Assembly (NCBI GenBank): GCA_951406725.2
Contig: OX597832.1
Span: 61,008,001 to 61,072,000 of the forward strand
Source of the DNA: Octopus vulgaris
Taxonomy: Eukaryota
Length of the DNA: 64,000 bases
Direction of reading: 5' to 3'
The notes under the pieces were generated by a model. That model saw nothing but the letters and a program-made list of their open reading frames with translations. It had not been told where the DNA came from and did not search any database. Made by a program: the position numbers and the translations under genes. This document shows, one piece after another, positions 1 through 64,000 of this stretch; position 1 is the first letter of the stretch, and each line of letters opens with the position of its first letter.

Positions 1-460
1 AGCAAAAAAACAGCTAGAAATCAGGAAAACATCTATTTCTAAAATAACACAAAAATTCAAAATAAACAAGAGCAAAGAGAGACCGCAATACTCCGCCAAC
101 GTTCTCTCAACAATTCGCCAGAGATGATTTTTAAATGAGAATATCTATATATAAATAAAAGACAGGATGTGTGTATTTGTGAGTGTGTGTGTGTGTGTGT
201 GTGTGTACGTGAATGTAATTTATGCACGTCCACAAATTAGCAAGCATGTCGTATTTTCGTCAACTTATTTCCCCCAGAGGCACCAGCAAATAGCAGTAAA
301 AATATATTTTGAACCAAAACTTTTCACAATTTTCAAGTCGGAGAAATCACCATTGTTTGCTAACAGGAGTTAAGTCCCCTTCTAGCGACAAGTAAGTTTT
401 TGTTAAGACTTTTGTTGTTCTCTTCCATCGAGGAAAAAAGTGTTTTGTTGATATACGGTC

Positions 461-545
<85 letters not shown>

Positions 546-639
546 ACACATGAACATGTATGTGTATAAAAAACATGTATGCAATAGGTGTACGTACGTT
601 CGTGCGCGTATGTGTGTGTGTTGCCCATATATATATACT

Positions 640-1350
640 TAAGACTTAGTTGTGATCTAAACATAACCGCTTCTGACAGAGGATCGGGAGCCCTTTTGAG
701 CATTCTAATTTCCTTGCTGTAAGGGTTCCCAACCCATGGGCATAGTGGTGTTTTCAAAGGGCTGGCATGTGCAGCCTGATCACCTCTGCCGATCAAACTC
801 CCAACCCATGTGCTCCCGTCGCGACACTGATTCTGCAGAACTGGGTTGGGTGTGAAAACCAACTTTAAAGTATAAATACAGATGTTTTTGAATCAGCAAT
901 ATTGTGTTCGGTTAAGTCCTATTTGGTGTGAAAAATCAATAAACTGATTCCGAATGGGGATTTTTATCTAATCAGAACAAAAAAAATCATAAACCGATTC
1001 CTTATAGGATTTCCCACTAAAATTGGCTACACCCCATTTTCAACCATAACTTTTACCAATTTTGATGTATTTTGTTCAAACTTGATGCCAGCATTACTTA
1101 GGACTCATGGGATCTTTGAATGCATTAAGTGCTCCAAAAACGGGAGGAAAAATCGATGAGTGGAAAAAATCGATAAACCGATTCCTTATGGGATTACCCA
1201 ATCAAGTTGTCTGCAACTCATTTTCAGCCAACAGTTTACCAATTTCAGCGATTTCGCCCAAATTTGACATTGATGTTACTTAGTTTGGTTTGAAATAAAG
1301 AACTTAATAATCCCAACTTAATCCCGGACAAAGCCGGGCTATACTGCTAG
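640..1350 (+). mobile_element. Non-autonomous Helitron-like element (3' end clear, 5' end approximate)
   Basis: Ends in hairpin CCCGG-acaaag-CCGGG (1323-1338), then ATACTGCTAG|T at 1341-1351. The same terminal decamer ends the 51737-52120 element. Confidence 0.65.
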
Positions 1351-1579
1351 TCTGAAATAAACTCGACTGCTCTCACAAATGAAAATACTAAAACTGAACC
1401 CGACCGCTCTCAAAAATTAAGTTAAAAGAAAAAAAACAGAAAAATAATCCAGAATCGTTGTCCGGTACCGGAAATAAAAGCGCAAGATGGCCCACCCTGC
1501 ACCTTCCATTCCATTAAATCAGGGGTCGGCAAACTTCGTGGAACCGTTGATAACTTATCGAATCACCAGTATATTCTTT

Positions 1580-1788
1580 CTCTTTTACTCTTTTACTTGT
1601 TTCAGTCATTTGACTGCGGCCATGCTGGAGCACCGCCTTTAGTCGATCAAATCGACCCCGGGACTTATTCTTTGTAAGCCCAGTACTTATTCTATCGGTC
1701 TCTTTTGCCGAACCGCTAAGTGGCGGGGACGTAGACATACCAGCATCGGTTGTCGAGCAATGCTAGGGGGACAAACACAGACACACAA

Positions 1789-1833
<45 letters not shown>

Positions 1834-1976
1834 TACGACAGGCTTCTTTCAGTTTCCGTCTACCAAATCCACTCACAAGGCATTGGTCGGCCCGGGGCTA
1901 TAGCAGAAGACACTTGCCCAAGATGCCACGCAGTGGGACTGAACCCGGAACCATGTGGTTGGTTAGCAAGCTACTT
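1580..1976 (-). mobile_element. tRNA-derived SINE family A (CORE-like, internal CA/TA microsatellite, (GTAAAAGA)n tail), head truncated
   Basis: Minus strand has B-box-like GGTTCAGTCCC, CORE-like CTTGGGCAAGTG and tail GAAACAAGTAAAAGAGTAAAAGAG. Near-identical copies recur through the window. Confidence 0.85.
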
Positions 1977-2361
1977 TAAATGTATAATTGATAAAAAATT
2001 TCTTGATTTTAAAGCAATTATTTCTTCGTTCATTTTTGTCATTACCGCTTTTTAGTAAGAAATAATTAAAGAAATTTAATGAAAATACATAACAAAATTG
2101 ACAAGGAGCTTAATAATTCAGACCTATAATGTATATTGATGTTGTCAGAATATGTAATGTGTGATTACAGCTGCGAATACTATGATCATAGGTTCAATCC
2201 ATACTAAGCCGGAGAAACAATGATGATACTTCTTTCTACTATAGGCACACGAGAAAGGGGCTAGTCGAATACATCGATCCCCAGTACCCAACTGGTATTT
2301 GTTTTTATCGAAAAGGATGACGGGCAAAGTTGGCCTCGACAACATTTGAACTCAAAACATA

Positions 2362-2414
<53 letters not shown>

Positions 2415-2985
2415 TAATAATAATAATAATAATAATATTAATAATAATAATAATAATAATAAATGCCTTGATGCAGTACCAGGTAGCGGTTCTCATAGCT
2501 TCTGATCTTAAATGATTGGAAGTGTTATCATTTACATTGTTTTGTCTTGGTATAAAAGATGGGCTACAGCAAATATTCTGCTCAATATCATAGATTTGCT
2601 TGTCAGTTGTTTGACCATAACCAGTTGAGCATGTCCCCTAGTGGATGACGATATGTGCATCACTGATCACGAGCAGAAGTAATGGGGGAGCATCATAGCC
2701 ATGTGATGAGAGGGATTCTTTGGGGTTTGAATATTTCACCTCTGGAAACATGGGAGTTTCGTTCAACATCCTTAAACGACCCTTATTCAGGGACGTTTTG
2801 AGCAAGATGGGTTACTCGACCAGAAGAAAATTCTAACTGGGCCCCACCTGCAAGGCCATGTGCTGTTTATCGTGATATGACATCACCATGTCGCGCACAT
2901 ATGGTTGTGATACATGTGCCTAGTGTACCCTTATCAGACGGGTAGTCATGATGGGTATACTGGGCTTCGTATAATAATAATAATG

Positions 2986-3048
<63 letters not shown>

Positions 3049-3098
3049 TCATCGAAAAATACCTTAGGAATGAGAACCCAGGTTCGAAATTTTTCCGA

Positions 3099-3144
3099 GA
3101 CACCTGACGAAGGCTGGAGGGTATATCAGCCGAAACGTTGTGTT
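3099..3144 (+). ncRNA. Minimal type I hammerhead ribozyme motif (PLE pseudo-LTR type)
   Basis: GACAC-CTGACGA-A-GGCTG..CAGCC-GAAA-CG-TT-GTGTT. Stem I is GACAC/GTGTT, stem II is GGCTG/CAGCC, and stem III is palindromic ACGT. Confidence 0.7.
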
Positions 3145-3887
3145 AACAACAAACAAGATGAGGACCAATATCCGTCAAATGTAAATAATGTAAATAAGGA
3201 GAAATGCTGGTAAGCATTATGTTCGACGCGTTAATGCCATCGAACTCTCCTCCTGGTTACTAAGTTTATGTAAATATAAAATAAAGCGTATCTCGAAACT
3301 GTGATTTCCCAAACGAATTCCATCAAGAATCCGTCCTCTCACCTTCACCTCACCACCTCAGTAAAACATACACAAACAGCATCGTACTCGAGTGACTTCA
3401 CCGTTATCTCTTCCCGACATTCTTCAGTCACAGCTGCACAACTGCTCCAACTGCACATCAATCATCTTCAAGACACGTGGCTTCAAAAATACATACATTC
3501 AAAGAAACACCATAACCAGTTGAGCATGTCCCCTAGTGGCTGACGATATGTACATCACTGATCGCGAGCAGAAGTAATGGGGGAGCATCATAGCCATGTG
3601 ATGAGAGGGATTCTCTGGGGTTTGAATATTTCACCTCTGGAAACATGGGAGTTTCGTTCAACATCCTTAAACGACCCTTATTCAGGGACCTTTTGAGCAA
3701 GATGGGTTACTCGACCAGAAGAAAATTCTAACTGTGCCCCACCTGCAAGGCCATGAGCTGTTTATCGTGATATGACATCACCATGTCGCGCACATATGGT
3801 TGTGATGCATGTGCCTAGTGTACCCTTATCAGACAGGTAGTCATGATGGGTATACTGGGCTTCGTATATTTTACCCCAATGTCACTC

Positions 3888-3936
<49 letters not shown>

Positions 3937-3978
3937 GTAATAATAATAATAATAATAATAACAATAATAAGCTAAGGA

Positions 3979-4112
3979 TGCCCCGGTGATAACAGAATCA
4001 ATGTGAAAGAAGAAAAAATAAACAACTATGACGATTCGAAGTGGGAAATACTAAGGTTGTGGTCAGTGAAGAGAGTAGATGTGGTACCAATAGTAACTGG
4101 TGACTTGGAAGT
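3979..4112 (+). pseudogene. Fragment of R4/Dong-clade non-LTR retrotransposon restriction-like endonuclease domain
   Basis: Translates CPGDNRINVKEEKINNYDDSKWEILRLWSVKRVDVVPIVTGDL, matching the P.D....KE.EK..KY.DL..EI.RLW....VPIV.GALG motif. It lies next to (AAT)n, the known Dong target. Confidence 0.7.
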
Positions 4113-4134
4113 GCACTGCTTGGAATATGCCTAC

Positions 4135-4380
4135 GGGCATATGGCGTAGTGGTTAAGAGCGCGGGCTACTAACCCCAAGATTCCGAGTTCGATACCAAGC
4201 AGTGACCTGAATAATAATAATAATAATAACATCATCGAAAAATACTTTAGGAATGAGAACCCAGGTTCGAAATTTCTCCGAGACACCTGACGAAGGCTGG
4301 AGGGTATATCAGCCGAAACGTTGTGTTAACAACAAACAAGATGAGGACCAATATCCGTCAAATGTAAATAATGTAAATAA
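4135..4380 (+). mobile_element. tRNA-headed SINE-like unit with Penelope-derived, hammerhead-containing 3' part
   Basis: A-box TGGCGTAGTGG (4142-4152), anticodon-like arm GGG-CTACTAA-CCC and B-box GAGTTCGATACC (4185-4196). These are followed by (AAT)n, an HHR at 4282-4327 and a tail shared with the PLE at 27730-28146. Confidence 0.7.
4282..4327 (+). ncRNA. Minimal type I hammerhead ribozyme motif
   Basis: Identical to 3099-3144: CTGACGA at 4287-4293, GAAA at 4315-4318. Confidence 0.7.
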
Positions 4381-5174
4381 GGAGAAATGCTGGTAAGCAT
4401 TATGTTCGACGCGTTAATGCCATCGAACTCTCCTCCTGGTTACTAAGTTTATGTAAATATAAAATAAAGCGTATCTCGAAACTGTGATTTCCCAAACGAA
4501 TTCCATCAAGAATCCGTCCTCTCACCTTCGCCTCACCACCTCAGTAAAACATACACAAACAGCATCGTACTCGAGTGACTTCACCGTTATCTCTTCCCGA
4601 CATTCCTCAGTCACAGCTGCACAACTGCTCCAACTGCACATCAATCATCTTCAAGACACGTGGCTTCAAAAATACATACATTCAAAGAAATCCCAAAGAA
4701 ACACCTACCAGTTTCCGCTATCTCCTAAACAAAACAAAACATCAAATACGATTGCTATCTGACTCATCAACTGTCAACACATCGCTCACATTTAACACCA
4801 AAAATACTAAGAATAAGAATTGCCAAGAACACTGCCATTGCACTCATAGTCTTTTATATACGAACATGATACAACTTCTGGCGTTTAAATAATACACATA
4901 CATCAAGTATACTGTATTGATATTTTTATTACAGAGCTGCATATATCGCATAATTAGAATTTAGCCATAAATTAGTATACCAGTATGATTAAAACGTTTA
5001 AAATGTATATACAAATGTGAAAAGAAATTGGCTGTAATATTTATTCTCAGACTAAAAGAAAAAAAAGCTCCCCAAAACTAGGGAGACTCGCTCAGAACAC
5101 CAGTGGATCGCCAGACAGTTTCGACCTGATTTAGTCTCCTCAGTGTAAATGAAAAAAATATGAATAGAAAAATC

Positions 5175-5492
5175 TAGCTCTCCATCGGTTACGATGGCAA
5201 GCGTTTCAGCTGATTCGATCAACGGAACGGCCTGCGGTGTGAAATTAACGTGCAAGTGGCTGAGCAGACACGAGTACGCTTATCGTAGTTCTCAGGGACA
5301 TTCAGCATAGCACACCGAATGTGACAAGGCTGGCTCTTTGAAATACAAGTACAATTTATTTTTGCCAGCTGAGAGGACTGGAGCAACGTGAAATAAATTG
5401 ACTTGTTCAAAGGCACAACGCGCCGCCGGGAATCGAACTCAAAACCTTACGATCATAATCCGAATAACCTAACCGCTAAGCCGCGCGCCTTC
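5175..5492 (-). mobile_element. tRNA-derived SINE family C
   Basis: Minus strand has head GAAGGCGCGCGGCTTAGCGGTTAG and B-box GAGTTCGATTCC. The body CTCAGCCACTTGCACGTTAATTTCAC is shared with the 14405 and 57664 copies. Confidence 0.8.
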
Positions 5493-6000
5493 TCAGAGTG
5501 AGTATGGTTAGACACAATGTTTCGAATTAATTTGGTCTCTTCAGTGACGAGACTAAATCGTGGGGAATTATTTGTTGGTTTCAACGATGACCATTTCACA
5601 CGTAAGACCAACAAATTTTTTACGTGTGGAATAAAAGTGTAAGTGGTTGAATATCCTGCAGTCAGTTGGCACCATAACGAGATTCTTAGCACGAATCAGC
5701 GCGACGCAAATAAACTTTTAGTAGTTCAGACGGTTGAACAACCGAAAACCCAGAGGCGGAAATTCAAACCTAGATCCATGCTTTCTTCTTTCTTTCTTTT
5801 TTTTTTTTTTTTTTTTGGACCTAATCATATTTGCTTTATCAAAATGCAGGATGAGATTTGAAGCAGATTTGGCTGCCATTTCATGTAGATCGAACAACCA
5901 CCTAGTGTTTTTTATGCTGGTGTTGGGCTGTTAAATCGTTGTCGTCTAAAACAATATGAGGAATCAGAACTGACTAAAAGCCTTTGAGCAACGATGGAAT

Positions 6001-6221
6001 GAGTGGTAGATTTGTTGTTGCTGTTGTTGTTGGTGGTGGTAGTGGTAGTGATGGTAGTATTTGAAGTAGGATCTGAGGAGTTGGTAGTAGTAGTAGTAGT
6101 AGTAGTAGTGACGGCGTGCTGAGGTGACAATAGAAGTGGTTGTCCTTGTACTTATAGTGATAGTAGTAGTAATAGCAGTAGTGGCGCTAGTAGTTGTAGT
6201 AATTGTGTGCAAATAATGGTT

Positions 6222-6254
<33 letters not shown>

Positions 6255-6812
6255 TTGGCAGCAGCAGTACTAGTGTTGGTAGTAGTAGTAGTGTTTGTAA
6301 TGGTAGGATGTAGCGTCGGTGGTGGTGTTGGTGGTGGTGGCGTCGGCGGTGGTGTTAGTGGTGGTAGCGGTGGTAATGGCGTGCAAAGTGGTGGTGGAGG
6401 GCGGTGTCGCGACAGCACCAAACACAATAGAATCATTAAAACATTTCCAAGACAATTGCTCTCTTATATCTCAAGAATTCGGACAGGGCTTAGTCACACG
6501 TCAAAACACACACACACACATCCAACACACACACATACCGATACACACACACACATACACCGACACACACACACATACACCGACACACACACACACATCT
6601 CCATACACACATACACACGTCCCAACACACATACATACATACATACGTCCCAACGTACACCCCCCCCCCGCACACATCCCAACACGCATACACACATTCC
6701 AAAACACACCCACACACATACATCCCAACGCGCACACATCGCAACACACCCACACACATCCCAAAACACACACACACGTCCACACACATCCCAACACACA
6801 TACACACATCCC

Positions 6813-6844
<32 letters not shown>

Positions 6845-7020
6845 TCCCAAAACACACACACACGTCCACACACATCCCAACACACATCCCAAAACACACA
6901 CATGTATACCAAAACATACACAGACATAAAAATCACACACTCCGCACCAACACACACACAGACATAAACACACACACCTACACACACCTACACACACATC
7001 CGCACACACTGCCACGTGCC
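6001..7020. repeat. Low-complexity (GTA/GGT)n followed by CA-derived composite repeat (CACACACATCCCAA-like)
   Basis: Direct reading; this tract explains the poly-V/G and HT-rich ORFs. Confidence 0.9.
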
Positions 7021-7297
7021 CCCACCCCCACTTTTCTCATTTTGTTTACTTTTCAAGTTTATCTCTTTCTTATTTTCCTTGTCTTCATAATTTCCTTATT
7101 TTCCTCTACCTTTCTTTCTCTCTGTCCTTCTCTCTCCCTCTTCCCTCTCTTTATAATCCCCTCTCTCTCTCTCTTCCACCCCCTTTTCTTTCTATTTACA
7201 TTACATTATTTTTTCTGACAATGTATCTCGTTCTTCTTTCTTTCTTTCTTTTTGGTACCACATTTATCCTCCTCTGTCTTTCTCTCTCCCTTTTCAC

Positions 7298-7367
<70 letters not shown>

Positions 7368-7395
7368 GTCTCTCCGTCAGTCTGTCTGCCTATCA

Positions 7396-7479
<84 letters not shown>

Positions 7480-7571
7480 GTCTATATGTCTGTCTGTCTG
7501 TCTGTTTGTCTATCAATCTATGTATGTGAGTCTCAAACTTTTTCTTCCTGTTGTTTACTATATGCCTCACA

Positions 7572-7764
7572 CTCTTTACTCTCTTTTACTTGTTTCAGTC
7601 ATTTTACTGTGGCCATGCTGGAGCACCGCCTTTAGTCGAGCAAATCGATCCCGGGACTTATTCTTTGTAAGCCCAGTACTTATTCTATCGGTCTCTTTTG
7701 CCGAACCGCTAAGTGACGGGGACGTAAACACACCAGCATTGGTTGTCAAGCAATGCTAGGGGGA

Positions 7765-7859
<95 letters not shown>

Positions 7860-8035
7860 TATATACATATATACGACAGGCTTCTTTCAGTTTCCGTCTA
7901 CCAAATCCACTCACAAGGCTTTGGTCGGCCCGAGGCTATAGCAGAAGACACTTGCTTAAGATGCCACGCAGTGGGACTGAACCCGAACTATGTGGTTGGT
8001 TAGCAAGCTACTTACCACACAGCCACTCCTGCGCC
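7572..8035 (-). mobile_element. SINE family A, full length
   Basis: Head GGCGCAGGAGTGGCTGTGTGGTAAG through to the tail, on the minus strand. Confidence 0.9.
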
Positions 8036-8399
8036 TACCCCTCTTTCTTTTCTTTCTTTCTTTCTTTCTCTTCTTTCTCTTCTTTCTCTCCCTTTCTACT
8101 TCTTCCCCTCCCTTCAATTATTGTCTCATTCCTCTCGAATTTTCATTCAATCTCTCCTAATTCTTCCTCCCTAAGTCTTTCACAGTCATCAACAACAACA
8201 ACAACAACAACCGTTCGCAAGTTTATACATTTTGACATAAAAGTTACAGACACCAACTCACTCACAAACACACAAAAACGTGCACCCGTATACATATAAA
8301 GGCAGATACACAATCGCATTGTACATACACACTCATACATATTCAAGCATATACACGCATAAGTAAATAGACAACAACTAACCTAAAGCACACACACGA

Positions 8400-10700
<2,301 letters not shown>

Positions 10701-10724
10701 CGTACACACACATACAGACACATA

Positions 10725-11141
10725 CTCTTTTACTCTTTACTCTTTTACTTGTTTCAGTCATTTGACTGCGGCCATGCTGGAGCATCGCCTTTAGTCGATC
10801 AAATCGACCCCGGGACTTATTCTTTGTAAGCCCAGTACTTATTCTATCGGTGTCTTTTGCCGAACAGCTAAGTGACGGGGACGTAAACACACCAGCATCG
10901 GTTGTCAAGCAATGCTAGGGGGACAAACACAGACACATAACACCCCACCACACACACATATATATATATATATATATACGACAGGCTTCTTTCAGTTTCC
11001 GTCTACCAAATCCACTCACAAGGCTTTGGTCGGCCCGGGGCTATAGCAGAAGACACTTGCCCAAGATGCCACGCAGTGGGACTGAACCCGGAACCATGTG
11101 GTTGGTTAGCAAGCTACTTACCACACAGCCACTCCTGCGCC
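10725..11141 (-). mobile_element. SINE family A, full length
   Basis: Same head, core and tail as 7572-8035. Confidence 0.9.
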
Positions 11142-11310
11142 TATGTATATGCAAGTATATATATACATGCATATATATGTATGTATATATATATATATAT
11201 ATATACATGCATGTATGTATATATATATATATATATACACATGTATATATATACATATATATATATGCATATATGCATGTATGTATGTATATATCTATCT
11301 ATTTATCTAA

Positions 11311-11389
<79 letters not shown>

Positions 11390-11506
11390 TGCAGATATAC
11401 ATGTATATATGTATATATATATATATATACAGATATATACATATATGCATATATACATGTATGTATGTATATATACATATACATATATATCTATCTATAT
11501 ATATAA

Positions 11507-11559
<53 letters not shown>

Positions 11560-11844
11560 CAAGCAGTGTCTGTGCACCTCTGCTTGTAAATACCTCCTAT
11601 ACACACGCGTTTCGTAGCCATACATACATGACTGTCTGATTAAGAAGTTCGCGCTTCGCAATATGGTTCCCGGTTCAGTCCCACATCATGGCGCTTTGAG
11701 CAATTGTCCTCATTTATACCCCGAAACCAACTAATTCCTTCTAAGTATGGGGGACGGAGTTTGAGTAAGGTTTCCTCACACACATCCACACACACAATCA
11801 CACGTATTACTATGCATATATAATTAGACGATACATTTCTACAC

Positions 11845-11887
<43 letters not shown>

Positions 11888-12066
11888 ACCCTTGTCCTTC
11901 CTCAACTGATGCTGGTTTGCCTACGTCCTCCTAACCTAGCAATCTAGCAGAAAACATGGACAGAATGAGTAAGAATCTTAAAAAGAAAATAGTGATCTCA
12001 TTTTGATCAACTACACACTTCAAAGCGGTAGTCCAGCATGGCCGCAGTCGTTGACTGATACAAATA

Positions 12067-12113
<47 letters not shown>

Positions 12114-12130
12114 GTTGTCGAGAGAGGCTC

Positions 12131-12223
12131 CCTTTCTTTCCTGATGAGAAGATTGCATAATGCACCCTTTATTCCTTTGGAATGAAAACATGCTGTCTTC
12201 GAAACATGTGTCGAGAGTAAAGG
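12131..12223 (+). ncRNA. Type I hammerhead ribozyme, copy 1 (predicted cleavage after GUC, C12212)
   Basis: Stem I CCTTTCTTTC/GAGAG(T)AAAGG; CTGATGA 12141-12147; stem II GAAGA..GCAT/ATGC..TCTTC; GAAA 12201-12204; stem III ACATGTGT; GTC triplet. Confidence 0.8.
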
Positions 12224-12296
12224 AATTTTGTTAACATCTTCGTTCGACTTCATTCTTTAATTTATATATATATATATATGTTGTCAAGAGAGGCTC

Positions 12297-12389
12297 CCTT
12301 TCTTTCCTGATGAGAAGATTGCATAATGCACCCTTTATTCCTTTAGAATGAAAACATGCTGTCTTCGAAACATGTGTCGAGAGTAAAGG
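12297..12389 (+). ncRNA. Type I hammerhead ribozyme, copy 2 (predicted cleavage after C12378)
   Basis: CTGATGA 12307-12313, GAAA 12367-12370, GTC 12376-12378. The core is identical to copy 1. Confidence 0.8.
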
Positions 12390-12425
12390 AATTTTTTTAA
12401 CATCTTCGTTCGACTCCATTCTTTA

Positions 12426-12493
<68 letters not shown>

Positions 12494-12714
12494 TGAAGAT
12501 TTAGTTTCATATGCCAAAATCATGAGGTTCACATCTTATATTATTTTATTCATTAACTGCTTCCAATCAACCGTTTACGGCCATGCTGGGGCAATACCTT
12601 CAAAGGCATTTGAGTGATGATATCAACACTAGTTCATTGCCTGGTACCAGCGATATAATTATATTGCATTCATCCTGTCATAAATGAAAGGCGAAGTCAT
12701 TACACACACCACGT

Positions 12715-12762
<48 letters not shown>

Positions 12763-13829
12763 CGCGTGTGTGTGTGTGTGTGTGCGCGCGTGTGCGTGTG
12801 TATGTATGTATGTATGTATGTGTGTGTGTGTGTGTTGCGAAATACTTTTGCGTTTACGCACAGGGCAGAAAATCTTTCTATATCTAATAGATATTATAAA
12901 GTGTGCATATTTTATTAGAAGATAAAGCTTCTTCAAACGTGGTTCTCTGTTGAAATCGTAACTGAGTTTCATGTTTCCGATTGTTCAAATGATTGATGAA
13001 CGCAGCAACATGACAACATACAAACAAATACATCAAAATATGAATAGCTAGCAGAACATTGAGATTTGATTGCTTGCCAAAAGAGCGGTGGGAAGGGACA
13101 TTAGACAAGGTGACACCTTTTCATGTGTTCATTCCCACGTGATATTTTTCATCTGTACAGATGCAAAATTACATGATAGCTTCCTCTTTTTCCAGTGCCC
13201 TGTGCAAAAAATAACACGTGATCAGGCGAAGTGGTTGGGTCTTGTTGAAGTCTTAGTGTTGATATGAGTGTGAAAACTGGCGCCCCCTTTTTCAAGGTAT
13301 TATAAATTTTGAACTTAGGAAATAAAACTTGAAGTCAGTTGGTAGATAGAAATGAATCGATAAATGGCGAAGGGAGTGGTTGCAAAACAACACCTGTTCA
13401 GGTGTTTTGTCCGAAACTGCGAAGGACTGGAAGTGATTATTAAACATTTACGAGATCGAACTTGAGTTAACGCAACTAAACATCATCATCATCATCATCG
13501 TTGTCAACATGACCTTGGTCATCAAGAGCGTGTTCACCACTACCATCACTACCACCACCATCGCCACCTGTATCATCACCACATTTATCTCCATCACACT
13601 TATTACCATTACTCTCATCACCACCACCACCACCGTCACATATACACTGAACTCACCATTGTGGTGTGTGGCTGACTTAGAAATTCCGGGCGACGATGTA
13701 ATCTTCATTTCACTAAGTTTATCACCGCCAGACGGTTGGCTACGTTGAGTATAACATGCTAGAAGACGAGCTTCAGATGGATACGAAACATGTGCAGCGT
13801 GCATTTTACCTGTCACACTCCCAACAATT

Positions 13830-13868
<39 letters not shown>

Positions 13869-14404
13869 TGTGTGTGAGTGACATTCAAATAACATACATA
13901 CATACATACATACACGCACCAATAAAAATTTGTGTCAAATACACATTTTCTGAATTTTACAAATATGTAAAAATATATATATAAATCTTTACAATACTTG
14001 TAAACAGCAAACAGAGACATATTTCTCTGTTACACACACACACAAACTGAGTTTTGTTGGTTTTTTTATGATGTTTTTTTTTTTTTTTTTTTTTTGCTGG
14101 TTTTCTAGCAAGTTCTCGAAGGTGTAAAGTATGTTTTCGAAAGATACCTACTCATGAGAGATTGTTAGTTTGGTGAAGTGCTACAGTGTCTGCAGTCAAG
14201 TATTTGGCATGGAGTCATTTCACTTAGACTGTTTCAACATGTTCTGTGTGTGTTGTTCAGAAGTAATTGGTTTTATACGAAGTGGTAACACGAGTTGCAT
14301 ATATGCTGAGATTTACCTGTATTTGTATGTAGTGTATACGGATATCATATATGTGTGTATGTATGTACGTACGTATGTATGTGTTTGTATGTATATATGT
14401 ATTT

Positions 14405-14767
14405 GGAGGCGCAATGGCCCAGTGGTTAGAGCAGTGAACTTGCGGTCGTAGGATCGTGGTGTCGATTCCCAAACCGGGCGTTGTGAGTGTTAATTGAGCG
14501 AAAACATCTAAAGCACTACGAGGCTCCGGCAGGGTGTGGTGGCGAACCCTACTGTTATTTTCTCTCACTCTTTCTTGCTGTTTCTGTTGTACTTGTAATT
14601 CAAAGGGGCCAGCCTCGTCACACTCTGTGTCACGCTGAATCTCCTCAAGGACTACGTTAAGGGTACACGTGTCCGTGGAGTACTCAGCCACTTGCACGTT
14701 AATTTCATGAGCAGGCTGTTGATCGGATCAACTGGAACCCTCGTTGTCGTAACCGACGCAGTGCCAC
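14405..14767 (+). mobile_element. tRNA-derived SINE family C
   Basis: A-box TGGCCCAGTGG and B-box-like GTGTCGATTCC; 3' body shared with the 5175 and 57664 copies. Confidence 0.8.
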
Positions 14768-14939
14768 GACCATGTTGTATGTATGTATGTATGTATGTAT
14801 GTATGTATGTATGTATGTATGTATGTATGTATGTGTTTGCGTGTGTGTGAACGGGATGATATGTATAATAGAAACGAAATGTATATAGTTTTTATTATGC
14901 TAAACTATCGAATGTCCAAATTTGGCAAAAATGCGGGGT

Positions 14940-15137
14940 TTTTTTCAATATTTATTTTTGGCGTGCAATAGCCGGTTCTTTTGGTCAAACTATCGTATCT
15001 CCAGCTGCTTCAGATGCCAAGATAACAAAATTTGTCAGAGTACAATGTTTTTGCTATGGAGTACTGAAACTTTTTTTCGTTTTCGGATAAAAAAAAAAAC
15101 CCCAACGATTTGGACTTACGACACTTTTGCATGATAG
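14940..15137. repeat. Interspersed repeat, probably a DNA-transposon end; second copy at ~59030-59215
   Basis: AATAGCCGGTTCTTTTGGTCA(A/G)ACTATCGTATCTCCAGCTGCTTC...ACTTACGACACTTTTG is present at both loci. Confidence 0.65.
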
Positions 15138-15140
15138 TAA

Positions 15141-15243
<103 letters not shown>

Positions 15244-15473
15244 CATATATACAAGATAAGAAAATGGAGAAATACATCTAAATCAAATATCAATTACCAG
15301 ATAATACTCAGTCACATACTTTATTAGACCACATATATATATATAGAGAGATTAATGCTGAACAATTTGTTTCTTTATCAATATAATATGCAATTATACT
15401 CACATATTTATCTATAAGTCATGAATGTATTTATATATATATAAGTGCTTCTTTTTCAGTTTTATGATTTACT

Positions 15474-15523
<50 letters not shown>

Positions 15524-15524
15524 T

Positions 15525-15832
15525 GAGACCCCCTTCGGTCATGACTGACCGTGGGATTGCACCTACAAAGTTACCCTCCCTGGCACAAGGTTGTTTGTGG
15601 AAGACCAGCAGTCACCCATGCATACCGGCCTCCTCTCTCCACGCCACCAGTGTTATCCAAGGGAAAGGCAAAGGCCGATACAGCTTGGCACCTGTGACGT
15701 CGGAGCTCATTTCTCCAGCTGAGTGAAGTGGAGCAACGTGAAATAAAGTGTCTTGCTCAAGAACACAACACGTAACCCGATCCAGGATTCGAACTCGCAA
15801 CCGACGTTCTAACCACTGAGCCATACGCCTCC
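15525..15832 (-). mobile_element. tRNA-derived SINE, family C-type head with a different 3' tail
   Basis: Minus strand has GGAGGCGTATGGCTCAGTGGTTAG, B-box GAGTTCGAATCC and CORE-like TTCTTGAGCAAGACAC. Confidence 0.7.
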
Positions 15833-16104
15833 ACACACACACACACATATATACACTGGTACTCCATCGGTTACGACGACGAGGGTTCGAGTTGATCCGA
15901 CCAACAGAACAGCCTATTCATGAAATTAACGTGAAAGTGGCTGAGCACTCCACTGACACGCGTACACTTAACGTAGTTATTAGGAAGATTCTGCGTGACA
16001 CAGTGTGACAAGGCTGGCTCCTCTAAAATACAGGTACTACTCATTTTTGCCAAAATTTCGGGCCTTGTGACTAGAGTAGAAAAGAGTATTTGAAACTAAT
16101 AGAA

Positions 16105-16312
16105 GGCAGCGAGCTGGCAGAAACGTTAGCACGCCGGGCGAAATGCGTAACCGTATTTCGTCTGCCGTTACGTTCTGAGTTCAAATTCCGCCGAGGTTGA
16201 CTTTGCCTTTCATCCTTTCGGGGTCGATAAATTAAGTACCAGTTGCATACTGGGGTCGATCTGATCGACTGGCCCCTCCCTCCACCAAATTTCGGGCCTT
16301 GTGCCTAGAATA
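16105..16312 (+). mobile_element. tRNA-derived SINE family B (Meta-domain-like core); degenerate second copy at ~16325-16495
   Basis: Head GGCAGCGAGCTGGCAGAA, B-box GAGTTCAAATTCC, core GCCTTTCATCCTTTCGGGGTCGATAAATTAAGTACCAG. Confidence 0.85.
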
Positions 16313-16611
16313 TTAGTAGCCTGCAAAGACGCCGATCTAGCAGAATCGCTAGCATACCGGACAAAATGCTTGACGGCATTTCGTCCGTCTTCGTGTTCTG
16401 AGTTCAAATCCTGCCTAAGTCGGTTTTGCATTCTATCCTTTAGGGGGTCGATAAAATAAGTACCACTTGACCATTAGGGTCGATTTCATCGACCAACGCG
16501 CATAATATGTAATATTATATATATATATGGAAAATAACACAAGGCAGAAAATGCTAATATAATTTTATCATGAAATACATTTAGTAACGGTTAGTTCCAA
16601 TATATACATAT

Positions 16612-16657
<46 letters not shown>

Positions 16658-16658
16658 C

Positions 16659-16831
16659 GTTGGCGATTTTTTTCCTCCGTCTTCCCTTCCTTGGATCTTT
16701 TCTTTTCCTTTGTTTCTGGCGAAGACCTCCGCTCGAAACGTTAAATCCTCCTTCTTTCTTTCCTTTCCTGAGCGTCCAATAGAATTATACTTGTTCCACG
16801 TCCTCGCGTTGTTTTGTTTTCATGTTTGGAT

Positions 16832-16836
<5 letters not shown>
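16659..16836 (+). mobile_element. PLE pseudo-LTR-like repeat with degenerate minimal hammerhead (16712-16746)
   Basis: GTTT-CTGGCGA-A-GACC-tcc-GCTC-GAAA-CG-TT-AAAT. An inverted homolog lies at 17340-17525. Confidence 0.6.
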
Positions 16837-16862
<26 letters not shown>

Positions 16863-16880
16863 TCATGTTTGGATATATAC

Positions 16881-16913
<33 letters not shown>

Positions 16914-17045
16914 GGAGAGAGAGACCGATATCGTTAAACAGACGCGGTGCATTCACGTACGAAAAGCGTAAAACATTAACATAAATATAAGAACTTTTAA
17001 TTAAATATTCACCCTTTTAATTAAACTCTTTTAATTAAATATTCA

Positions 17046-17275
17046 CAGTAATCCTTCGACTATCGCGGGCGTTACGTTCCAAACCCCACCGCGATAAGTG
17101 GAAATCCGCGAAGTAGAAACAGTACTGTACTCGATATATATATTGTTTATTATCTTTATAATTTGTATATATTTATTTTATTATAAATGCAAAACAACAC
17201 TGCGGAGGAATCGACGTCAGCTTCAACGATAAACCGCGATAGGTGAACCGTGATATGGAGAGGGATTGATTGCTG
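17046..17275. mobile_element. Tigger/pogo-like MITE
   Basis: TIRs CAGTAATCCTTCG / GAGGGATTG..CTG followed by TA. A second copy lies inverted at 50976-51198. Confidence 0.7.
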
Positions 17276-17297
17276 TATATAAGAGAAAGGGAGTGGT

Positions 17298-17339
<42 letters not shown>

Positions 17340-17341
<2 letters not shown>

Positions 17342-17525
17342 TAATCCAAACAAGAAAACACAAAAAACACAGCAACGCGAGGACGTGGAACAAATAAGGT
17401 ATTATTGGACGCTCAGGAAGGAAGGGAAAGAGGGTTTAACGTTTCGAGCGGAGCTCTTCGTCGGAAACAAAGGAGAAGAAAAGATCCCGAGAAGACAGAG
17501 GAAAAAAAAACTTGCTGGCGGTGCT
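17340..17525 (-). mobile_element. PLE pseudo-LTR-like repeat with minimal hammerhead (17434-17468, U4>C)
   Basis: Minus strand reads GTTT-CCGACGA-A-GAGC-tcc-GCTC-GAAA-CG-TT-AAAC. Confidence 0.65.
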
Positions 17526-17860
17526 CACGAGGTCACATATATATATATATATATCTTCGTGGCATTCCGTCGGTTAGAGAAAGACAGCTAGCTGTTTTAT
17601 GCAATACATTCCAAAAGCAAAAACAAAATTTTTTCAGGGACATACATCTAAAGCAGGGGCTCTCAAACATTTTTTTTTATCTATGGACCCCTTTGATTAC
17701 AATTTTATTCTGGTGGACCCCTATAACCATTCAATGTTTAAACTTTAATTTCATAGATATTTCTCTCAAAATTCCTGTTTTTTTTTTTTAGACACTAACC
17801 TGTCTAGGTTGAATCATGTAAAATGTTAAAGAAACCCGATTCTTGCAATAAATACAAATA

Positions 17861-18082
17861 CTCTTTACTCTTTTACTTGTTTCAGTCATTTGACTGCGGC
17901 CATGCTGGAGCACCGCCTTTAGTCGAGCAAATCGACCCCAGGACTTATTCTTTGTAAGCCAAGTACTTATTCTATCGGTCTCTTTTGCCGAACCGCTGAG
18001 TTACGGGGACGTAAACACACCGGCATCGGTTGTCAAGCGATGTTGGAGGGACAAACAGACACACAAATACACACACACACAG

Positions 18083-18131
<49 letters not shown>

Positions 18132-18140
18132 CACACAAAT

Positions 18141-18218
<78 letters not shown>

Positions 18219-18711
18219 ATTTGTGTGTCTGTTTGTCCCTCCAACATCGCTTGACAACCGATGCCGGTGTGTTTACGTCCCCGTAACTCAGCGGTTCGGC
18301 AAAAGAGACCGATAGAATAAGTACTTGGCTTACAAAGAATAAGTCCTGGGGTCGATTTGTTCGACTAAAGGCGGTGCTCCAGCATGGCCGCAGTCAAATG
18401 ACTGAAACAAGTAAAAGAGTAAAAGAGTATTGGTATTTATTGCAAGAATCGGGTTTCTTTAACATTTTACATAGTTCAAAATAGACAAGTTAGTGTATGA
18501 AAAACAAAATAGGAATTTTGAAAGAATATATATATATATATATATATACGACGGGCTTCTTTCAGTTTCCCTCTACCAAATCCACTCGCAAGGCTTTGGT
18601 CGGCCCGAGGTTATAGTAGAAGACACTTGCCCAAGGTGCCACACAGTGGGACTGAACTCGGAACCATGTGGTTGGTAAGCAAGCTACTTACCACACAGCC
18701 ACTCCTGCGCC
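17861..18711 (-). mobile_element. SINE family A containing an inverted duplication of its own 3' half plus flank
   Basis: 3' half at 17861-18080, inverted copy at ~18200-18526, 5' half resuming at ~18545-18711. Confidence 0.85.
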
Positions 18712-18841
18712 AATATATACATTTAAAGCAAAATCTTTTAAGGGGCCCTCAAAACACTGGACCCTTTTGATAACCATTTTATTCTGGTGGACCCTGACGG
18801 CCATTTGATGTTTAAAAACTAGTTTTGTAGAAACTTCTGTA

Positions 18842-20251
18842 GGATAGGTCGATAAAGGCCAAATAGAGCGGTTGGTATTGCTCACGACATTTTTCTTGTA
18901 GCTGTCGCAGCGCGAAGATCGTGTCTCGCGAGAGCTCCCCTGGGATATTCTCGCCCAGTATGGATGCCCAGATAAGTTCATCTGGATCCTCAAACTCCTC
19001 CACGACAATATGCACGCCAGAGTCCAGACCGACGGAGGCAGTTCTGAGCCCTTTAAAGTCACCTCCGGAGTAAAGCAAGGCTGCGTGATAGCGCCAACTC
19101 TCTTTACCATCTTTATCGCGACAGTGTTGCACATCATACGAGATGACCTTCCACCTGGCATCGAGATCTCGTACAGAATGGACGGCAAGCTTTTCAACCT
19201 CGCTCGCCTCAAAAGTACGTCAAAGACAATGGCGCAAAGCTTGCTAGAGTTCCAATATGCCGACAACAGTGTAGCAGCTTACAGAGAGGATCACCCCCAA
19301 CAGATCCTAAATGCTTTTCATCATGCATATACTAAACTTGGACTGAGCATCAACATCAAGAAGACTTACTTACTCTACCAACCTCCTCCCAATGCCCGTG
19401 TTGACAACCCGCCATCGATTCAACTCGAAGGAATTCCACAGAAAAATGTTAACCATTTCTTCTACCTTGGGAGCCATCTGTCAGCAAAGGTAGACCTCAG
19501 CGATGAAATCCAACACCGTCTGAAGTGTGCAGGAACAGCTTTCGGCAAGCTTCGAACAAGAGTTTTTGCTGATCGGGACATCCGAACCGAAACTAAACTC
19601 ATGGTGTACAGGGCAGTCATTATTTCAACCCTCCTTTACGCATCCGAAACCTGAACCCCGTATAGTCATCACCTGAAAACGCTCGAGAAATTTCACCAAC
19701 GCTGTCTTCGGAAGATCCTTAACATCAGCTGGGAAGACAGAAGAACTAACGTCAGCGTGCTACAAGAAGCAAAAATGACCAGCATCGAAGCCTATGTCAT
19801 CAAAGGCCAACTAAGATGGAGCGGCCACGTGGTTAGAATGACTGACGAACGACTTCCCAAACAGATCTTCTACTCCCAACTCAAAGACGTCAAGCGTACA
19901 AAAGGAGGCCAGAAGAAACGCTACAAGGACTCCCTGAAAACGAACCTCAAAAAGTGTGACATCGACTTCACTAACTGGGAGGAAACGGCAAAAAACAGAC
20001 CACTCTGGAAAACCTCCATCCATGAGGGAACGGCGACTTTCGAGTCGAAAAGGTTTGCAGAGCTGGAGGAGAAAAGACGACGACGGAAGGAGCGCCAACA
20101 ACAACCACGTGCGACTCTCCCTTCCGGCACTAGATGTCCGCATTGCGACCGATCTTTTCAAGCAAGAATAGGTCTTATCGGTCACCTACGAACTCACCAG
20201 TAAATTTGCGCGAAGACCATCATCCTCGACCTTGAGGGATTGCCATCATTA
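18842..20251 (+). mobile_element. 5'-truncated RTE-clade LINE with 5' inversion; candidate TSD TCTGTAG (18836-18842 / 20252-20258)
   Basis: RT motifs GVKQGCVIAPTLF, QYADNS, YLGS and LRWSGHVVRM, C-terminal CPHC..H..TH finger, short 3' UTR and CAT-type tail. Confidence 0.92.
18923..20203 (+). pseudogene. RTE reverse transcriptase C-terminal half with one nonsense codon (19652-19654) and YADD>YADN lesion
   Basis: ORFs 19010-19654 and 19757-20203 are in the same frame. Read-through gives ASET*TPYSHHLKTLEKFHQRCLRKILNISWEDRRTN. Confidence 0.9.
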
Positions 20252-20480
20252 TCTGTAGTATGAACTAAATGTTAGAAAAAGGAACCTAGCTGTTTCTTAC
20301 AATACATACCAACACATAGATCTAAAGCAAAATTATTTCACGGACCATAAAAATACTATTGGGGATCCCAGTTTTACTCTTTTGCAGCGTGGACCCTCCA
20401 AAATCTTACATGGACCCTCAGGGACAATATCGACCCTGATTGAGAACTGCTGACCTAGACAGTAGAATAATTTACAGATA

Positions 20481-20653
20481 GGCGCATGAGTAGCTGTGTG
20501 GTAAAGTACCTTACTTACCAACCACATGGTTCCGGGTTCAGTCCCACTGCGTGGCTCCTTGGGCAAGTGCCTTCTACTATAGCCTCGGGCCGACCAAAGC
20601 CTTGCGAGTGGATTTGGTAGACGGAAACTGAAAGAAACCCGTCGTATATATAT

Positions 20654-20691
<38 letters not shown>

Positions 20692-20913
20692 GCGTGTATA
20701 TGTTTGTGTGTTTGTGTTTGCCCCCCCCCCAACATCGCTTGACAACCGATGCTAGTGTGTTTACGTCTCCGCAACTTAGCGGTTCGGCAAAAGAGACCGA
20801 TAGAATAAGTACTGGGCTTACAAAGAATAAGTCTTGGGGTCGATTTACTCGACTAAAAGGTAGTGCTCCAGCATGGCCGCAGTCAAATGACTGAAACAAG
20901 TAAAAGAAAAGAG
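20481..20913 (+). mobile_element. SINE family A, full length
   Basis: GGCGCATGAGTAGCTGTGTGG...GGTTCAGTCCC...CCTTGGGCAAGTG...GAAACAAGTAAAAG. Confidence 0.9.
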
Positions 20914-21353
20914 AAAGAAAATATCTCAAAGTTTGGTTCTGCTACTGGGGTACATCGCCAGATCCGGATAAAGTCTACAAGCATGTTACCTCAGTCGGCG
21001 AGCTTGAAACTTTTTTCGGGTACGTAGAATGGAGAAATATATGAAGGCTCGGACGAAGAGGAAAACGGATAGTGTTCTTTTTTTTTTTAATTATTATTGT
21101 AATCAACCAATAAGGGGTTGACAAAAATATGGAGGACGGCACAGGACAATATAGAGGGGGGTGGTGCACAAAGCTAGAAAATCGAGACTGTCAACCCCAC
21201 TAATAGGCTAGTCCTTTACAGAAACAACCCCGGAGGGATTCAGAGTAAGATTTACCGCAGTGGAATTTGAACGCAGAATGCTAAGAGTCGGAAGAAATAC
21301 TACAACGACGCTCCAACGATATGCGTCAAAATGGTCGTTCTAGATTCTAAAAA

Positions 21354-21705
21354 TAGCAGCTAAAAGCTCTCTTCAGATCACCACTTTTTTTATCTTAAGA
21401 AAAATACTGGAAAATAAACAATATATAACGTACTCTAAGGTACTCTTAGCCAGACGCGATGGTCATGGCTAGCAGCTAAAAGCTCTCTTCAGATCACCAC
21501 TTTTTTTTATCTTAAGAAAAATACTGGAAAATAAACAATATATAACGTACTCCAAGGTACTCTTAGCTAGACGCGATGGTCACGGCTAGCAGCTAAAAGC
21601 TCTCTTCAGATCACCACTTTTTTTTATCTTAAGAAAAATACTGGAAAATAAACAATATATAACGTACTCCAAGGTACTCTTAGCCAGACGCGATGGTCAC
21701 GGCTA
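21354..21705. repeat. Three tandem copies of a 116-117-bp unit
   Basis: Units start TAGCAGCTAAAAGCTC at 21354, 21470 and 21587. Confidence 0.92.
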
Positions 21706-22013
21706 TAAAATGTGCTTGGCATATAATCGCTAAACAAAACCACCACCACCACCACCATCATCGTCATCAACATCATCATTATCATCATCATCATCATCAA
21801 AAATAACACCGTCATCCGCAACAACAGTACAGTAATTAAGAAATTAAAATGTATAGATATTGTTACAATTTTTGCCATCCATACTTTGTTAAAGAAATCG
21901 TTTTCACTTCATGCGTGCACGTATGTCATACACACACACATATACACGCACATACATACAAACATACATAAAAATACACGCCTCTTTCTCTCTCTCTCCC
22001 TCCCTCCCCCCCC

Positions 22014-22045
<32 letters not shown>

Positions 22046-22163
22046 TGCTCAAAATGTCAGCTTGACATTTTCTATCCTCCTTCCTCGCTCTCATATATAT
22101 CCCACGAGGATAGAAAGTTGGTGCATCAACGCATATCAAGAGACACAACAGGCAAGCGGGCTC

Positions 22164-22221
<58 letters not shown>

Positions 22222-22545
22222 GCACACACACACACACACGCACACACACAGACACACACGTGAACGTAGTACTAGTCACTCGAACGCACATGGCAGAGAG
22301 AGAGAGACGCAAGTCCACTCACATACATACACAGGCGTGCACTTACACACGCATAGATGAACTTCGGCTCGTAATTTCTACGCACATACACACGCATTTC
22401 GTCTACATTGTACTGTACTTTGTATGAGATGACAATAAATTGAATTGGATTGCATTAAATATACATACATGTGTATATATGTGTGTGTGTGTGTGTGTAT
22501 GTAAATACATAAAAACATACACGTGTGTGTGTGTGTGTGTGTATG

Positions 22546-22576
<31 letters not shown>

Positions 22577-22628
22577 AATATAAATATGAACATGCGAGCG
22601 CACGTGTATGTATAAATATGTGAGTGTT

Positions 22629-22680
<52 letters not shown>

Positions 22681-22967
22681 TCATATATATATATATACCT
22701 ATTATACATACATATATATATACACACACCTATTATATACACACACACACACACACACACACATATATTTATATAAACATACACCTATTTATATAAATAT
22801 ATGTATACGTGTGTATGCATGTGCGAATATAGATATGTACGAATTTGTATGTATGTATGTATGTATGTATGTATGTATGTATGTATGTATGTATGTATGT
22901 ATGTATGAGTGTGTGTGTATATATATATATATATATAAATGTGTATGTATATATATATATAAATGTG

Positions 22968-23017
<50 letters not shown>

Positions 23018-23360
23018 TATATATTTGTTTATATATATATATAAATATATATATTTGTTTATATGTATATATGTGTGAGTGTATATTTCTCATCCTTTAT
23101 GCGAATGTACCGGGAGAAAAAGAGAGAGAGAGAGAGGGAGGGAGAGAAGAAAAAGAAAGAAAGGTAACTATAAATATATCTCGTTACAATTATTGATGAA
23201 AAGCCATATATGGAAATACATACACGTTATACATATATATGTTTATATATATACATACATATACACACGTGTACGAGAAAAATTTAAACATACATGTAAA
23301 TCTAACCATTTGTCTAAAGCTCTACCTAGCTCCCTCTCCTTCCCAATATATATATATATA

Positions 23361-23757
23361 CTCTTTTACTCTTTTACTTGTTTCAGTCATTTGACTGCGG
23401 CCATACTGGAGCACCGCCTTTAATCGAGCAACTCGACCCCAGGACTTATTCTTTGTAAGCCCAGTACTTATTCCATCGGTCTGTTTTGCCGAACCGCTAA
23501 TTGACGGGGACATAAACACACCAGCATCGGTTGTCAAGCAATGCTAGGGGGACAAACACAAACATACATGCACACACATATATACATGTATATACATATA
23601 TATGACAGGCTTCTTTCAGTTTCCGTCTACCAAATCCACTCATAAGGCTTTGGTTGGCCCGAGGCTATAGCAGAAGACACTTGCCCAAGGTGCCACGTAG
23701 TGGGACTGAACCCGGAACCATGTGGTTGGTAAACAAGCTACTTACCACACAGCTACT
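23361..23757 (-). mobile_element. SINE family A
   Basis: Same tail, core and head as the other copies. Confidence 0.88.
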
Positions 23758-23759
23758 TT

Positions 23760-23804
<45 letters not shown>

Positions 23805-23814
23805 CAAACGTACA

Positions 23815-23921
<107 letters not shown>

Positions 23922-24034
23922 ATATTATACACAGATACTTAAACTTTCAACTTTCTAATATTGATGTACCTCAGCTTTACATATACACATTATATACATG
24001 CAGTATAGTTTCGGTCAAACATGTGGGTATATAC

Positions 24035-24070
<36 letters not shown>

Positions 24071-24174
24071 CTATCTATCTATCTATCTATCTATATATAT
24101 ATATACATACACATGTATATATATATATGTATGTATTTATATTTATATATATATATATGTATTTATATATATAT

Positions 24175-24247
<73 letters not shown>

Positions 24248-24261
24248 AATCATATACATAG

Positions 24262-24690
24262 GGCCGTGTGGTAAGAAATTTGGTTCCCACCCACACAGAT
24301 CCAAGTTCAGTCTCACTACGTGGCACCTTGAGCAAGTGCCTTCTACTATTGTCCTGGGTCGACCAAAGCCTTGTGAGTGGATTTCGTAGATGGAAACTGA
24401 AAGAAGCCTTACGTATCTATCAATCTATCTAACTGTCTGTGTGTGAACTTTCGTGTTTGTGTTTATCCTCCTCTACCACTTTACAACCGGAATTGGTTTG
24501 TTTGCGTCGCCATGACTTAGCCGGTCTGTCACGGTATTTACGCCGTTTTGCCAGCTGAGTGGACTTGAGCAATGTGAAAATAAGTGTTTTGCTCAAGAAG
24601 GCAACGCATCATCCGGTCCAGGAATCGAAACCACAATCTTACGATCATGAGTCCTACACCCCTAACCATTCAGCCAAGAGCCAACACCCC
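24262..24690. mobile_element. Degenerate SINE A (+) abutting a SINE C-type head (-)
   Basis: CACCTTGAGCAAGTGCC on plus. TTTTGCCAGCTGAGTGGAC...CCAGGAATCGAAACC on plus is a family C head on minus. Confidence 0.6.
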
Positions 24691-24715
24691 CACACATACA
24701 TATATACATACATAA

Positions 24716-24802
<87 letters not shown>

Positions 24803-24913
24803 TTATTCTTTCCGTTCATAATTGTTATATCAGAGCACGCTACAGGAGAACAACATTTGTATAAAACATTTGGACTGCTTTTCCTCTCTCTGATATACTA
24901 ATTATTATTATTA

Positions 24914-24968
<55 letters not shown>

Positions 24969-25145
24969 CCTCCTCCTCATCATCATCCTCAGTGGTAGTT
25001 GCATTTGTATTATCTATAATTCATTAAGATACCCAATTTCAATCAGTTTATACATGCGTGTGTGTGTATATATGTGTTTGTGTATGTATGTATGTATGTA
25101 TGAATTTATGTATCTATCTATCTAGCTCTCTATATATACACACAC

Positions 25146-25184
<39 letters not shown>

Positions 25185-25265
25185 TGTATGTATGCATATG
25201 TGCATGTATATATGCATGTATATATATATATATATGCATGTAAATATACACACACACATATATAA

Positions 25266-25308
<43 letters not shown>

Positions 25309-25377
25309 TGTATGTATGCATATGTGCATGTATATATATATATATATATATATATGCATGTAAATATACACACACAC

Positions 25378-25433
<56 letters not shown>

Positions 25434-26090
25434 TAATGTTTTTATAGCGTTGTTCTTTAATTATATATATATATATATACCCTACTTTATCGTATTTGGT
25501 GTAATATCAATGTATTCATAAATTAATTACATCTTTACAAACATGTGTGTGTGTGTGTGTGTGTGTGTTCATTTCTATACAAATGCATAGACACATCTAT
25601 TTCTGTATAGTGGCAACATTTACATACATACACACATTCAGACATTTGTATATAATGAACACACACACACACATACATACATACATACATACAAACATAC
25701 ATGTATGTGTGTGTGCGCGTGTGTGAGTGTGCGTGCGTGTGTGTGAGTGTGTACATATCACATAAATCTATAAAGATTATACACACATGCACAAACACAC
25801 ACGTATGTATACGCTTAATAGAAGTCGACTCGTGACCCCTTCCGAGATCCATTTCACTCTAAGAAACGTCTGAAATTTGGTCCCCACATTTATGATGGCA
25901 TCTCACGTGACTCCTGAGGTTTGCCAAGGACTTACAAGTCATTCCACATCGATCCCAAATCAGTCCGACCATGTGGATGTTGGGACTTAAAGTGCAAGTG
26001 AGTCACGGGCAGGCCCTACAAACTCTACAACTCGAGATTATGCTGGGGTGACCGATAATAAAGTTACAGGAGAAAAAGTCACAATTAATT

Positions 26091-26226
26091 TATGTACATT
26101 ATTTACATTTGACGGATATTTGTCCTCATCTTGTTTGCTGTTAACACAACGTTTCGGCTGATATACCCTCCAGCCTTCATGAGGTGTCTTGGGGAAATTT
26201 CGAACCTGGGTTCTCATTCCTTAGGT
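26091..26226 (-). mobile_element. PLE pseudo-LTR fragment (same family as 3047-3196 and 4228-4380); HHR core mutated (CTCATGA)
   Basis: Reverse complement reads GGAATGAGAACCCAGGTTCG...GACACCTCATGAAGGCTGG...CAGCCGAAACGTTGTGTT. Confidence 0.8.
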
Positions 26227-26329
26227 GATTTACGGGATCCGGACAAAACCTCCTCGGAAACACCACGCCAGACAAAACCCTTGTGACTTTTTTACCTGGA
26301 TTCTATACTGGATATCATAGTGGTAGACG

Positions 26330-27375
26330 GAGGCGCTTCCGTGACCACGCTTGTGGCTAAGTACACCTGTCTTTCAGAAGCAGACATAACTACACTGGCC
26401 ACGCGAAAGAGTCTGTTTCGTGCCCTTCTCAGAAAGATGGTTCACATCCTCCATATATTTACCTGTACATTTCAGCTCAGTGTATGCAACACAGTTGTTC
26501 TCGAATTCTTTAACACCAGCAGCAATCAGATTATTCAACAACACCTTCCCAGGTGTTAGTATCAATATTGATCTTTTTAAATGTGCCTTTAAGACGGTCT
26601 TTGAAATACTTGCGTACTTTGCACCAGGTAAGTTTTCCTTGTTCCAGCGCTCCATTCAATACCCGTTTGAGTATGTAAGTGTTCTCTAACCCGAGAAAAA
26701 AACGACTAAACCATCTAAGTTAGCGTTTCAAAACCATAGACTCGATACTCGTCCTTTTCGCCAGCTGCGGTACTCTCGTATCAAGTATTTCGGATCTTCA
26801 GGATTTTACGCAAGTATAGCTGGTGAAAGTGTTCGATACGCTGGGTATGACTGCTGTAGGTTGTCCAACTTCCCCATCTATACAACAGCGCTGTTAAGAC
26901 ACATAATTGAAAGACCTCTACTCTCGTTGCTGCTTTGATGTCCGATTGCAAGTCAGAGCTGCAATTCAAGCTTTCGAAATGCATCACAAGCCTTAGAGGG
27001 TCTATAACTGACCTCCTCGTCGAATGTATTAAATGTTCATAGCGTGCTACCAAGGTAGACAAACGTTTCCGCTATTTTTAGCTTTATTTTCCCTTGGCAT
27101 ATATCGATGGTGGGCAATATGGCTTGCCTGATCCTGCTTGTTGTATGACTACGGTTTTCTTAAGATTGGTTCACACGCGGCCGAAAAGCGATTCCTCGGT
27201 AATTGCAGGTCTTCTTCAGTGCAGGTGACGAGATCGCCATCATCAGCATAAAAGGAGACCACGAATGGGAGCCATGAAAGATTTTGCTACTGCAGTAAAG
27301 TGATGGATGTCGAGAAGCTTTTCTGTTGTACAATAACGAATGTAGATAACCGCATCACTTTGTGTCAAATCCTGC
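26330..27375 (-). pseudogene. Decayed RTE-clade LINE RT/C-terminal region
   Basis: Minus translations include AVIYIRYCTTEKLLDI, YADDGDL (~27235-27252), CVLTALLY..GSWTTY....IEHFHQLYLRKILKI and a C-terminal C..C. Confidence 0.8.
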
Positions 27376-27384
27376 AATATAACA

Positions 27385-27590
27385 TGAGGGAATTGTCTCG
27401 ATATAACCTCGACATAGTTGCAACCTCAGAAACGAGGCTCTCTGACGACGGCCAGTTAGAAGACCAGAGACTGGCTACACTTCATATTCCAAGCCAATCT
27501 ACGTGGAGAAGCTCTTAAAACGCAGTTGAAGCAGCATTTAACAGAGCTCCTGTATGTCCTTTCCGATCGTATGATGACACTATGGTTGCA
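27385..27590 (+). pseudogene. RTE APE-endonuclease N-terminal fragment
   Basis: MRELSRYNLDIVATSETRLSDDGQL matches the RTE EL.RY.IDI.ALSETR..G.GQL motif. Confidence 0.75.
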
Positions 27591-27728
27591 ACATATCTCG
27601 AAACAATTCATGATAATGATTAGTATTAATGTGCCGTATATATTTCCTCTCCTTCGACGAATTGCCGGTCCGTCGTAGGATTACTCATTTTTGCCAGCTA
27701 AGCGGACGGGACCAACGTGACATGAAGT

Positions 27729-28146
27729 CACGTTGTGTTAACAACAAACAAGATGAGGACAAATATCCGTCAAATGTAAACAATGTACATAATTCCTCAT
27801 CTCTTAAATATAGAACTGTATTATCTAATCAGTACAGAGCCGACATTAGATTTCAATGGAGACATGTAGAGAAACTCCATCAAAAACTAGCTCGTCTTTC
27901 AAACCATCAAACTTTCCTGTGTAGATGTAGAGGCTCAAAGCTAATACCACTTGGCTTGAATATAATGACACCAGTGGATTCATGTAACGCTAGAAGAGTA
28001 GCGGAAAGGGTAGGACATGCCTTCGTCCGTGAGAGGATCCATTATAACCGTTGTGTTAACAACAAACAAGATGAGGACAAATATCCGTCAAATGTAAATA
28101 ATGTAAATAATGCACATAATTCCTCATCTTTTGAATATAGAACTGT
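27729..28146 (+). mobile_element. Penelope-like mini element: direct repeat - ORF N-terminus - direct repeat, 12-bp TSD, inserted in a SINE C
   Basis: TSD GTGACATGAAGT at 27717-27728 and 28147-28158; repeats at 27731-27819 and 28049-28146. The peptide RHVEKLHQKLARLSNHQTFLCRCRGSKLIPLGL...RERI is typical of PLE N-termini. Confidence 0.82.
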
Positions 28147-29022
28147 GTGACATGAAGTGTTTTGCTCAAGAATACAACGCGTCATCCTGTCCAGGAATCG
28201 AAACCACTAAGCCATGCGCCCCGAACCTCACCGATAATTTTAATTCACTTAATCCAAGCGCTTACAAATTGAAAGTGCTCAACGACCAATTAGAAATATG
28301 CAAAAAGAACGAATTGCCAAATCATTCTTGGGCAGGATACATTTGAATATATATATGACGGTACATTCTCCCAAACATCGAGTTATTTTGACAACTACTC
28401 GCCTCTTCAGCCAAAGTAGAGAAAAAGTTTCCTGTAAAAGAAATTGCGATCAACCAAGAGTATTTACACATAAATGACTGAGATGTACAAAGAGACAGAC
28501 GTGTGAACTACTGGAAGTACCTAACGAGTACACTGCTAAGGAAAATATGTTAGGACAGTTAAAATTCTAAGGAGCATTTTTATGTGGTATCTTGATATAC
28601 ATTCACTTTATGTGGCACATCTTAATTGGTCTGCTTGGAAAAATTAATTACAGAGTGTGCAGTATAACCAATGAGAAATATACTGGGACTATGTTCAGCA
28701 TGTATGTGAAATAAATAGAAACAGTGAGTTTTGGAAATACTCATAGAAAGAAAGTTTACTTTATGGTAATATTCGTGTCATAGTGATGAGCTTAGCAGAA
28801 TCATTAGCACACCGGATAACATTTTTAGCGACATTTCTTCCGGCTCTTTAAGTTCTGAGTGGAAATCAGAGTCGATGTAATCAACTTGTACCCTCCCCTC
28901 AAAAATTGCTATCTTGATCCTCGCAAATGATCGGCATCCCGTTCAGGGGTAATGCTGTGATTTTGGTCACTTATACGCCATGGAATCCGGGTTACAGACC
29001 TTGCCAGTCCAATGGCTCCAGC

Positions 29023-29099
<77 letters not shown>

Positions 29100-29129
29100 A
29101 ATAACAACAACAACAACAACAACAACAAC

Positions 29130-29185
<56 letters not shown>

Positions 29186-30660
29186 CAATAAAATTAAAAA
29201 TTAAAAAAATTAAAAATTGAGGTCATCTTGATGTATTTGCGTGTACTCGCTTCTTCAACAATTACAGAAAGAGACATGTATAGATAAATGTAAACAAATA
29301 CGTGTCAACAAGAGGACGAATAAAGAGTACTCGATTCCGAATAATGAATTATATAATATATTTATTGGACGGTGGAACTTTATAATTGTGACTTTGGCTC
29401 TCATGGTTCTGAAAGATGTTATAGAAAATGTTGTGACTCTGACTCTCATGATTCTGATAAACAGACGTTGTAGAAAATGTGAACATGAAAGGTGGTATAT
29501 AATAAGCTTGCACTAGCGATATTTTATTATGATAGAGAACTCTGGTGGATTGCCATGAGATAAAGAAATTATATTCATGGTTTATGACGTAATCACTATT
29601 TGAAAATCACATGATTGATACTAAGCACTAAGGAAAAGATTAACTAATTTTTTCTAATTTTGCTACAAAACCAACAATTTTGAGGGGAGAAGAAACCGAT
29701 TACATCGATCCCAGCACTGAACTAGTAACTGTTTCGTCGACACCGAAAAGATGAAAGGAAAAGCTATTAAAGATTTTGTTCGACGCAATAACGATTTTGC
29801 CAGCGTCTCTATCAGGGAAGAGAAATATATATCGGAATATTCAGCCCATTAGTTGAAGAATTTACTGCGTCAATCAATTACTATGTAAATATTTCGAAAA
29901 AAGTTAGCAGTAACTATTTTCTCACTTAAAGCAAGCTTGCAGTATAGATTTGATTCTTTAAGTTGCCAGATGTACTTGAGAAAGCCTGTGGAAAATTTTC
30001 TTTCGGTTTTCTATGATGATTGACTATGTTGGTAGAAACAAAGAATAAAGCAATTCTCTTTTAATACGATATAAGGAAATTAAGACTAATATTTTCGAGT
30101 TGGATTAACGCTGTCAAAAGGTAATTACCGTCAAAGGGCTATTATAGCTAGAAGAAGGAAACAATTGGTATTGTTTGAAAGGTTTCTGTAATTAAAGTTA
30201 TGAATATAATTACAAAACTTTACAATATGAATAGCTTACTTTAGATGTGTTTCTATTAAAAACTTGATATTTTGATACAGTGTAATATGAAAACGGGGAT
30301 TCAGTTTCGCGTGTGTCTAACAATATGTGCGCTAATTCTGAAAGAATACATCATCGAAGATTCTGTCTACGTCGTCAGTAAAACCAGTTTCAGTAAATGA
30401 TTGGTTCTAATAAGATCACAAAAATTTGGTCTCCGGGGCAATAGCATGAAACTTGCCCAAGATGCCTTACGCAGTGGGGACTGAACCCTGAACCATGTGG
30501 TTGGTTAGCAAGCTCACTGTACCACATAGCTACTCCTGCGCCTATAATGTGCGTGTGTGTGTGTGTGTGGTAATATATATATATGTATATTTATATATTT
30601 GTACATATGAATATATGTATATGTAAGTTACGTGTGCATGTGCATTTATGTGTGTGTGTG

Positions 30661-30701
<41 letters not shown>

Positions 30702-30720
30702 AAACATATTTTTATACCTG

Positions 30721-30765
<45 letters not shown>

Positions 30766-31140
30766 GTCAGTGAGTGCATGTATAAATACATTTCATATGA
30801 TTGGTTCTAATAAGATCCACAAAAATTTAGTCTCCGATGACAATAATGAAACTATACACTTACCAATTTTGGGGACTAAACATTTTAGAACAGTAGGTGT
30901 ATGGGTATATAATTCATGTATACATACACATCGTATATGTGCGTCAGACTCAGATAAAACTTTTACAATATTGAATAACTAAATTCCATTGATTCGCTTG
31001 CAGTTTTATTGAATTATTTTGTTATATAACTGGAATCCATGTCACATTGTTACATAACTTTATGCTTAGGTCATGTGTTTACAAGGAACACACAACCATG
31101 CGCACACCTCATACACACATTGTGTGTGTGTGTGTGTGTG

Positions 31141-31180
<40 letters not shown>

Positions 31181-31850
31181 CTACCTACCTACCTACCTCT
31201 ATCTATCCATCCTCCATCCATCCATCATCCATCCATCCATCCTACCTACCTACCTACCTACCTACCTACCTACCTACCTATCCATCCATCCATCCATGTC
31301 ACATTGTTACATATCTATCTATCTACCTACCTACCTGCCTACCTACCTACCTACCTGCCTGCCTACCTACCTACCTACCTACCTACCTGCCTACCTACCT
31401 ACCTACCTACCTACCTACCTACCTACCTACCTATCTATCTATCTATGTGTCTCTATATGTATGTGTGAGTCAGTGCGTGGTGGATGTATGTATTTGTATA
31501 CCTTCATGCATGTATTTTGTATTTTTCAATGTCTTTGTATATGTGTGTGTATGTGTGTGTGTGTGTGTGTGTATGTGTACACACACACACACACATACAT
31601 ACACGTGAATATTCACACATACAGATATACATTATATCACATATTTACCTCTTTCTCTCCCTCCACCTCTCTCTCTCTCCAAATATCTTTATATACATAC
31701 ATACTTGTGTGCGTGTGAGTGCTTGTGTTTGTGTGTGTGTGTATGTGTGTTTTAATATTTTGCTTAGGCATTGCGAAGCTAATAACCTAGTGTAGAACTC
31801 AATATACGTATTTTTCACAACGAAGTGTTAGAGCGGTAATAAGAGAGATG

Positions 31851-32104
<254 letters not shown>

Positions 32105-32126
32105 AGTGTGGTGACATCGCTATAAT

Positions 32127-32171
<45 letters not shown>

Positions 32172-32236
32172 GAACAGAATGAAAATTGGAAGCAAGAGAT
32201 GGGAGAGAGTAGAAGAAAGAGCTGAAAGAGGAAGAA

Positions 32237-32300
<64 letters not shown>

Positions 32301-32650
32301 GCAGATGAAAAGATAGAAAGAGATTTTCTGCCAGGGATATAGACAGACACTTTATCCTGTATTTTGCTAACCTAATTCAAACACGCAACACTATTTTTGT
32401 TAGGAAAAAAGAAAAAAAAAACACAAACATTAAGCTGCGTGCCACCACACCCACGCATTGTGGTTGGTTATAAATGGTTTTCAATTGCTGCTGCGAAATG
32501 ACACCCCCCTTCACCCCCACACACACCGTAGGCAGGCAAGCCTTGCAGACTGTCCCGGTGAGTTGTGTCATATAAGTATGGCGCAGAGTAGGTCCTCTTT
32601 TGAAACAGGTGGATATATGGTAATGGGGAGGATATGTGTGCTTAGGAGGG

Positions 32651-32703
<53 letters not shown>

Positions 32704-32728
32704 GCAGATGAAAATAGAGAGAAGGCAA

Positions 32729-32766
<38 letters not shown>

Positions 32767-32841
32767 CAGAAAGAGAGTGACGCATAGACGAATGAGTTTT
32801 TATAATGACGAGTTATATCGGAAGTCTACCTGAATATATGG

Positions 32842-33760
<919 letters not shown>

Positions 33761-33979
33761 AAAAAACAGAAAGAAGAAAATGTACTGTGAAGTTGATCGT
33801 GGATTTACATTTTTCAAAATATGCTACCGGTTTCAATCGCTTAAAAACACGAATTAGTCATGCTGAAATAAAGAGAAAAGTTTGAAATGTTTCATTATAT
33901 CAATTCTGGAAGTTCGCATGTTCTTCTTACAAACCGCATGGTGCTAGAATTTCGTTTCCTTAATTTCACATATATCTTG

Positions 33980-34380
33980 AATCTTTTATCTTTTATTTCA
34001 GTCACTAGACTGCGGCCATGCTGGAGCATCGTCTTGAAGAAATTTTAGTCGGACGAATCAACCGCAGTACTTATTGTTTTTAAATCTTGGTACTTATTCT
34101 ATCTGTTTCTCTAATCAAATTACTGTGTTACGAGGATGTAAACACACTAACACCAGTTGTCAAGCGTTGGTGGGGGGTAAACATAGTCGCAAAGACACAC
34201 ACGCACACACACATGTATTTACCACGGGTTTCACTCAATTTCCGTCTACCAAATCCACTCACACGGTTTCGATTGGCTCGGAGCTATAGCAGAAACACTT
34301 GCTCAAGATGCTACGCATTGAGCTGAACCCGGAGACATGGTGTTCTGAAGTAAACTTTTTACCATGCAGCCCCACTTCCT
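33980..34380 (-). mobile_element. Degenerate SINE family A
   Basis: GACTGCGGCCATGCTGGAGC and TTTCCGTCTACCAAATCCACTCAC blocks. Confidence 0.7.
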
Positions 34381-34389
34381 ATACACACA

Positions 34390-34440
<51 letters not shown>

Positions 34441-34522
34441 ACACACAATGGAATCTCGGTTTACGAATTTTATTCGTTACTGAAGGCCGTTCGTTACCCG
34501 AAATTTTCGTAAACCCAAACTA

Positions 34523-35407
34523 TTGGGTCATCCTATAAATAATGCGGTTTTTCCAATTGCATGAACTAAAAGTCGGAGGGGGAGGGGATAAACTACCAGC
34601 ATCAACTGGTTATAAATGAGGTAGTAATCTTATCTTGTCCTTATTATTAGTGCAAGTTTTGAAGAGTGCAATTCGATTTTAACTTATTTTTTTCAAAGCT
34701 ATAATGGAAGTGACAAAGGAGCATATTCGGCATATTTTGCTTTATGAGTTCAATAAAGGAAACAACGCAACGGAAAATGCAAGGAATATTAATGCAGTAT
34801 ATGAGGATCGGAAAACAAGCGTAAGCCAGTGTCAATGGTGGTTCTAGAAATTCTGAGCCGGAAACTACCGCCTGGAAGACGAGCTTCGTCCTGGAAGATC
34901 TGTAGAGCTTAAAGGGGACGTCCTGCAAACCCCATCGAAACTGTTGAGGATCTAGCAGAGAAGCTTGGATTTGGTCGTTCAGTCATTCATCGACACCTGC
35001 GCTTGAAGAAAATTGACCATCTTTGGTTTGAAGACGAAAGATGTTCCACCATCAGGATAAAGTTCGGTCACATGCATCGAGGATGACATTCCAAAGGCTG
35101 GAGCAGTTTGAATAGGAAACGATGCCCAACCCACCATATTCGCCGGACATTGATTATCATTAAAAAAAAATCATTTGGACGGAAAAAATAGGAATTCTGT
35201 AGACGAAGTCAGAACAGTACTGGAGGAGTATTTTTCAACACGGACAAGTGAATTTTGGAAGAGGGGCCTTGCAGGTCTACCAGATAAATGGAAGAGCATT
35301 GTAGAAAATGAAGGAGAATATATTTTAGATTAAAAAAGAACTTTATTTTAATATTGAAAGATAAAATAAGTATTAAAAAAAACCTCTTTACTTATGGGAT
35401 GACCCAA
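34523..35407 (+). mobile_element. Internally deleted mariner transposon with TA TSD
   Basis: TIRs TTGGGTCATCCTATAA / TTATGGGATGACCCAA, with TA on both sides. Confidence 0.92.
34704..35333 (+). pseudogene. Mariner transposase pseudogene
   Basis: MEVTKEHIRHILLYEFNKG..WF*KF*AG...LEDE.RPGRS, PPYSPDI and GL..LPDKWKSIVENEGEYILD*. It carries stops, frameshifts and a central deletion. Confidence 0.9.
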
Positions 35408-35658
35408 TATATTTCCCATAGGAAATTCAAGACAAGACACAACGAATTGGAGCAGTGATGTGCACCGAGCTGAAACTATACAGCAATTGACGCTCTCGCA
35501 TTGATGCTCTCCCAGCTTGTCGCCAACCATTGTTGCCGGTTGCCTGTTCGTTTCTCGAGACTCAGTTTATTACCCGAGACATTTTATGTTCGAAAAGTTG
35601 TTCGTAGACCGATTTATTCGCCACGAGAGGCATTTGTAAACCGAAGTTTTGCCATACG

Positions 35659-35692
<34 letters not shown>

Positions 35693-36044
35693 CATGGTTA
35701 CATATATCTATGTATATAAATTCTTTTGTTCCTTTACTTGTTTCAGTTATTTTGTGGCCATGCTGGAGCACCGCCTTAAAGGTTCTTTAGTTGAAGCAAT
35801 CGACCCCAGGACTTATTCTTTGTTAGCCTGGTACTTATTCTATCGGTCTCTTTTCTCGGCCCACTAAGTTACTGAGACGTAAACACACCAAAATCGATTG
35901 CCAAGTGATGATGACGATGATTATGATGATGACGACGATGATGTTGGTGACGATGGTAATGATGATGATGATGATGGTGATGCTGATAGTAAAGGACCGC
36001 CTTTCTCAACACACTTATAAGGCCGTTTACCCTGATTCTGTGGC

Positions 36045-36089
<45 letters not shown>

Positions 36090-36402
36090 CCCCGCCTGGA
36101 CGGGACGCTGGTGTCCATCGCAGAGTTTTCTCAGTTTTTACCAGGTAACTGGACTGGACTGGAGCGATGTGAAATGAAATACAACGTATCGCCTGGTCCT
36201 GGAACCGAAACTACAATCCTACGATCATGAGTGCCACATCTTAACCACCAAAACTACAAATGAACACAGAAACACAATATGGCTGCATACGCCCTGCTTC
36301 TAAATACACACACACACATACACACAAGTAAAAACGCATGTACATATATGTATGTTCAAATGTAAGCATCTATGTATGTATGTATGTATGTATGTATGTA
36401 TG

Positions 36403-36462
<60 letters not shown>

Positions 36463-36720
36463 TATAGTATACTATATTGCTCACTCTAGCACCAGTTAAT
36501 TATATATATATATATATATATACATATATACATATGAGTGTACGTAACAAACACACACATACATGCGCAAATGCACGTGCATATATATACGATTTCAACC
36601 CCACACGGTTTTGGTGGTGAAAAAACCTGGATATTCCGCATTTTGCCATTTTTCTTCATACTTCGTTATCTACCATCCCAACATGTGTGTTGCATATGGA
36701 TGTATAGATTGTGTATGTGT

Positions 36721-36798
<78 letters not shown>

Positions 36799-36799
36799 A

Positions 36800-36830
<31 letters not shown>

Positions 36831-37467
36831 GTACACACAAACACACACGAAATGAAAGAAGAATCCACGGATTGATAACACCAGCATGATGAAAGGAAAG
36901 ATGTGAAGAACATTCTCGAAAACCGTTTTTTTTTTTAAAAGAAAAATTTAAAAGAAAAATTTTAAAGGAAAAGAGATGAATATAAAAGTTCTCCACATAC
37001 ATTGTACATGTTTGGAAAAAACCTCTCACATTCCTATTTTATAAAAGACTTGCCAATTCCACCTGACTTATTTTACAAAAACTTCTTAAATATTCTTTCC
37101 AATATGACGAAATGTTTTGATAAGAATTCTTTTACTGTTTTATTTTTAATCTTTTTACTGGAAGGCGGTCATGCTGGAGTATAGCCTTGAATGGGTTTTG
37201 GTTGATTATATCGAATCTTGTAGATTGTCTGGGATTTATGTTATTGATTTGCGAAGAAAGAATGGTAAAGTTAAACAGCATAGCGTAAAGAAATGGAACT
37301 GGTGTGGAGATAAATTTTACAAGCTATTTTTTCTCTCGATTACTTGAAATCGATGAATGAGCTACCTTTATATACATAATGCATGTCTATCTATATGTGT
37401 GTGTGTGTGTGTGTGCATATATATGCACACACATACATATATATATGTATATATATATATATTTATG

Positions 37468-37670
37468 TTACTAGTTTCAGTCAGTTGACTGCGACCATGC
37501 TGGAGCATCGTATTTAGTCAAATAAATCAGCTCCAGGACTTATTCTTTCTAAGCCTAGTACTTATTTTATCGGTCTCTTTTGCCGAACTGCTAGGTTACG
37601 GGGACGTAAACACGCTAACATCGGTTGACAAGCGATTGTGGGGGAGGGGAGTACAAACATAGACACACAA

Positions 37671-37718
<48 letters not shown>

Positions 37719-37880
37719 GACGGGCTTCTTTCAGTTTCCGTCTACCAAATCCAATCACAAGGTTTTGGTCGGCCCGAGGCTATAGTAGACAATACTTGGC
37801 CAAGGTGTCACACAGTGGGACTGAACCCAGAACCATGTGACTGGGGAGCAAGCTTCTTACCACACAGCCACTCTTGTGCT
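37468..37880 (-). mobile_element. SINE family A
   Basis: Alignable along its length to the other copies. Confidence 0.85.
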
Positions 37881-37953
37881 TGTATCTATAAAATATTAAC
37901 ATAGGTATGTATATATAATATAGAAATACATGCTTGTATATGTATTTGTATGC

Positions 37954-37998
<45 letters not shown>

Positions 37999-38859
37999 AA
38001 TGAATGTATCTGTGTGTGTATATATATATACACATGTATGTATGTATGTATATACTGTCTTTCTGTCTGTGCCTGTGTGTATGTATATATAAATACATAC
38101 GTGACACTAAAATATTCTACACAAGCATGGCAGATAACCAGATATACTAGAGCTCAATACAGTACAAAGCAATAAACTCTCGAACATAGGTAAAGTGAAT
38201 ATCTATCTAAAATGTGACATACACAGTGGAGTAAGCTATAAAGCATGAGTAGAGCTAAACACATTTGAAAGAACAACAGAAAACAGTATATGTGATAGCC
38301 CAAGGAAGTCATTCCTACGGCCGTTTCAGTGATTCTTACATAATATTATTATTACATATTTCGCAGGGATATTTTCACGAAGGATTTATTAAAATACAAG
38401 GTACAAATAATAATTTTCTCTCAAAGCTTCGTTCTCTACTAATATAGTGAATGAAAGTTCAAGAGAAAAAGGGTAAAAATAAAAATAAATAAAGTAATGA
38501 AATAGGATAATAGGTTGCGCAGGTGATTGTTGGAAAATTGATTCACAATAAATCATGTCAAGTATTATAGAATACATCTCAGCACAATTAACAAACCTAG
38601 ACAGTGCTAGTGGGTAATTAACCGTGAATCATGAAGTGTTATTCTCAACAGTAGTAAACCGACAGGAGACATGACACCAAGACATCAAAGAACTGTGACA
38701 CACACACACACAGATTTTAACAAATATATTATTGAGAGGTACAATTGCATACGTAGAATACACTCATTAACTTAGACTCCCCTCTCTTTCTGTATATATA
38801 CACAATACACACACACACATTCAAACATACGTAACACACTCACAGATACATATCGATGC

Positions 38860-38977
<118 letters not shown>

Positions 38978-38996
38978 AATCTATAATATATCTATA

Positions 38997-39027
<31 letters not shown>

Positions 39028-39370
39028 TATATACGTACGTACAAAAATACATACATGAATATACATGCATAGATACTCACACACACATATCTGTGTTTAC
39101 TTTATTTGCATGTGTGTGTGTGTACATCTATGTACATCAGTAATCTTGTAAATCTAACTGTAACTATATGTGTGTGTATGTATGTGTATATGCATATATA
39201 TATATATATATATATATATGCGTATATGTGCATATACATAAATGTGTGTGTGTATATATATATACATATATATATACATATATATATACATATATATATA
39301 TACACATATATATGCGTATATGTGCTTATACATAAAAGTATGTGTGTGTGTGTATATATATATGTGTGTG

Positions 39371-39455
<85 letters not shown>

Positions 39456-40307
39456 GCCCCCTGCAGTGGATTTCAACTCAGAGCATAAAGACCTGACGAA
39501 AATACCTTGTGACAGAAGCATTTTGTTGAGCAATCTAATGATTCCGCCAATCCACTTTAAATCATAAGGATAAAATGAATATTAATAGTTATCGCCAAAG
39601 TAATATGGCAGTCCAGATAAATAGGACGAATGCTGCCGTTGATTAGCTCCAAGAGGCCATCGCCTCAAGCTAGCTAATATACGGCAGCATGCGTCCTATT
39701 TTCCTGGACAGCTGTATTAGCTTGGCGATAACTGATAATATCCAGTACCACTGCCGTAGTTTTTTTAGAGTGACTTAGAAATATTAATATTTCTATTTTC
39801 ATAAAATGAATCCATACAAGAAATTACACTTAAAAGAGGTAAAGGAGAGAACTTACAATTAACCAAAAATTAAATGAAAATAAGCACCAAGGGAGACAAA
39901 CCTGATCTGTGATAATTATTGGAACAACCTTGTGCATGTTTCAAGCTTATTAGGCCTCATCAGTTTAACAAAAACACCACAAAGCTTCCTTAAAATAACT
40001 AAGAGATGTAGTTTGATTGTTTGTTTGTTCATGTGTGCATGTATTTACAAACAAGGAAGTATGCAGTGTATGTTGTAGAGTTTCTTTGTTTGTTTGAAGA
40101 GTATGAATCCCCACATTATTACTCTGAGTTTTCTGACAGTTTATAAACTTGGAGTAAGCATATAAGAAGTTCATTAGCTATGAACAAATGAATTAATCAA
40201 TCTGTCTGTCTGTCTGTTTGCATTTATACACTTGCATTCATAAATACATAAATACATACATGTATATATCTATCTATCTATCTATATATATATATATATA
40301 AACACAT

Positions 40308-40353
<46 letters not shown>

Positions 40354-40374
40354 ATATGTACATATATATACATA

Positions 40375-40449
<75 letters not shown>

Positions 40450-41354
40450 GGGAGAGTGAGAGAAAGGAGAAAGAGAGAGGGTTGAAGTATAAAACCCTAG
40501 TGTTTGAGGAATCATGTGAAACTTATGTCAAAAATGAAATCCTACAATAGCATATGAAAATTAATCAATAGTTGCCCTTATGGTTACAGCCTTGCACAAG
40601 ATTGATAATAGTGAATTGTGAAGAAACAATTGTAAATGATGTATTAAAATGATTTGCTAACTCCTACATTGTGTGTGTGTGTGTGTGTGTGTGTGGTTGT
40701 TATCATCATTACCATCATCATTTAATGTCTGTTTTGCATACTAGTATGGATTTGATGGTTTGACAGGCTCCAATCGTCATTTTGGCATGGTTTCTACAGA
40801 TTAGCATCCTTCCTAATGCCAACCACTTCACAGAGTCTGCTAGATGCATTTTATGTGGCACCAGCACCATTGCTATATATGTGGCACTGGCACAATTACT
40901 TTATAGGTGGCACCAGCATTGGTGCTCCATACATGGCACCAGCGCCTGTGAGCTTGCAAGACAAGGCTCTCTCAGCTGAGAGAGGGAGTGAAACCGAGAG
41001 ATTAGAGTATGGTAGAGGGACAGAGGTAGCTCTCTTATCATCGACGAGATACTCGGCTACTTCAGTAGGACCAGGAAAGAGAGGAAAGTGGGAGTGAGTT
41101 AGAGGCGAAAATAATCCATTGCTGAGACAAACTAAAACAGGGCTTCCAAAAATTGCTTTGAATTGGTTGAGTGAAGGAAGAATATTTTGGATTCCCACTT
41201 TGTTGGTGAGTGGAGAGTTGCAGGTAAGAGGGTGTACAAGGTGTAGAAAATAACAAAAAAGAAAAAGAATCTATTGCTAAAATGCTATAAACAATAATAA
41301 TTCAGTGAGGGTCTCTCAATGGAACTTCTAAATCTGCTGGAAATATCAGCCTAT

Positions 41355-41590
41355 TCAAGTGTGGTTGATGCCAGTACCGCTTGACTGGCCCTCGTGTGTG
41401 TCGGTGGCATGTAAAAAACACCCACTACACTCTTAGAGTGGTTGGCATTAGGGAGAGCATTCAGCTGTAGAAATCTTGCCAGATCAGATTGGAGCCTGGT
41501 ACAGCCCCCTGGCTTGCCAGTCCTTGATTAAACCATCCAACCCATGCCAGCATGGAAAGCAGATACGAAACAACAACGATGATGATGATG
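41355..41590 (+). mobile_element. Non-autonomous retroelement with (GAT)n tail, probably RTE-related; relatives at ~40710-40950(-), 43680-43955(+), 63740-63900(-), 63968-64000(+)
   Basis: GAGTGGTTGGC(A/G)TTAGG.AG.GCAT.CAG and CCAACCCATGC.AGCATGGAAAGCAGA...(GAT)n recur at these loci. Confidence 0.65.
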
Positions 41591-41799
41591 GTGGTTGATA
41601 AAATAAGTGGAGCACTGAGGTCAATCTATTTGATTTGGCCCCTTCCCTCAAAAGGAAGCAACAACACATTGAGTTTAATTCTTTTTTTTTTGTCGTTTAT
41701 TTTCTTCCCCTCCTTATTTCTCCTTTCTTTCTGTGTGTTTTGTTACTTTGTGAGGAAGAAAGGGGCTGTGACCTTAACTTTTTGCAGAGCTTCCAAGAT

Positions 41800-42240
41800 G
41801 AGTATAAGGAGGGAAGGAGGGAAGGAGAGAGGGAAGGGTGAAGAGGGGAGGAAGGAAAGAAAGAAGGGGAAGAAGGAAGGAAGAGAATGAGGCTGGGCAA
41901 AGGAAAGAAGAGAATGGTGGGGGGGAAGAAAATAAAGCAGAGAGAAGGGGAGAATGAATGAATGAATGAATGAAGGAGGGTAGGAAGGAAGGAAGAAAGG
42001 AAAGTGGGAGGGAAGGTGGGAAGGAAGGAAGGAAGGAAGGAAATGAGCCAGGGCAAAAGGAAGGAGGAAATGGGAGGAAAATGAAGCTGAAAGAAATGAA
42101 GAATGAAAGAAGGAATGAAGGAATGAAGGGAGTGAAGTAAAGCAAAGGGAGGTAAGAGAGAATTAGGGAAGGAAAAATAAGCAGAATGAAAAGAAGAATG
42201 AATGAATTAATGAAGGAAGGACGAAAGGAAAGAAGGAATT
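41800..42240. repeat. Polypurine (GGAA/GAA)-rich low-complexity tract
   Basis: Direct reading. Confidence 0.85.
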
Positions 42241-42475
42241 TATCCTCTGATTGGAGACCTGATCCAAAACAGCTTCTGTTTAAAATGACCAACGGAATAA
42301 GCACAAGAGTTAAAACCATATTTACTGTAGTTGATAAACCCTGCAATGCCGTGCCCCAGCATGGCCACGGTCCAATGACTGAAACCAAGTAAAAGGTAAT
42401 ATTCAAGCATGGAATAAAAAAATGGCCATAAACAAACAACAAATAAATAAAATAAACAAACGTAAAAATAAAATT

Positions 42476-42569
<94 letters not shown>

Positions 42570-42830
42570 TAAAAAAATAGCCTAGTGCGACACACAACAA
42601 AATATAAAACGTATGATTGATGAGCTGTTGTCAGCAAAACTTTGAAGTTATATTTATTCGTTAGTTTTGATTAATAAATTATGATTAAAAAATATAAACC
42701 TGTCAAAATCTTGTTTGTTTTTTTTTTGTTTTGAAATCTGCTTCTTTTTTTTTTAAAGCTATTTTTTTTCATCCTCTATTTCTTCTTTATACTTTTCAGT
42801 AATTTATATTTTCAGTTGATAAATAAATAA

Positions 42831-42882
<52 letters not shown>

Positions 42883-43024
42883 TTTCAAAATCTTTAGTAC
42901 TTATATATAACAAAACAGATACACAGACGTTTTTGTTTTTATATATATTTTTACATGCATGTGCATATGTGTATGTGTGTATATGTGTGTGTATATGTTT
43001 TTATGTGTGTGTGTGTGTGGGTGG

Positions 43025-43418
43025 GGATATGTAACAAGAAGTTTGCTTCCCAAACACATGGTTCTGGGTTCAGTCCCACAGCATGGCACCTTGGTAAAGT
43101 GACTTCTATGATAAGCCGAGTCTGACCAAAGCCTTATGAGTAGATTTTATTCATGGAAACTGAACGAATCCCATCATATACATATGTGTGGGTGTGTGTG
43201 TGTTTGAGTTTGTGTCTGTCCCCTACCACTGATAGACAACTGGTGTTGGTTTATTTACATTTCTGTAACTTAACAGTTTGACAAAAGTGACTGATGGAAT
43301 AAGTATTGAGCTTAAAAGCAAAAATCAGTAAAGGGGTCAATTTGTTCAGCTAACATTCTTCAAGAGAGTGCCCCAGCAGGGCCACAGTCTAATTACTGAA
43401 ACAAGCAAAAGATAAAAA
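43025..43418 (+). mobile_element. Old SINE family A copy
   Basis: GGGTTCAGTCCCAC, GGCACCTTGG and tail GAAACAAGCAAAAGATAAAAAG. Confidence 0.7.
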
Positions 43419-44478
43419 GTGACTTTCTAGGGTAATTTTCTAGGTGCAATCCCATGGTCATTCATGATCGAAGGGAGTCACAAAAAAAAACACATGTTGG
43501 ACATTATTCATTGAGGGAGATAATCTACAGCTGGATGCCTTCCCTGTTGCAAAATTTCATCAGTTTTGAAGCTAGGTATCATCTTTTTCCTACACCCCAA
43601 ACATGTTTTTACTCTAGGTTGGAAATGAATGACACTCACAGCATTAAATTAGCACTCATTTGCATATGTTGGAGCATGGTCGTTGCCAGTGCTGGCTGAC
43701 TGGCTCCCGTGCTGGTGGTGCATAAAAAGTACCATTCAAGCGTGGTCGATACCAGTGCCGCCTGACTGGTCCTCATACCTGTGGCATGTAAAAAGCACTC
43801 ACTACACTCTCAGAGTGATTGGCATTAGGAAGGGCATCCAGCCATATCAGATTGGAGCCTGGTACAGCCTTCTAGTTTGCCACTTCTCAGTCAAACTGTC
43901 CAACCCATGCTAGCATGGAAAGCAGACACTAAACGACGACGACGATGATGATGATGGGGGGTCGATAAAATAAGTGCCGGTGCAGCAATGGGGTCAACCT
44001 AATTGATTTGGCTCCTTCCCTCAAAATTGCTGGCCTCGTGCCAAAATTTGAAAGCAATATGCCTAATTAGGTTAGGACCATTTTGGGACTAGCAATTAAT
44101 TGCCAACCATTTCATGCTGTTCATTCCACACTGAACCCATTTTGATATAGAACATTCTAGCTCTAAGTTGTTTTAGCATTAAGAAAACTTTGGGGTTATT
44201 TTACGTAACAATTAATTAACTTTTACTAATTGCACAAGAAGCAATTAAGAAACTAAAACCAAAACAGACATGGTAATGTTCATAATTACCAACTGCAATA
44301 CTAATTAAAGCTACAGCATAAAGCATATCCATTTCCAAAGTCTGCCAGAGTATGTTAAGGAAGAATTAGAGTTATCACTGTAGACAATCTTCCAGTTTTA
44401 AAAGACATTTTGCATTTCGTGTTTGTGTCATATCAAGGGAGATAACTGCATATTTTATTTAGTCTGCCTTGCATAATA

Positions 44479-44520
<42 letters not shown>

Positions 44521-45204
44521 CATGCTTGCAGGCCAAAGATTTGAAGTTACTGTAGCACCTATTGTAAAAGGTTGAATGAATATGCTCTCTGCTAAAGAGT
44601 ATTGAGTAATTCTTCAATCCAATGTTGTTGAATTGCTCCTATAATTAATTTGACATAAAATAAAGATTAATATCCATCCACCCAAATGTATGTATGTATG
44701 TATGTATGTATGTATGTATGTATGTATGTATGTATGTATGTATGTATGTATGTATTTATGTATGTATGTGTGCATGTATGTATGTATGTGTGTATGTATG
44801 CATGTGCGTATGTATGTATGCATGAATGTATGCATGTCTGTATGTGTATGTATATATGTATGTATATATGCATGTATGTGCGCATGTGTGTATGTGTGTG
44901 TGTATGTATGTATGTGTGTGTGTATGCATGTATGGATGTATGTCTGTATGAGTATTTGTGTGTGTGTGTTTGTGTGTGTGTATCATAGCATGGGCCCCCA
45001 GAATTTCCAGGTTGGTGTCTCAGCATGATAGAAAACCACTGAGCATGAGGCACCCTTCGGCTTTTGTTAAATCATGTCTCTAGGAGAAGTTCAGTCTGAT
45101 ATAAAACCAGATATGCAAGGAATGGCTTTGGACATTTAGAGGATATTCTTCTTGCGCTTGAGACCATGGCACTTCCACATTCCTGACCCTGTGGCCTATA
45201 CTGA

Positions 45205-45970
45205 CACTAGATACCTTGTCTCAGCATATCTGTAGAGAGACCCACATTGGCACTAGATACCTTGTCCCAGCATGTCTGTAGAGTGACCCATATTGGCACT
45301 AGATGCCTTGTCTCAGCATGTCTGTAGAGAGACCCACATTGGCACTAGATACCTTGTCCCAGCATGTCTGTAGAGTGACCCATATTGGCACTAGATGCCT
45401 TGTCTCAGCATGTCTGTAGAGAGACACACATTGGCACTAGATACCTTGTCCCAGCATGTCTGTAGAGTGACCCATATTGGCACTAGATGCCTTGTCTCAG
45501 CATGTCTGTAGAGAGACCCACATTGGCACTAGATACCTTGTCCCAGCATGTCTGTAGAGTGACCCATATTGGCACTAGATGCCTTGTCTCAGCATGTCTG
45601 TAGAGAGACACACATTGGCACTAGATACCTTGTCTCAGCATGTCTGTAGAGAGACCCATATTGGCACTAGATGCCTTGTCTCAGCATGTCTGTAGAGAGA
45701 CACACATTGGCACTAGATGCCTTGTCTCAGCATGTCTGTAGAGTGACCCATATTGGCACTAGATGCCTTGTCTCAGCATGTCTGTAGAGAGACCCATATT
45801 GGCACTAGATGCCTTGTCTCAGCATGTCTGTAGAGAGACCCACATTGGCACTAGATACCTTGTCCCAGCATGTCTGTAGAGTGACCCATATTGGCACTAG
45901 ATGCCTTGTCTCAGCATGTCTGTAAAGAGACCCACATTGGCACTAGATATCTTGTTGCAGCATATCTCTA
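45205..45970. repeat. 46-bp minisatellite, 16 full units plus a partial, with higher-order structure
   Basis: CACTAGAT recurs every 46 bp from 45205 to 45941. Confidence 0.95.
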
Positions 45971-46199
45971 GGTCATGTCAGTAAGGGTTAGAGGATCTAT
46001 GAGGTGTTGTGCAAACCTGCCTGGATCTAAAATTTTGTCCAGGTTTTGCTTTGTCAGCAATGGGCACACTTGCCTATGAGTCAACCGTCATCCTCATATA
46101 GGTATGTATGTGGAAGATCAAGGTGACGGAACATTAAGCTTTGCTGAACCAAGCTGATGGACAGAAGTAACTGAACTGATAGGTGAATGTGGAAGTCCC

Positions 46200-46450
46200 A
46201 GGGAAGTGGTTTAGTGGTTAGGGATGTTGGACTCATGATCATGAGATTGTGGTTTCAATTCCTAGGTCGGGCAATGCATTGTGTTCTTGAGCCAAACACT
46301 GTATTTCACATTCCTCCGGTCCACTCAGCTGGCAAAAATGAGCAACCTTGCAACAGACCGGCGTCCCATCCAGGCAGAGAATATTAACCCCCATGGAAAC
46401 TGGGAAACTGGCTCTTATGAGTCGGGATGACTCGAGAAGGCAAGTTTACC
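46200..46450 (+). mobile_element. Degenerate tRNA-derived SINE (family C-type head)
   Basis: TGGTTTAGTGG A-box, GGTTTCAATTCC B-box and CCACTCAGCTGGCAAAAATGAG. Confidence 0.6.
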
Positions 46451-47214
46451 CTTTTTTTGTTTTACTAAGTCCTAGTTAACATGATCTTCACAATAAATTT
46501 GACTCCAGCATTGACTCTATAATTAGTATAGAGTCAGGTCATCAGTAAACACTCCATTGTTAATCTTAAAACTTCTTTAATATCATTAATTCAATATACA
46601 TAAACACACACACACACACATATATATATATACGACAAGCTTCTTCCAGTTTCCGTCAACTAAATCCACTCACAAGGCTTTGGTTGGCCCAAAGCTATAG
46701 TAGAAGATACTTTCTCAAGGTGCTATGCAATGGGACTGAACCTGGAACCATTTGACTCAGAAGCAAGCTTCTTCACACACATACACACACATCATCATCC
46801 ACACGCACCTATTATATGTATTCATTATATTCATATATATATATATATTTGTGCATGTATATATACATAAACACAGTAATCAATATTTCATTACAGAATT
46901 ATGGGTTGTTCTATATTAGTGTGCGTGCGTGCTTGTGTGTGTGTGTTTGGGGGGTAGTGTAAGGTCTTATATGCCAGCATACAGTGTATATTCTAATACC
47001 ACCAGTCAACCATTCATCCATGCAATCAGGTCACCCCCCACAACTCACCACCACCACCACCACCACCACCACCACCACCACCACCATCAACACCACCAAC
47101 ACCACCACCACTGCTGCTTATCCACAGAATCTCATTCCTTTTTCACCCATCTCGCTTGTCCTATCTCGCTCCATACTGTTTACCCAGTTCAGCTGTCTCG
47201 GGTTATAAAAGCAT

Positions 47215-47278
<64 letters not shown>

Positions 47279-47990
47279 TTTGTAAATATATATTCACATG
47301 TAGTGAGTGAATCAATGACACACAAGAGCAAACAATACACAACACATAACCTTATCAGTTCCATTAATCAAAAAACCATCTTGTTATTGCTATCTGTGTA
47401 GTGAATTGACACAGGATGCTGGTGTTGTGCTGATCAACCACAGGATGCACCTCATAAGATGATGATGCTGAAGAGGATGAATAAATAAATAAATAAATAA
47501 AAACAAATAAATGCAAAAGTACATATTTGACTCATACAAAGAAGATATAGTTTCAGTATAAATGTTATTTGCCTCCTTGGCTGGATTTGAACTCAGATGT
47601 CCAGAACAAATGCTGCCCAGGGAGTCTATTTAATGCTCTAATAATTCCGCCCATTCACATAACCCTATTCACATCCCACCACTGTGTATTTTAACTCTTG
47701 AACTCCTGGAAGATGCTGTACCCCATGTGACTGCATCACATGACTTAGCAAAATATTTAGGGTTTACAAACTAAGTTTCTTTGTCTTTTGTTACTCTATT
47801 TCTATTGAAATGTAGTTTTGACAATAATGACAAATTTAGCAAAAGGGGTTTTCTCCCCTGCTTGCAATATATACTTGGTGCAGATTGCATTGAGAACCAG
47901 CTGGCAGAGGCTCTGCTGGGGTTCAATGGTAGTAACATCAAATAGCCATATCAATGTGGTGATAAATATTACTTCTCTATAGAGTTACTA

Positions 47991-48166
47991 CTCTCTCTTT
48001 TACTCTTTTACTTGTTTCAGTCATGACTATGGACTTATTCTTTGTAAGCCTAGTATTTATTCTATTGTTCTCTTTTGCTGAACCGCTAAGTTATGGCGAC
48101 GTAAACACACCAGCATCGGTTGTCAAGCGATGTTGGGGGGTGGGGTGGACAAAAACAGACACACAA

Positions 48167-48205
<39 letters not shown>

Positions 48206-48439
48206 CATATAAGGCGGCGAGCTGGCAGAGACGTTAGCACGCCGGGCGAAATGCTTAACGGTATTTTGTCTGCCACTACGTTCTGAGTTCAAATTCCGCT
48301 GAGGTCGACTTTGCCTTTCATCCTTTCCGGGTCGATAAATAAAGTACCAGTTTCGCACTGAGGTCGATGTAATCAACTTAATCCCTTTGTCTGTCCTTGT
48401 TTGTCCCCTGTGTTTAGCCCCTTGTGGGTAGTAAAGAAA

Positions 48440-48479
<40 letters not shown>

Positions 48480-48640
48480 ACGGGCTTCTTTCAGTTTCCG
48501 TCCACCAAATCCATTCACAAAGCTTTGATCGGCCTGAAGCAATAGTAGAAGACACTTGCCCACGGTGCCATGCAGTGGGACTGAACCCGGAACCTTGAGG
48601 TTGGTAAGCAATATACTTACCACACAGCCACTCCTGCGCC
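47991..48640 (-). mobile_element. SINE family A with a family B SINE (48213-48440, +) nested in its internal microsatellite
   Basis: A 3' half at 47991-48200, B copy starting GGCGGCGAGCTGGCAG, and A 5' half at 48475-48640. Confidence 0.85.
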
Positions 48641-49452
48641 TACTTTCATCTTTTATAGAGATTTTCTAACAAGCTACTTTGCTTGTTGTAATCAGTTACT
48701 GATTGTTACTTTGTTTTCTATATATTTTGAGCTGGAGCAAATTTCGACCCCGAAAGGATGAAAGGCAAAGTCGACCTCGGCGGAATTTGAACTCAGAACG
48801 TAACGGCAGACGAAATACGGCTAAGCATTTCGCACGGCGGGCTAACGACTCTACCGTCTCGCCGCCTTACTGACAATATAAGATTATCTTTATGTCCTTT
48901 GTTTTTAAGACAGAAAGGTGGTATTTGAGGTATATTTGGGAGTTATTTCTACCAGGAGAACGACATCATAAAGGGTCCCCTACTGTTTCATCTAGCGAGC
49001 AGTGGTTAGTAAAAGATTCTGCTGTGTTGGAAGGATTCTGGTCTATTTCTATCAATTCCGCACCGAAAAACGAATTTATTTTCCTACATCGTAAATGGAC
49101 AAAGAAAAGGGGATAATATGAAATAAAATGACATTTCTAGAAATACAACAAACACCTCCAACTTAACAATCACTCAAAATACGGTGAAATTCAGGATCTT
49201 CTGATGTTCAAACATAATGAAGTACAAAATATTAATTACGAAGAATTAACTATTTTGAATTATAATTAATTACCCTAGCTTGCTTCTCTCTCAGCTATAT
49301 TTATAATATCGTCTTTTTTTCTTTTGTTTATAAAAATATGCCTCACCTTCAAAGTAAACACCAATATTTATCACTATTTTGTAAAACCTTACGAGACGAA
49401 ACATGAACTACGAAACTAAAGGTGTAAATAAATAATAATAATAATAATAATG

Positions 49453-49512
<60 letters not shown>

Positions 49513-49514
49513 TG

Positions 49515-49570
<56 letters not shown>

Positions 49571-49734
49571 GATCTGGTGTATATATATTTAAAAAAAAAC
49601 ATGGAATATGAAATTAAGAAACTCGAAAACAATTATTTTCTACTTTTCTCTATTTTTTTTCCTCGGATTGTTTATTTGATCCAAGCAAGACGACTAACGT
49701 ACGTCTGCTAATGACGAGATTATGCATGTGTGTG

Positions 49735-49792
<58 letters not shown>

Positions 49793-49850
49793 TGTGTATA
49801 TGTGTGTGTGTATATGTGTGTGTGTGTATGTGTGTGCGTATATACTCACA

Positions 49851-49909
<59 letters not shown>

Positions 49910-50975
49910 TACACGAACGTACATACATATTTATATTTATAAGTATGTACGTATGTATAGGTACATATTAAAGTACGAAAATAAAGTTCATGAATTATAA
50001 ACCACATTGCCTGTTCAAGATTTTTTTTGTCCAAGAATAATTCGCGACTCAACGACCAAATCGATTCCTTTTGCATTGTCTCAAAGTTATATTTTTCTTC
50101 TGTGAACAGGAAATTAAACAAGTACGAAAAGTAAGTGACCTGATTAAAGAATAGATATTTCCCATTAATACGTTCTCACTATTGAAATCTTTTGCTTTAT
50201 TTTTTAAATTTTGTTTGATTTGAAGAGAAGCAGACGATCATCTGGTCATCTTTGTATTGTCTGAAAGATCTATTAATTCAAGACAATAAATCAATGATGT
50301 CCTTGCTTTATTTTTCTTTATGTTTTCTGTTATACTCTCGTTCCCTTTTTAGTATGTACGCATCACAAGAATGGAAACTAATTTTTACCGGTTCTTTATT
50401 TCATCAACCCCATGTCCCAGAATGTTAACCCTTTAGGTTTTAAATTGGCCATATCCTGCCAAAATATTCTACTTGTTTTATGTTTCCAACTTGCCAGACC
50501 TGGCCTCTCACACCCACCCTGCAATGTCATTCTATAAATAAACAATTACATCATTGAAATTTCGGAGCTACAATATAATGCTTTATATATTCAAAACAAT
50601 GTGAGTAAATATACATTTGACAGAAAACTGCAAAAATTTGAACCCGGAACATAAAGGGTTGTAACTAAATACTGTAAATATTTTGTCCGATCCTTCAACG
50701 ATTCTGAAATTTTATTTGTGTAACAACCACAAGGATTTGTGTTGATAACATCGCTTTGAATTTGCGAGGTTCGATCCCGCAGCGCCGTGCTTAGGTAAGA
50801 GTCTTCTATCAGATTAAACTTGATTAAATAAAGGTTGTAAATTCGGTTGATGAAAATTCCTTGGATGGGACGAAACCAAATTTTTTTGTTCATATTTATC
50901 TCAAAGTTAGTCATTATTGAACAGATTTTTCGATCACAACCAACCCGCCGCTTTTATATACCAGCGACACACACA

Positions 50976-51196
50976 GAGTTATCCCTCGCCATATCACGGT
51001 TCACCTATCGCGGTTTATTATTTAAGCTTACATCGATTCCTCCATGGTGTTGTTTTGCATTTATAATAAAATAAATAGATACAAATTATGAAAATAATAA
51101 AAAAATAACATACAGTACAGTACTGTTTCTACTTGGCGAATTTCACCTATCGCGGGTTGTTTTGGAACGTAACACTCGCGATAACCGAGGGATTAC

Positions 51197-51198
<2 letters not shown>
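50976..51198. mobile_element. Tigger-like MITE, inverted homolog of 17046-17275
   Basis: ATCCCTCGCCATATCACGGTTCACCTATCGCGG...CGAGGGATTACT|CTA. Confidence 0.7.
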
Positions 51199-51267
<69 letters not shown>

Positions 51268-51736
51268 GTCTGTCTGTCTGTCTGTCTGTCTATGCTTCAA
51301 GAGACGCATTCGTGTCCATAGAACATGATGACCGCTTTATTTTACTGAACCGTCATTTGTGGTTCATGACGAGTCTATCATGCCTTCATCCTTTGGACAA
51401 TAACTGAAGAGGATTTAGCGACATTGTATGTGTGTATTTTCCGTCTGTACTTCGTTCTTTTATTCGTTTACTTGTTTCAGTCATTTGATTGCAGCCATGC
51501 TGGAGCAAAAAAAAATCGACTCTACGACTTATTCTTTGTAAGCCTGTTACTTATTCTTATCCGTCTCTTTTGCAGAACCGTTATGTTACGGCGATGTAAA
51601 CGCACCTGCATCGGTTGTCAAACGATGGTTCGTGGGCTGGGGGCGGGGGACAAACACGGACACAAAAACACACACATAAATATATACATACATAATACAC
51701 ACATATGTATATATATTTATGTAAGAAATAGTGCAA

Positions 51737-52120
51737 TCTCTCTATATATAAACGGCAGTTTGTCTGTGTGTGTTTCTGTGTGTCTGTTAGGTTGTACCCT
51801 CACCCTGACCACGGCTTTCAACCGATTCTGATGAAACTTGACCCACACATAGCCCAATGTCATAATTCAAAACTAACGTAGCGAAAATTTTGAAAAGTTC
51901 CCCCAGTTCTGAAAAAGATCGATAAATTCGACATGGGGTCGACAATCAGAAACACAAACCACAGATGGTCTAGGGGACGCAACTCGACCTTTTTAACTAT
52001 CAAAAAAATTTACCATCATTTTTTTCCCCATTTTTTTGCTATTTTTTGGCTATAACTCTCTAAAAATGCTTTATAGTTATTTCCCTTACAAACCCGAGCA
52101 ACGCCGGGCGATACTGCTAG
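51737..52120 (+). mobile_element. Non-autonomous Helitron
   Basis: A|TC start, 3' hairpin CCCG(AG)CAACGCCGGG and CTAG|T end. It is inserted in AT with no TSD. Confidence 0.8.
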
Positions 52121-52402
52121 TTTATAATAATCGTAACTTTATACATATGTTTAACATCGGCGTATTTAAAAGAAACTTCTGAATTAATGAATCGTTGATT
52201 AAAAGTTTCTTTTAATGAATAAAATATATCCTTATATATTTTTTCGTAATAGTATATAGAATTACAGAGATGTACTTGCATAGCAAGTGACCTGATCTGA
52301 GATCGGGTAGCTGGAACGAAAACAATTGCAGCGTGGAAGGTTTTTATAAGCCCTTTGAGAAACACACATAAACAGTTAGATTCACTTGAACATTTAAATT
52401 TA

Positions 52403-52455
52403 ATTTGCCGAAATATTTTCGTCGCTTTGAGACCGCGACCTGTTCTCTGACAAAA
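52403..52455 (-). ncRNA. Hammerhead-like motif with G3/C8 core variant (degenerate)
   Basis: Minus strand reads TTTGTCA-GAGAACA-G-GTCGC..GCGAC-GAAA-ATAT-TT-CGGCAAA. Confidence 0.4.
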
Positions 52456-52787
52456 TTCCGTGCTACATATAGAAATTAAAAATATATTTCTTGCTCCACC
52501 TTAAATTCGTAACATATAGATTCTATTATGTTGATTTTTATATAATAAAAATGGGCATGGATTATTTTAGATTAAAATATCTTTAGATTAATATTATTAA
52601 AGATGCATAAGAACATTTTATGACCGTTTTAATTGTTTTGTATATTTGATTTATTTTATCTATTTGAATTTTGGTTTTGTTTTATATTTATTATATTTTT
52701 GAATTATTAACGCTCACACTCGTAAACATAGATATATTTTAAATAATTTAGTAGTACTTGCATGAAATTTTTGTCTATCTTTTAGAC

Positions 52788-52881
52788 AAATATTGCCCTG
52801 ACGAGATCCATATACATAAATGTGAATTTTTATAAATTCACAAGGGGATATGAATCGAAACAAATTGTAGGACATATATTT
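52788..52881 (+). ncRNA. Type I hammerhead motif with extended stem II and intact core
   Basis: CTGACGA 52798-52804; stem II GATCCATAT/ATATGAATC enclosing TGTGAATTT/AAATTCACA; GAAA 52857-52860; CAAATTG; GTA triplet. Stem I is imperfect. Confidence 0.65.
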
Positions 52882-53178
52882 GTTTTAATAATTTGTTATG
52901 TTATCTCTTTTTAAATTATAATTATATTTTATTATGAGATTAATAAATTTATAATTTGTCAATCGTATTTCTCTATTTCCTTTAATATATATATATACAA
53001 CGGGCTTCTTTTCAGTTTCCGTCTACCAAATCCACTCACACGGCTTTGGTTGGTCTGAGGCTATAGCACAAGACACTTATCCAAAGTGCCATGCAGTGGG
53101 ACTGAACCCGGAACCATGTGGTTGATTAGCTCAAAGCCACGCCTTATATATTTTTTGAACATGCATGTTTATATCGGT

Positions 53179-53212
<34 letters not shown>

Positions 53213-54508
53213 TGACGGATACATAAGTACCAAGACAGTGTATATAATTCCTCGCTTTTCTAAGACAGTACGGCACGATTTAGAGGATTATTGACTGCCA
53301 TTTCTAGTAGATCGAACGACAAGGTAGTGTCTTCTCTGATATCGTGGACTGAATCCTCCACTTGGCACCTGGGTATCTTTAACATAATCCACATTTTATT
53401 TTTAACTAACTTTCACTGGGGTGAAATTTAGCTAAAAATATTCTCGATATTTTGATGCGTTTCTTCTTCCTTTCGTTTATCCATGGTTCGTGCTTCTTTT
53501 CACCTCTTCCATCAGTCTCAGATGTTCAGTAAAACAGCCATGGCTAACGTCCAGTATTGGATTTAGACATAAGCTAATCAAACAAACTACATAGAGCCCC
53601 AACCTTTTCACGGAGGCCACAAGATATTTTTGGTTAGGTTTCGTCAAACGTTTTTTTTTAACAAAGCACTTTAATGCAGTTTATATGGTTTTGAGGTTTA
53701 TCAAGTCTTAATCCAGCTTTGCGACTGATCCTCTCTCTCCTTGCTAATCCTTAAAATATCAAAAAAAAAAAACAAAACAAAATAAATTCGTATAGTTATA
53801 GTTTAAAGCAAGGGCTGGCAAAGTGGTCAATAGAGGTCCTTAGTCTTAGAGTAGGGTATATGTGTTTATTCAAGGGGTCGATAAAAACACTTGTAACTGT
53901 TTTGAGCATTAAAGGAACTCAAGTAATTGCGAACTGAATCTGAAAGAGTATTGTATTTTAAGCCTTTAACTTGAATTCAGAACTGAACTTTTCGGATCAT
54001 GCCCATATATGGTCAAATATTTGTTACGTTTTTGGTCCCCCCGAGGTTACAGATAGAACTTGCTTTCTATATTGTGTCTACGTACAAGCTTTTTATCTCT
54101 TTATACCTTTTACTTATATTTCTTATATATATATATATATATATATATTTAAACACATAAGAGACGACCATAATAGGACATCTGACTCATTAGAAAGAGC
54201 AGTTAAACTCCAAACCACTAATAGTTGTAATTCTGAAAGGGAAAGAGAAATAAAAACGTTTACCCTATCTTTCCTGGACTATGCATAGTTTCGGCAATCT
54301 TTTGTAAATAAAATAAAATTATTTTACTTTACAATTGGCTTCAGCGGGAAGCCAAGGCTAACATATAGGTACGAGGCGATAGGGACCATGCCTCGAGTCT
54401 ATATGCTATAACTTTTCAAAATTCACCACGCATGCGCGGTTTTTCAGCAGTAAATATAACTGCCGATTTTCTTTCAAAATTAGCCAAAAAAATCCTTTTA
54501 TCATTAAT

Positions 54509-54604
54509 TAATAAATCTTAGGGTATTTTAGAAAAATTTTAGAAAAATTCTAGAAAATTTTCTAGAATTTTTCTAAATTTATTTTGCTACCCTAAGATTT
54601 ATTA
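54509..54604. repeat. AT-rich hairpin with a 40-bp perfect central palindrome
   Basis: 54538-54577 is self-complementary; outer arms are TAATAAATCTTAGGGTA / TACCCTAAGATTTATTA. Confidence 0.9.
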
Positions 54605-55012
54605 TATATATATATATATATATATAGTATCTAACGGTGGAACTCGAAGCTAACTGCTACATAATAGCGTATAAACATTGGCTTTAAAAAGCCCTTAAAT
54701 GGAAAACATCGGAAGCTGCTCATGGAATTTTTTCCATCCATGACGTTTCTAGCCGTTAATGTTTTCTCTCTGTTTATTTCCTCATATTCGTTTCTATTGA
54801 AGAGCATATGCTCGAAACGTAAAAGACTTTCTTACCTTCCCGAACGTCAAACTAATATTGAAGTTAATGTCTGGCCGTAGAGAGGTGAAGAGTTAAATTT
54901 GTCTTCGGACTAAAGTTTGATGAGTGCTCCACGAAAATACGGCTTCCGTGAGTGTGAAACCATTGATCACTCTGTGACCAGACATTAGCTTTATTACTTT
55001 AATATTTTAGAG

Positions 55013-55355
55013 CAGTGCTCTTCAACCTGGGTCCGTATGACCTCTGAAGGTCCATAAAAGATTTCGTGGGGTCCACACAACAAAATAGTAATTTGGGGAT
55101 CTACAATAGTATTTTAAGGACCCCTGAAAAATTTGCTTTAGATGTATGTATTGGTGTGTATTGCAAGAAACAGCTGGGGTTCTTTAACATTTTACATCGT
55201 TCAAACTACACAAGTTAGTGTGTGAAAAACAAAATAGGAATTTTGAAAGAGGTTTCTATAAAACTAGTTTTTTAAACTTCGAATGGCTATGGGGGTTCAC
55301 CAGAATAAAATAGTAATCAAAGGGGTCCATAGATAAAAAAAATTGTTGAAAACTG
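55013..55355. mobile_element. hAT-like MITE, uninterrupted
   Basis: Ends CAGTGCTCTTCAAC / GTTGAAAACTG with GGGGTCC subterminal motifs; homologous to the 17654-20452 pieces. Confidence 0.65.
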
Positions 55356-55396
55356 CTTAAAGTGTGCTTCTTATTCGGATATATGATACTTTGACA

Positions 55397-55427
<31 letters not shown>

Positions 55428-56164
55428 TGCATGTATGTATGTATGTATGTATGTATGTATGTATGTATGTACGTGTGTATGTATGTATGTATGTATGTAT
55501 GTATGTATGTATGTATGTATGTATGTATGTATCTATCTATCTATCTATATATATATTTCTTTATTACCTACAAGGGGCTAAACATAGAGGGAACAGACGA
55601 ACGGACTAAGTCGATTACATCGACCCCAGTGCGTAACTGGTACTAATTTATCGACCCCGAAAGTATGAAAGGCAAAGTTGATCTCAGCGGAATTTGAACT
55701 CAGAACGTACTATATATATATATATATATATATGTATACACACACACATATGCGTATCAGGACAATTCCTCTCCCCCCATAGGACGATTACCCTCTTTGG
55801 TTAATTATCCCTTCTGCAATATATTAACAAGTTTCAAATCCTCATCTGTTGTCCTTGCGGGGTGAATTTCCATGGGGGGGGGGGGGTAAATGTCCTAGAT
55901 TCCTCACACGCACACATATTAAAGGCAATTGAAAGGCAACACCCATCAAAATAATGACTGCATGTCTGTCTGTCTGTTTGTCTGCCTGCTTGCCTCTCTG
56001 TCTGTCCGTCCGTCCGTCTCTCTCTCTCTCTATCTATCTTTCTGTCTGTCTATCTGTCAGTTTATCTGTCTGTCTGTCTATCTGTCTATCTGTCTGTTTG
56101 CCCGTCTATCTGTCCGTCTATCCGTCTCTCTCTCTCTCCCTCTCTCTCTATATATATATGTCTG

Positions 56165-56295
<131 letters not shown>

Positions 56296-57306
56296 TTCTG
56301 TCTGTCTATCTATATCCACGCGCACGTTTGTATATGTGTACATTTACACTTATATTAATGTGATTGAGTGCAGGTATGCAGTTGCATACGCACACACACA
56401 CACCAACGCACGCACGCACGCACCCGCTCGTATTGATGAAGAAGAACAAAGCGAGAGAGTTGAGAGAGAAGCAAAAGGGTTTATGTCAACATTTCGGCAA
56501 AGATGAAGGATGTATTAAAAGCTAAGAAGAAAAAAAAACAACAACACCCCAACAAGAAAAACCAAACCAAAACAATAAAAAAAAAGGAGCAAAAACACAC
56601 AAAACAAAAGAAACTTTAAAAAACTAAAAAGGAACGCTTTTGATACGTGTATTTGAACTCAAATACTTGATGACGGCGGTGACCTACATTGAGTTAAGTT
56701 GCGGTACGTGATGTGAAATTATAATATTGATATTCTATTATGAGATGGGGTGGGTGGGGAGAACGAATGAATGAATTGTATACAACCCCCCTTACCCCTG
56801 GTACTACCACCGGATGATGATGATGATGATGATGATGATGCTGATGGTGATGGTGATGGTGGTAACTTTCGGTAGATAACAACATCTGTAGCACAAGGGG
56901 TAAGAAGGATGGTAAGTAAACGAATCTAAATCTAAAGAGGAGGAGATTTTAGATATTATAAATTTGGTGTAGAGGGAGTGCGAGGTGGGAGCGAGAGAGG
57001 GAGGGAATTTGGTGGGGGCGGTGGGGGCGATTGTTGTTGTTGTTGTTGATGGTGGTGGTCGTGGTGTTGGTGGTGGTCAACAGTTTATTCAGATGTTGCA
57101 GAAGGGTTGTTTGATGAAATGTTTGATATAATGGGAGTGGTAATGGTAGCAGTGGTGAAGGATAATTGTAAGGTGGCAAGCAAGGTTTCTGGGGCTTACG
57201 GCGGCGGCGACAGCGGTGGTGGTGGTGGTGGCGGTGGTCTGCAAGGATAATAGAAAGGGCGACTGAGATTGTGATGGTATTGATACGTCTGAGAGTGAAG
57301 GCGGCG

Positions 57307-57650
57307 GTTCTGAGTTCAAATTCTACCGAGGTCGACTTTGCCTTTCATCCTTTCGGGAGTCGATTAAAACAAGTACCAGTTACGCACTGGAGTCGATGTA
57401 ATCGACTTAATCCGTTTGTCTGTCCTTGTTTGTCCTCTCTGTGTTTAGCCCCTCGTGGGTAGTAATGAAATAGGTATTTCGTCTGCCGTTACGTTCTGAG
57501 TTCAAATTCCATCGAGGTCGACTTTGCCTTTCATCCTTTCGGGGTCGATAAATTAAGTACCAGTTTCGTACTGGGGTCGATCTAATTGACTGGCCTCCCT
57601 CCCCAAAATGAAAAATAATTCGGGCCTTATGCCTAGAGTAGAAAAGGATA
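57307..57650 (+). mobile_element. SINE family B, dimeric form
   Basis: B-box and core block occur twice (57307 and 57492). Confidence 0.8.
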
Positions 57651-57663
57651 TGTTTGAGAGTGT

Positions 57664-57948
57664 GGAAGACACATGGCTTAGAGCATTTGGTTCGCAATCG
57701 TAAGGTCCTGAATTCGATTCCCGGCTGCACGATGTATCTTTTTAAGCAAATCACTTAATTTCACGTCGCTCCAGTCCACTCAGCTGGCAAAAATGAGTAG
57801 TACTGGCAATTCAAAGGGCCAGCCTTGTCACATCTATTTTCACACGGAATTCCCTTGACAACTACGTTAAGGGTCTGCGTGTCTGTGGAGCGCTGAGCCA
57901 TTTGCGCGTGAATTTCACATACCAGGCTGTTCCGTTGATCGGATTAAC
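57664..57948 (+). mobile_element. SINE family C
   Basis: TGGCTTAGAGC, GAATTCGATTCC and CAAAGGGCCAGCCTTGTCACA. Confidence 0.75.
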
Positions 57949-59220
57949 CTATTAACTGCCAAATTTTTAAATTCATATTTTTGGCTTTGCTTGGTGTCTT
58001 AGGAATTAAAAATAATATATAATATTTAAGTTTTCTTCATATGTGAGTTATTTTGGAAATTATAAATTTTTCTTCAAGTCCCAAATGGGGATCGCTGAAA
58101 AAAAGCATATCTACCCTTTTCTATTCAATTGCAATAATAAACATTTTAGTTTTTCTTGAAACTATAGTATCAAATGCAAATGTGTATGAAAAAACAATGA
58201 ATGATATAAATGGGAAATGCAAAACAAAAAAGAAAGTTTTAAAAACGGTCAATGTCAATGTTTTTGTAGTTCAAAACTTGCGATTTATGACATGAAATGT
58301 CCTCCAAAATTAACCAGAGCTAATAATCCTTTCGATTATAGGCACAAGGCCTGAAAGTTTTGGGAGAAAGGAGATAATCGATTACATCGACCTCAGTGTT
58401 TTACTGGTACTTAAGCCAGAGCTAATAATGACAAACTTTAACTACTAAATATTGTTAAGCACACCTCTGCAAATGCAATGCGCATAAACAATTCACTGTA
58501 AATGCAACAAACAACCGGCAGTGAGACTGTTTTTAGCAGATCCCTAAACGGGGCTCATCATGGTAGGCAATGGGTTAACAGAAACACACATCGTCGTAAC
58601 CGACGGAGATCCTGTATGTTTGAGAGAAGAAAAAGAGCTTCGGTGATGGTGACGATGATGATGGTGGTTCTGTTCTTGATCGTATTTTATCGTAATGGCG
58701 GCAGGCAGAGAGAGGGATTTTCTTCATGGCTGGGGATCTAAGTAATGAAGGAATACGGGGTTAGTTTCGTGTTGTTGATTGTTTTTTTGGCATCGTTGTC
58801 GATGTTTAACCTCAAGTTAGTCCCGATCGACCAGTAGGCCTATCTATAATCAAAGGCATTCCAGCAATGCATGACCATCTCGCCTTTCCCCTCTGCGCAC
58901 ATCCAGTTTCTACCAGCTCGCCGCCTTATCTTTATGAAATATTCTTTTCTACTCAAACCACAAGGCCTGAAAGTTTGGGGGAAGGGGCCAGTCGATTAGA
59001 TCGACCCCAATACGCAACTGGTACTTAAATCTTTTCAATATTTATTTTTGCTTGTAATAGCCGGTTCTTTTGGTCAGACTATCGTATCTCCAGCTGCTTC
59101 TCATGCCAAGATATCAAAGATTGTCAAAGTGTAGAGCAACAGTTTTGCTATGGAATGGTGGAACTATTTTCCCGTTTTCTGAAAAGGCAACATTTTGAAC
59201 TTACGACACTTTTGTAGCAA

Positions 59221-59256
<36 letters not shown>

Positions 59257-59309
59257 ATCACACACACACACATATTCACACAAACACACATATATCCGTC
59301 ATACACATA

Positions 59310-59434
59310 TTCTGTTTCAGTCATTGCTTAGTCGAACAAATCCACCCCCGGTATCTTTTGCCGAACCACTTAGTTGCAGGAACATAAACACACCAACATC
59401 GAATGTCAGGTAGGGGAACAAACACAGACACACA

Positions 59435-59485
<51 letters not shown>

Positions 59486-59647
59486 GACGGGCTTCTTTCA
59501 GTTTCCGTCTACCAAATCCACTCACAAGGCTTTGGTCGGCCCGAGGCTATAGTAGAAAATACTTGCCCAAGGTGCCACGCATAGGGACTGAACCCGGAAC
59601 CATGTGATTGGTAAGCAAGCTACTTACCACACAGCCACTCCTGCGTC
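59310..59647 (-). mobile_element. SINE family A
   Basis: 5' half well conserved, 3' half deleted or degenerate. Confidence 0.8.
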
Positions 59648-59649
59648 TA

Positions 59650-59726
<77 letters not shown>

Positions 59727-61387
59727 TACATACATACGCACATATATACATACATACATAAGCCCACTGTCGGTTGCCCCAGTGTGGGTGTGTAATTAAG
59801 ATGTTTGTGGTGAGGGTCATGATTTGTGTGGAGGGGTGGGGTCAGGAGTTCATGTTTAGCTCTTGCGTCAGCATTCTCTTTTGCCTTTTATATTAGCATT
59901 ATTTGGTGGTGGTGCTGGTGGGAGCACTAATAATTACATAGTGCTGCTGTTTTTGATGATGATCAATGCAATAACAGTATCAATACTTTTAGAGTATTAT
60001 TAATAGTAATATCAATGGTATTGGTGGTGGTGGTGGTAACATCGATAATTGCACTTTGTTGTTGTTGGTGGTGATGACGATGATGATGATGTTGATGGCA
60101 GTAACAAGATTAGTACTTTTAGGGTATTAGTAATAGTAGTACTGGTGGTGGTGGTGGTTGTGGTAATGGTGATCACATTCATGAAGATGGTGGTGGGGAT
60201 GGTCACATTAATAATGGTTGTGGTTGTGGTTGTGGTGGTGGTGGTTGTAGTGGTTTTGATAATTGTGTAGTGTTGCTGTTGTTGTTGTTGATGATGATGT
60301 TGATAACAGTGATAGAACTAATAATACTATTAAAATATTAGTAATATTAGTATTAACAGTGGCGGCGGTGGTGGTGGTAGTGGTGGTGGTGGTTGAAAAA
60401 TGATTATTAACGACACACGCACATACACACTATATATTTGCTTTTAATCAACATTCAATGACTAACCATGGAAGTAGTGGTGGAAGTGGTGTGTGTGTAG
60501 GGGGGGGGGGGGGGCAATAGTCATTATTGGTGTTGATAATGAGATGAGTCAACAATGTTAAATTAGAGGAAGTAAGTATGAGTTGGTGTGATGGCGGTGG
60601 GGTGGCTCTGTGCGTGTGTGGCTATAAGTGGTCTGGCAATTAAAGAGATATGATGAGGTCAGTCAAATTGACTGTCTGACTTGGGTGGACTCTCAAAACA
60701 CTTCTGGTCTGTCATAGAATGCTTTGATTACAGCACCCAGCCATCCACCCCCTACCTCCTCCCAGAACTTACCACCACCACCACCACCACCACCACCACC
60801 CGTCTTCTTCTCCCTTTCCTTCCCACTGTCCCCACCGTCCCTATTTGACCCATTAAGTAAATAAGGGAATTTTCACACCAGTACAAAAAGTATTACACAA
60901 TATGAGCAATGGCCATCTAAGTTTAGGCACTTCAACAACAACAACAACAACAACAATAAGTGGGGCTTCTCTGTGCGTAATTTAATCTTCAAACAGTCCT
61001 AGTTTTCTTCTGCCAATCAATGACAGACTCAAGTGATAGAGAGATGAGAGAGTATCAAAGGGACAAGATGAGCCAGCAGGCACAGACAAGAGACGTATAT
61101 AATTATATGTACGTATGGATGGATAGATGTATGTATGTTTATATGTATGTATGCATTCATGCATATATATATGTATATGTGCATTCATGCATGTATATAT
61201 GTATGTATGCATTCTTATATGTATGTCTGTATGCATGCATGCATGCATGTTTGAATGTATAAATATATGTATGTGTATCTCTCTCACTCTGTGTATACAT
61301 ATTTGTCTTTCGTTGTTCGAAAGAATAGTTCATCTTCCATGTACTCGTGCTTCGTACGTTTTTATTGTACACATCCTGAACCCGCAT

Positions 61388-61448
<61 letters not shown>

Positions 61449-61456
61449 TATAGATG

Positions 61457-61647
<191 letters not shown>

Positions 61648-61648
61648 A

Positions 61649-61682
<34 letters not shown>

Positions 61683-61948
61683 CATGTTATTTATATATAT
61701 ATATATATATACATATATATACATATATATATACATATTATCTATATATATATATACTTTGATACTTTGATACTTTGATAGGTTTCGGCCATTATTGGCC
61801 CAGGCCATGTCTAACTTAATAGCACCACCATACATACACAAACACACACAAGCACACAAAGATAAATGTCGAATGATGAAATGAGTGCTCAACACCACAA
61901 CATGAAACCAATGTTAGCTTTAATTCGCAAATTATGAATATCTATCTA

Positions 61949-61995
<47 letters not shown>

Positions 61996-62028
61996 GTCTG
62001 TCTATCTACCTGTCTATCTGTCTGTCTA

Positions 62029-62061
<33 letters not shown>

Positions 62062-62600
62062 ATGTATATATATATATATATATATGAGAAAATCTCTATA
62101 AGGGACGAAAGCAGTATCTATACTGAGAAGCATAGATGCTGAAAAGTAATATTTCTCACCATCATGGGTTGTCTCTAAGAATGGACGATACATCCTTCAG
62201 CTGGTTAATAATGTGCTTTGCAATTGATATATGTTGTAAGCGGGGAGAGAACCCCTTACTATCCAAGCTATTGAATCCATCAAGCCATACGGTTTTGACT
62301 TTATTCTGCAATCATTACCATGCCGAAAAATAAAATGCTTAGCACCACTTCTTTGAACTTCATATGTTCTGAGTTCAAATGCCACTAGAATCGACTTTGC
62401 CTTTCATCTCTTCTAGGGTTGATAAAATAAGTAGCAGTTGAACAACTGGGGTTGGTGTAATCAACTTACCTACTTACCCAAAATTGCCGGCCTTGTGCCA
62501 GAACTTGAAACCAATAAAGACCTTTAACGAAGTCCCTTAATTTTCTGAATAGGACACCCAACTCCAGTAGGGGATTGTTTTTATTTTGACTGCTATTAAT

Positions 62601-63001
62601 ATTTTTTCTACTCTAGGCACAAGGCCCAAACCTTTGGGGTGGTGTGGGGGCAGTCGATTAGATCGACCCCAGTATGCAACTGGTACTTAATTTATCAACC
62701 CCGAAAGGATTAAAGGCAAAGTCGACCTTGGCGGAATTTGAACTCAGAACGTAAAGACAGATGACTTACCTATTTCTTTACTACCCACAAGGGGCTAAAC
62801 ACAGAGAGGACAAATAAGGACAGACAAACTGATTAAGTCGATTATATCGATCCTAGTGTGTAACTAGTACTTATTTAATCGACCCCGAAAGGATGAAAGG
62901 CAAAGTCGACTTCGGCAGAATTTGAACTCAGAACGTAATGGCAGACGAAATGCCACTAACCATTTCGCCCGGCGTGTTAACGTTTCTGCTAGCTCGCTGC
63001 C
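62601..63001 (-). mobile_element. SINE family B, full dimeric form; degenerate plus-strand copy at ~62320-62520
   Basis: Head GGCAGCGAGCTAGCAGAA on minus, two core blocks, tail GCCTAGAGTAGAAAA. Confidence 0.85.
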
Positions 63002-63929
63002 TTAGTTGGGGCATTGTTCGGGCATTGAAATCATTTGTGTATTTGGTATTTTTGGTTTTTTGACATTTGTATGGTTTTTATAGCTATTGCTAGTATAACC
63101 CAGAGAGGTTCAGATTCCATGTCAGCACCTACTTGTAGAGTACGCTATGGTGATAAGTTTAGTATTTCAGAAATAGCAGCCGAGGCACAGAGTTCCAATG
63201 TACGCTATCCAACAATGACCAACACCACAAAGAAGGCAATTTGCTGACTTGCATGTCTATGAATGACGGTCATCATAGTTACATGTGAGCAATGCAATAA
63301 TCCTGCTTGACCACTAAGCTGTACAGGAAGAAGCGACGTGAAGTGGTGGCATTGTTCTTGTCCATTCATACTTTCTGCATTAGTTATGTAATTTAGATTG
63401 TTTGTATGGAATGAATGAGAGTTCACTCTGCTCACTTCTGGGCAGTTTACTTTCATTTTATAAATTCCTAAATAGTTCTGCTGGAGTCCAAATCAGTCAG
63501 CTGCTGTGCTGATGACATGTATCGGGGTAGAAACATGACCATGGCTGTTTCCAGATAATCAAAGTTGTCTTTTTATGAATGGAGTGTCAAATGTGGAGAT
63601 ATCTTGATTCTAGAGATTATCACTGCTAACAACTGACCGTTCTTTCCTCTCTGAAAGTGGCGATAATTTTAGTAAATCAAGAATTTGCCTTGTATGGTAT
63701 TTAATATACACTTACTAATTTTTAGGTACACACACACGTCATCATCATCATCATCATCACATCCACTTTTCCATGCTCACATGGGTTGGACGGAATTTTA
63801 TTAAGGCAGATTGTCAACGGCCGGATGCTCTACCTGTCCCTAACCATCACCTTTTCCAAAGTAAAGTAATATTTCCCCATTTATCAGACACTTCTTTCAT
63901 GGAAGATTATTTGCATGCTAGTGACATTT

Positions 63930-63967
<38 letters not shown>

Positions 63968-64000
63968 CACGGAGTGGTTGGCGTTAGGAAGGGCATCCAG

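Follow-up and report, generated by a model that had tools for sequence, protein, structure and literature searches.

Hammerhead-bearing ends of Penelope-like elements (PLEs) have already been described as a class, and so has a Hydra-clade family from an octopus. In the Hydra clade of C-terminal EN+ PLEs (Craig et al., 2021; PMC8557442), for which one family from Octopus bimaculoides (Hydra-1_Obim) is listed, a single frame encodes a reverse transcriptase (RT) followed by a GIY-YIG endonuclease, a hammerhead with a short palindromic stem III lies near the 3' end, and copies sit in (TA)n and show 5' truncation, inverted partial tandems and an optional tail. The dimer-dependent minimal hammerheads of PLE pseudo-LTRs (Cervera and de la Pena, 2014; PMC4209133) have a weak stem III whose palindromic loop pairs between copies, and they are predicted to act as dimers with low activity. 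Most of their copies are single and lie in truncated PLEs, and where two lie near each other they usually occupy opposite strands. Metazoan non-LTR retrozymes (Cervera and de la Pena, 2020, PMC7229834; Li et al., 2026, 10.64898/2026.07.22.740005) are short (150–450 bp), low-GC, non-coding tandem units, each with a type I hammerhead and a kinship to the PLE pseudo-LTR.

The locus described here lies in a stretch of 64,000 nucleotides of the Octopus vulgaris genome (assembly GCA_951406725.2, contig OX597832.1, positions 61,008,001 to 61,072,000), referred to as the window; positions below are those of the window unless a contig or locus is named. On sequence grounds, its 166-bp hammerhead dimer is a PLE pseudo-LTR hammerhead that is retrozyme-like in layout only. 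The frame order, near-3' hammerhead, (TA)n setting and insertion architecture of its parent element are those of the Hydra clade. The weak stem III, the pairing between copies and the predominance of single copies in truncated elements also match the PLE pseudo-LTR hammerheads, whereas stems I and II of the window units are longer and a local duplication sets two copies 166 bp apart on one strand. With the retrozymes the dimer has in common all the traits listed above. In contrast to them, it is a single locus, known from DNA alone, without an amplified unit, arrays or a target-site duplication apart from (TA)n, and all other copies of the window sequence are parts of PLE insertions. The dimer is probably a commonplace by-product rather than a family of RNA circles that spread on their own.

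Layout and anatomy of the hammerhead dimer

Tandem Repeats Finder (TRF) reported a period of 166 with 2.1 copies and 97% matches at 12097–12445. Each repeat unit consists of 149 bases of complex sequence and a (TA)n spacer, and (TA)n also lies on both flanks. The features of the locus are as follows.

12058–12113, no strand: 5' microsatellite flank, (TACA)n passing into (TA)n; likely the insertion target and the left repeat of the duplication
12114–12262, + strand: unit 1, the 5'-truncated 3' end (pseudo-LTR) of a Hydra-type PLE, with 97–99% identity to dispersed copies that run upstream into an RT and GIY-YIG frame
12131–12223, + strand: type I hammerhead 1, predicted to cut after C12212; stem I 12131–12140/12213–12223, CTGATGA 12141–12147, stem II 12148–12158/12190–12200 with an inner hairpin at 12171–12183, GAAAC 12201–12205, near-palindromic stem III 12204–12211
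12263–12279, no strand: (TA)n spacer, belonging to the duplicated segment
12280–12428, + strand: unit 2, duplicated from unit 1, with which it shares the 5' breakpoint and the rare base at unit position 146; three changes are private to it
12297–12389, + strand: type I hammerhead 2, with the anatomy of hammerhead 1 shifted by 166; predicted to cut after C12378
12429–12475, no strand: 3' (TA)n flank
12213–12378, + strand: hypothetical 166-nt double-cut product, by arithmetic from the two predicted sites

The units 12114–12279 and 12280–12445 differ at four positions (12120/12286, 12179/12345, 12230/12396, and 12250/12416), none of them in the catalytic core. CTGATGA begins at 12141 and 12307, GAAAC begins at 12201 and 12367, and GTC occupies 12210–12212 and 12376–12378; both units thus have the CUGANGA/GAAA/NUH core and the order of stems I–III that define type I. 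Stem I has 10 pairs, including one G-U, with T12218 bulged, and the long stem II is made of 6 + 4 bp and an inner hairpin. As a monomer, stem III can form 2 bp with a 4-nt loop or 3 bp with a 2-nt loop, and between copies it can form eight pairs (six Watson-Crick and two G-U). A first-pass annotation of this DNA had read a head-to-tail 166-bp dimer set in (TA)n, with two complete type I hammerheads (10-bp stem I, CTGATGA, stem II, GAAA, and GUC), about four substitutions outside the core, and a stem III that has a 2-nt loop as a monomer and pairs fully with a second copy. The repeat period, core positions and unit comparison bear out this description throughout, and the length of 166 nt that it derived for a double cut (12213–12378) is arithmetically correct for the predicted sites. 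Its statement that the unit encodes no protein holds for the 166-bp unit and fails for the source element, which has an RT and GIY-YIG frame.

Covariation supports the hammerhead fold. The window motif was aligned with the homologous motifs of related families in the same genome, which gave 14 distinct rows. Across these sister-family hammerheads, 86% of cells pair, and 10 of the 29 pairs have changed on both sides; stems I and II covary. None of 500 shuffles reached the observed pairing and slid controls paired at 38–51%, so the fold is not a product of chance. The register of the distal half of stem I varies among families, and this part pairs poorly in the alignment. Stem III is self-complementary in every sister family whose sequence covers it, with one both-sided change at the central pair. 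Among close copies the most frequent variant, present in 6 of 30, lies at unit position 95 (window 12208) and makes the wobble stem III perfectly palindromic; most sister-family sequences have this form. The covariation analysis was one of the checks that the first-pass annotation had proposed. Another, a comparison with the Rfam hammerhead models, found no match at E ≤ 1 over 11000–13500 (64 hits) or at E ≤ 10 over 12114–12430 (four hits); the hits were microsatellite-driven miRNA noise. The long stem II is the likely reason why these models miss the units.

The parent element

The assembly searched comprises 2.8 Gb in 227 contigs. A search with the unit gave 1,638 first-look candidates; among the 40 that were scored there were 44 matches, of which the full-length ones are 94–100% identical to the query. 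A 22-base core has 398 exact copies genome-wide. The dispersed copies share sequence 5' of the window breakpoint. Followed upstream, this sequence crosses approximately 260 bases of 3' UTR before it reaches the stop of a frame in which RT motifs precede GIY-YIG motifs. Judged from this sequence continuity, each window unit represents the final 149 bases of a Hydra-type PLE, hammerhead included. The earlier proposal of a dimer-type hammerhead of the Penelope kind is therefore borne out by the upstream frame in longer copies.

The longest open frame in the closest subfamily has 785 aa, and sister families at 70–87% identity have frames of up to about 900 aa. At one sister-family locus, four hammerheads about 3,624 bp apart surround three long frames. 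A sister family forms full-length arrays, arranged head to tail and with hammerheads that are identical and spaced by this distance of about 3,624 bp, at L126:1941–9189 and L127:3313 (contig C1, approximately 119.51–119.53 Mb) and at L128. With open frames of 836–899 aa, the family of these arrays has likely been active recently.

The parent is called Hydra-type from its motifs, which point to this clade: DKT, a divergent RT4, the lack of CCHH, CxxC/CxH, the 3' hammerhead and the (TA)n setting. Read against the alignment of Craig et al. (2021; PMC8557442), the parent frames have DKT in place of DKG together with a divergent RT4; the MGxxD type of this RT4, YRDD, and CxxC..E with CxH around the endonuclease end are further likenesses to the clade. 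CCHH is absent from the alignment of the frames, and CxxC and CxH surround a conserved E and N; of the 16 frames long enough to include the endonuclease, 15 have C..C..E. Pfam matched one of five frame pieces weakly to RVT_1 (E 0.008) and gave one irrelevant weak match besides, and GIY-YIG was not matched in these five pieces; the assignment of a GIY-YIG endonuclease to the parent frame is thus a putative one, based on motifs and alignment.

The parent also differs from the clade as described. The CxCX5C linker is present in none of the 16 frames that span this region, compared with 33 of 45 database homologs, suggesting that the parent is a variant lineage of Hydra or a sister to it. An Asn/Ser-rich low-complexity stretch takes the place of the linker in the long frames of L123, L124, L125, L126–L133 and L140–L142. 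At the N-terminal place of RWK, the three frames that reach it have RWL, and RWK itself occurs in none of 20 frames compared with 18 of 45 database homologs. Moreover, the parent unit is about 3.6 kb long (less than 3 kb in the clade), its tail about 150 bp (30–40 in the clade), and its stem II encloses approximately 40 more bases than those of the listed Hydra motifs. Hydra-1_Obim is another family, given that its hammerhead and RT lines are unlike those of the parent when read side by side. A lineage of Hydra type with thousands of copies in (TA)n and no CxCX5C linker makes the published proposal that this linker steers insertion testable.

Arrangement of copies in the genome

Sixty regions, which account for 71 of the 398 core matches, were examined; these are all listed matches in genome order up to 87.2 Mb on contig C4 and one hand-picked later inverted pair, ahead of which two single matches were passed over. 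A single copy is present in 36 of the 60 loci, a back-to-back inverted pair in 23, and two direct copies 2.2 kb apart in one. The inverted partners have unequal 5' ends, and across the 60 loci sequence coverage declines steadily 5' of the hammerhead. Among 88 records, the reference and one short internal repeat included, 60 reach beyond the window unit on the 5' side and 28 stop short of it, with no 5' end lying 3 bases or less from the window breakpoint. A 3' tail of about 150 bases is found in 40 of the 88, and the other 48 all have TA-rich sequence after their 3' end. In a full-length copy (L137), the tail directly precedes the next frame, the position that PMC11167929 gives for PLE tails. 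These copies therefore have the ordinary architecture of PLE insertions, with 5' truncation, inverted partial tandems, an optional 3' tail, and direct pseudo-LTRs in full tandems.

Two other readings of the unit's ends were discarded. The 149-base unit does not represent a distinct RNA that always begins at one base; the 5' ends are widely spread, although one copy (L004) shares the point. The GTC at 12117–12119 was considered as a second, type III cut site, and the insertion keeps bases 5' of this GTC, so its end is not defined there.

The dimer is unique in the assembly. Genome-wide, two exact cores 40–400 bp apart on the same strand were matched once, in the window, and the tail-to-head junction likewise was matched there alone. 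With a looser motif that takes in the sister families there are 7,555 matches, and a slightly shorter form of the motif gave 17 direct pairs within 500 bases at 16 loci, with periods of 133–501 and no two loci sharing a unit; exact patterns miss diverged copies and tandems, and these tandem counts are therefore lower bounds. At L145, the trimer L146/L147 and L151, the whole insertion is duplicated together with (TA)n and flanking DNA. At L148, L155, L156, L158 and L159, an insertion of a different subfamily lies beside an older copy. Several of the 16 loci have lost one core. These short direct tandems are accidents and not an amplified unit. The trimer (C6:11312878–11313402) has a period of 253–256 and repeats a whole inverted insertion, with three hammerhead cores and (TA)n spacers; among the tandems found, it comes nearest to a growing array.

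The candidate retrozyme or circRNA unit proposed in the first-pass annotation is not supported by these results. Its suggested genome-wide count of monomers and arrays places the dimer at the window only, and the other copies proved to be fragments of long PLEs, which is the genomic half of the outcome that it had named as speaking against a retrozyme. The sequence rule of the 2026 preprint calls for a tandem unit of 150–450 bp of which two or more consecutive copies each have a complete type I hammerhead, and this describes the window dimer; many loci or arrays apart from the autonomous element, as expected of a retrozyme family of its own, were not found in the genome searches or in the 60 loci. 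Reads across a 12378>12213 junction, which had been suggested as a sign of a circle, are not diagnostic, because this junction has the same sequence as the uncut site in all 398 copies. A literature search for 'retrozyme' in octopus, cephalopod and squid, itself weak, found none among the papers listed.

Origin of the dimer

Both units begin at one shared base preceded by (TA)n. Unit position 146 is also A in both, but it is C in 29 of 30 close copies and A in none of these; genome-wide, A is found in nine ends compared with C in 1,036 (9/1,045), and two of the nine are the window units themselves. There is one further private change in unit 1 and there are three in unit 2. The shared 5' breakpoint and the rare base indicate one insertion that was duplicated afterwards. 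Against a private breakpoint, L004 starts within one base of the window 5' point and L103 starts three to four bases further in. With these points considered, the pair likely arose from one heavily 5'-truncated PLE insertion into a TA repeat that was later duplicated in place, with insertion as the presumed earlier event. The PLE endonuclease and RT would have inserted a short cDNA into (TA)n, and this copy may have carried or gained the one rare substitution. Slippage or unequal exchange between the flanking (TA)n tracts would then have duplicated the unit with its spacer, after which the two copies presumably drifted apart through their one and three private changes.

The hammerhead would thus be a passenger at the window locus. 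In the established PLE model, hammerheads act as dimers on read-through transcripts of full-length tandems, and by analogy the parent hammerhead likely acts in this way. The window hammerheads are most likely silent or cut only incidentally; some cleavage would be possible, with both cores intact and the inter-copy stem III predicted to be available.

It is also conceivable, if unlikely, that the locus is a retrozyme at its birth. A read-through transcript would supply the dimer of this PLE end in cis, both sites would be cut, and the 166-nt RNA would be circularized and could be re-inserted by the enzymes of the parent. More broadly, and with the same low probability, tail ends may be duplicated in place repeatedly, with slippage of TA tracts as the trigger, and could be remobilized by the many intact relatives. 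Both cores are indeed intact, the self-complementarity of stem III is kept in the sister families, and related families have long open frames in the genome. Dimers of axolotl retrozymes are reported to be cut better than monomers (PMC7229834), and the 2026 preprint proposes an origin of retrozymes from PLE ends through local amplification and has a sequence rule that would score the window locus as 'active' (10.64898/2026.07.22.740005). However, the core-tandem and junction searches of the assembly found no daughter copies, and the locus has no known promoter or host transcript. In ViennaRNA predictions, the double-hammerhead fold lies about 9 kcal/mol above the ensemble of 12114–12430 (fraction 5e-7). 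The fold that would cut at 12212 (1e-6) is predicted to be about 4 kcal/mol worse than the one that would cut at 12378 (7e-4), since the stem I strand of unit 2 would be trapped in a local hairpin with the bases just 5' of it, and the predicted active fold of the monomer has a fraction of 4e-3. Only the ranking of these energies is used: they cover secondary structure alone, take no account of tertiary contacts or of folding during transcription, and come without a positive control. In other animals, in vitro cleavage is reported for one of nine Xenopus dimers tested (10.64898/2026.07.22.740005), and the hammerhead of an anole PLE required its protein for cleavage (PMC11167929). If the retrozyme-at-birth reading were true, the locus would be a direct snapshot of the step from PLE to retrozyme.

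Two further explanations are very improbable. The tandem may have been made during integration, with the RT copying a short template twice by re-priming or template jump to give a short direct 'partial tandem'. PLEs are described as forming partial tandems (PMC8557442), a single template would also account for the shared rare base, and L089 has a short repeat of its extreme 3' end; yet the paired copies of this family are inverted and unequal at their 5' ends in 23 of the 60 loci, and the identical 5' ends and (TA)n spacer of the window units are a better fit to later DNA duplication, as at L145, L146/L147 and L151, where the flanks are duplicated too. An assembly artefact, with the two alleles of a single insertion joined into a false tandem between TA tracts, deserves just as little credence. 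The dimer is unique in the assembly, its flanks are microsatellites, and no public contig examined spans the spacer, but these contigs are cut at simple repeats, so the missing spanning piece is no evidence. Four differences in 149 bases are, in our judgement, high for two alleles, and similar local duplications, one of them a trimer, exist at other loci.

Under the preferred reading of one truncated insertion duplicated in place, the 16 sporadic tandems provide a measured background rate for accidental hammerhead dimers, at about 0.2% of motif copies. Such accidental dimers would count as active retrozymes in screens that use sequence only. They are also the raw material predicted by the model in which retrozymes originate from PLEs.

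Other features in the window and the genome

Other hammerhead families were encountered as well. At 3104 and 4287 of the window (+ strand), two identical minimal-hammerhead-like motifs of another family lie 1,183 bp apart and are probably, from their sequence, the pseudo-LTRs of a different PLE. A related pseudo-LTR-like sequence was observed near 27620–28147, and further short or degenerate hammerhead-like cores are present at 5143 (- strand), 39963 (- strand), and 52798 (+ strand). Elsewhere in the genome, a different hammerhead family, whose stem III is palindromic, forms direct pairs spaced by about 560 bp at L123:935 and 1495 and at L142:5333 and 5898 (- strand); these could be the partial tandems of another PLE or a true short tandem family. 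A scan of the long frames of the window recognized no coding exon of a host gene, a result that does not in itself make the locus intergenic. One of these frames, at 18902–20200 (+ strand), resembles the reverse transcriptase of a non-LTR retrotransposon, with one internal stop and a terminal C2H2-like motif, and we take it to be RTE-like.
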